Source of the DNA: a virus
Length of the DNA: 40,473 nt
Reading direction: 5' to 3' (one strand)
Virus genome (UHGV): UHGV-0129806
Made by a program: the position numbers and the translations under genes. Positions 1 to 40,473 of the stretch are shown here, piece by piece (the stretch's first letter is position 1; each line of letters opens with the position of its first letter). The notes beneath the pieces are model-generated. The model had not been told where the DNA came from. It made no database searches and worked only from the letters and a program-made list of their open reading frames with translations.

Positions 1-62
1 AACTTTTTTAGGAGTAGTAACAGGTGTGTCAGCATATAATTTAAAAGACAAGGAGTAAACGA

Positions 63-1322
63 ATGAAAAAGAAAATTTTAGTCGGAGCGTTGATCGCTCT
101 ATTTTTTATGCCTTTAAATGTGTTTGCTGCAAAAGGTGACCAAGGCGTTGACTGGGCTATTTATCAGGGGGAACAAGGCCGCTTTGGTTATGCACATGAT
201 AAATTCGCTATTGCCCAGATTGGTGGCTACAATGCTAGCGGTATTTATGAACAATACACCTATAAAACGCAAGTAGCAAGTGTTATTGCACAAGGTAAAC
301 GTGCACATACTTATATTTGGTACGATACTTGGGGAAACATGGATATTGCAAAAACAACAATGGATTACTTTTTGCCACGTATTCAAACGCCTAAAAATTC
401 CATTGTTGCATTAGATTTTGAACATGGAGCTAGTCCTGATGTAAACGCAAATACAGAAACGATTTTGTATGGTATGCGCCATATCAAACAAGCAGGATAT
501 ACACCAATGTATTATAGTTACAAGCCTTTTACGTTGCAATACGTGGACTATCAACGAATTATTAAAGAATTTCCTAACTCTTTATGGATTGCTGCATATC
601 CTAGCTTTGATGTAACACCAAGTCCATTATATAGCTATTTCCCTAGTATGGATGGTATCGCAATTTGGCAATTTACCTCCACTTATATTGATGGTGGCTT
701 AGATGGTAACGTAGACCTAACAGGTATTACTGATAATGGCTACACAGATACAGATAAGCCAGAAACGGACACACCAGCAACAGAAGCTGGTGAAGAAACT
801 GAAAAAACACCAAATTCTGATGTTAAGGCTGGAGATACGGTCAAAGTGAAATTTAATGTAGATGCATGGGCAACTGGTGAAGCTATTCCGCAATGGGTAA
901 AAGGAAACAGCTATAAAGTACAAGAAGTAACTGGAAGCAGAGTATTGCTTGAAGGTATCATGTCATGGATTAGTAAAGGCGATATTCAACTATTACCAGA
1001 TGCAACAGCTGTTCCTGATAAACAACCAGAATCTACTCACGTAGTTCAATATGGTGAAACATTATCCAGCATTGCGTATCAATATGGAACAGACTATCAA
1101 ATCTTAGCTTCGCTAAATGGATTGTCTAATCCTAATTTGATTTACCCTGGCCAAGTTTTAAAAGTCAATGGATCAGCAGTAAGCAACGCTTATACAGTCC
1201 AATATGGTGATAATTTATCAAGTATTGCGGCTAAACTTGGCACGACTTATCAAGCTTTAGCACAACGGAACGGATTAGCTAATCCTAACTTAATTTATCC
1301 TGGTCAAACATTGAACTATTGA
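63..1322 (+). CDS. Endolysin: signal peptide + GH25 muramidase + SH3b-like + 2x LysM
   Basis: N-terminal [23 protein letters not shown] signal-like segment. GH25-like core (GVDW..YQG ... DGNVDL). Thr/Asp/Pro/Glu-rich linker. Two C-terminal LysM repeats ([13 protein letters not shown]...[11 protein letters not shown]). SD AAGGAG 7 nt upstream. Sits at the expected position after the holin if the window is circular. Confidence 0.85.
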
Positions 1323-1364
1323 TAGTTCTAATGTTAAAATAAGAATACACTTATTAAGTTTCTC

Positions 1365-1393
1365 TTAAGCCACCTTCCCCAAGGTGGCTCTTT
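1365..1393 (+). terminator. Intrinsic terminator after endolysin
   Basis: GCCACCTTCCCCAAGGTGGC hairpin followed by a T-run. Confidence 0.7.
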
Positions 1394-1526
1394 TTTTGTT
1401 ATTTAATTAAAATTAACAATATGGCAACCAGCTTATGATCAGGCACATTTACGTGTTTGTAAGTGAAAAAATCTTCTTAAACTTGTTTTTATGTTGTATT
1501 TTAAATAATTTCATGAGATATTTTTA

Positions 1527-1555
1527 TTGCATACGATACATTTAGATGTTATATT
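1527..1555 (+). promoter_or_regulatory. Near-consensus sigma-A promoter (TTGCAT-17-TGtTATATT) with extended -10
   Basis: -35 TTGCAT at 1527-1532, 17-nt spacer, TG at 1547-48, -10 TATATT at 1550-1555. Confidence 0.55.
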
Positions 1556-1562
1556 AAGTGTG

Positions 1563-1715
1563 AGGAAAGGATATCATTACCTCGTTTTCTAGTCTAGCTT
1601 TAGATCATTATTTACAAGCAAAGTGGGAATTGAGTGCACCCACGTTCCCCAGCAGGTGGGTTAACCTAGCGTTGGTCAGCATGGGACGGTATCCATGATT
1701 TGCACTCTTTTTTTT
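1563..1715 (+). ncRNA. ~150-nt structured RNA or leader ending in an intrinsic terminator, upstream of the 177-aa moron ORF; class unknown
   Basis: Hairpin GAGGaaaggatatcattaCCTC. Alternative pairings GTGGG/CCCAC/GTGGG. CATGG...CCATG hairpin. Long-range GAGTGCA...TGCACTC stem followed by T9 at 1707-1715. No ORF inside. Confidence 0.35.
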
Positions 1716-1745
1716 TATGTCTAAAATTATAGAGGAGTTGTAAAA

Positions 1746-2279
1746 ATGCCTAAAGATTTGCAGAAAACATACAACTTATTTTTATCAAATCTTGATGGCA
1801 AAATGGCTGTTATAACAACGCCATTTGTTAAACTGGACTGTTTTTATGTAAAATTTGACATCTTACAACTCCCACATTTATTGGGTTTACACAAAATTTA
1901 TAAGGATTCACCTAGAATAATTTGTCAAAAATTGAATGATGAAGTTATTACATATAAACATCTGCAAAGGCACAGCAATTTTGGTACTATAAAAGATCGA
2001 GTAGAGCTATTTGAATTTATTCTAGAAATATTTTTAGAGGGATACAATGATTCAGTGATATATGTGTCTGAAGCAGATAAGTTTGGTTCATCTATGAAAC
2101 TAGACATAGCTTTTAGCCATCCGCATAAAAATAAAATATTAACACTTGGATTACGTGAAGTAAACGATTGTGTATATGCACCAGTCACTTTCTACGTATC
2201 AAAGAGTAGTCGCCCAACATTTACTAAATCAAAAAGAGCAAAAATTCTAACTTTAGAGCTTATTTCATTTAATTTATAG
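1746..2279 (+). CDS. Hypothetical 177-aa protein; moron cargo between lysis cassette and attP
   Basis: ORF with SD AGAGGAG 8 nt upstream. Very AT-rich compared with neighbours. Preceded by its own promoter, structured RNA and terminator. No family recognised. Confidence 0.6.
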   Translation: MPKDLQKTYNLFLSNLDGKMAVITTPFVKLDCFYVKFDILQLPHLLGLHKIYKDSPRIICQKLNDEVITYKHLQRHSNFGTIKDRVELFEFILEIFLEGYNDSVIYVSEADKFGSSMKLDIAFSHPHKNKILTLGLREVNDCVYAPVTFYVSKSSRPTFTKSKRAKILTLELISFNL

Positions 2280-2303
2280 ATTAATTAATAAGTAAAGTTT
2301 CCA

Positions 2304-2377
2304 GGACCATTAGCTCAGTTGGTTAGAGCCAACCGCTCATAACGGTTAGGTCACAGGTTCGAGTCCTGTATGGTCCA
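2304..2377 (+). tRNA. tRNA with CAU anticodon (Ile2-lysidine-like or elongator Met)
   Basis: 7-bp acceptor stem GGACCAT/ATGGTCC. D arm TAGCTCAGTTGGTTAGAGC. Anticodon loop CTCATAA with CAT at 2338-2340. T arm GGTTCGAGTCC. D arm and T arm resemble Bacillus tRNA-Ile2(CAU). No encoded CCA. Confidence 0.9.
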
Positions 2378-2380
2378 TAA

Positions 2381-2419
2381 CGAAAGCCTCGCTCCTAGAT
2401 AAGAGTGAGGCTTATTTTT
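2381..2419. terminator. Terminator hairpin after the tRNA, possibly bidirectional
   Basis: GCCTCGCTC ctagataa GAGTGAGGC followed by TTATTTTTT; on the - strand it follows the 82-aa ORF. Confidence 0.6.
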
Positions 2420-2667
2420 TATGCACTGATCAAAGATTTCCTTACAAGCATTTTATCAATGACAAGTTGATTTCGTTTATTCAAATGACCATAGACAGCG
2501 AGTTCAGATTGCTCCGGTAGCATTAGTAACATATTTGCCAGTTCGTGTTTAGAGACGATACAGTTTATAGTTTCGTCCTGTGTTACTAATGAGAATCGAA
2601 CTAGCATTTTTGGGTACATACTTAACATTCTAATCTTTTCAACTACTCCTACATAATTAGTTTTCAT
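2419..2667 (-). CDS. Hypothetical 82-aa protein
   Basis: Strong SD AGGAGG 8 nt upstream of the ATG; no recognisable domain. Confidence 0.5.
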   Translation of the reverse strand: MKTNYVGVVEKIRMLSMYPKMLVRFSLVTQDETINCIVSKHELANMLLMLPEQSELAVYGHLNKRNQLVIDKMLVRKSLISA

Positions 2668-2742
2668 AATATCGGCCTCCTAGTAATATAATTATACCGA
2701 ATATATGTTCGTGTTGTCTATCGATTTGTATAAATGTAATAT

Positions 2743-2793
2743 TTTAGGTATATAGTTTTGTTTATTAGTGTAAATAACACTATGTACCTAAAA
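2743..2793. other. Candidate attP core for the serine integrase (imperfect inverted repeat)
   Basis: TTTTAGGTAtATAG (2743-2756) and CTATgTACCTAAAA (2780-2793) are inverted with one mismatch around a 23-bp AT-rich centre; abuts and overlaps the 3' end of the integrase gene. Confidence 0.3.
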
Positions 2794-4182
2794 TTTATAT
2801 TTAATAATTACCTCATCATCAAATAGTTCTATACGTTCAACAAACTCTTTGATGATAAGGATTTTATTTTCTGTAGTTTCAGTTTCCCAATTAAAAGTTT
2901 TTAACGTTTCAAGCTTATTAATTAATGACTCACTTTTGGTACCTTCTAAGTTTGCTATATTGGCAGTTAACGCATTTATTTCATTATCAATTTTTTTCAT
3001 ACGTTCATTAAGCATTGTGACATCAAATGTACCATATTGATACAAATCTAGAATTTTTTGTTTTTCGTTATGCTTCTTGGAAATTTGGTTATTAATAGTG
3101 GTGATTTTTGATTTTGTTTTATTTTCAACTTGTTTTAATTCACGTTCGATTTTTTTGAAGTCCAATGATTTAAGTGAATCTATTACTTTTTTTTCAACTA
3201 CTTCTTGTCTGAGACTAGGTTGTTTGCAGTTCCAATCTTTTACTAGCGAAGGTAGCATTTTCTTTACTGATCTACACATATAATAATTATATCGATATTT
3301 TTTGCCTCCTGATACATAACGAAATACTTTAGCTCCGCATTTACCACAATAAGTAATCCCTAATAAAAGTCCTAATTGATTTCCATGCTGTTCGCCACCT
3401 TTTTGAGCCTTTCTGGCAATAATTTCTTGAGCTTTATCGTACATAGATTTATCAATTATAGGTGTGTGATGGCCATCATACACTTTGCCGTCCCAACTTA
3501 TTTTGCCAATATATAATGGATTGGTTAGGGCATATTTTACTATGGTTAGTGTTTTTACCTTATCTGGGTATTTTGCAACCATACGTTTTGTTATATATTG
3601 CTGTCCTTTACCTTGGTTCACATATAAATCATAGATTTCTTGAATAATTTGCGCTTCGTAATCATTGATAATTAATTCTCCATCCACATAATCGTAACCT
3701 AAGGGAACAATGCCACTTCCGTGATAGTATCCTTGTTTTGCACGTTCTGTTCTTCCCATGTGCATTCTTTCTGTAATTGTGTCTCGCTCTAATTGTGCAA
3801 AAACGGATAGCATTCCTATCGTCGCACGGCCAAAAGGTGTTGATGTGTCAAAGCTTTCTTGCATGCTGATAAAGTCTACATTATTTTTTAGAAATACATC
3901 TTCAATTAAATACAATGTATTCTTTTGTGAACGTGAAAGCCTGTCTAATTTATAGACTAGAACCACATCAATTTTTTTATTTTGAATATCAGATATCATT
4001 TCTTGTAATGCAGGGCGCTCCATTTTTGCTCCTGAAAACCCTGGATCAGTATATATTTTTGTAACTGCCATATCTTTTGCTTTTGCAAAAGCTTTTAGTT
4101 TATCTGTTTGTGCGGGAATGCTGTATCCTTCCTTGGCTTGTTCCATTGTGGATACACGTATATACAATGCTGCACGTTTCAT
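2788..4182 (-). CDS. int: Large serine recombinase (phage integrase)
   Basis: N-terminal resolvase-type catalytic domain (YIRVSTMEQ...SIPAQ, LDRLSR), recombinase domain, Cys-rich zinc ribbon (CGKCG...C) and C-terminal coiled coil; SD AAAGGAG. Confidence 0.9.
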   Translation of the reverse strand: MKRAALYIRVSTMEQAKEGYSIPAQTDKLKAFAKAKDMAVTKIYTDPGFSGAKMERPALQEMISDIQNKKIDVVLVYKLDRLSRSQKNTLYLIEDVFLKNNVDFISMQESFDTSTPFGRATIGMLSVFAQLERDTITERMHMGRTERAKQGYYHGSGIVPLGYDYVDGELIINDYEAQIIQEIYDLYVNQGKGQQYITKRMVAKYPDKVKTLTIVKYALTNPLYIGKISWDGKVYDGHHTPIIDKSMYDKAQEIIARKAQKGGEQHGNQLGLLLGITYCGKCGAKVFRYVSGGKKYRYNYYMCRSVKKMLPSLVKDWNCKQPSLRQEVVEKKVIDSLKSLDFKKIERELKQVENKTKSKITTINNQISKKHNEKQKILDLYQYGTFDVTMLNERMKKIDNEINALTANIANLEGTKSESLINKLETLKTFNWETETTENKILIIKEFVERIELFDDEVIIKYKF

Positions 4183-4209
4183 ATAAAATTGCTCCTTTCA
4201 AAATAAATA

Positions 4210-4383
4210 CTAGTTGTTTTCATCAATATTTTCTAACTGTAAAAACAATTTGGCGTAGTCGGATTTTAACTCCTGATATTCTTCTTCGGTAAATATATAG
4301 CTAGGTCCAGTGCGAAGGTTTAAATTTATATATTCGATATTTAGTTCATCGCATAGTCTTTTTTCAACATCATATTTATTCAT
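4210..4383 (-). CDS. Small acidic 57-aa protein just upstream of, and co-directional with, int
   Basis: Not in the ORF track (<60 aa). ATG at 4381-4383 with SD AAAGGAA 8 nt upstream. Stop TAG 27 nt before the int RBS. Confidence 0.4.
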   Translation of the reverse strand: MNKYDVEKRLCDELNIEYINLNLRTGPSYIFTEEEYQELKSDYAKLFLQLENIDENN

Positions 4384-4448
4384 AGTATAGTTCCTTTCGA
4401 ATGTATGTTCTTACTTTTTGAAAAAGAAAAGCCCTAAGGCTATTCCTT

Positions 4449-4649
4449 TTACTTGAACAAATCCCAAAAGTTAAAAGTTGTTTTATTATACACTTTATTA
4501 TACATAGCTTTTTTGGGGTTCTTAATGAAACCAGTTCCTTTTTGCCCATAACCAGGAATTATTGCTTTTTTAAGCTTACGTTTAGCTTTTCCAGTAGTAC
4601 GAGCACTTATTGATTTTTTTATACTTGGTTTACGCATTCCTACTTTCAT
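4449..4649 (-). CDS. Small highly basic 66-aa protein (Lys/Arg-rich)
   Basis: SD AAAGGAAAC upstream. Very high pI. Candidate nucleic-acid-binding protein in the lysogeny module. Confidence 0.45.
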   Translation of the reverse strand: MKVGMRKPSIKKSISARTTGKAKRKLKKAIIPGYGQKGTGFIKNPKKAMYNKVYNKTTFNFWDLFK

Positions 4650-4674
4650 ATTTGTTTCCTTTCATCTAGTAAAC

Positions 4675-5208
4675 TTAATCTAATGACAATTCAGCTTGTA
4701 ATGCCTTGTATTTTGAGACAATTTCAGCTTGTTTAGTATCATAAAGTGCTGAATATGTTTTATAACTTCCTGTTGGATTAGTGGCCAGTTCTTTAAATTC
4801 TATGGCATTTAAATAAAATTCTTTAACGCTATCAAATTCACTTTCCAAAGATTTATTCTTCATTTTTTTTAATTTTCCAAAAGTATCTTTAGCCTCATTT
4901 TCTTGATCCTTAATTTTTGCTAGTGTTCCTTCTTTAACAAATAAATCCTCTTGAGCAGCTATAGCACTATTAAAATCAGAATAAGCTTTTCCATCAATAA
5001 ATGCATATTTATCAAAAATAGCTTGGTTCCATACTTTCAGATACTTTAGTCCAACTTTGTCAGATGAAACGACTAAATCATAACTTTGTTTTGTTAATGT
5101 AGATAAAGATTCTGAGTATTCTTTATTGCTAGAACCACATCCAGTTAGTATTAATATGCCTACCATACAAACAATTACACTTAAAAGCATTTTAAACTTT
5201 ATTTTCAT
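4675..5208 (-). CDS. Prophage lipoprotein (superinfection-exclusion candidate)
   Basis: Signal peptide plus lipobox LTGC. Own promoter region, separated from immA by a terminator. Confidence 0.7.
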   Translation of the reverse strand: MKIKFKMLLSVIVCMVGILILTGCGSSNKEYSESLSTLTKQSYDLVVSSDKVGLKYLKVWNQAIFDKYAFIDGKAYSDFNSAIAAQEDLFVKEGTLAKIKDQENEAKDTFGKLKKMKNKSLESEFDSVKEFYLNAIEFKELATNPTGSYKTYSALYDTKQAEIVSKYKALQAELSLD

Positions 5209-5262
5209 TTTTAAAACTCCCCATTTCTGATATAATGTATTTATTGAATAATTCTCATAAAT

Positions 5263-5297
5263 GAGGAAAGAGTTCCGTGTTGTAGCACGGGGCTTTT
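5263..5297 (-). terminator. Intrinsic terminator after immA
   Basis: On the - strand: GCCCCGTGCTACAACACGGAAC hairpin preceded by an A-run on + (a U-run in the transcript). Confidence 0.65.
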
Positions 5298-5771
5298 TTA
5301 TTGTAAATTTGTATTTAAAATCATGACTGACAAATCATTAAACTCAAAAATTCTCCCTTTATAAAAATGGGTATCACCAAATTTTTGTCGATAATAGGCG
5401 AGTACATTTTTTAGCGTTTCAACGTCTACCCCTAAAAATTCAGCGCACGTGTAATGATTACTGAATCCTGATTCTGAACACTTAATTAAATCATCTAAAG
5501 TGACTAATTGTTCTAAAGCATATTGTCTAGCTTTTAATTCTTGTTTGCGATTTTCTAAACAATCCTGGTTTAATATATCGCCAAACGAAGTATCATGGTG
5601 ACCAAGTTCTTCAGCTAGCACATTTCTTTTTTCAACTAGACTCAACGATTTTTCAATATAAATTCTACCATCACGGTACAATCCATAGCATCCAGTATTT
5701 TGAAACAAATTTGTTTCAATAACTGGTGCTTTTTTCTGTACCTCTGACACCAACAGTTCATATTCGTTCAT
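5298..5771 (-). CDS. immA: ImmA/IrrE-family zinc metallopeptidase (anti-repressor protease)
   Basis: HEXXH motif (LAEELGHHDT). Start re-assigned to the ATG at 5769-5771 (MNEYELL...) with SD AGGAG 8 nt upstream. The track start overlaps the repressor. Confidence 0.8.
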   Translation of the reverse strand: MNEYELLVSEVQKKAPVIETNLFQNTGCYGLYRDGRIYIEKSLSLVEKRNVLAEELGHHDTSFGDILNQDCLENRKQELKARQYALEQLVTLDDLIKCSESGFSNHYTCAEFLGVDVETLKNVLAYYRQKFGDTHFYKGRIFEFNDLSVMILNTNLQ

Positions 5772-5787
5772 AAAATACTCCTGAAAA

Positions 5788-6312
5788 TTATTCTTTATCA
5801 TCTGATTCATCATCAAAAAGATGTTTACATTCTTTTTGCTTTCTATCATAATCAGCATCCACTTTATCTAGAAATTGATTAATTTTAAGTTTCTCTTCAT
5901 CAGTAAATACTTTATCAGGATCTGGTGAATGCGCAGCTAAAGTATCGTATTTTTTCTTGTTAATGTTAACCACATTATTAGAAGATTTATTTTGTTGTGC
6001 TAATTGTTCTTTCGCAGTATCATATACAATTTTTTGTCTTTCTGGTTCTAATTGATTATATGTTTCTTCTATAGAAGAAACGGGTTTAATACTTTTTTCA
6101 ATTCCAAGCATATAGTCTGTAGATATATTAAATATTTCAGCAAGTAATTTAAGCTCTTTTCCTCTAGGGAGACTATCACCACTTTCCCATTTTGAGACAG
6201 TTGTGTAATTTTTATATCCTAACATCTCAGCCAGTTCAGTTTGAGTTAGATTTTTTGTTTCACGTAAGTTTTTCAGTCTTTGAGCAAAGATAGTACCATG
6301 TGTGTCTTTCAT
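5788..6312 (-). CDS. XRE-family HTH repressor (CI/ImmR-like)
   Basis: N-terminal HTH (LTQTELAEMLGYKNYTTVSKWESG). Likely start ATG at 6310-6312 with SD GAGGTGA (the track start is a GTG 3 codons upstream). Divergent from cro. Confidence 0.85.
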   Translation of the reverse strand: MKDTHGTIFAQRLKNLRETKNLTQTELAEMLGYKNYTTVSKWESGDSLPRGKELKLLAEIFNISTDYMLGIEKSIKPVSSIEETYNQLEPERQKIVYDTAKEQLAQQNKSSNNVVNINKKKYDTLAAHSPDPDKVFTDEEKLKINQFLDKVDADYDRKQKECKHLFDDESDDKE

Positions 6313-6338
6313 TAAGTTCACCTCACTTTCATGATTAC

Positions 6339-6367
6339 AGTATATCCTTAGTATGAATTAAAATCAA
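6339..6367 (-). promoter_or_regulatory. Repressor promoter (TTGATT-17-TATACT on the - strand) overlapping a degenerate operator
   Basis: On the + strand: -10 complement AGTATA at 6339-6344 and -35 complement AATCAA at 6362-6367. A degenerate operator copy ATGAATTaaaaTCAa at 6353-6367. Confidence 0.4.
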
Positions 6368-6404
6368 CATATAATATATAGAAAACACTATAAAATAAAA
6401 AAAT

Positions 6405-6419
6405 ATGAAAATAATTCAT
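6405..6419. promoter_or_regulatory. Operator variant ATGAAAATAATTCAT (2 mismatches to the consensus)
   Basis: Matches ATGAATTTAATTCAT at 13 of 15 positions. Confidence 0.45.
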
Positions 6420-6426
6420 AAAATGT

Positions 6427-6455
6427 TTGACTATGAATTTAATTCATGTTAGGAT
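6427..6455 (+). promoter_or_regulatory. PR for cro: TTGACT-17-TAGGAT with the perfect operator palindrome in the spacer
   Basis: -35 TTGACT at 6427-32. The 15-bp perfect palindrome ATGAATTTAATTCAT at 6433-47 lies in the 17-nt spacer. -10 TAGGAT at 6450-55. Confidence 0.6.
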
Positions 6456-6484
6456 GTTTTTGTAAACAAAAGGAGGTGAGAAAA

Positions 6485-6685
6485 ATGGTTAATATTGCTG
6501 AATTAAGAATGAGACATGGAAAGATGTCTCAAAAAGAACTTGCTAAGGAGTTAGGAACAGAGCAAGCAAATATTAGTCGGTGGGAAAATAATCCATTGAG
6601 TATGAACTCTAAGAATCTCATCAAAGTAGCTTTATATTTCAATGTTTCTATTGATGATTTGTTAGGGGTAGATAAATCAGCTTAA
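6485..6685 (+). CDS. cro: Cro-like XRE HTH regulator
   Basis: HTH (MSQKELAKELGTEQANISRWEN). Start ATG 6485 with SD AAGGAGGTGA. The track start is upstream of the RBS. Confidence 0.8.
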   Translation: MVNIAELRMRHGKMSQKELAKELGTEQANISRWENNPLSMNSKNLIKVALYFNVSIDDLLGVDKSA

Positions 6686-6702
6686 TTTTTTTTAAATATT
6701 AT

Positions 6703-6717
6703 ATGAATTTAATTCAT
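6703..6717. promoter_or_regulatory. Distal copy of the operator palindrome (19-bp ATATGAATTTAATTCATAT)
   Basis: Perfect ATGAATTTAATTCAT again, 270 bp downstream of the PR copy, just after cro. Confidence 0.55.
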
Positions 6718-6924
6718 ATAAGGAAGGATGTGTTCTATTTGTCAAAAGAAATAAAAGTACGATCATTTTTAGCTGATGGTACAGAAATTTTTGTTAATCC
6801 AAAAACAGGAATGTATGACCCGCCAGTATCACCGCCTATTGAAAGTCAGAAGCGTGTGCTAGACATTATCAATAATAGACGAATTGCAGATGCAGAACGA
6901 GCGAATATCACTAAGGTTGTCTGA
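6703..6924 (+). CDS. Hypothetical early protein (start uncertain: ATG 6703 or TTG 6739 after AGGAAGG)
   Basis: ORF of 73 aa; the ATG overlaps the operator palindrome. Confidence 0.45.
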   Translation: MNLIHIRKDVFYLSKEIKVRSFLADGTEIFVNPKTGMYDPPVSPPIESQKRVLDIINNRRIADAERANITKVV

Positions 6925-6926
6925 TT

Positions 6927-7115
6927 ATGGGGTATAGCGAAAGACAACAAAAACAAATTCTAAAGTGGATTCAAAATGATAGAAGGGCTATTCAAGAAGA
7001 TCGTGAAGCCTTAAAAAAAGCTGACATGTTGACTAGTAGGAAAATGGAGCAATTTCAAAGTGAATTAGAATTCTTAAGGGAAATGGAGTTAGAGAATAAG
7101 GGGCAACGTCTATGA
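6927..7115 (+). CDS. Hypothetical 62-aa coiled-coil protein
   Basis: ORF; ATGA overlap with the next gene. Confidence 0.45.
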   Translation: MGYSERQQKQILKWIQNDRRAIQEDREALKKADMLTSRKMEQFQSELEFLREMELENKGQRL

Positions 7116-7252
7116 GAGCTTTAACGATAATTACCACGACAGTATTTAGTCTAATAGCATTAGTTGATCTATTTACTGGTCATTTTATTCAAGCCGGAAT
7201 GTTTGGTGTCATAGCATTGTTTGCCAGCGTTGCTTACAGGAGGCGGTTGTGA
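7112..7252 (+). CDS. Small hydrophobic 46-aa membrane protein
   Basis: Not in the track. ATG 7112 overlaps the preceding stop. One predicted TM helix followed by RRRL. Confidence 0.35.
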   Translation: MRALTIITTTVFSLIALVDLFTGHFIQAGMFGVIALFASVAYRRRL

Positions 7253-7455
7253 TGAAAGAGTTGTATAAATCACGCTTACTAGGCGCTTTCATAGGGTTAG
7301 CTATAGTTGGCGCAATATTAGCACTAAGTACTCCTGTTGGGTGGTTAGTGGCTATAGCTGGTAGCGCAAGTCTTACATGGTTTGCAAATGATACAGAAGT
7401 CCAGTGGGATTTATATGAAAAATCGATTGAAAGGAAAGAAAAAGATGTTGAATGA
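7252..7455 (+). CDS. Small membrane protein (2 TM)
   Basis: ATG 7252 with SD GGAGG 9 nt upstream. Hydrophobic N-terminal half. Confidence 0.45.
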   Translation: MKELYKSRLLGAFIGLAIVGAILALSTPVGWLVAIAGSASLTWFANDTEVQWDLYEKSIERKEKDVE

Positions 7456-7639
7456 AAATGAGGCTTTCTTAGTGCGTGAAACCGTGCGAGAAAAGGTTGA
7501 ATCATTGCAAGACACAGTACGCCATGAAAGTGCTAAACACCCAATGAAACAAGATATCCATACGTTAAAACATTTTCAAAAAGAATTGGATCGTTATGAA
7601 ATAATCTATCAAAAAATGTTAAACGAAGTGGGATGTTAA
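7445..7639 (+). CDS. Hypothetical 64-aa protein
   Basis: Start MLNENEAF with SD AAAGGAAAG. The track start is upstream. Confidence 0.45.
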   Translation: MLNENEAFLVRETVREKVESLQDTVRHESAKHPMKQDIHTLKHFQKELDRYEIIYQKMLNEVGC

Positions 7640-7790
7640 ACGATGAATGAAATCGAAAAAAAGAGCCTACCTCGTTTGCAGACGAAGTCAGGCACTAAAC
7701 AAAAATTATACAAGTAAATAATAACACGGAAATAGAGAAAGTTAAATGACAATGTCACATTGTCTAGTTTCTCAGAAGGAGAGTGAAAAT

Positions 7791-9098
7791 ATGACAGTGA
7801 AGATTAACAGTTTAGAAGTAGAAAACGTTAAACGTGTTAAAGCAGTAGTAATCCAACCTAATGAAAATGGATTGACAATTCTTGGCGGGAATAATAACCA
7901 AGGAAAGACAAGTGTCTTAGATGCAATTGCATGGGCCTTGGGTGGAAATAAGTATAAACCTTCAAATCCCTATCGCGAAGGTTCTGTGAATCCACCAAAC
8001 TTAAAAATAACTATGAACAACGGCCTAGTAGTAGAGCGAAAAGGTAAAAACAGCTCTCTCACCGTTTTGGATCCAGAAGGAAATAAAGGTGGACAACAAT
8101 TGCTCAATAGCTTTGTAGAAGAATTAGCCATTGATTTACCTAAATTCATGGAATCAACAAGCAAAGAAAAAGCGGCAACTTTATTACAGATTATTGGTAT
8201 TGGTGATCAATTAATGTTGCTAGATCGAAAAGAACAAGAAATATATAATGAACGCTATCAAGTTGGTCGTATTGCAGATCAAAAGAAAAAGTTCGCTGAA
8301 GAACAAATTCATTATGCTGATGCACCAAAGGAATTAGTATCAACTTTTGATTTAATTCAACAACAGCAATCTGTGCTAGCTAAGAATGGCGAGAATCAAA
8401 AAAAGAGAGAAAATGTTCAACGCCTACAAACACAGTTTGATTATGAAACGCAGGAAGTTGAAAGAGTCCGTCAGCAGTTAGCGCAAATGGAAGAAAAGCT
8501 CAAAATTACAGAAAGTGATTTAGCAACAGCGAAAATGTCCGCTCAAGATTTGCAAGATCAATCAACTACTGAATTAGAACAAAATATTCAAAATATTGAC
8601 GAAATAAATCGTAAAGTTCGAGCAAATCTTGATAAAGAAAAAGCTGAACAGGAGGCTGAAGACTATTTAAATCAGTACAAAGAATTATCTGATGCAATTG
8701 ATCTTGTACGTGAAGAGCGTATGAAGTTATTAGAGAATGCTGACTTGCCACTACCTGAATTGTCAGTAAAAGATGGTGAGTTGGTTTATAAAGGACAGCA
8801 GTGGGACAACATGAGTGGTTCAGATCAATTAAAAGTTTCAACTGCAATCGTACGCAAACTAAAACCTCAATGTGGCTTTGTTTTGTTAGATAAATTGGAA
8901 CAGATGGATATGATTACACTTAATGAATTTAGTCAGTGGCTGCAACAAGAAGGATTACAAGCCATTGCTACCAGAGTGTCTACTGGGGAAGAATGTAGCA
9001 TCATTATTGAAGATGGATATGTAACTGAAAATAAATTAGTTGAGGGCGGAACCCCACCTCAACAAGTACAACCAACATGGACGAAAGGAGAATTCTAA
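7791..9098 (+). CDS. SbcC/RecF-like SMC-type ATPase (phage recombination)
   Basis: N-terminal Walker A (LTILGGNNNQGKTSVLDAIAWALGG), long coiled-coil middle, C-terminal ABC signature and Walker B region (GFVLLDKLEQMD). Start ATG 7791 with SD GAAGGAGAG. Confidence 0.75.
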   Translation: MTVKINSLEVENVKRVKAVVIQPNENGLTILGGNNNQGKTSVLDAIAWALGGNKYKPSNPYREGSVNPPNLKITMNNGLVVERKGKNSSLTVLDPEGNKGGQQLLNSFVEELAIDLPKFMESTSKEKAATLLQIIGIGDQLMLLDRKEQEIYNERYQVGRIADQKKKFAEEQIHYADAPKELVSTFDLIQQQQSVLAKNGENQKKRENVQRLQTQFDYETQEVERVRQQLAQMEEKLKITESDLATAKMSAQDLQDQSTTELEQNIQNIDEINRKVRANLDKEKAEQEAEDYLNQYKELSDAIDLVREERMKLLENADLPLPELSVKDGELVYKGQQWDNMSGSDQLKVSTAIVRKLKPQCGFVLLDKLEQMDMITLNEFSQWLQQEGLQAIATRVSTGEECSIIIEDGYVTENKLVEGGTPPQQVQPTWTKGEF

Positions 9099-9101
9099 TT
9101 T

Positions 9102-10148
9102 ATGAACATTACACGTGGAGTAATTGCGAAAGCACAAAAATCAGTAATTTATGGACCCGAAGGAATTGGAAAATCTACTTTGGCAGCCGAGTTTCCAGAT
9201 CCATTATTTATTGATACTGAAGGAAGTACTAATAATATGAACGTTGCTCGAATGGATAAACCAACTAGTTGGAGTATGTTGATGCAACAGGTTGAATTTG
9301 TTAAGCAAACTATGCCATGTAAAACATTAGTTATAGATACAGCAGACTGGGCAGAACGTTTGTGTATTGAGTTTATTACTAGTAGCGCAAATAAAACAAG
9401 TATTACCCAATTTGGTTATGGAGAGGGCTTTATAAAATTAGAAGAAGAATTTGGGCGTTTCTTAAACAAGCTATCAGATTTAACGGAACTAGGAATTAAC
9501 GTTGTTCTAACAGCTCATGCCAAAATTGTTAAGTTTGAACAGCCAGATGAAATGGGTGCTTATGATCGTTGGGAATTAAAATTAGGTAATAAGACGACGG
9601 CTAAAACAGCCTCAATAACTAAAGAATGGGGAGATATGGTTTTATTTTGTAATTACAAAACTTTATCTATTGCTGCGGATGATAAAGGAAGTAAGTTTAA
9701 AGGTCAAGGTGGAAAACGAGTTATTTATACGACACATCATCCAGCTTGGGATGCTAAGAATCGTTTTAGTTTACCCGATGAAATGGACATGAGCTTCGCT
9801 GGATTAGCACATATTTTTGCGCCCAAGAATCCTTTGCCAGTGCAACAACCAGTAATGGAACCGCAAGCACAAGAGAATCATCAAGAATTACAGTCAGAAC
9901 CACAAGTACAATCTATTAACGATTCATCGGTTGACTATACAGGTATTCCACAAAACTTAGTCGATTTAATGAAAGCTAACAACGTTTTACCAGAAGAAAT
10001 TATGGCAGCTACAGAGTCTAAAGGTTATTATCCAACAGGTACCCCAATTCAGAATTATGATCTTGGTTACATTGATGGCGTATTGGTTGCAGCTTGGCCA
10101 GATGTGTTTGCGATGATTCAAGAAATTAGAAAACAAAAAGTAAACTAG
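9102..10148 (+). CDS. RecA-like AAA ATPase (Sak4-like recombination protein)
   Basis: Walker A (VIYGPEGIGKSTLAAEF), Walker B-like (KTLVIDTAD). Conserved partner of DUF669 and the helicase in Firmicutes phage replication modules. Confidence 0.7.
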   Translation: MNITRGVIAKAQKSVIYGPEGIGKSTLAAEFPDPLFIDTEGSTNNMNVARMDKPTSWSMLMQQVEFVKQTMPCKTLVIDTADWAERLCIEFITSSANKTSITQFGYGEGFIKLEEEFGRFLNKLSDLTELGINVVLTAHAKIVKFEQPDEMGAYDRWELKLGNKTTAKTASITKEWGDMVLFCNYKTLSIAADDKGSKFKGQGGKRVIYTTHHPAWDAKNRFSLPDEMDMSFAGLAHIFAPKNPLPVQQPVMEPQAQENHQELQSEPQVQSINDSSVDYTGIPQNLVDLMKANNVLPEEIMAATESKGYYPTGTPIQNYDLGYIDGVLVAAWPDVFAMIQEIRKQKVN

Positions 10149-10160
10149 GAGGAAAAAATA

Positions 10161-10745
10161 ATGACACAACAATTTCAACAAGAACGTGAATTAGGATGGG
10201 ACGATACTATCCAACAAGATAATGATGGAGGCTTATTGTTAGAGCCAGGAGATTATATTTTTGAAGTAGTTAAATTCGAAAGATCTCGTTATACACCTAG
10301 AAGTGGTGATGCAAAACTTCCAGCATGTAATATGGCTAAATTAGAATTGAAAATCCAAACAGCTCAAGGGACAGCCATCGTCTTCAATAATTTATATTTG
10401 CACACTTCTACAGAAGGGTTATTGTCCGCTTTCTTTGCTTCAATTGGCCAAAAGAAAAAAGGAGAGCCATTACAAATGAATTGGACTTTAGTTCCTGGAT
10501 CAAAAGGTGCAGTGAAAATTAAACATCGTTCATATAATAGCAACACATACAACGATGTAGATCGTTTCTATCCAAGTGACGACAGCTACTATCAAACAAA
10601 AGAAATGCCTGAGATTGTTAAACAGTTACAACAGCCAATTCAAGGAACTCAACCAGGAATGCCACAACAAAACAATTGGCAAGCACCACAGGCACCACAT
10701 CCAGCTCAACAGCCAACTCAGGGATATCAACCAGGAGCATTTTAG
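10161..10745 (+). CDS. DUF669-family phage protein (ssDNA-binding-like) with Q/P-rich tail
   Basis: N-terminus (WDDTIQQDNDGGLLLEPGDYIFEVVKFERS) typical of DUF669; synteny. Confidence 0.65.
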   Translation: MTQQFQQERELGWDDTIQQDNDGGLLLEPGDYIFEVVKFERSRYTPRSGDAKLPACNMAKLELKIQTAQGTAIVFNNLYLHTSTEGLLSAFFASIGQKKKGEPLQMNWTLVPGSKGAVKIKHRSYNSNTYNDVDRFYPSDDSYYQTKEMPEIVKQLQQPIQGTQPGMPQQNNWQAPQAPHPAQQPTQGYQPGAF

Positions 10746-10756
10746 GAGTGATGTAA

Positions 10757-12361
10757 ATGGAACTTAGGCCATATCAAGAGGAAGCACGTTCTGCTGTTCA
10801 AAATGAATGGCAGAATAACAAAAAGAAAACATTATTAGTTTTGCCTACAGGCTGTGGTAAAACAATAGTATTTAGCAAAATAATTGAAGACCGCGTAAGG
10901 GCAGGCGAGCGTGTGCTCGTCCTTGCTCATCGTGGTGAATTATTAGATCAAGCCTCTGACAAATTAGAAAAGTCAACAGGGCTAAAAACAGCAACTGAAA
11001 AAGCAGAACAGACTAGTCTAGGCAGTTTTTTAAGAGTAGTTGTTGGTTCTGTGCAAACCATGCAACGAGAAAAACGTTTAAGTAAGTTTCCACCAGATTA
11101 TTTTGACACTATAGTAGTTGATGAAGCTCACCACTGTATCAGTGAAGGGTATCAACGAGTATTAAAACATTTTGATGAATCGAATGTGTTAGGCGTAACC
11201 GCAACGCCAGATCGTGGAGACATGAGAAATCTAGGTTCTTATTTTGAAAGTTTAGCTTATGAATATTCATTAGTGCAAGCTATCAAAGAAGGGTATCTAT
11301 CACCAATAAAGGCCCTAACTATTCCTTTAAAATTAGATTTATTAGGTGTAAAACAGCAAACTGGCGATTTCTCTACTAAAGATTTAGGAACGGCATTAGA
11401 TCCATACTTGGAACAAATTGGTGAAGAAATGGTTAAACACTGCATAAACAGGAAAACAGTTGTTTTTTTACCATTAGTTAAAACTTCCAAAAAATTTAGA
11501 GACATTTTAAATAGTAAAGGTTTTAGAGCTGCAGAAGTAAATGGAGATTCAAAGGATCGTCAAGAAATTTTAGAAGATTTCGACAATGATAAATATAACG
11601 TACTCTGCAACTCGATGTTACTAACAGAAGGCTGGGATTGCCCTTCGGTGGATTGTGTAGTCGTTTTAAGACCAACAAAAGTTCGGTCCTTATATTCTCA
11701 AATGATAGGACGTGGCACACGTTTATTTCCTGGAAAGGAAGAATTATTGCTTTTAGATTTTTTATGGCATACAGAAAGACATGAGTTGTGCCATCCAGCG
11801 CATTTGATAGCAAATAGTGATGAAGTAGCTAAAAAAATGACTGAAAACATTGAAGAAGCAGGTGCTCAAGGTTTCGCTATGGATATTGAAGAAGCTGAAG
11901 TTCAAGCAGAAAAAGATGTTATTGCAGAAAGAGAAGAAGCATTAGCAAAGCAGCTTGAAGAAATGCGTAAGCGTAAACGAAAATTAGTTGATCCTCTGCA
12001 ATTTGAAATGTCTATCCAAGCGGAAGATCTAACGGGTTATGTTCCTAGTTTTGGATGGGAAATGGGGCCACCTTCAAGTCAACAAGTTTCAGCATTAGAA
12101 AAATTAGGAATATTACCAGATGCAATTGATAACGCTGGTAAAGCTAGTCTAATACTTGATCGATTACAAAAAAGAAAAGAAGCTGGGTTGGCAACACCTA
12201 AGCAAATCAGATTATTGGAACAACGTGGATTTAAGAATGTCGGTACATGGTCCTTTGATGGTGCAAGTAAAATGATTAATCGCATTGCTGCAAATGGATG
12301 GAGATTACCAAATGGTATTAATCCAAAAACATATCAAGAAGGTGGTACACATGCCGTTTAA
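10757..12361 (+). CDS. SF2 DEAD/DEAH-box helicase
   Basis: Motif I (LPTGCGKT), motif II (DEAHH), motif III (TATP), motif VI (QMIGRGTR). Confidence 0.85.
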   Translation: MELRPYQEEARSAVQNEWQNNKKKTLLVLPTGCGKTIVFSKIIEDRVRAGERVLVLAHRGELLDQASDKLEKSTGLKTATEKAEQTSLGSFLRVVVGSVQTMQREKRLSKFPPDYFDTIVVDEAHHCISEGYQRVLKHFDESNVLGVTATPDRGDMRNLGSYFESLAYEYSLVQAIKEGYLSPIKALTIPLKLDLLGVKQQTGDFSTKDLGTALDPYLEQIGEEMVKHCINRKTVVFLPLVKTSKKFRDILNSKGFRAAEVNGDSKDRQEILEDFDNDKYNVLCNSMLLTEGWDCPSVDCVVVLRPTKVRSLYSQMIGRGTRLFPGKEELLLLDFLWHTERHELCHPAHLIANSDEVAKKMTENIEEAGAQGFAMDIEEAEVQAEKDVIAEREEALAKQLEEMRKRKRKLVDPLQFEMSIQAEDLTGYVPSFGWEMGPPSSQQVSALEKLGILPDAIDNAGKASLILDRLQKRKEAGLATPKQIRLLEQRGFKNVGTWSFDGASKMINRIAANGWRLPNGINPKTYQEGGTHAV

Positions 12362-12677
12362 AAACAAACAAATTGAACGGTTAGTTTATATAGTAGAAAA
12401 CATTCCTGATTGGGAAAATAATCCTACACTTGTTGAAGAGGTAAAAAAGCTACGTAAGCCTTCACAAGAAGGCATTCATAAGTCGAATACCAGAATAAGA
12501 AACAGGGCAATGGCAAGATATCGTTTATATGAAAATGGTAGTTATGTTACTACCCAGTCGATTAATATGCTATCGGAATACACTGGTCTTTCAGAAATAT
12601 CATTATATCAAATGCTGGATGTTGAGAGAGTAAACCGTGATGGTGTGCGTAGAAAAATTGAAAGATTGAAAAATTAA
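12351..12677 (+). CDS. Hypothetical 108-aa protein, possible HTH
   Basis: ATG 12351 with SD GAAGGTGG. Overlaps the helicase 3' end by 11 nt. Confidence 0.5.
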   Translation: MPFKNKQIERLVYIVENIPDWENNPTLVEEVKKLRKPSQEGIHKSNTRIRNRAMARYRLYENGSYVTTQSINMLSEYTGLSEISLYQMLDVERVNRDGVRRKIERLKN

Positions 12678-12681
12678 CCAG

Positions 12682-12728
12682 AAAGGAGTGGAGGTTTGCG
12701 GCCGCAGTAAAGAATTCTTTACTCCTTT
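12682..12728. promoter_or_regulatory. Nested palindromes upstream of the methyltransferase gene
   Basis: AAAGGAGT...ACTCCTTT inverted repeat enclosing TGCGGCCGCA (12697-12706) and the perfect 16-bp palindrome GTAAAGAATTCTTTAC (12707-12722). Confidence 0.4.
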
Positions 12729-12734
12729 GAAATT

Positions 12735-13499
12735 ATGCAGAGAGAAACGAAAATACAATTATTTAACGATCATTTTCAAAATTATAAACGGTATGGCATA
12801 CCGAAAGCGCAATTAGTTATTGCAGACATTCCTTATAACTTAGGTAAAAATGCATACGCATCAAGTTCTGCATGGTATGAAGGCGGAAAAATTGAAAATG
12901 GAGAATCGAATAAAGCGAATAAAAGCTTTTTTGACACCGATGAGAATTTTAGAATATCAGAATTTATGCATTTTTGCTCAAAAATGTTAAAGAAAGAACC
13001 GAAAGAAGTTGGAAAAGCGCCAGCTATGATAGTATTTTGCGCCTTTCAACAGCTTCAAATGGTGATTGACTATGGTAAAAAGTACGGCTTTAACAATCAT
13101 ATTCCACTAGTTTTTATTAAGAAATCCAGTCCTCAAGTATTAAAAGCAAATATGAAAGTTGTAGGAGCTACAGAATATGCGCTCGTTCTTTATAGAGAAA
13201 AACTTCCGAAATTTAATAACGACGGCCGTATGGTTCTAAATTGGTTTGAATGGGAAACGGATAACAGCTATCCAAAAATACATCCGACACAAAAACCGAT
13301 ACCCGTTATTAAACGGTTGATTGAAATTTTCACAGATTATGGGGATGTTGTAATAGATCCATGCGCTGGTAGTGGCTCTACGCTTAGAGCTGCGGCAGAA
13401 CTCAATAGAAATGCTTATGGATTTGAAATAAAGAAAGAGATGTACGAAGTTGCACAGGAAAAAATGTTGTCAAATATCCCAATGGGGCTATTTATATGA
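12735..13499 (+). CDS. Orphan N6-adenine/N4-cytosine DNA methyltransferase (beta class)
   Basis: DPPY-type motif IV near the N-terminus (VIADIPYN) preceding motif I (VIDPCAGSGST) and HPTQKP. No adjacent restriction endonuclease. Confidence 0.85.
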   Translation: MQRETKIQLFNDHFQNYKRYGIPKAQLVIADIPYNLGKNAYASSSAWYEGGKIENGESNKANKSFFDTDENFRISEFMHFCSKMLKKEPKEVGKAPAMIVFCAFQQLQMVIDYGKKYGFNNHIPLVFIKKSSPQVLKANMKVVGATEYALVLYREKLPKFNNDGRMVLNWFEWETDNSYPKIHPTQKPIPVIKRLIEIFTDYGDVVIDPCAGSGSTLRAAAELNRNAYGFEIKKEMYEVAQEKMLSNIPMGLFI

Positions 13500-13542
13500 A
13501 CTGGAGAACAGCTGTCATTATTTTAGAAAGCGAGTGAAGAAG

Positions 13543-14037
13543 ATGATTCCAAAGTTTAGAGCATGGGATACCTACGAGAAAGAAATGCTAGAAAATGTTA
13601 CACCTTTGTTTGATGACTCGAATAGCATGATGGTCATAATTACGGATTTTCAGATTAAAGGAAGTCCTGGTACGTCTGAAATAGAGATAGGAAGTTATGA
13701 TACAACTTTTAATTGGGATGAATTTCCTTATGTCATCATGCAATCAACAGGATTTAAAGATGATAACGGAGTTGAAATTTTTGAAGGAGACGTGGTCAAC
13801 ATTCATTGGTTTTATACGGATTATGATCCTGAAACTCTAGGAGCTATTGAAAACGAAGCGACAGCAGAAAAAGTAGTGATAACAAAAGAATTTGGAAATC
13901 TTGGATTCTGGTGGAATAGCGGTGATGATTGGGTTGATTTGGCAACGTTGGCACTCACTATCAAATTGCACGAAGAATCATTTGAGCTTTTAGGTAACAT
14001 CTATGAAAATCCAGAATTATTGGAGGAAACAGAATGA
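13543..14037 (+). CDS. YopX-family phage protein
   Basis: FRAWD... N-terminus and characteristic C-terminus GNIYENPELLE. Confidence 0.75.
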   Translation: MIPKFRAWDTYEKEMLENVTPLFDDSNSMMVIITDFQIKGSPGTSEIEIGSYDTTFNWDEFPYVIMQSTGFKDDNGVEIFEGDVVNIHWFYTDYDPETLGAIENEATAEKVVITKEFGNLGFWWNSGDDWVDLATLALTIKLHEESFELLGNIYENPELLEETE

Positions 14038-14195
14038 GCTTTAAAGAAGCTTTCAAGGATGAATATATTGAAATTGACATAAGTAATAATGAAGAAGCAA
14101 AAGCCTTCTTTGAAGAAAATGTATATAAAAGGGAAAGAGAAATATTAAAGAAATCAGAGAGCTTTTTTAAATGTATTGAGGAGGTCGCAGAATGA
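14034..14195 (+). CDS. Small 53-aa acidic protein
   Basis: Not in the track. ATGA overlap at both ends. Confidence 0.35.
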   Translation: MSFKEAFKDEYIEIDISNNEEAKAFFEENVYKREREILKKSESFFKCIEEVAE

Positions 14196-14524
14196 GTAAA
14201 AAAGCCGTTTGGTTATCAGATATTGAATTCATTGAGATGCATAGTAGCGATTGGGAAAGATTGGAAAGTGAAGCGTTTGAGGCAAATGAAAGTGTGCAAG
14301 CGCAGCTCAACGAAAATCAGCAGATTGTGCTGGATTGGTTGAAAAATGACATGCTAGACGATTCCGATTTTTACAACACAATATATAATTCTAGGTTCTT
14401 ACATGTTAATGGAGAGCCGCACCAAAAAGAAAATATAGCATTCATGAAATTGAAAAACAAAGAGTTGGCGCAAGTTATCCAAGCGTTTAGCTGTTGGGCC
14501 ATTGAACAGGAGGAAGCTGAATGA
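14192..14524 (+). CDS. Hypothetical acidic 110-aa protein
   Basis: ORF; translationally coupled (GAGGAGGAAGCTGAATGA junction). Confidence 0.5.
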   Translation: MSKKAVWLSDIEFIEMHSSDWERLESEAFEANESVQAQLNENQQIVLDWLKNDMLDDSDFYNTIYNSRFLHVNGEPHQKENIAFMKLKNKELAQVIQAFSCWAIEQEEAE

Positions 14525-14754
14525 GTCTTGAAAAATGCAAAGCATGTTCTGACTATTTCAAATGGGATGACGACGTTATACAAGTAGACAATGATTATTA
14601 TCATAGAGACTGTGTAACGTTATACCCAACTGGCTATTGCGCTTTCCTTTATGAGGACTGTTTAGGAGAAACGGAAAATGATGATGGTGATATGGCTTTT
14701 AATCTTTTGAGTAAGGGTGAGTATATAGATTTGGATGAGGAGGAAGCGGAATGA
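14521..14754 (+). CDS. Hypothetical 77-aa Cys-containing acidic protein
   Basis: ORF with CxxC...C...C spacing, possibly zinc-binding; coupled junction. Confidence 0.5.
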   Translation: MSLEKCKACSDYFKWDDDVIQVDNDYYHRDCVTLYPTGYCAFLYEDCLGETENDDGDMAFNLLSKGEYIDLDEEEAE

Positions 14755-14945
14755 ATAGTTCAGAAATAATATCTAAAATACAAGAATTACAAGATATCTA
14801 CGGTGACATTGAAATCTTGGTAAATGCTCAAGGATCAGACAACGGATTTTTCAAAATCATCACCAGTGTTGAAATTCAAGAAGGCATGTGTGATGAAGAT
14901 GGCGGTTTTATTGACGAGAGAGTTATTTTAATCTCATGTGAGTAG
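14751..14945 (+). CDS. Hypothetical 64-aa protein
   Basis: ORF; coupled junction. Confidence 0.45.
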   Translation: MNSSEIISKIQELQDIYGDIEILVNAQGSDNGFFKIITSVEIQEGMCDEDGGFIDERVILISCE

Positions 14946-14956
14946 GAGGAAGTGGA

Positions 14957-15217
14957 ATGAGCTACGAAAATTACAAAAATTGTGTTGAAGAGATAAAAGA
15001 CAAGAACGGTAAAGTAATTAAATATCATGACGTTGTTAGAACATCACGAGGTGAAATTTTATTAGTAGGATTTGGAGTAAATCACCATCATAAAACAAAA
15101 GGTTTGAATGCCTTTAATAATTTTATTGGTGCGCATGATTGGTTAGATGTGTATCCAGACGGAGAATTAGAAATCCTAGGAAACGTTGACTTTTTTGGGA
15201 GGAACAGCGATGAATAA
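14957..15217 (+). CDS. Hypothetical 86-aa protein
   Basis: ORF; SD TAGGAGGAAG. Confidence 0.45.
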   Translation: MSYENYKNCVEEIKDKNGKVIKYHDVVRTSRGEILLVGFGVNHHHKTKGLNAFNNFIGAHDWLDVYPDGELEILGNVDFFGRNSDE

Positions 15218-15443
15218 ACAAGTAATAGTATTAAGCGAAGCTGATATTCAAAGCATCATCAACGGTCGTAGGGTCACTAAAAAAGTAAATGATGAACAAG
15301 TAGTAATACGCCAGAGTTATGTCAAAGATTTGGTCGCGCCTGTAACAATTGACAGATACAATGTCAAGGATGAGGTGCTTGAGAAACAATTAAGGGATAT
15401 AAGATCAATAGCTCAAAATCCTTTTATGGAGGGTTACAGATGA
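15210..15443 (+). CDS. Hypothetical 77-aa protein
   Basis: Start MNKQVIVL at ATG 15210 with SD GGGAGG. Overlaps the previous stop. Confidence 0.45.
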   Translation: MNKQVIVLSEADIQSIINGRRVTKKVNDEQVVIRQSYVKDLVAPVTIDRYNVKDEVLEKQLRDIRSIAQNPFMEGYR

Positions 15444-15955
15444 ATAAACAAGAATTAATTAAAGAATTAGAAAACCGCAAAACAATGGGGTCACATATTG
15501 GCGAAGTCGGGGTTAATAGTGGTTTAAATACAGCTATTGACTTAGCAAAACAACTAGACGAACCGAAAAAAGTCGTGATACCACAAGTTGTGGCTGACTG
15601 GATTAAATATGCTAAAAGACAAGGCTATGGATTTATGCAGTCGTATGATCCAATATATATGTCTTATCCAATTAACGATGGCCTTGATAAATGGATAGAT
15701 GATAATGAAGAGACGTTTGCTCATGCTTGGCTTGACGGATACGAAGTCGAGAAAGAGCAATTGTATTATGTTGATTTCATAAAAAACGATGATGTGTATA
15801 AGCGACTGGTTTTTGATCATGAAAATGGTAAATATAATATTGTTGACTGGTCAGATAATTTGATTGGATTGGCTCAAGAAATATTCACTGAACAAGAAAT
15901 CAAAGCAATTGATGAACGTTACTGGCAGTTTGCTGTGAAAGTTGATGGTGAATAG
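15440..15955 (+). CDS. Hypothetical 171-aa phage protein (DUF1642-like)
   Basis: N-terminus MNKQELIKELE...IPQVVADWIKYAK resembles the DUF1642 proteins of streptococcal and lactobacillal phages; assigned by recall only. Confidence 0.45.
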   Translation: MNKQELIKELENRKTMGSHIGEVGVNSGLNTAIDLAKQLDEPKKVVIPQVVADWIKYAKRQGYGFMQSYDPIYMSYPINDGLDKWIDDNEETFAHAWLDGYEVEKEQLYYVDFIKNDDVYKRLVFDHENGKYNIVDWSDNLIGLAQEIFTEQEIKAIDERYWQFAVKVDGE

Positions 15956-16135
15956 ATGATTTTAGAAGAATTGAAATTTACAACGCCAAAACAAAAAGAA
16001 TTGTTCAAATCAATCGTAGAGGATAAGCGACGATTATTAGACAATGAAATCGAAAAATTATATGAGCAGTATTTTAAGCCAGCAGATTCGAGAAAAATTG
16101 AAAACTTAATTAATGTGAAGATGGAGGCTGAATAA
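15956..16135 (+). CDS. Small 59-aa protein
   Basis: Not in the track. ATG immediately follows the preceding TAG. Ends in EAE*. Confidence 0.35.
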   Translation: MILEELKFTTPKQKELFKSIVEDKRRLLDNEIEKLYEQYFKPADSRKIENLINVKMEAE

Positions 16136-16318
16136 ATGGAACAACTCTTATTAACAAAAACTGGCGAAAACCAAATTGATATAAATTCTACAGGAATGGA
16201 TCACAACGAAATTGTCTTCACATTAGCTGCTACTTTAGTCGGATACTGCAAAGAATTAGGACTAACGGAAGCTATACTAAACGAGAGTATGTCTACGCTG
16301 TGGAAAGATGGTGAATAG
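16136..16318 (+). CDS. Hypothetical 60-aa protein
   Basis: ORF; coupled. Confidence 0.4.
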   Translation: MEQLLLTKTGENQIDINSTGMDHNEIVFTLAATLVGYCKELGLTEAILNESMSTLWKDGE

Positions 16319-16579
16319 ATGAAAGATAAAAAATACACACTGAATGAAATAGTTGATCAATTAGTAGGACCAGTTAATCCTGTAGCTGATTCAAGAGTAG
16401 ATGAGGAGCGCAGTGAAAACTTAGATAAACTTATAAGTCTAATTAACCATTTAGGATTGCAATTGTTTCAAGTTAGCACCAGCGATTTAGAGATGTATTC
16501 TAGCGCAAATACTGTGATTAAAAAAGCTAAAAAAGCCTCTAGAGAGTTAGGGGAATTGTTTATAAAGGAGGATGAATAA
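16319..16579 (+). CDS. Hypothetical 86-aa protein
   Basis: ORF; coupled. Confidence 0.45.
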   Translation: MKDKKYTLNEIVDQLVGPVNPVADSRVDEERSENLDKLISLINHLGLQLFQVSTSDLEMYSSANTVIKKAKKASRELGELFIKEDE

Positions 16580-16801
16580 ATGAAATACCAGGTTAGCTGG
16601 GAAAACAAATTAACAAACGAAATAAATATACATGGAACGTTCGAGACATTGCAAGACGCCTTACAATCAATTTATGATTGGTGGGACAAAAATGAATTTA
16701 CTCCTCGTTACATTCGGCACTGGAACACTGGAAATCGTGCGACTATTGATTACGGAAGTCACCACATGTTTTATTATATTTCGGAAGTAGAGGACGAATA
16801 A
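16580..16801 (+). CDS. Hypothetical 73-aa protein
   Basis: ORF; SD AAAGGAGGATGA within the upstream gene's C-terminus. Confidence 0.45.
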   Translation: MKYQVSWENKLTNEINIHGTFETLQDALQSIYDWWDKNEFTPRYIRHWNTGNRATIDYGSHHMFYYISEVEDE

Positions 16802-16993
16802 ATGGAAGATATCTTAATTATACTAGCTTTAGCACTTTACTTTTTGTTAGGCTACATTGTTGGTGAACGTAAATATCTTAAAGTGATGAGAGCTGCAATT
16901 AAATACGAATTGAAATTACCTACAAGTGACTATCAAAAAGGATGGCTTGATTGTTTATATTTCATTCTTAACAGTAACAGAAAGGACAGATAG
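16802..16993 (+). CDS. Small membrane protein (1 TM)
   Basis: Hydrophobic N-terminus ILIILALALYFLLGYIVG. Confidence 0.4.
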   Translation: MEDILIILALALYFLLGYIVGERKYLKVMRAAIKYELKLPTSDYQKGWLDCLYFILNSNRKDR

Positions 16994-17167
16994 ATGAAAA
17001 CAGCTGAAGAAGAAATCAATGAATTACTCAGCAAATACAATTTTGATTTAGCGGTTTTAAAGGATATTAACTATAGATTATCTTGCTGTAGAGAGGAAGC
17101 ATATGTCAGACAGCAATTGCGATATCTAAAGAATCAAATCATTATGGGATTTGCGACTGAAAAATAA
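16994..17167 (+). CDS. Small 57-aa protein
   Basis: Not in the track. ATG follows TAG directly. Confidence 0.35.
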   Translation: MKTAEEEINELLSKYNFDLAVLKDINYRLSCCREEAYVRQQLRYLKNQIIMGFATEK

Positions 17168-17189
17168 AAAAAGAGAGCTGAACACACAA

Positions 17190-19427
17190 ATGGAGAACAA
17201 GTTAGATTTAATTGAATTATTAGAATACATTGACCCAGCTTCTCTTGGTTACCAGGAGTGGGTCAATGTTGGAATGGCGCTAAAACAAGAAGGGTACACA
17301 GCTGTCGATTGGGATCAATGGAGCCAATCAGATAGCCGATATCACTCAGGAGAATGTTTTAAAAAATGGGAGTCTTTTCAAGGAACCTCTTCACCAATTA
17401 CGGGTGCTACAATTACACAGTTGGCCAAAGAAAACGGATGGACTTCGCTATTCAAATCAGGAGATGGTGGCCATGAGCTGGATTGGAATGATACTTTACA
17501 AAAAGATGACCTGGTTATTATTGACCGAAATTGGATTGAAGGAAAAGAAATTCAGGAACCTAAGAAGTGGGAGCCAGCGAAAGAAATTATTCGCTATTTA
17601 GAAACATTGTTTGAACCGTCTGAAACAGTGGCTTACAATGTCCAGTCGTGGCAAGACGAAGATGGAAAGTGGAAGCCTTCTAACAAAGGTGCATATGACA
17701 GAACTGCCGGTCAGTTAATCGAAGAATTGACCCATTGCGGGGATGACATTGGAGCAGTACTAGGAGACTATAATGAAGAAGCTGGGGCTTGGATTCGTTT
17801 TAATCCTATGGATGGAAAAGGCGTAAAAAATGACAATGTAACAGAATTTAGATATGCATTAGTAGAGTCTGACAATATGGGGCTTGAACAACAAAATGCT
17901 ATCATGCGAGAACTAGAGCTTCCTATTGCTGCCATGCTGTATAGCGGAAAGAAATCAATACATGCTATCGTTCGAGTAGATGCAGATAACTATGCTGAAT
18001 ATAGAAAGCGTGTTGATTACTTATATGATGTCTGCAAAAAGAATGGGTTAACGAATGATAATCAAAATAGAAATCCTTCTCGTTTAAGCCGAATGCCTGG
18101 GGTACTGCGTGGAGAAAAAAAACAATTTATCATCGATACCAATTTAGGAAAATCTACTTGGGACGAGTGGAAAGAATGGATTGAAAGCGTTAATGATGAT
18201 TTGCCTGATCCAGAAAGCCTAGAAGATTTGTTTGCAAAACCGATTGAACTAGCACCAGAACTAATTAAAGGCATGCTAAGACAAGGCCATAAGATGCTTA
18301 TAGCTGGTCCATCAAAAGCCGGAAAGTCTTTTTCATTGATACAATTAGCTATTGCAATTGCTGAAGGTCGCCAATGGTTCGGTTTTGATTGCGAAAAGGG
18401 GAAGGTATTATATGTAAACCTTGAATTAGATGAACGGTCCGCAAAAGTTCGTTTTGTTGATATCTATGAAAAATTAGGTCAGGGGCACTCCAATGTATCA
18501 AATATTGATATATGGAATTTACGTGGAAAGACAAGTCCAATGGATAAATTGGCGCCTAAGTTGATTAGACGTGCACAGAAATCTAATTACATGGCTGTGA
18601 TTATTGATCCAATCTATAAAGTTCTGACTGGTGATGAAAATAGTGCCCATGAAATGGCTAAGTTTACCAACCAGTTCGATAAAATAGCTACGGAATTAGA
18701 TTGTGCAGTAATCTATTGCCATCATCATTCAAAAGGATCGCAAGGAGGTAAAAATTCAATTGACCGTTCAAGTGGGTCAGGTGTTTTTGCTCGTGATCCC
18801 GATGCGATTTTAGATTTAATCGAGTTGCCTATTACAGAAGATAGGTATATAGCTTTAGAGAATGAAGCAATTTGTCAGACTTATGAACAAGCAATAAAAA
18901 AATATAATCCATCATATAACGCCATTAGCCAAGATGATGTGTTTAGTACAAAACAAATGGGAATGCACTTAATGAGTGCAATTAAATCTCAAGCTATTTT
19001 ACAGGAAGTTGAATTAGAAAGACAAAAGGCAGTTCGTGCAGCTCGACAATGCACGGCTTGGAGAATTGATGGCACGCTGCGGGAATTCCCTAAGTTTGAT
19101 CCTATCAATGCATGGTTCAAATATCCTATTCATGTCCTCGACGATTCATTGAAAGATATTTCGCTAGAAGACAATCCTAAAGAAAACTGGAAAAAAGGTG
19201 TTAGTAAGTCTAATCAATCAAGAAGTGAAAAATCTAAGCAAGAGCTAGAAACAGCGTTCAGTGCATTGTCTATGGATGGTGGACCAGTAGAAGTTAGTGA
19301 AGTAGCTGAGTATTTAGATATAGCGAGAAATTCTGTTTATACTCGTGTTAAAAAACACGAAAAGTTTAAAGTTGAAGATGGCATGGTATGTAAAAATGAT
19401 GTTCCAAGCGTTGTCGGAGCTAAATAG
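17190..19427 (+). CDS. Replicative primase: PriCT-2 + primase-polymerase + RecA-like AAA (AAA_25) domains
   Basis: N-terminal PriCT-2-like Trp-rich segment (WVNVGMALKQEGY..W..W). Central prim-pol-like region. C-terminal Walker A (LIAGPSKAGKSFSL) and Walker B (VIIDPIYK). Likely start ATG 17190; the track start is a TTG inside the upstream ORF. Confidence 0.8.
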   Translation: MENKLDLIELLEYIDPASLGYQEWVNVGMALKQEGYTAVDWDQWSQSDSRYHSGECFKKWESFQGTSSPITGATITQLAKENGWTSLFKSGDGGHELDWNDTLQKDDLVIIDRNWIEGKEIQEPKKWEPAKEIIRYLETLFEPSETVAYNVQSWQDEDGKWKPSNKGAYDRTAGQLIEELTHCGDDIGAVLGDYNEEAGAWIRFNPMDGKGVKNDNVTEFRYALVESDNMGLEQQNAIMRELELPIAAMLYSGKKSIHAIVRVDADNYAEYRKRVDYLYDVCKKNGLTNDNQNRNPSRLSRMPGVLRGEKKQFIIDTNLGKSTWDEWKEWIESVNDDLPDPESLEDLFAKPIELAPELIKGMLRQGHKMLIAGPSKAGKSFSLIQLAIAIAEGRQWFGFDCEKGKVLYVNLELDERSAKVRFVDIYEKLGQGHSNVSNIDIWNLRGKTSPMDKLAPKLIRRAQKSNYMAVIIDPIYKVLTGDENSAHEMAKFTNQFDKIATELDCAVIYCHHHSKGSQGGKNSIDRSSGSGVFARDPDAILDLIELPITEDRYIALENEAICQTYEQAIKKYNPSYNAISQDDVFSTKQMGMHLMSAIKSQAILQEVELERQKAVRAARQCTAWRIDGTLREFPKFDPINAWFKYPIHVLDDSLKDISLEDNPKENWKKGVSKSNQSRSEKSKQELETAFSALSMDGGPVEVSEVAEYLDIARNSVYTRVKKHEKFKVEDGMVCKNDVPSVVGAK

Positions 19428-19605
19428 ATTCGACAAGCTCCGACAAAATACACCTTCCGTAACAAGCTAAAAAGCTCCGACAAGGTACGACAACCTTAAA
19501 AACGTTGATACAACGCTGTCTGCTATTCTTGTCTACTCTCCCTTTTCAAGGGATAGAGTAGACAAAAGAATACAGCAAGACAAAAAATAGAATAGACAGA
19601 ATGAG
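19410..19605. promoter_or_regulatory. Iteron + large hairpin region (candidate ori or regulatory region) after the primase gene
   Basis: Inverted repeat TTGTCGGAGC (19411-20) / GCTCCGACAA (19437-46). Four NCGACAA repeats in two pairs with 10-bp phasing (19429-36 and 19439-46; 19476-83 and 19486-93). About 17-bp imperfect hairpin at 19526-19570 (GTCTACTCTCCC ttttcaa GGGATAGAGTAGAC). Confidence 0.4.
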
Positions 19606-19650
19606 AAATATTGGACTATACCAAAATAAAATAACAAGAAACGAGGCTGT

Positions 19651-19845
19651 GTGATGGATGAATTTTTAGAAATCTATCGTCAATTAGGACAAAAAAATAA
19701 AATATTCGTTGAAATTCTATTCTATGCATATATTGTTTTTGGCACTCAAAATAAATCAATGATTGAAGTTGCTAAAAGTAACAGGGAGACTGTCAATGGA
19801 AAAAGGACGGTCAAATATGAAATTGAGGTGATGCTTGATGATTGA
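19651..19845 (+). CDS. Hypothetical 64-aa protein
   Basis: ORF with SD GAGG. Confidence 0.4.
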   Translation: MMDEFLEIYRQLGQKNKIFVEILFYAYIVFGTQNKSMIEVAKSNRETVNGKRTVKYEIEVMLDD

Positions 19846-20233
19846 ATTTTTTCTAAATATAATTCCGCCAGAAACTACCCATCAGCAGAAGAAAGTCCAT
19901 GTGGTGAAAAACAAGCCAATATTTTATGAGCCAGACGATTTGAAAAAGGCACGTGCTAAGTTGATGGCCCACTTGTCGAAACATGTACCGAATGAAAAAT
20001 TCGAGGTGCCTGTTCGCATGATGGTAAAGTGGTGTTTCCCAGTTGTAGGTAATCATAGTAATGGTGAGTACAAATATACAAAACCCGACTTAGATAATAG
20101 TAATAAGCTGTTGCAAGACTGTATGACAAAACTGAATTTCTGGAAAGATGACAGCTATGTTGTCAGTTTAATCACTGAAAAGTTTTGGGCAGATGTTCCA
20201 GGGATTTATATCAAAGTGGAGGCGATTGAATGA
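19838..20233 (+). CDS. rusA: RusA-family Holliday-junction resolvase
   Basis: PDLDNSNKLLQDCMTKLNFWKDDSYVV aligns with the E. coli RusA catalytic region (DLDN...D...FWxDD). Confidence 0.75.
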   Translation: MIEFFLNIIPPETTHQQKKVHVVKNKPIFYEPDDLKKARAKLMAHLSKHVPNEKFEVPVRMMVKWCFPVVGNHSNGEYKYTKPDLDNSNKLLQDCMTKLNFWKDDSYVVSLITEKFWADVPGIYIKVEAIE

Positions 20234-20463
20234 ATTGGTCCAATGTATTTATAGATATTCAACAATGGATGGCTGATTCTAACCATGTATCTAAAAAATA
20301 TCCAATCACTTCAGATAAATATTGGGATTGGTTAATACAGTCAATCGGAGAATTAGGAAATCGCTATAACAATCATCCGGTTGTATTAGCATTCTTAACG
20401 GTATTGATCAAAATTCAAGAAGATAGTTATAAACAGGTTTTGGGAGGTAATGCCAATGGCTGA
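20230..20463 (+). CDS. Hypothetical 77-aa protein
   Basis: ORF; ATGA overlap with rusA. Confidence 0.4.
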   Translation: MNWSNVFIDIQQWMADSNHVSKKYPITSDKYWDWLIQSIGELGNRYNNHPVVLAFLTVLIKIQEDSYKQVLGGNANG

Positions 20464-20989
20464 AGGACTAAGCAAGCATCAAATTGAGATTATCACAGCT
20501 AAAGTTCTTGAAATTCAAGAAAAGAAAAAGAAAGAAACAAAAAGAGAAAAAAGAGACTGGAAATTAAGAAATACAAATTTACTATTGAAAAATTATCGTA
20601 TGTTAAAAAAACATTGCGATAGCATTGTTCCGACTATTCAAGATTACGAAATAAGCGTATTTGATTCAGAAGCTTTAAACTTAGATACATTAATGAAATA
20701 TAAAGCTCGGACAAAAGAAATGCTTGATTATTTTGATTTAATGTTTTCGTCCTATAATAATTATTGCAGAAGTAATGGCGATGCAGCGGAGAGAAGATTC
20801 GATATTATAAAATCAGTTTATATAGAAGATGGTAATTTCAGAAAATCTAAATCAGAGATGGCCTCTTATTATGCTATCGATTTTCGAACGGTTGATCGAG
20901 ATATCAAGAAAGCGACGGATGAGTTATCTATATTCTTGTATGGAATCGATAGCTTGGATGATTTAGCAAATGTCTTAAAGTTGTCTTGA
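20456..20989 (+). CDS. ArpU-family late transcriptional regulator
   Basis: Size, Lys-rich segment, and position immediately before the terminase small subunit. Start ATG 20456 with SD GGGAGG 8 nt upstream. Confidence 0.55.
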   Translation: MAEGLSKHQIEIITAKVLEIQEKKKKETKREKRDWKLRNTNLLLKNYRMLKKHCDSIVPTIQDYEISVFDSEALNLDTLMKYKARTKEMLDYFDLMFSSYNNYCRSNGDAAERRFDIIKSVYIEDGNFRKSKSEMASYYAIDFRTVDRDIKKATDELSIFLYGIDSLDDLANVLKLS

Positions 20990-21043
20990 ACATGCCCTAT
21001 TCAAGATGCTACTATGGTAACATGAAATAAATACGTAAAAACA

Positions 21044-21072
21044 AAGACATCTCTTTCGAGGTGTCTTTTTGC
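21044..21072 (+). terminator. Intrinsic terminator after arpU
   Basis: AAAGACATCTC tttcgag GTGTCTTTTT. Confidence 0.6.
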
Positions 21073-21092
21073 ATTGAAAGAAGGTGAATATC

Positions 21093-21638
21093 ATGGCTGA
21101 ATCAAAGCAAAGCCAGTTGATTAATGAAATAGCTGATTTAGCATCAGATCTTATGAGTGAGTGGCCATCCACTCGAAATAAGCAAAAAGAATTCGTGTTA
21201 GCATATGTTTCAAATGGTTTTATCAATGGAACAGAGGCTGCAAAAAAAGCAGGGTATAGCGCTAAAACGGCAGGAACTATTGCTTCTAACCTATTAACAG
21301 GAATGAAAAAGTATGAACACATCCCTCCTGTTATTGAAGAACTGAAGAATGCTTATGATGAAAGAGCGATAGAATTATCTATAGCATCAGGAACTGAAGT
21401 TCTGCAATATCTCACTTCTGTAATGCGTGGATCTCAAAAAGAGCAAACCTTAATCGGTCTGGGCGAAGGGGCTCAAGGATTAACTGATATTGATGTTGGA
21501 GCCAAAGAAAGGCTAAAGGCTGCTGAACTACTGGGTAAACGTCATGCGCTATTCACTGACAAACAGGAGATTTCAGCGACTGTAAGAACAGATAAACTTG
21601 ATAGTATCTTACAGCAATTAGGTGATGCAGATGACTGA
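21093..21638 (+). CDS. terS: Terminase small subunit (Terminase_2/P27-like)
   Basis: FVLAYVSNGFINGTEAAKKAGYSAKTAGTIASNLL HTH motif typical of TerS. SD GAAGGTGA. Confidence 0.8.
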   Translation: MAESKQSQLINEIADLASDLMSEWPSTRNKQKEFVLAYVSNGFINGTEAAKKAGYSAKTAGTIASNLLTGMKKYEHIPPVIEELKNAYDERAIELSIASGTEVLQYLTSVMRGSQKEQTLIGLGEGAQGLTDIDVGAKERLKAAELLGKRHALFTDKQEISATVRTDKLDSILQQLGDADD

Positions 21639-23019
21639 GTTGGTTTTGTCACCTAAGTATAAAAGATTTCTGAAATATGACACAGATGTTGAATTTCTCG
21701 AGGGGACCACAGCAGCCGGGAAGACCACTGTAGGTGCTGTAAAATTTCTTTTTAAAGTTGCTGAATCAGATAGGAAACTGCACATCATTAGCGGTTTAGA
21801 TTTAGGTACAATCGAAAAAAATATTATACAATCCGAATTGGGAATTATAGATATATTTGGAGATCTGGTAACCTACCATTCCAAAGGGAATAAAGATCAT
21901 AGTTTACCACATTTAAAATATAAAACATCTAACGGTGAAAAAATAATCTATGTTCTTGGTTATGACAATAAAGCTCGTTGGAAAAAGGTTCTTGGTGGCC
22001 AATATGGTTGTTTGTACATTGATGAAATAAATATCGCAGACATGGAATATGTACGAGAAATTTTTATGCGTGCCGATTATGTAATGGCCACTTTAAATCC
22101 AGATGATCCTGAATTACCAATTTATCATGAGTACATAAACCATTCTAGGCCATTACCTGAGTATGAAAATGATGCACCTAGAGAGATTAATGATCAGTTG
22201 AACCAGTCTCCCAAAGCAGGGTGGGTTCACTGGTTTTTTGGTTTTTCTCATAATGATGGATTAACTGAAAAAAAGAGACAGAAAATAATATCTGCTGTAC
22301 CGACAGGAACTAAATTATATAAAAATAAAATTCTAGGTATTAGAGGTCGAGCGGAAGGCCTTGTGTTCTCTAATTTCGAATACAAAAATAACGTGATTAC
22401 AGAACAGAAAGCGATGAGTAAGAACTATGTTCATTTTTCTTGTGGCGTAGATACATCTTATTCAGCGCAATCGAATGATACAATTTCGTTTATATTTCAA
22501 GGAATCACAGATGTTGGAGAATTAGTGATACTCGAAGAAGAAGTTAAAAATAATAAAGACGAAAATATACCTTTTTCCCCAAGTGATGTAGCAGCTAATC
22601 TTATTCAATTTCTTGATAGGTGTAGAAAAAAGTGGGGATTTTCTCGAATGGTCTATGTTGATAATGCCGATCAAGCTACTATTACAGAACTAAATAAGTT
22701 GAAACGACTTAAACCTAATGCATATACAATTGTTGGTTCTGATAAGCGTATGAAGATTATTGATCGTATTAATTTAATGTTAGGTTGGATTAATTCAGAT
22801 GGAAAAGCCCCTATATACTTAGTCGTAGACACTTGTAATGTCCACATACATGAGTTAAACACATACGCTTATGATGGAGATCAGCCAGAAGACAAGAACG
22901 ACCATACTATAAACGCTAGTCAGTATGGGTTTTTACCGATAAGAGAAAAAATAGGATACGCATACAAGAAATCTGATACAAAGAAAAAAATTAAGCGTAT
23001 CAAAGAATTAGGATTATAA
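21631..23019 (+). CDS. terL: Terminase large subunit
   Basis: Walker A (EGTTAAGKTTVGAV), Walker B (LYIDEIN), C-terminal nuclease region. Start ATG 21631 with SD AGGTGA. Confidence 0.85.
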   Translation: MTELVLSPKYKRFLKYDTDVEFLEGTTAAGKTTVGAVKFLFKVAESDRKLHIISGLDLGTIEKNIIQSELGIIDIFGDLVTYHSKGNKDHSLPHLKYKTSNGEKIIYVLGYDNKARWKKVLGGQYGCLYIDEINIADMEYVREIFMRADYVMATLNPDDPELPIYHEYINHSRPLPEYENDAPREINDQLNQSPKAGWVHWFFGFSHNDGLTEKKRQKIISAVPTGTKLYKNKILGIRGRAEGLVFSNFEYKNNVITEQKAMSKNYVHFSCGVDTSYSAQSNDTISFIFQGITDVGELVILEEEVKNNKDENIPFSPSDVAANLIQFLDRCRKKWGFSRMVYVDNADQATITELNKLKRLKPNAYTIVGSDKRMKIIDRINLMLGWINSDGKAPIYLVVDTCNVHIHELNTYAYDGDQPEDKNDHTINASQYGFLPIREKIGYAYKKSDTKKKIKRIKELGL

Positions 23020-23032
23020 AGGAGGAGAAGCA

Positions 23033-24571
23033 ATGGAAAATGAAGAAGTCCTAAAAGTTAATGAATTTGAACATGGATCGGACATCAGCTATTCAAGTGA
23101 TGTGAATGAAAATTTTGTTAGCTTTGGCGTAGAATCCAATATTCATTATAGATATAGCTCTGCGGATGAATTGTTGGAGAATGTTGATGTTTTAGCAAAA
23201 ATGATTGCGCACCATAATGAACACCAAGTTCCACGTCTACAGGTTTTGGATGATTATTATAAAGCAAAGAATACAAACATCATCAAAAATCGTCGACGTA
23301 AGGAAAAAGAAAAAGCAGACCATAGAGCTGCTCATAATTTTGGAAAAGTTCTTGCAACGTTTGATGTTGGATACAATACAGGCAATCCATTAAAAGTCCA
23401 AATTAATAATAAAGCTAGCCAAGAGGCCATTGATAATTTCAATCAAGATAATGACATTGATGGATTGAATGGAGAATTGTGGTTAGATATGGATAAATAC
23501 GGTCGAGCTTATGAAATCATATATCGAGATGAAGATGACGTTGATTATGTTGATCTATGCAATGTTTTTGAAACGTTTGTTGTTTATGATACAACGGTCA
23601 AGCGTAGACCAATACTTGCTGTTCGTTATCCTAAAACTAAATTTACTATAGATGCAGACAAACAGTATATTCAACCGATAATTTACACAAAAGACAAAAT
23701 CATTACTTACGCTGAAACGACTCTTGCTACGATTAAACTAAGTGATCCAAAAGAGGATTCTCATGATTACAAAGAAGTTCAGATAACTGAGTTTTCTCCT
23801 AATCGTTTTAGAATGGGATTGTATGAAGATATTTTATCTCAAATCGATTTGTATGATGCTGGACAGTCTGACACTGCTAATTACATGACGGATTTAAACG
23901 ATGCGCTGTTAGTGATTAGTGGAGACATCGAAGCAGCGGGTCTATCAACCGAAGATGCTATTAAGCAAAAAGAAGCGAACATGCTTTTGCTTGAATCTGG
24001 CACAGATATCAACGGTAACAAGACCTCAGTGAATGCTAACTACATCTATAAACAATACGATGTAAACGGCGTTGAAGCATACAAAGAACGAGTGAGGAAA
24101 GGAATACATGAAATATCTATGATTCCAGATTTGACAGATACAAATTTTTCTGGTGTTCAATCAGGAGAAGCAATGAAGTATAAAATGTTTGGTTTCAATC
24201 AAATGACGGCAGTAAAGCAAAGACTATTTAAAAAAAGTCTTGTGCGGCGCTATCGTCTTTTATTTAATCTGAAATCAAGTGTTTCTGAGATTGATAACTC
24301 CGATTTAAAAGGATTGCGAATTATCTTTACTCCTAATCTTCCGAAAGCAATTCTAGAAGAATTAAAAACATTGATTGACTCTGGAGCTGAGTTAAGCCAA
24401 GAAACAATTTTAGGTCTAGCTTCGTTTGTTGATGATGTTCAAGCTGAATTAGAACGTGTAAAAAATGAAAATAAACCATTAGATATTACTGATGAAGAAG
24501 TAGCCAAAACGAAAGTAAATCAGGCAAAATTTTTAGCTAGACAATTGGAAAAGGAAACCGAGGAGGAATGA
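23033..24571 (+). CDS. Portal protein (SPP1 gp6-like)
   Basis: Size of about 510 aa and position after terL; acidic C-terminus. Confidence 0.75.
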   Translation: MENEEVLKVNEFEHGSDISYSSDVNENFVSFGVESNIHYRYSSADELLENVDVLAKMIAHHNEHQVPRLQVLDDYYKAKNTNIIKNRRRKEKEKADHRAAHNFGKVLATFDVGYNTGNPLKVQINNKASQEAIDNFNQDNDIDGLNGELWLDMDKYGRAYEIIYRDEDDVDYVDLCNVFETFVVYDTTVKRRPILAVRYPKTKFTIDADKQYIQPIIYTKDKIITYAETTLATIKLSDPKEDSHDYKEVQITEFSPNRFRMGLYEDILSQIDLYDAGQSDTANYMTDLNDALLVISGDIEAAGLSTEDAIKQKEANMLLLESGTDINGNKTSVNANYIYKQYDVNGVEAYKERVRKGIHEISMIPDLTDTNFSGVQSGEAMKYKMFGFNQMTAVKQRLFKKSLVRRYRLLFNLKSSVSEIDNSDLKGLRIIFTPNLPKAILEELKTLIDSGAELSQETILGLASFVDDVQAELERVKNENKPLDITDEEVAKTKVNQAKFLARQLEKETEEE

Positions 24572-24575
24572 TTGA

Positions 24576-25514
24576 ATGTCCTACTTGAAAAATCGTGAAG
24601 AATCTTGGATCAAAGAACAGATGAAGCTAGATCGCAATAGAGAAAAAGAAATTGTTCAACAGCTTCAAAATGCTATTGATGCGATTCAAACCGAAATTGA
24701 AGCTAACTGGGATAGATTTTCCAATGGCCAAAAGATTACGATTAGCGAAGCAAGAAAAATGGCTAATAAGATGGACGTAAAACGCTTTGAGAGAAAAGCG
24801 AAGGAGTATGTAAAAAATAAAGACTTTAGTCCACAGGCCAATAAAGAATTGAAAATCTATAACTTAGTAATGCGAGTGTCTAGATTAGAGCTATTAAAGT
24901 CTCAAATTGGCTTAGAACTAATCACGTTGTTTGATGAGCTAGATAAGTGGGGATATTCTCAGTTAACTGAAGCAGCAAAAGATGAATATTTAAGACAGGC
25001 GGGAATACTAGGCGAAACCGTTAAAGAAAATTATTCGTCTAAGGTTAGAAAAATTGTTAATGCCTCATTCAAATCAAGTGACTTCCCTTCGTTTAGTGAT
25101 AACATTTGGCAAAATTTTGTTGAAATGAAAGCTGATTTAGAAAAAATAATCACTCAGGCAATCACTCAAGGTAAAAATCCAAGGGCCGTAGCAAAAGAGA
25201 TGGCTAAATTTTTAAAGCCTAACCAATTAAATATAAGATATAAGTTAAATAGGCTAATGATGACTGAAATATCTGGTATTCAAACAGATATTCAAAAGCA
25301 AAGTTACTTGGATGCCGATATCGAAGAATATGATTACATTGCAGAACCGTTTGCCTGTGAAATATGTAAAAAAGTGGCTAAGGGAAGCCCTTATAGAGTA
25401 TTAAAGATGAAAAAAGGTATTAATGCTCCTTATATGCATCCTCATTGTAAATGCTCTACTGTCCCTAAAGTTAGTGATGATTATGAGAAGTCGCTGAAAG
25501 AAAGAGGGTTGTAA
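24576..25514 (+). CDS. Minor head / head morphogenesis protein (SPP1 gp7-like)
   Basis: Position after the portal; C-terminal Cys cluster (CEICKK...HPHCKC). Confidence 0.65.
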   Translation: MSYLKNREESWIKEQMKLDRNREKEIVQQLQNAIDAIQTEIEANWDRFSNGQKITISEARKMANKMDVKRFERKAKEYVKNKDFSPQANKELKIYNLVMRVSRLELLKSQIGLELITLFDELDKWGYSQLTEAAKDEYLRQAGILGETVKENYSSKVRKIVNASFKSSDFPSFSDNIWQNFVEMKADLEKIITQAITQGKNPRAVAKEMAKFLKPNQLNIRYKLNRLMMTEISGIQTDIQKQSYLDADIEEYDYIAEPFACEICKKVAKGSPYRVLKMKKGINAPYMHPHCKCSTVPKVSDDYEKSLKERGL

Positions 25515-25784
25515 ATGGATAATCTATATAAATGCAATCAATGTCATAAACACACTCCTTTAATTAGAAAATCTGAAAATATCACGAAGGATGTCGAACA
25601 CCATTATGCTGAATGTGCAAATTGTGGATATAAAGCGACAATTATGTATATGAATACCGAAATCAAGTTATTAATGTATGAACAAAGAAAAACAAAATTT
25701 GGTACAAAAAAGAAAGGTAAATTGACAGAAAAGCTAAATAGACTAATTTCTCAATTAAGAAAAGAAGTCGAGGGATCGAGTTGA
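25515..25784 (+). CDS. Small zinc-ribbon protein
   Basis: CNQC...CANCG four-Cys ribbon. Confidence 0.5.
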   Translation: MDNLYKCNQCHKHTPLIRKSENITKDVEHHYAECANCGYKATIMYMNTEIKLLMYEQRKTKFGTKKKGKLTEKLNRLISQLRKEVEGSS

Positions 25785-26002
25785 AAAGTTATTCTTTAGT
25801 TTATTGGTCAGGTGTTAACGATGAAACTGGTGCGTTTAAGCAAATAGATTGTCTCATTAATGATGAAACAGTTAAGAACCTGCTTGAAGGTAAACCTAAA
25901 TTTATCTCAATTATTATTGATGATGGTGAACAAATGTTAATTCAAACGGATAATATCAATCAGATAAAACAAGTTTATGAAAAATATGACAGAAAGGCGT
26001 GA
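25781..26002 (+). CDS. Hypothetical 73-aa protein
   Basis: ORF overlapping the previous stop. Confidence 0.4.
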   Translation: MKSYSLVYWSGVNDETGAFKQIDCLINDETVKNLLEGKPKFISIIIDDGEQMLIQTDNINQIKQVYEKYDRKA

Positions 26003-26196
26003 TTCTATGAATGACGATCCTTACGAGTACCTAGATGCTGATTATGAAGAATATTTAAAGAGAGAAGAGTCTAACAAACGTTAGGCTTTTTATATTGCCT
26101 TCTTACTGCTTACAGGCACTAAAGAGAAAGCTGTTTCGATTGATAGGCGTAACTTATCAAATATATCGGGTAGCGGCGTAACCGTGGAGGATAATC

Positions 26197-26796
26197 ATGA
26201 AAACAAAAAAACTATTATTGCCAATGCATTTACAATTCTTTGCTGATAATCCAGATACTGGCACTGGAGATACGGACCAACCGGCCGGAGGTCAAGAACA
26301 AACGCCACCAGAAGATGATAGTAAAGATAAAGGCAATGGAAAAACGTTTTCTCGTGATGAAGTAGCAAAAATGATCGCTGCTGAAGTATCAAAAACAAAA
26401 GAAGCTTGGGAAAAAGAGCAACAAGAAAAACAAGCAGAAGCAGAAAAACTGGCAAAAATGAATGCTCAGGAAAAAGCTGAACATGAAAAGAAACAGCTAG
26501 AAGCAAAAATTGCGGAATTGGAACGTAGTCAAGCATTAGTTTCTATGTCAAAGGAAGCTTCTAAAATGCTTTCAGAAGCTAGTTTGCCGCATGACGATGA
26601 TTTGCTAGGATTGATTGTTTCAGATGATGCAGAAGCTACAAAAAAAGCTGTCGCTATTGTTACGAACTATGTATCAATGATTAAGAAAGAAAATGCTCGC
26701 CAAAAAACACCAGGTGAGGGTGGACAATTTTCAACTGATAAAAAAGAAACCGAATCAGTTGCAGCTCTTGCAGCAAGTAAACGAATTGTAAAATAG
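26197..26796 (+). CDS. Scaffolding protein
   Basis: N-terminal MHLQFFA motif, acidic and coiled-coil (E/K/Q-rich), directly upstream of the capsid gene. Confidence 0.75.
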   Translation: MKTKKLLLPMHLQFFADNPDTGTGDTDQPAGGQEQTPPEDDSKDKGNGKTFSRDEVAKMIAAEVSKTKEAWEKEQQEKQAEAEKLAKMNAQEKAEHEKKQLEAKIAELERSQALVSMSKEASKMLSEASLPHDDDLLGLIVSDDAEATKKAVAIVTNYVSMIKKENARQKTPGEGGQFSTDKKETESVAALAASKRIVK

Positions 26797-26808
26797 GAGG
26801 AAATATAA

Positions 26809-27741
26809 ATGAAGAAAAAACAATTAATGAAAATGGATATTCAAATGTTTGCTCAAACATGGAATCCAGACAACGTCACTGTATTAGAGAAAAAAGATGG
26901 AACAATTCCAGATAAGTACAACACTTTAATTTTAAAAGATGTGATGGAAAATTCTAAGTTAATGCAGTTGGCTAAATATGAAGAAATGGACGGCAAAGAA
27001 AAGAAATTCGAATACTTTGCAGAAGGTCCTGGGGCGTACTGGGTTGGTGAAGGCGAAAAGATTAAAACGTCTAAACCTAAATGGTTAAACGTAACGATGA
27101 CTGCGAAAAAAATTGGTGTTATTATCCCAGTTTCTCGAGAATATTTAACTTATAAGATGTCTGATTTCTTTACTCAAATGCAACCAAAAATCGCAGAAGC
27201 ATTTTATAAGAAAATTGATGCGGCTACTATCCTTGATAAAGAAAATCCATTCTCTCAATCTATTGAAAAATCTGTCATTGCAGCTAGTAATGTAATTGAG
27301 GGCGACTTGACATATGACAACATTTTAGCATTAGAGGATTTGCTTGGAGAAGGTGAATACGATCCGAATGCTTTCATTTCTAATCGTAAGAATCGTACAG
27401 TGTTACGTGAAGCAAGTAAAAAAATTGGTGACACAACTCAATTTATTTATGATCGTGTCAGCAATACTATTGATGGACTACCTGTAGCAGATCTAAAATC
27501 TATGGATAAAGGAAACCTTTATACTGGTGATTTTGATTACTTGCGCTATGGTATCCCATTTAACATTAATTTCAAAATTTCAGAAGAAGCTCAATTATCT
27601 ACTTTAACGAATGAAGACGGTACGCCTGTCAACTTGTACGAACAAGAATTGGTTGCTTTACGAGCTACAATGGATATTGGTTTCATGGTCATCAAAGATG
27701 AAGCATTTGCTAAGATTCAACCAAAAGCTGCGGGGGAGTAA
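26809..27741 (+). CDS. Major capsid protein
   Basis: N-terminal ...MDIQMFAQ motif shared with the scaffold; size and position. Confidence 0.8.
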   Translation: MKKKQLMKMDIQMFAQTWNPDNVTVLEKKDGTIPDKYNTLILKDVMENSKLMQLAKYEEMDGKEKKFEYFAEGPGAYWVGEGEKIKTSKPKWLNVTMTAKKIGVIIPVSREYLTYKMSDFFTQMQPKIAEAFYKKIDAATILDKENPFSQSIEKSVIAASNVIEGDLTYDNILALEDLLGEGEYDPNAFISNRKNRTVLREASKKIGDTTQFIYDRVSNTIDGLPVADLKSMDKGNLYTGDFDYLRYGIPFNINFKISEEAQLSTLTNEDGTPVNLYEQELVALRATMDIGFMVIKDEAFAKIQPKAAGE

Positions 27742-27803
27742 CTAGCCCTGTTGTTGGAAAAGTAACACCGACAACAAATGGGGCGACAATCGAACTAACT
27801 TAG
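27714..27803 (+). other. -1-frame cassette overlapping the 3' end of the capsid gene; encodes a conserved peptide and forms a stem-loop
   Basis: The -1 frame, open from 27714, reads ...GGVTSPVVGKVTPTTNGATIELT* (stop TAG 27801-03). Stem-loop CCCTGTTGTTGG...CCGACAACAAATGGGG at 27746-27783. Paralogous to 29754-29828. Confidence 0.45.
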
Positions 27804-27814
27804 GTGGTGTTTAG

Positions 27815-28147
27815 ATGTCAGAGATAGCAAATGATGTAAAAAAATTATTAAATGGTAGTCTTGATGAAAAATTAGAAATCATTGAAAGACGTACAAAAGA
27901 TCGGCTTCAAAATATATTGAATGTCACTGAGTTACCAAAAAGCTTTGATTCAGTTGTATATGAAGTAACTTTAAAACGATTTAATCGTATTGGCCAAGAA
28001 GGAATGCAATCTTATTCTCAAGAAGGTTTATCTATGGCATTTCCAGACTCTGATTTTTCTGAATATCAAGATGAGATTGAAGAGTATAAGAACAAGGAAA
28101 TAGAAGAACTTTATAAGCCTAAACGTGGGAGGTTTACATTTTCATGA
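27815..28147 (+). CDS. Head-tail connector (gp6-like)
   Basis: Size and position after the capsid gene. Confidence 0.6.
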   Translation: MSEIANDVKKLLNGSLDEKLEIIERRTKDRLQNILNVTELPKSFDSVVYEVTLKRFNRIGQEGMQSYSQEGLSMAFPDSDFSEYQDEIEEYKNKEIEELYKPKRGRFTFS

Positions 28148-28479
28148 GATATTTAGATGAAATTACCTTTGTAAAAAAATCTTCAGAATCGCATTATGAT
28201 CCAAATTCAGGTGAATGGATTGAAGAAGAACCGTTTAGAAAAACTGCTGATGTCAATGCAACTGACATTGGTACAGATCGTTCTATTACTATTTTCGGAA
28301 GCATTAAAGAAGGGGCTAAGGTCATTAGGACACAGCCCCTTTTTGTTATTCCAGAATTTGATTACATTGAGTTTGAGGATAAAACTTGGGAAGTTATTAC
28401 AAGTAGAGTTCCTGCATTAAGAAATAGCTTAATTATTCAGGAAGTGATTATTGATGGCAAGAAATCAAGTAAGAATTAA
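28144..28479 (+). CDS. Head closure / head-tail adaptor
   Basis: Synteny; ATGA overlap. Confidence 0.55.
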   Translation: MRYLDEITFVKKSSESHYDPNSGEWIEEEPFRKTADVNATDIGTDRSITIFGSIKEGAKVIRTQPLFVIPEFDYIEFEDKTWEVITSRVPALRNSLIIQEVIIDGKKSSKN

Positions 28480-28834
28480 TGGATTAGCTGGAATTTCTAA
28501 AAAACTAAAGAGAAATGCTCAACTTGATGATGTGAAAAAAGTTGTTAGAAATAACACAGCAGAATTAACCGCTAATATGCAAGCTGAAGCCGGAAAAGTG
28601 TTAACTGGACACTGGGAAGGTAAAAAGTTTGTTAAACCCACTGGGGCAACAAAAAGAAGTATCGTTATGAGGCTTTCGAACAATGGTTTTTCTGGGCATA
28701 CAGGACCAGGAACAGAATACGCACCGTATTTAATAAACGGTACGAGATTTATGGTGAAACGTGATTTCTTTTTACCACCGCTGAAACAACAAAAAGTGAA
28801 ATTTAGAACGGACTTGGAAAGGTTGATGAAATGA
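28454..28834 (+). CDS. HK97 gp10-like head-tail joining protein
   Basis: Synteny. Start ATG 28454 with SD GGAAGTGA. Confidence 0.55.
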
Positions 28835-29220
28835 TTAAAACAAGAGATCAATCAATCTTCGATGAAGTGTATAAGAAGTGTCAATCACTGGGTTATGAAA
28901 CATACGATTATAAACCTATGAATGATGTAGGTTATCCATTTGTCGAATTAGAAGATACTCAGACACTGCACCAAGCCAATAAAACTGATATTAAAGGTTC
29001 GGTTACATTGAATCTATCTGTATGGGGATTGGCAAAAAAACGTAAACAAATATCGGATATGGCTTCAGCAATTTTTGCTGAGGCTTTATCTATTTATGAA
29101 ACGGAAGGTTATTATTGGTCGCTAAATATCCAATCAAGCGGTATTCGGTTAGTAGATGACATTTCGACTAACACACCATTGAAGCGGGCAATGATATCTT
29201 TAGAATTCAAAATACTATAG
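28831..29220 (+). CDS. Tail completion protein
   Basis: Synteny; ATGA overlap. Confidence 0.5.
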
Positions 29221-29235
29221 AGAGAAGGAATATAA

Positions 29236-29766
29236 ATGGCTAATGAAGCAAAAGTAGCGGCTAAAGGTATTGATATTATTTTACTTTTCCGTTTGTTAAA
29301 AAAATCAAAAGAGGAAGCAGCATGGAAATTAGCTTTCCAGACAGAACATGAAAATACAAAAACAAAAGATAGTGACTCCGTGGCCACTAAAGATGGTCCG
29401 ATTCGTATCCCAGGATCATTGGAAATTGATTTTTCGGCAACATCTATTTTATCAGTCGGTGATCCATATGTTGACCAGCTAGAAGAAGCTTTAGACAATG
29501 ACGATATTATTGAAATCTGGGAAATCAACAAAGCAGAAAAAGGCACAGGAAATAATGTTGACAAATACAAGGCAACCTACTACCAAGGATATGTAACATC
29601 ATTTGGTAAATCACCTAATGCTGAAGATACCGTAGAGGTTTCATTAGAATTTGGTATCAATGGTAAAGGCGCAAAAGGATTTGCAACATTAACTGCTGAT
29701 CAAGAAGAAGTAGTTCAATATGTATTCAAAGATACGACTATTGAGAAAGATGATCTGGGAAAGTAG
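29236..29766 (+). CDS. Major tail protein
   Basis: Size of 176 aa; position before the Ig-like ORF and the chaperone pair. Confidence 0.75.
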   Translation: MANEAKVAAKGIDIILLFRLLKKSKEEAAWKLAFQTEHENTKTKDSDSVATKDGPIRIPGSLEIDFSATSILSVGDPYVDQLEEALDNDDIIEIWEINKAEKGTGNNVDKYKATYYQGYVTSFGKSPNAEDTVEVSLEFGINGKGAKGFATLTADQEEVVQYVFKDTTIEKDDLGK

Positions 29767-29828
29767 ATAGCCCTTCTGTGGGAAGTGTAACTCCTACAGT
29801 CGATGGGGCTTCTATTGAATTAAGCTAA
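29754..29828 (+). other. -1-frame cassette at the 3' end of the major tail gene: slippery G GGA AAG + stem-loop + conserved peptide
   Basis: Heptamer G GGA AAG at 29757-63. The -1 frame reads GKVDSPSVGSVTPTVDGASIELS* (stop TAA 29826-28). Hairpin AGCCC..CTGTGGGA agtgtaac TCCTACAG..GGGCT starts 6 nt downstream. Confidence 0.5.
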
Positions 29829-29843
29829 GAAAGGAAAATAAAT

Positions 29844-30302
29844 ATGGTGGATACTTTTAAAATTTATAAAGGCCAAACCGAAGTTGTTTCCGGCACATCA
29901 CCTTTAACTATAACAGGAATGGAACCTAACACCTCTGTGCCAGTTGGTGAGTACCAAGTAACTCGTGTTGTTAATGGGAAAGAATCAGAGCGAGTAGATA
30001 TTCCAGCTTTTAAAACATTGTCTATTGCTGTAACTGGCTTAGAGTTTTCTCCTAAAACATCAACAGCAGATGCGGGTACTGCAGGTAGCCGACAAATCAC
30101 AGCAACTGTCTTGCCTGAAAATGCAACCAACAAAAAAGTAACCTATAAGATTACGCCTGAAACAGAAGGTCTTGCTGTCTCTGAAACAGGAAATATTACT
30201 TGGACAGAAGCGGTACCGGCTGGTGTTTATACCACAACAGGAACATCAGAGGATGGTAAAAAAACAGCTCAACACACCTTAACATTGAATAATCAAGCTT
30301 AA
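29844..30302 (+). CDS. Ig-like (Big_2) domain tail protein
   Basis: ITATVLPENATNKKVTYKITPE is Big_2-like. Own SD AAAGGAAA. In frame with the upstream -1 cassette across a single TAA. Confidence 0.7.
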   Translation: MVDTFKIYKGQTEVVSGTSPLTITGMEPNTSVPVGEYQVTRVVNGKESERVDIPAFKTLSIAVTGLEFSPKTSTADAGTAGSRQITATVLPENATNKKVTYKITPETEGLAVSETGNITWTEAVPAGVYTTTGTSEDGKKTAQHTLTLNNQA

Positions 30303-30356
30303 AATAAAATTTAGAGGGCAGCTTAGCGGCTGTCCTTTTCTTATGGAGGAAAAGAC

Positions 30357-30707
30357 ATGCAAATCGAAATTAAAGGGAAAAAATATAACTGTATTTTTGG
30401 AGTCAAGTTTATTCGTGAATTGGATAAGCAGCATGGGGTAGTTCGTAATGATGTGAATCTTGGTATGGGACTAACAACATTATTACCGCAGCTAGTAAGT
30501 GGAAATATCGTTGTTCTATCTGATGTACTTTACACAGCTACCATTACGGAAAAAAGTAGACCTTCTAAGGATGAAGTAGATGAGTTTGTTGAAACTGTTG
30601 ATGATATTGAGGCGTTATTTGATGAAACGTTGAAAAACTTAGAAGAAAGCAATGCGGGAAAGTTAACGGTCAGAAATTTCAAGAAAGCTCTGATGGAGAA
30701 CAAGTAA
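30357..30707 (+). CDS. Tail assembly chaperone (gpG-like)
   Basis: Position before the tape-measure gene. Contains the slippery heptamer G GGA AAG at 30656-30662. Confidence 0.75.
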   Translation: MQIEIKGKKYNCIFGVKFIRELDKQHGVVRNDVNLGMGLTTLLPQLVSGNIVVLSDVLYTATITEKSRPSKDEVDEFVETVDDIEALFDETLKNLEESNAGKLTVRNFKKALMENK

Positions 30708-31057
30708 GAGAGGAACTAACCTCAGCTGAAGCTTATGAAAATATTCTTATTAATTGTTTTCGTTACCTAGAAATTACTGATTTATCAGAAATTGAACGAA
30801 TGACTTTGTATGAATATGAAGTTAGGCTATTGGCGTTTCAGTTAAAAAGACTTGACCATGAAAGAGACCTCTATCTTCAATCTTGGCTAAATAACCAAAT
30901 TAAGGCGACTAAAGGTAAAAAATCTGAACCTTATTATAAGGAATTCAATAAGTTTTTCAATTATGAAGAGCGAGAGAAGCTTATTTTGGGTAAATCATTA
31001 ATTGATGAAAAAGTTGATATAGGAGCAATTGATTTATTAAGAAAAGCAAATAAGTAG
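30357..31057 (+). CDS. Tail assembly chaperone -1 frameshift fusion product (gpGT-like)
   Basis: The -1 frame is open from 30626 to the stop at 31055-57. Classical X XXY YYZ site G GGA AAG at 30656-62. The track ORF 30800..31057 is the distal part. Confidence 0.7.
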
Positions 31058-31072
31058 GAAAGGAGGAAAATA

Positions 31073-34000
31073 ATGGAATCATATTCAGTCGAAGCAATAC
31101 TTACTGCTACTGATAGAACGTTTAGTAGCACGATGAGTAGCGCTGAACGTTCTATGGCTGGTGTAAACAAGCAATCTGGTGAACTAGGGGATGGATTGGA
31201 TAAAAGCACCACTAAAGGTAATCAATTAGGCAAGTCAATTCTTAGTATTGGAGCAGGTGTGGGTGCAGTAAAATTAGTATCTACGGCTGTAAATATGGTC
31301 AAGGACTCTGTTGAAGGAGCGATTAATCGTTTTGATACGTTGAATAAGTATCCAGTAGTTATGAAGGCTCTAGGTTACTCAACAGAAGATGTTGATCGGT
31401 CCATGAATAAACTATCTGATGGGATTGATGGATTGCCAACATCCCTCGATGAAATTGTAGCTAGCACGCAACAACTATCAATTTCAACTGGTAGCTTGAG
31501 TAAAGGAACTGACACAGCTATTGCATTAAATGATGCCTTTCTTGCTTCTGGAGCTTCAACTGCTGATGCGACTCGTGGTATGCAACAATATATTCAAATG
31601 CTCGGTAAGGGTGAAGTTGATATGCAGTCTTGGCGAACTTTACAAGAAACAATGCCAATAGCTATGGATAAAGTTGCTAAGTCTTTCAAAGAACAAGGTG
31701 TAAACTCAGTTAACCAATTATATGATGCCTTAAAAGAAGGAGATATTACATTTAATGAGTTCAATAATCGTTTGATTGAGTTGGACAAAGGCGTAGGTGG
31801 TTTTGCGGATTTAGCAAAGAAAAACTCAAAAGGTATCAAAACATCATGGGCAAACATCAAAACAGCCACCGTTAAAGGTGTAACTACAGTTATTAAATCG
31901 TTTGATGAATTATCCAAAGCGGTGACAGGGAAAAATATTGCCGAAAATTTGGACTCTTTAAAAAATGTAGTGAATATAACTTTTAAGGCAATTGATGCAG
32001 CGATTCAATCAACTATTCCGTTGATGAAACTATTCGGAAAAGCTATTACGTCGATAGGTACAGCCTTAACACCATTATTACCAACAATTGCCAGTTTTGC
32101 TGCTACCTTCACAGCATTGAAAGTAATTCAGCAAGTGACAGGCTATATAAAACAATCTGAATTGGCAATCAAAGCTTATACAACCGCAATAAGTTTATAC
32201 AATGGAATATCAAAACTGGCTACGTTATCTACTACAGCACTCGGAAGAGCATGGATGTTAAACCTAGCAGCCGATAAAGCAAATTCTGCAGCAATAGCAA
32301 TAAAAACTGGTCTTTTAGTGGCGCAAAATACAATCGTTGGTGTTTTGACGGGAACAATTAGTTTAGCTACAGTAGCTACAACTGTTTTTAGTACCGCTAT
32401 GAAATTGTTGATGGGCCCTATTGGTTGGGTAACAGCTGCAATAGGAGGACTAGTAGCTGTAGGGGTAAACTTATGGAAATGGTTAAATAAGGAAACTGAA
32501 TCAACTAAGGCAGTTAAAAAAGAACAAGAAAACCTTATGAAAACCACAGATGACTTGATTAAAAAGAATCAAGAACATATCCAATCACGAAAAGATGAAG
32601 CTATTGAATTGGATAATACTAAAGAAAAATTCCAATCTATGATTTCTGAAATGGAAATGCTCTCTGCTAAAGAAAAATTAAGCAACAGCGAGAAAAAACG
32701 TATGGTGGAAATTGTTGAGGAATTGAACGGTAAAATGACAGGTTTAAACTTAGTTTATGACGATCAAAAAAATATTTTATCTGAAATGCCTGGAACAATT
32801 CAACAACAAGTTGATGCCTATAATGCTTTAGATGAAGCTTCTCAAGCTCAAGAAAACATTAATCAAATGTTAAAAGAACGAAATGATAATGAAGCGAAGC
32901 TGATGGAAATCAATGCCGCTAGAGAAAAATGGAATCAGACATTAAAAGAATCTGGCGGGAATACAAAAGAAGCTCGTGAAAATATTGAAAAGTTGGGCGA
33001 GCAAGAGCAAGTGTTAAAGGGCGTTCAACAGGAATTAACGAATGAAATTATAAATACAGCTAATGCCCATGAACAATCAATGCAGCGTGCAAGCCAAGCT
33101 GTGGAAAATGGTGTGTTAAATCAAACAGTTTCATACAATGCTTTAAGTGGTAAGACGAAAGAAACAATGGATGCAATGCGTTCAGAATATTCATCACTTG
33201 AAGAAAAAGTAGGGAGCGCCTTTGATGTTATCCAGCAAAAACAAGCTATTTCAGTTGATCAAATGGCTGAAAATTTACAAAAAAATCAAGAAGCTGTTAG
33301 CCAATGGAGCACTAACATTGCTGCGTTAGCACAGCGAGGGGTAGATGAAGGGCTTTTAGAGCAACTAAGGAAAATGGGGCCTGAAGGTGCTGCTCAAGCG
33401 GCAGAATTAGTTAATTCTTCAGACGAACAATTACAACGCTTGAATGATGTCTATCGTAATACTGGTGAAACTTCCATGAATGCAATGAAAGAAGGTTATC
33501 AATTAGGCAAAAATGGTTTGAACGAGGAAATTCAAGCTCTTATACCAACTCAAAAAGAAACTTTGATGACTCAAATTAAGAATACAGACTTTAACAGCGT
33601 GGGTCTAAGTGTAACTGATGATTTTAAAGCAGGTATTGAAAATGGCCGTAGATCTGTTGAGGAAATGACAAAAGGAATTGTTCCTAAAGTCGGGGAAGAT
33701 ATGAAAGGTGAAGTACAGAAGGCAGATTTTTCAGGTATTGGTAAATCTATCCCACAAGGTTTAGAAAAAGGGGTAGAGGCTAACAAACAATTACCTGTAA
33801 AAACATCTAATCAAATGATTGATGATGTTGTTTCTGGTGCCAGAAAAGGTTTAGATTCTCACTCTCCTTCTCGTGTATTTCACTCAATTGGTGAAGATGT
33901 TGATTCTGGATTGTCGAACGGTATCGAACAAAACGCAATGAATCCAGTAAGAGCTGTTGAGTCTATTGTTGATAAAATAATTTCTGCAATGGATAAATTG

Positions 34001-34480
34001 CCATCAGAATTGAATTCTATCGGAGCAAATGCAATTGATGGATTGACTAATGGTATTAATGCCAATGCTAATAGTGCTTTAGCTGCAGCAAGAGGTGTGG
34101 CAGATCAAATTGTAAGTACAATGAAAAGTGCTATGGATATTCATTCTCCCTCACGTGTAATGCGTGATGAAGTAGGTAAAATGATTCCAGCAGGAGTAGC
34201 GGTTGGTATTGATAAATATTCAAACTTTGTAGAAAAATCTATGCAACGACTAAGTAAAAAGGTAGCCATGCCAGCGCTGGATAATTTAAATTCAAATTTA
34301 TCAATTAGTGGCGGAACACAAAGTTTAGCGTTTTCTGGAGATGTATCTTCAAAATTCACTGTGGAGGTACCTGTTATTTTAGATAGTACAGAGGTTGCAA
34401 GGGTTATTGCTAAACCAATGAGTAAAGAATTGCAGAATCAACAAGATAAAAAGAATGTTTCTTTAGGAAGGAGGCGCTAA
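31073..34480 (+). CDS. Tape measure protein
   Basis: 1135 aa, coiled-coil- and TM-rich, at the conserved position. Confidence 0.9.
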   Translation: MESYSVEAILTATDRTFSSTMSSAERSMAGVNKQSGELGDGLDKSTTKGNQLGKSILSIGAGVGAVKLVSTAVNMVKDSVEGAINRFDTLNKYPVVMKALGYSTEDVDRSMNKLSDGIDGLPTSLDEIVASTQQLSISTGSLSKGTDTAIALNDAFLASGASTADATRGMQQYIQMLGKGEVDMQSWRTLQETMPIAMDKVAKSFKEQGVNSVNQLYDALKEGDITFNEFNNRLIELDKGVGGFADLAKKNSKGIKTSWANIKTATVKGVTTVIKSFDELSKAVTGKNIAENLDSLKNVVNITFKAIDAAIQSTIPLMKLFGKAITSIGTALTPLLPTIASFAATFTALKVIQQVTGYIKQSELAIKAYTTAISLYNGISKLATLSTTALGRAWMLNLAADKANSAAIAIKTGLLVAQNTIVGVLTGTISLATVATTVFSTAMKLLMGPIGWVTAAIGGLVAVGVNLWKWLNKETESTKAVKKEQENLMKTTDDLIKKNQEHIQSRKDEAIELDNTKEKFQSMISEMEMLSAKEKLSNSEKKRMVEIVEELNGKMTGLNLVYDDQKNILSEMPGTIQQQVDAYNALDEASQAQENINQMLKERNDNEAKLMEINAAREKWNQTLKESGGNTKEARENIEKLGEQEQVLKGVQQELTNEIINTANAHEQSMQRASQAVENGVLNQTVSYNALSGKTKETMDAMRSEYSSLEEKVGSAFDVIQQKQAISVDQMAENLQKNQEAVSQWSTNIAALAQRGVDEGLLEQLRKMGPEGAAQAAELVNSSDEQLQRLNDVYRNTGETSMNAMKEGYQLGKNGLNEEIQALIPTQKETLMTQIKNTDFNSVGLSVTDDFKAGIENGRRSVEEMTKGIVPKVGEDMKGEVQKADFSGIGKSIPQGLEKGVEANKQLPVKTSNQMIDDVVSGARKGLDSHSPSRVFHSIGEDVDSGLSNGIEQNAMNPVRAVESIVDKIISAMDKLPSELNSIGANAIDGLTNGINANANSALAAARGVADQIVSTMKSAMDIHSPSRVMRDEVGKMIPAGVAVGIDKYSNFVEKSMQRLSKKVAMPALDNLNSNLSISGGTQSLAFSGDVSSKFTVEVPVILDSTEVARVIAKPMSKELQNQQDKKNVSLGRRR

Positions 34481-35410
34481 ATGTTATACAACTTTATTGA
34501 TGTAAACGAACAACAAACAAAAGCCTCTTTGCCTTCAGAAGCCATGAATTTTAATGGCTCCTTTTTAGAAGATTTAGTTCCAGGTTATAGAACATTATCT
34601 GTTGTTGGAAGAGAGTTAGCTCCTACTGAGATACAAAGCTACCAGTTGGGAATTCGTGATGGAATGCGACATGTTTATGCTCGTATTCCAGAAAGAGAAT
34701 TAACGGTTAAATTCAAAGTTGAGGCTAACTCTAACGAAGCGTTTAGGGATTCTTTTAACAGACTAAACGTTGCTTTGTTCACAGAAAAAGATGTACAGAT
34801 TTGGTTTAATGATGAACCAGAAATGCTTTGGTCAGGTAGTAAGTCAGACATTGATGCAGTTCCTGAAGGATTGAATCGTGTTGTTGGTACATTTACAATC
34901 TTGTTGAATAATCCATATAAATATACTAGAAGCGATGCTACTAGTGTTATGTGGGGTTCAACAGAAATAACGTTTCAAGCTAACTATCTTATGGGTAATA
35001 CTGGATCAGGGGCTGTTGACTTACCAATTACGATTGAGGGTGGGGCTTATTGGGGTTCTACCATGATTACTTTTCAAAACCGTTCCTATCTGATGGGAGA
35101 CAACGGTCAAGAGGTGAAACCAATTGAAATATATCCAACTGTTGAAGGGTTAAAAGTAAAACCGATTATTACTATAAAAGGCACTGGTAGAGGCGTGTGG
35201 ATAAAAACTAGAAGCGATACTATTGATATTGGTGATTTTGATAAGTCAGAAATAGTAATCGATACAGAACAGTTTAATATTACGAAAAATGGGAAGCCAA
35301 TGATTCGTCCTATGAACGATTTTTATATTTATCCAAATGAGCCACTATACATCCAAGCGAAAGATAGTACTTTTAATCTAACTATTCGATATCCAAATCG
35401 TTTTTTATAG
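34481..35410 (+). CDS. Distal tail protein (Dit)
   Basis: Size and position immediately after the tape-measure gene. Confidence 0.65.
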   Translation: MLYNFIDVNEQQTKASLPSEAMNFNGSFLEDLVPGYRTLSVVGRELAPTEIQSYQLGIRDGMRHVYARIPERELTVKFKVEANSNEAFRDSFNRLNVALFTEKDVQIWFNDEPEMLWSGSKSDIDAVPEGLNRVVGTFTILLNNPYKYTRSDATSVMWGSTEITFQANYLMGNTGSGAVDLPITIEGGAYWGSTMITFQNRSYLMGDNGQEVKPIEIYPTVEGLKVKPIITIKGTGRGVWIKTRSDTIDIGDFDKSEIVIDTEQFNITKNGKPMIRPMNDFYIYPNEPLYIQAKDSTFNLTIRYPNRFL

Positions 35411-35426
35411 GAGGTATTGCTAAAAT

Positions 35427-37442
35427 ATGTTGATGGCAATGGATTTAAAAAGAGAATATACGGCAGTTTTAGACAATGCTTATAATGTTGGATATGAAAA
35501 AATTGAAAACCAAATAGGCAATCTAGAATTTTCAATGCCGTTAGATGATCCTAAAAATGAATTTTTGCGAGAAATGTTATGGGTTGAACTAACAGATAAT
35601 GAGAATGAATATATAGGGTTATACCGTGTTATGCCTTCAACGGTTCGCAAAGATGCTAGTAACAATTCAATCACGTATACGGCAAATGAAGCCCTGTGTA
35701 CTTTACTAGACACAGTTCTTTTTGGTTACCATGAACTAGTAAATCGAAAAACGATTGATGTTATTAACTATCTTTTGAATAAACAAAGGACAAAGCACTG
35801 GGTTTTAAAAAAATGTGAATTCACTCGATATTTTAGTTATGCATGGGAAAATGAAAATGGTCTCGCTGATGCTTTGTTTAGTATTCCTCAAGCATTTGAT
35901 GAAGACTACATGTGGCAGTGGAATACCAAAGTTTATCCATTTGAATTATCTTTAGTGAAGCCACCAAAAGAACCTATTGCTCGTATTCAAGAAGGATATA
36001 ACATGCAAGGTTTTGAGATTGAAAGAGATCCAAATAATTTAGTTAATCGAGTTTATCCTTTGGGTGCTGGTGAAGGCGTTAACCAGATAAATATAAAATC
36101 AGTGAATAAAAATATTCCTTATGTAGAAGATGCAAAGTCTATAAAAGAACATGGTTTAGTTGAATATGTATGGGTGGACCAACGATTCACAGTTCCGCAA
36201 GCTTTAAAAGACAATGCAATCAACATGTTAAAAAAATGGGCACAGCCTAAAATTTCTTGGGATGTGACTGCGGCTGATTTATTGAAATTAACAGATGAAC
36301 CTTTAAGCATTGATAAGTTAAGACAAGGAACTGTAATTATGATTAACACAGATGATTTTGGAAGTATAAATTTGCGTATTAAAAAAGAGACAAAACAGGA
36401 TGTATTCGGCGCCCCACAAGATATTCAGCTAGAACTTGGTAATTTATCTGACGATTTTACTACGACAATGTCTGATTTGAAACGTAAACAGGAAATAAAT
36501 GAGACATACTCGCAAGGTGCAACGAATATTTTGAACTATAGTTATCAGGATAACTGCGAAAAGGCATATCCAGCAGAAATTGAATTCTTCTTAGATGATG
36601 ATGTTTTTCATGTAAATACTGTAGAACTTACTTTCAAAATAAAGAGATATCGTGGCTATACAAAAGCCGTAAAAGGAGGCGGAGCTACGGTTAAAAGTAC
36701 TTCAGCTGGAGGAGCTTCAACGCAAACGAGCTCGGCTGGTGGTGGAAGTGTCGTTTCAAGTTCAGCCGGCGGAGGAGGTTCTACAACTTCTGGATCAGGA
36801 GGAGGATCTTATCAAGGGGGATCTACAAACACTGATGGAGGAAGTGCACAGACAAGTAGTGCTAATGGCAGTCATGATCATTTAATGTTTAATGTAATTC
36901 AAGGGCCACCTCAAACTCTTCCTAAAATAACATTAAGAGCCGGTGGCGGTGGAGAAATATATACGGAAGCACGAGGCGGAACGTTCAGAACCGCAAGTGC
37001 TGCAGATAATCATACGCATACAGTTAATGTACCTAGTCACTCACATAGATTCAATATTGATATACCCGCACATACTCATTCCGTTAGCATACCAAACCAT
37101 ACACACAGTATATCGGTTCCTAGCCATAGTCACCAAGTAAGAATACCGGCGCATACACACCAAATTACTCTACCTGATCATAGTCATCCATTGGAATGGG
37201 GGATTTATGAGGCGCCAAGTAGCGCAACTAGTGTAGATATAGTTGTAGATGGTACTACCATTCCAATTCATGATACTAGCCAGCAAAGACTGAACATTGT
37301 TAATTACCTTAGAAAAACTAGTGGAGGTAAGATCTCTAGAGGTAATCATACAATCAAGATAATACCTAACAAACTTGCACGAATCGAAGCGCAGGTTATT
37401 TGTCGTGTCTTTATACAATCACAATTAGGAGGACAATTTTAA
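35427..37442 (+). CDS. Tail-associated lysin / tail tip protein (Tal) with Gly/Ser-rich segment and C-terminal HxH repeat array
   Basis: Position after Dit. Gly/Ser/Thr-rich low-complexity stretch (~36670-36870). Six or seven tandem 9-10-residue repeats of HTH/HSH spaced by ...IP.. (DNA ~37011-37190). Confidence 0.7.
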   Translation: MLMAMDLKREYTAVLDNAYNVGYEKIENQIGNLEFSMPLDDPKNEFLREMLWVELTDNENEYIGLYRVMPSTVRKDASNNSITYTANEALCTLLDTVLFGYHELVNRKTIDVINYLLNKQRTKHWVLKKCEFTRYFSYAWENENGLADALFSIPQAFDEDYMWQWNTKVYPFELSLVKPPKEPIARIQEGYNMQGFEIERDPNNLVNRVYPLGAGEGVNQINIKSVNKNIPYVEDAKSIKEHGLVEYVWVDQRFTVPQALKDNAINMLKKWAQPKISWDVTAADLLKLTDEPLSIDKLRQGTVIMINTDDFGSINLRIKKETKQDVFGAPQDIQLELGNLSDDFTTTMSDLKRKQEINETYSQGATNILNYSYQDNCEKAYPAEIEFFLDDDVFHVNTVELTFKIKRYRGYTKAVKGGGATVKSTSAGGASTQTSSAGGGSVVSSSAGGGGSTTSGSGGGSYQGGSTNTDGGSAQTSSANGSHDHLMFNVIQGPPQTLPKITLRAGGGGEIYTEARGGTFRTASAADNHTHTVNVPSHSHRFNIDIPAHTHSVSIPNHTHSISVPSHSHQVRIPAHTHQITLPDHSHPLEWGIYEAPSSATSVDIVVDGTTIPIHDTSQQRLNIVNYLRKTSGGKISRGNHTIKIIPNKLARIEAQVICRVFIQSQLGGQF

Positions 37443-37616
37443 ATGAGATTTACAGTAAAATTAATTAGCAAACAAGAAGAATTTATAGTTAATGATGAAT
37501 CAGGAAAAACATTAGATGATTATTTTACAGAACTGATTGATAATAGTTCACCATTCATCAAGATAGGAAATCGTATTTTACAAAAAGCCACGATTGAATA
37601 CATTAATGCAGAATAG
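37443..37616 (+). CDS. Small 57-aa protein between Tal and the receptor-binding protein
   Basis: Not in the track. ATG immediately after the Tal TAA. Ends just before the SD of the next gene. Confidence 0.4.
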   Translation: MRFTVKLISKQEEFIVNDESGKTLDDYFTELIDNSSPFIKIGNRILQKATIEYINAE

Positions 37617-37627
37617 GAGTGATGGAT

Positions 37628-40012
37628 ATGGCTATTGAACAAATCAAAGAAACAGATACGCTGAATCAAGGTCGAATTAAAATTAATGCGATTTTAGATC
37701 AATCAAACGCTTCAACTGAAAAAGTTGATGCTTATCAAGAAGAATTAAAAAATGGTATTAATGATGCGAAGAAAATAGCTGATACTGCAGGTAAAGAAGC
37801 TATTAGAATTGCAGAAGAAGCAGGGAATCAAGCGAATGAAACGGCGAATCAAGCAATGGCAAATTCACAAACAGCCATTAATACGTCAAACCAAGCTGTT
37901 TCCACTGCAAATAATAATAAACAAGAATTTGATGCATTAAGAAACGATTTTGATAAGTTAGTCGGTGAAGCAGGTGATAGCAATCCAGAAATTGTGCAAG
38001 CAAGAACAGACACTCAAGGAGTCACACGAACAACTTTAGCAGCACGTTTACAATCTGATTTTAATGATCGAATGACTAAAACAGAAGGCGTTTCATTACT
38101 TTCTGGTATAACTAATGTGAAAGTTCCTATGGATTTTAACGGTAAAACAGCTGGAAATACAGCGACAAATGCAAATAAATATTTCACAGATGTGACAGCA
38201 AAATCATTAAAAAGACCAAAAGATACATGGAATGAAGTGTCTCAAACTGACTACAATAAATTAGTTAGTAGAAACGATTCAGGAGTTAGTAGCGGTTCAA
38301 CACAAAATGGTATAATTCCTCAACAGCTAGGGGAATTCAATGCATTAGAGGCTGCTAAGCGCTTAGTTCCTCAATTGTTTAAAGATTTGAATTTAGATGA
38401 ATCTGTTAAATTATTAAAAAATAATTTTGTTTCTTTTACTATTAGTGAGCGAGTAAAGGCTTCTTCCCCCAATAATAAAACAATAAAAGTTTCTACTTAT
38501 ATTGAGTCAACAGATTCTTGGTCCACTCAAATCCAAGAACCTGTTGACGAATATAAAGATTTATCAATTCAAGTTACTGATAATAATTTCATAACAAGTG
38601 ATGGAATTATTTATATCATTAATTACACGGATCCGAGTAATGGAGTTACTACTTCAACGCTTGATGTAGATTATGTATCTATACAATTTGAAATTAGTAT
38701 TGATGCTCAATCTGTTTTAGAGAAAAGTGGATTTATTAAAGAAAAAAGATTAAATGAACATATTGAAGATAATAGTAATCCTCATAAAGTGACGTCTGCG
38801 CAAGTAGGTTTGGGAAATGTTGACAATTATAACACGGCAACACAATCATCCGCAGAAAAAGGCGAATCAAATACTGAATTCATGACACCTTTCACAACGA
38901 AAAAATACTATTTAAATGAGACCAAAACACATCGTCAAAGATGGAAGGAAGGGTTGAATTGGATTGCCCATCGAGGAAACAATACAGAATATCCAGAAAA
39001 CTCCATTCCAGCATTTAAAACGGTTCGACGTCATTGGGGTATCGAAACGGATATTCAGGTCACAAGCGATGGTCAGTGGGTTGTCATGCATGATGAAACA
39101 GTGGACCGCACAACAAATGGCACTGGTAAAGTTTCATCAATGACATTATCGCAATTTAGAAATTTAAGAATTGATGCTGGTGCTAATGTTTCTAAGTTAT
39201 CAGATGAAGAGAGAATACCACCGACACTTGATGACTACTTATCAATTTGCAAACAAATTAATAAGGTACCTATTATAGAAATAAAAAACAACGAGTATAG
39301 TACTGCTAACTATGCGTTATTGAAAGATACATTGAATCTATATGGATTTGATGAATTTAATTGCGTAATAGGTTCTTTCTCTTATGCGGTTTTAAATGTA
39401 ATTAGATCTATGTACCCAAATATGGAGCTTCATTATTTTGTTAATGAGATAAATACGAATGTAATAAATGAATTAAAAAACCTATCAATTCCAGCAGTAT
39501 GTAGTTGCATTTTTAACAATGCTAGTGTCAATTCTACAAATGTTAAAAATCTTCATTCTTTAGGCATGAAGATAGGTACTTGGACAGTTCCAGAAAACAA
39601 GTTTGCAGATATGACTAAATTAGGTATAGACTATATCACTACCAATTCATTATCTGGAAATCAAAAATACGCTAAGTTGAGTTATCAAAACGGATTTGTT
39701 GATAATCAAGGTATTACTGATGCTAGTTATGTTGAAGAATTAGTAGGGGGCGGAATTCATATTAACTTTAATGTTGAAAAGGGTGGTAATACTCAAAACA
39801 CTGTTATAGCAAACCTGCCTGACTGGGCTATTCCTTTGAAAAGCCAATATTCACAATGCGGAATACGTACTTCTAGCGGCGTGGCGTTAGGAACGTTTGA
39901 TATTAGAGGTAGAACAGCACCTACTGGAGTTGTTGCAGGAACTTTGTCTGTGGGGCTAAACTGGAGCGGTCGATCAAGTTGGGCAGCAGGATCAACTGTA
40001 TATGCAGTATAA
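37628..40012 (+). CDS. Receptor-binding / tail fibre protein with a glycerophosphodiester phosphodiesterase (GDPD) domain
   Basis: GDPD signature IAHRGNNTEYPENSIPAFKTV...GIETDIQVTSDGQWVVMHDETVDRTTNGTG in the region ~38950-39700. N-terminal helical/coiled-coil shaft. C-terminal beta-rich domain. Start ATG 37628 is 8 nt after AGGAG (track start GTG 37619). Confidence 0.8.
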   Translation: MAIEQIKETDTLNQGRIKINAILDQSNASTEKVDAYQEELKNGINDAKKIADTAGKEAIRIAEEAGNQANETANQAMANSQTAINTSNQAVSTANNNKQEFDALRNDFDKLVGEAGDSNPEIVQARTDTQGVTRTTLAARLQSDFNDRMTKTEGVSLLSGITNVKVPMDFNGKTAGNTATNANKYFTDVTAKSLKRPKDTWNEVSQTDYNKLVSRNDSGVSSGSTQNGIIPQQLGEFNALEAAKRLVPQLFKDLNLDESVKLLKNNFVSFTISERVKASSPNNKTIKVSTYIESTDSWSTQIQEPVDEYKDLSIQVTDNNFITSDGIIYIINYTDPSNGVTTSTLDVDYVSIQFEISIDAQSVLEKSGFIKEKRLNEHIEDNSNPHKVTSAQVGLGNVDNYNTATQSSAEKGESNTEFMTPFTTKKYYLNETKTHRQRWKEGLNWIAHRGNNTEYPENSIPAFKTVRRHWGIETDIQVTSDGQWVVMHDETVDRTTNGTGKVSSMTLSQFRNLRIDAGANVSKLSDEERIPPTLDDYLSICKQINKVPIIEIKNNEYSTANYALLKDTLNLYGFDEFNCVIGSFSYAVLNVIRSMYPNMELHYFVNEINTNVINELKNLSIPAVCSCIFNNASVNSTNVKNLHSLGMKIGTWTVPENKFADMTKLGIDYITTNSLSGNQKYAKLSYQNGFVDNQGITDASYVEELVGGGIHINFNVEKGGNTQNTVIANLPDWAIPLKSQYSQCGIRTSSGVALGTFDIRGRTAPTGVVAGTLSVGLNWSGRSSWAAGSTVYAV

Positions 40013-40054
40013 GTCCAACTCAATTAAAGTAAAATAAAAATTTAATTTAAATAT

Positions 40055-40092
40055 TCATAAGAGACCGTTTAGCAAAAGCTAGGCGGTTTTTA
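40055..40092 (+). terminator. Putative terminator after the receptor-binding protein gene
   Basis: Imperfect hairpin CCGTTTAGC aaa GCTAGGCGG followed by TTTTTATT. Confidence 0.4.
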
Positions 40093-40103
40093 TTATTGGA
40101 GGA

Positions 40104-40331
40104 ATGAATTTGTCAAATGAAATAGTTGTTGCTGTAATAGGGTTAGTAGGCAGTACATTTGGTGCATTTATTGGAGTTGTAGCTAGTGCCAATTTGACAG
40201 CTTACAGGATTGAACAGCTAGAAAAGAAAGTAGAAAAACATAATGGGGTAATTGAAAGAACCTTTAAATTAGAAGGTCGAATGCAAGAAGCGGAACATGA
40301 CATAATAGAATTGAAAGGAGCAAAAAAATGA
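40104..40331 (+). CDS. XhlA-like / holin-associated small membrane protein (1 TM + coiled coil)
   Basis: N-terminal TM helix (IVVAVIGLVGSTFGAFIGVVASA), then a charged helix. Sits between the tail fibre and holin genes as in Firmicutes phage lysis cassettes. ATGA overlap with the holin. Confidence 0.5.
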   Translation: MNLSNEIVVAVIGLVGSTFGAFIGVVASANLTAYRIEQLEKKVEKHNGVIERTFKLEGRMQEAEHDIIELKGAKK

Positions 40332-40473
40332 TACTACCAGATAAGTATTATAAAATCATCAAGTGGGGAGTGCTAACCGTGCTTCCTGCTAGTTCTGTTT
40401 TAGTAGCAACTTTAGGCAAAGCCTACGGTTGGCAACAAACGGATATGGCTGTTTTAACTATCAATGCCATTGC
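40328..40473 (+). CDS. Holin, 3'-truncated by the window end; continues in frame at 1..58 if the window is circular
   Basis: TM1 IIKWGVLTVLPASSVLVATLG. The ORF runs off the window end. Joined to bases 1-58 it reads ...[27 protein letters not shown] (second TM helix plus charged tail), stopping 4 nt before the endolysin ATG. Confidence 0.55.
   Translation, partial: MILPDKYYKIIKWGVLTVLPASSVLVATLGKAYGWQQTDMAVLTINAI

Follow-up and report, generated by a model that had tools for sequence, protein, structure and literature searches.

Results

The capsid and tail-tube genes are each followed by a −1-frame cassette

The window analyzed here is a 40,473-nucleotide stretch of Enterococcus phage DNA (UHGV virus genome UHGV-0129806), and all the features described below lie on its plus strand. 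The major capsid protein (MCP) gene (positions 26809–27741; 310 aa), assigned to Pfam Phage_capsid (PF05065, E 1.9e-31) and to PHROG 10, major head protein, ends in GCG GGG GAG TAA, the 0-frame product closing with ..KAAGE*. The heptamer G GGG GAG (27732–27738) directly adjoins the 0-frame stop TAA (27739–27741), and the −1 frame encodes a short peptide, hereafter the tag, at 27735–27803 (G GVTSPVVGKVTPTTNGATIELT*, stop TAG at 27801–27803), giving a junction peptide that reads ..AAGGVTSPVVGK.. in the sequence. The major tail (tube) protein (MTP) gene (29236–29766; 176 aa; Pfam Phage_tail_2, PF06199, E 8.4e-18; PHROG 238) has the 0-frame C-terminus ..DDLGK* and the 3′ end CTG GGA AAG TAG, with the heptamer G GGA AAG (29757–29763) abutting the stop TAG (29764–29766). 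The −1 frame at the MTP end reads GKVDSPSVGSVTPTVDGASIELS*, with the junction ..LGKVDSPSV.. (likewise read from the sequence), and contains a second tag at 29763–29828 (VDSPSVGSVTPTVDGASIELS, stop TAA at 29826–29828). That the two cassettes are paralogous, as an earlier note on this DNA had proposed, is borne out by 42 of 62 nucleotides (68%) and 14 of 21 residues held in common, and a tag HMM run against the six-frame translation of the window returned exactly two matches, the capsid tag (E 5e-9) and the tail tag (E 1.5e-10).

The stem-loops that the same note had placed just after each slip site are also there. In the capsid cassette, a hairpin of 5 + 8 bp (27745–27784), a candidate frameshift stimulator, starts 6 nt after the heptamer and has a folding energy of −17.4 kcal/mol (z −3.74), with none of 200 shuffled sequences being as stable; in the tail cassette, a hairpin of 6 + 8 bp (29769–29810) starts 5 nt after the heptamer and reaches −19.3 kcal/mol (z −2.87), a stability matched by 3 of 200 shuffled sequences, and compared with synonymously recoded versions its z is −2.4. 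Neither hairpin is followed by a T-run or was called terminator-like, and a terminator role was rejected because of the absence of T-runs.

The tail heptamer fits the canonical X XXY YYZ pattern in the 0 frame and occurs, as noted earlier, both at 29757–63 and at 30656–62; from the latter site the −1 frame stays open to 31057, as for a tail chaperone G/GT frameshift. The bare heptamer is not rare (six copies in the window versus 4.1 expected), so that its position, not its presence, is what counts. The capsid heptamer departs from XXY YYZ and is non-canonical, and the A-site tRNA would re-pair there with one G–U at the middle position. Of the two capsid sites previously suggested, comparison with other phages decided for G GGG GAG (27732–27738) and against CCA AAA A. 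The context NCG GGG GAG TAA is repeated 3′ of capsid and tail-tube genes in different genera, and GGGGGAGTAA occurs once in the window versus zero expected. Because G GGG GAG is the commonest slip site across genera, in a census biased by a search pattern that itself included it, this capsid site is probably functional.

The tag is conserved as a peptide in three frame arrangements

When IMG/VR was searched with a DNA pattern composed of the slip site and the stem bases, 74 stretches were recovered, and the tag was encoded in the expected frame in all 74. Over 20 cassettes the mean entropy at the three codon positions of the tag frame was 0.74, 0.71, and 1.54, a concentration of variation at the third position that points to selection at the protein level. 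The hairpins are stronger than the tag peptide alone demands, with a mean fold energy of −16.4 kcal/mol for native cassettes against −11.3 kcal/mol for synonymously recoded ones. Across 35 cassettes, stem pairing was kept in 69.5% of cells versus 33–50% with a slid partner, a covariation that is modest, partial, and confounded by coding constraints and shared ancestry.

The search of relatives proposed in the earlier note found the tag in many Firmicute phages, where it follows capsid and tail-tube proteins of unrelated families. The layout in which the slip site directly adjoins the 0-frame stop is kept behind capsid families PF05065 and PF25209 and behind tube families PF04630 and PF06199, the sites in relatives including G GGA AAA, G GGA AAC, A AAA AAA, and T TTA AAA. 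Among these phages the tag is reached in the −1 frame, in the +1 frame, or by in-frame fusion. The +1 version is present in Efquatrovirus (GCA CCC TAG), Triavirus, and Carnobacterium phage cd2 (AAA CCC TAA), following CCC TAG or CCC TAA, and the tag is translated in frame as part of the MTP of phage phiEf11 and of the proteins in a cluster of 159; one extra A at the tail-type slip site brings the tag in frame in phiEf11 and, as judged from the protein sequence, in P0121. A stop codon closes every tag after a fixed number of residues, giving extensions of 21–22 aa that cover approximately positions 2–22 of the 84 of the fn3 profile and not a whole Ig-like or fn3 domain, and the candidate Asp/Asn position varies among D, N, S, G, and T. 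The codon signature, the recoding layout, and the in-frame and +1 versions thus lend strong, if indirect, comparative support to the C-terminally extended isoforms with a common tag that had been proposed, and −1 frameshifting very likely adds the tag to some copies of both the capsid and the tail-tube protein. The two MCP species present in phiEf11 virions are in keeping with this.

The gene after the tail cassette encodes the predicted remainder of the fn3 domain

The gene that follows the tail cassette (29844–30302), here called the catcher gene, is preceded by the intergenic segment GAAAGGAAAATAAAT (29829–29843), in which a Shine–Dalgarno-like AGGA can be read from the sequence. Its product of ~16.6 kDa consists of an N-domain (29844–30023; N-terminal 60 residues), predicted to comprise fn3 strands C–G without A–B, and an Ig-like cargo domain followed by the stop codon (30027–30302; Pfam Big_2, residues 62–144), for which the Foldseek matches include the Big_2 domains of the phi29 capsid and of the lambda tube protein gpV. 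In the AF2 model of the catcher (pLDDT 95), the would-be E strand (residues 19–30) is unpaired. Catcher homologues match the fn3 profile at positions 36–83 and 49–82 of 84 (the N-domain of P0035 scoring 26.3 bits at 36–83), and the family starts at residue 1–10, that is, headless, in nearly all the matches listed (150 cluster representatives, out of 171 matched).

In relatives, joining the two parts in silico gives a match along the whole Pfam fn3 profile. For Enterococcus phage EF_TR2, the tag alone scores 18.8 bits on Pfam fn3 (positions 2–22) and the N-domain alone 25.1 bits (positions 49–82), whereas the joins give 42.2 and 38.5 bits in a single stretch over positions 2–82; for phage cd2, the score rises from 20.5 to 35–36 bits over positions ~2–83 upon joining. 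Both joins thus match Pfam PF00041 at full length and above its gathering score. Joins of the window type gave no Pfam fn3 match above threshold, and the link to fn3 is therefore made through relatives: the window-type join profile aligns with the EF_TR2 and cd2 joins across the junction in hhalign with 95.9% probability. Against PDB sequences this profile gave nothing significant (E 0.19 or worse), and a single-sequence structure prediction of the tag–ERKIN–catcher join (pLDDT 54) was uninformative. Natural single-chain versions also exist (P0421, P0437, P0392, P0403, P0361, and P0508), consisting of the tag motif, a loop of 6–9 residues, and the N-domain; these proteins show 38–42% identity to the window join, with which they are collinear, and the capsid tag is likewise collinear with natural complete domains. 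In one further locus (L103), in which the capsid tag is absent, the unsplit domain is appended in the −1 frame, at T TTA AAA + TAG, to an upstream, unannotated 276-aa ORF that from its position is presumably the tube protein. Profile comparison thus shows that the tag corresponds to strands A–B, and the catcher N-domain to strands C–G, of one predicted fn3 domain.

The tail tag shares its reading frame with the catcher gene, TAA and five codons lying in between. Stop-codon read-through joining the two was rejected because the tag and catcher frames differ in other loci and no partner lies downstream of the capsid tag. Each catcher checked elsewhere has an ATG of its own, and several of these catchers (L004, L027, and L028) are out of the tag frame.

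Tag and catcher occur together across Firmicute phages

In all 55 loci that hold a catcher, the catcher gene begins 0–75 nt after a tag. A second tag lies ~2 kb away, on the other of the two structural genes. Among the IMG/VR loci with enough flanking sequence, the catcher is present in six of seven, the exception being a truncated contig. The pair is seen in temperate phages of E. faecalis, in Efquatrovirus and Saphexavirus, in Triavirus and Phietavirus of S. aureus, in Kayvirus, and in Bacillaceae prophages. As cargo the catchers carry Big_2 (one or two copies), He_PIG, G5, a SAP-like domain, or a further tag, and some carry nothing. In Kayvirus ISP, the C-terminus of ORF70 is a tag, ORF71 consists of a catcher, Big_2, and a further tag, and ORF72 is a catcher only; each of the three is annotated as a virion protein confirmed by mass spectrometry, and a homologous protein, TmpH, has been located on the tail sheath (PMC8236893). 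Since some catchers bear their own tag, chains could form. No tags were found after the catcher's own stop codon in the Bacillaceae loci; the C-termini ending in ..GE in this group are acidic Pro/Glu linkers.

Catcher proteins are routinely annotated as "major tail protein" (PHROG 341, in at least ~520 phage records), which is a mis-annotation. The recoded tags carry no annotation at all in phage records.

Discussion

Since the tag represents the A–B strands and the catcher starts with the remaining ones, the frameshift-added tag probably docks the catcher on both head and tail by fragment complementation. In the predicted mechanism, some ribosomes would slip back by one nucleotide on the final two sense codons, at G GGG GAG in the capsid gene and G GGA AAG in the tail-tube gene, aided by the adjacent 0-frame stop and the hairpin 5–6 nt downstream, and would thereby add 21–22 residues to a fraction of the capsid or tail-tube subunits. 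The added segment corresponds to fn3 β-strands A and B, not to a free-standing peptide, and the remaining five strands (C–G) to the N-terminal 60 residues of the protein encoded at 29844–30302, which also bears the C-terminal Big_2. Through fragment or donor-strand complementation, the headless domain would then fold around a tag that a capsid or tail-tube subunit displays after assembly, a scheme that fits an incomplete catcher fold and tags carrying its missing A–B strands. Docking would occur in trans and leave the Big_2 Ig-like domain non-covalently attached to head and tail, with the frameshift efficiency setting the number of displayed copies; Big_2 may serve there as an adhesin that binds surfaces or glycans weakly. 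The earlier suggestion of an adhesin-anchoring tag thus pointed in the right direction, while missing the fn3 A–B identity of the tag and the remaining strands encoded in the catcher gene.

The expressed tags might instead act alone, adding strands to neighboring subunits and cementing the capsid or tail, with the likeness to the catcher being left by an old gene fission. The catcher N-domain is modeled with high confidence without the tag and might be stable on its own, and cargo-less catchers exist (the 73-aa TV51 protein and ISP ORF72), so that a benefit from decoration is not always obvious. However, the tag matches exactly the two strands that the catcher lacks, catchers are headless in nearly all the matches listed and always adjoin a tag in the loci that hold them, and the tag and catcher types switch jointly between phage groups, which makes this alternative unlikely. 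It is also conceivable that tag and catcher form a covalent isopeptide pair in the manner of SpyTag/SpyCatcher, a logic matched by a short tag and an incomplete Ig-like domain and by the migration of the in-frame-tagged phiEf11 MTP at 28–30 kDa instead of 21.5 kDa. An adduct of the MTP with the ~16.6 kDa catcher would, however, migrate at ~38 kDa, the MCP shift in phiEf11 is merely ~3 kDa, and the tag Asp/Asn position is variable; given these published band sizes and the absence of conserved reactive residues, we reject a covalent link as very improbable.

Two further explanations deny the peptide a present function. The cassettes could be decaying remnants of a continuous fn3 + Big_2 extension, interrupted by nonsense mutation and no longer usefully translated, a reading suggested by the common frame of the tail tag and the downstream gene and by the unsplit form in L103. 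Against this, the split is kept across genera in different frames, neither the codon-position signature nor the slip sites have been lost, in-frame fusions are common, the hairpins are still under selection, and the capsid copy is equally conserved though it has no downstream remainder; we regard such decay as highly improbable. Alternatively, only the RNA hairpin might matter, with a role in termination, RNA processing, or mRNA stabilization behind highly expressed structural genes, and the peptide likeness would be a by-product. Both hairpins are indeed stable, lie just 3′ of the stop codons, and exceed in strength what the peptide requires, but besides lacking terminator features, the cassettes vary mostly at the third position of the tag-frame codons, their peptide is kept in the +1 and in-frame versions in other nucleotide contexts, and every tag is closed by a stop after a fixed number of residues, all of which leaves this possibility with hardly any credibility.

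The docking proposed here is worth comparing with known systems. Phages A2, A118, A500, and PSA are established cases in which frameshifting appends modules to both capsid and tail proteins (PMC5009743); gp17.1* of SPP1 carries an fn3 domain reached by +1 frameshifting, gp5B and gp10B of Lactobacillus phage A2 carry Big_2 reached by −1 frameshifting, and Listeria phages A118 and A500 have frameshift-appended Ig-like domains (PMC5009743, PMC8718954). SPP1, A2, A118, and A500 share with the window the recoding at the last MCP/MTP codons, the slip site with a nearby stop and downstream structure, the extension of a fraction of the subunits, as also predicted here, an Ig-like module, and the interchangeability of −1, +1, and in-frame versions. 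The L103 locus is exactly of the SPP1/A2/A118 type, with a whole domain appended, within the domain family of the window. In contrast, the A2 and A118 extensions, which we checked, are complete Big_2 domains, whereas that of the window halts after two β-strands (21–22 aa); a second gene, which has a start codon of its own, encodes the remaining strands and the cargo, so that one protein could serve both head and tail. In Listeria phage PSA, cps and tsh are recoded by +1 at CCC + stop, a shifty-stop signal common to the Efquatrovirus and cd2 tags, whereas the sites in the window are of the −1 kind. Instead of fn3 strands, PSA adds a SAP-like domain to its capsid protein and an acidic tail of 24 aa to its tail protein. 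PSA, A118, and A2 were accordingly rejected as members of the tag family, their extensions being different modules. In donor-strand complementation of chaperone–usher pili, as in engineered split-domain tag/catcher pairs, an Ig-like fold with missing strands is completed by a second polypeptide, and the docking is specific and stable. The resemblance to our proposal is one of principle only. Pilins lack one C-terminal strand whereas the catcher lacks two N-terminal ones. Engineered pairs of the SpyTag type are joined by a covalent bond, and the window-type tags do not conserve the residues that such a bond requires.

A further precedent comes from a close relative, phiEf11, whose homology with the window starts inside the capsid cassette (window position 27753) and extends through the tail genes. 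Stevens et al. proposed in 2016, in terms they called speculative, a −1 frameshift giving a 21-aa extension of the ORF10 capsid protein; the virions contained two MCP species of ~38 and ~41 kDa, mass spectrometry did not find the extension peptides, and the MTP, with its tag in frame, migrated at 28–30 kDa versus 21.5 kDa (PMC5221750). ORF10 resembles the window capsid gene in its slip site (A AAA AAA TAG), hairpin, and 21-aa extension. The extension was, however, treated there as isolated, and neither the in-frame MTP copy, the wider conservation, nor the relation to ORF16 was remarked on. The novelty that the earlier note had claimed for a short peptide shared by capsid and tail is therefore tempered by this proposal and by the capsid and tail modules of A2, A118, A500, and PSA. 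What is new is the identity of the tag, on profile comparison, as putative fn3 strands A–B with the rest of the domain in the next gene; the literature searched, the coverage of which is incomplete, contained no split fn3 on phages and no split domain completed in trans.

Taken across the phages compared, these observations make it reasonably likely that a modular two-part docking system, composed of a tag and a headless fn3 catcher with interchangeable cargo, occurs naturally in Firmicute phages; on balance, the tag would be placed on capsid, tail-tube, or other virion proteins. If so, the copy number would be set by recoding efficiency, and a change of one base within the slippery run would toggle between partial and full tagging. 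The split-domain identity, if true, would explain how one small Ig-like protein decorates the unrelated head and tail with no domain dedicated to binding them, and how the phage controls the displayed copy number. It corrects the widespread labeling of PHROG 341 as "major tail protein". For recoding research, it contributes G GGG GAG + stop, a probable −1 site that is non-canonical and recurs across genera. It also suggests a ready-made and genetically small handle for the display of cargo on therapeutic Enterococcus and Staphylococcus phages.

Results

Matching cassettes on the capsid and tail tube genes

The region comes from a temperate siphophage of Enterococcus faecalis and forms its head-tail module, with 98% nucleotide identity to vB_EfaS_IME197 and EFC-1, and 93% to phiEf11 from window position 27753 onwards. 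Its genes run in the order scaffold, major capsid protein (MCP; 26809-27741, Phage_capsid), connector and neck genes, major tail tube protein (MTP; 29236-29766, Phage_tail_2), a 152-aa ORF (29844-30302, Big_2 at residues 62-144), tail chaperone G/GT and tape measure. The earlier note proposed that two cassettes, one after the MCP and one after the MTP gene, are both expressed as C-terminal tags by -1 frameshifting, and all the features it described are present in the sequence. The MCP gene ends in GCG GGG GAG TAA (heptamer G GGG GAG, 27732-27738) and the MTP gene in CTG GGA AAG TAG (heptamer G GGA AAG, 29757-29763), the -1 frame reading on to a stop as GVTSPVVGKVTPTTNGATIELT and VDSPSVGSVTPTVDGASIELS, respectively; the predicted peptides of the tagged subunits are AAGGVTSPVVGK (or AAGEVTSPVVGK) and VDSPSVGSVTPTVDGASIELS. 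The cassettes are identical at 42 of 62 nt and 14 of 21 residues. Hairpins begin 6 nt (capsid) and 5 nt (tail) past the heptamers, with folding energies of -17.4 and -19.3 kcal/mol (z -3.7 and -2.9), and no T-tail or terminator-like call was obtained at either. The tail heptamer is found again at 30656-30662, as the slip site of the G/GT region (30357-31057; G is a Phage_TAC_12 protein), where the -1 frame stays open to 31057, the end of the T ORF; unlike at both tag cassettes, no significant structure lies just 3' of this site (z -0.79).

Directly 3' of the 152-aa ORF, a G+C-rich inverted repeat followed by TTTTCTT (30303-30345; gagggcagcttagcggctgtccttttctt) is likely an intrinsic terminator overlooked by a simple terminator scan, and would close the transcript spanning the tail tube gene and this ORF. 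The N-termini of the scaffold (..PMHLQFFADN.., 26212-26250) and the MCP (..KMDIQMFAQTW.., 26824-26862) each hold a motif resembling the ribosomal protein L27 leader (LQFFA). Such a motif is cut by a host Prp-type protease in S. aureus phage 80alpha, and, judging from the motifs, both proteins here probably lose their N-termini to the host enzyme. An 89-aa ORF (25515-25784), located between the genes for head morphogenesis and scaffold, carries two CxxC pairs (CNQCHK ... CANCGY), by which its product is predicted to be zinc-ribbon-like.

Coding evidence and RNA structure

In 17 genomic loci with a homologue of the 152-aa ORF, a scan detected the -1-frame motif P.V..V.PT..GA.I.L., with the stop always at the same length, directly 3' of ORFs assigned by Pfam to capsid (PF05065, PF25209) or tube (PF04630, PF06199) families. 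These unrelated upstream ORFs end in a common nucleotide string, either NCG GGG GAG or G GGA AAR/C, followed by a stop codon. Mean column entropy across 20 cassettes, taken in the tag frame, is 0.74, 0.71 and 1.54 at the first, second and third codon positions, a pattern that reads as the signature of selection on the peptide. An IMG/VR search with a DNA pattern built solely from slip-site and stem bases retrieved 74 stretches, all 74 of which encode the tag.

The tag is also reached without a -1 shift. In phiEf11 the MTP is a 197-aa protein with the tag in frame through one additional base in the slippery run, and a 159-member protein cluster (representative P0121) has the same fusion; insertion of one A converts GGGAAAG (window 29757-29763) to GGGAAAAG, or to CCAGAAAAAG in phiEf11 (L001 4503-4512). 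The hairpin of this in-frame phiEf11 copy is weaker (z -1.1). Replication slippage in the tail slippery run could switch the tail tube between partial and full tagging. The capsid gene of phiEf11 differs, ending in TCA AAA AAA TAG, with the tag likewise in the -1 frame. Tags in the +1 frame follow CCC TAG, CCC TAA or CCC AGC TAA in Efquatrovirus TV51, Carnobacterium cd2 and S. aureus Triavirus and Phietavirus, and in-frame tags occur in the phage 187 MTP and Kayvirus ISP ORF70. That a tag may be reached by -1, +1 or in-frame reading alike matches what the recoding literature describes for Ig-like add-ons (PMC5009743). The analysis supports and sharpens the reading of the earlier note, and the tags are very probably expressed.

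The hairpin was evaluated against synonymous recoding. Among 65 unique cassettes, native folds average -16.4 kcal/mol, versus -11.3 for recoded versions in which synonymous codons were resampled and the peptide left unchanged, with z < 0 in 97% and z < -2 in 45%. In 35 non-redundant cassettes, 69.5% of the window structure is paired, versus 33-50% with slid partners, and covariation is modest (0.106 versus 0.078, matched by 4 of 500 shuffles). Conservation is unusually high at the base preceding the Pro codon and at the third position of the Gly codon, which jointly form a CCC:GGG stem core. A role of the hairpin as a real frameshift stimulator is moderately supported.

Another cassette type (L031, L033, L075 and L088; e.g., L031 minus strand 10244) has the context AGT GTC AAA ATA A, possibly with C AAA ATA or similar as the slip site, and reads ..SVKITAPEVLSVDPTTDGAVIELQ and then a stop in the tag frame. 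The onset of phiEf11 homology at 27753 falls inside the capsid tag: the 337-aa capsid gene of phiEf11 is unrelated and has another slip site, and the sequence shared with the window comprises the 3' portion of the tag and all that follows it. The tag may act as a joint at which head and tail modules recombine.

The tag and the N-terminus of the 152-aa protein as likely parts of one fn3 domain

All homologues of the 152-aa protein, hereafter the catcher, start with M..FKIYKG, which in sequence looks like an fn3 C strand. Against Pfam fn3 (profile length 84, gathering score 25 bits), the N-terminal 60 residues (N-domain) of EF_TR2 alone score 25.1 bits (positions 49-82) and the tag alone 18.8 bits (positions 2-22), and in silico joins of the two score 42.2 and 38.5 bits as a single stretch over positions 2-82. 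For phage cd2, the N-domain alone scores 20.5 bits and the joins 35.2 and 36.0 bits. P0035, a further member of the catcher family, has an above-threshold match at positions 36-83. Window-type sequences alone are too divergent and give no Pfam fn3 match; when 23 window-type joins were combined into one profile, its alignment to the fn3-positive joins spanned the junction (hhalign probability 95.9%, E 5e-9).

An exhaustive N-domain profile HMM search matched 171 cluster representatives; of the 150 listed, nearly all match from residue 1-10 onward. The exceptions (P0421, P0437, P0392, P0403, P0361 and P0508) are natural complete domains, composed of a tag-like motif, a 6-9 residue loop and the N-domain, with which the window's tag, Met-Val-Asp and N-domain are collinear at 38-42% identity; the alignment places the split point in the B-C loop. 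AF2 modeling of the 152-aa protein (pLDDT 95) yields strands C, C', F and G and leaves the prospective E strand without a partner, which is what absence of the B strand would produce. We consider it highly likely that a single fn3 domain is divided between the tag and the N-domain.

The catcher starts 0-75 nt 3' of one tag in 55 of 55 loci, in a reading frame that varies relative to the tag, so that read-through is not the mechanism, and the other major structural gene carries a second tag about 2 kb off. The gene ahead of the catcher is the tail gene in the window and the capsid gene in Bacillaceae, Saphexavirus, cd2 and phage 187. Its cargo is one or two Big_2 domains, He_PIG, G5, a SAP-like domain of the same kind as the A118 and PSA capsid extensions, or none. 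In Kayvirus ISP (L024 4337-5746), the adjacent ORF70-72 encode three virion proteins confirmed by mass spectrometry, arranged as X-tag, catcher-Big_2-tag and catcher only, an order that suggests a chain built by successive strand complementation; the homologous TmpH has been localized to the tail sheath (PMC8236893).

In L013 (9995-10351) and L014 (10001-10336), the cargo is a SAP/HeH-like helix pair (..IKAWLTAHNIDFTGKTIKADLLALV..), and P0273 carries such a module in frame on an MCP homologue. Some catchers bear a C-terminal tag of their own, for example an 89-aa Staphylococcus protein ending in PENVEVNANEDSADVSAE (L015, L016 and L017 10001-10270) and P0018, ending in PPVVESITSTTDGASINLE; these could be circular permutants or head-to-tail polymerizing units.

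Discussion

We propose that the feature is a frameshift-appended Ig-like decoration in split-fn3 form, operating by a tag-catcher mechanism. Complementation in trans is the best reading of the data, and we infer that tag and catcher probably bind and assemble on the virion. Virions of phiEf11 contain two MCP species of about 38 and 41 kDa, for which a -1 shift at AAAAAAA adding 21 aa was proposed and labeled speculative by the authors; extension peptides were not recovered by mass spectrometry, and no link was drawn from the capsid extension to the tail protein or ORF16 (Stevens et al. 2016, PMC5221750).

The codon signature, the fixed length of the ORF and the occurrence of +1 and in-frame versions contradict a pure RNA element, with the hairpin as the conserved entity. 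A decaying remnant is at odds with the conservation seen across genera and with the capsid copy. A catcher that bonds covalently to the tag is unlikely, since the candidate reactive residue is variable and the published band shifts are too small. It is possible that the tag is active without the catcher.

It is established that modules can be appended by recoding at the 3' ends of capsid and tail genes. The extensions that we checked are complete Big_2 domains in A2 and A118 and SAP-like in the capsid proteins of PSA and A118, appended directly by frameshift, whereas the window appends two strands only, and the domain is completed by the product of a separate gene. In the literature searched, of which coverage is incomplete, no description of a domain divided in this way was found. 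Homologues of the window MCP also have in-frame Ig-like (PF18316) or SAP-like C-termini, indicating that the C-terminus is a permissive display site.

A relative with an unsplit arrangement, L103, has a 276-aa ORF without annotation, which from its position we take to be the tube protein. It ends in T TTA AAA TAG, and the -1 frame leads directly into ..SPVVDTLSATTDGAVVSFKNVNVGDTFRIY.., comprising tag, loop and N-domain within one extension; its capsid gene has no tag cassette. This arrangement is of the classical SPP1 or A2 type, within the same domain family as the tag and catcher of the window. Comparison of the two arrangements suggests that the split arose by a stop and restart placed in the B-C loop, after which a copied tag could recruit the same protein to a second structure.
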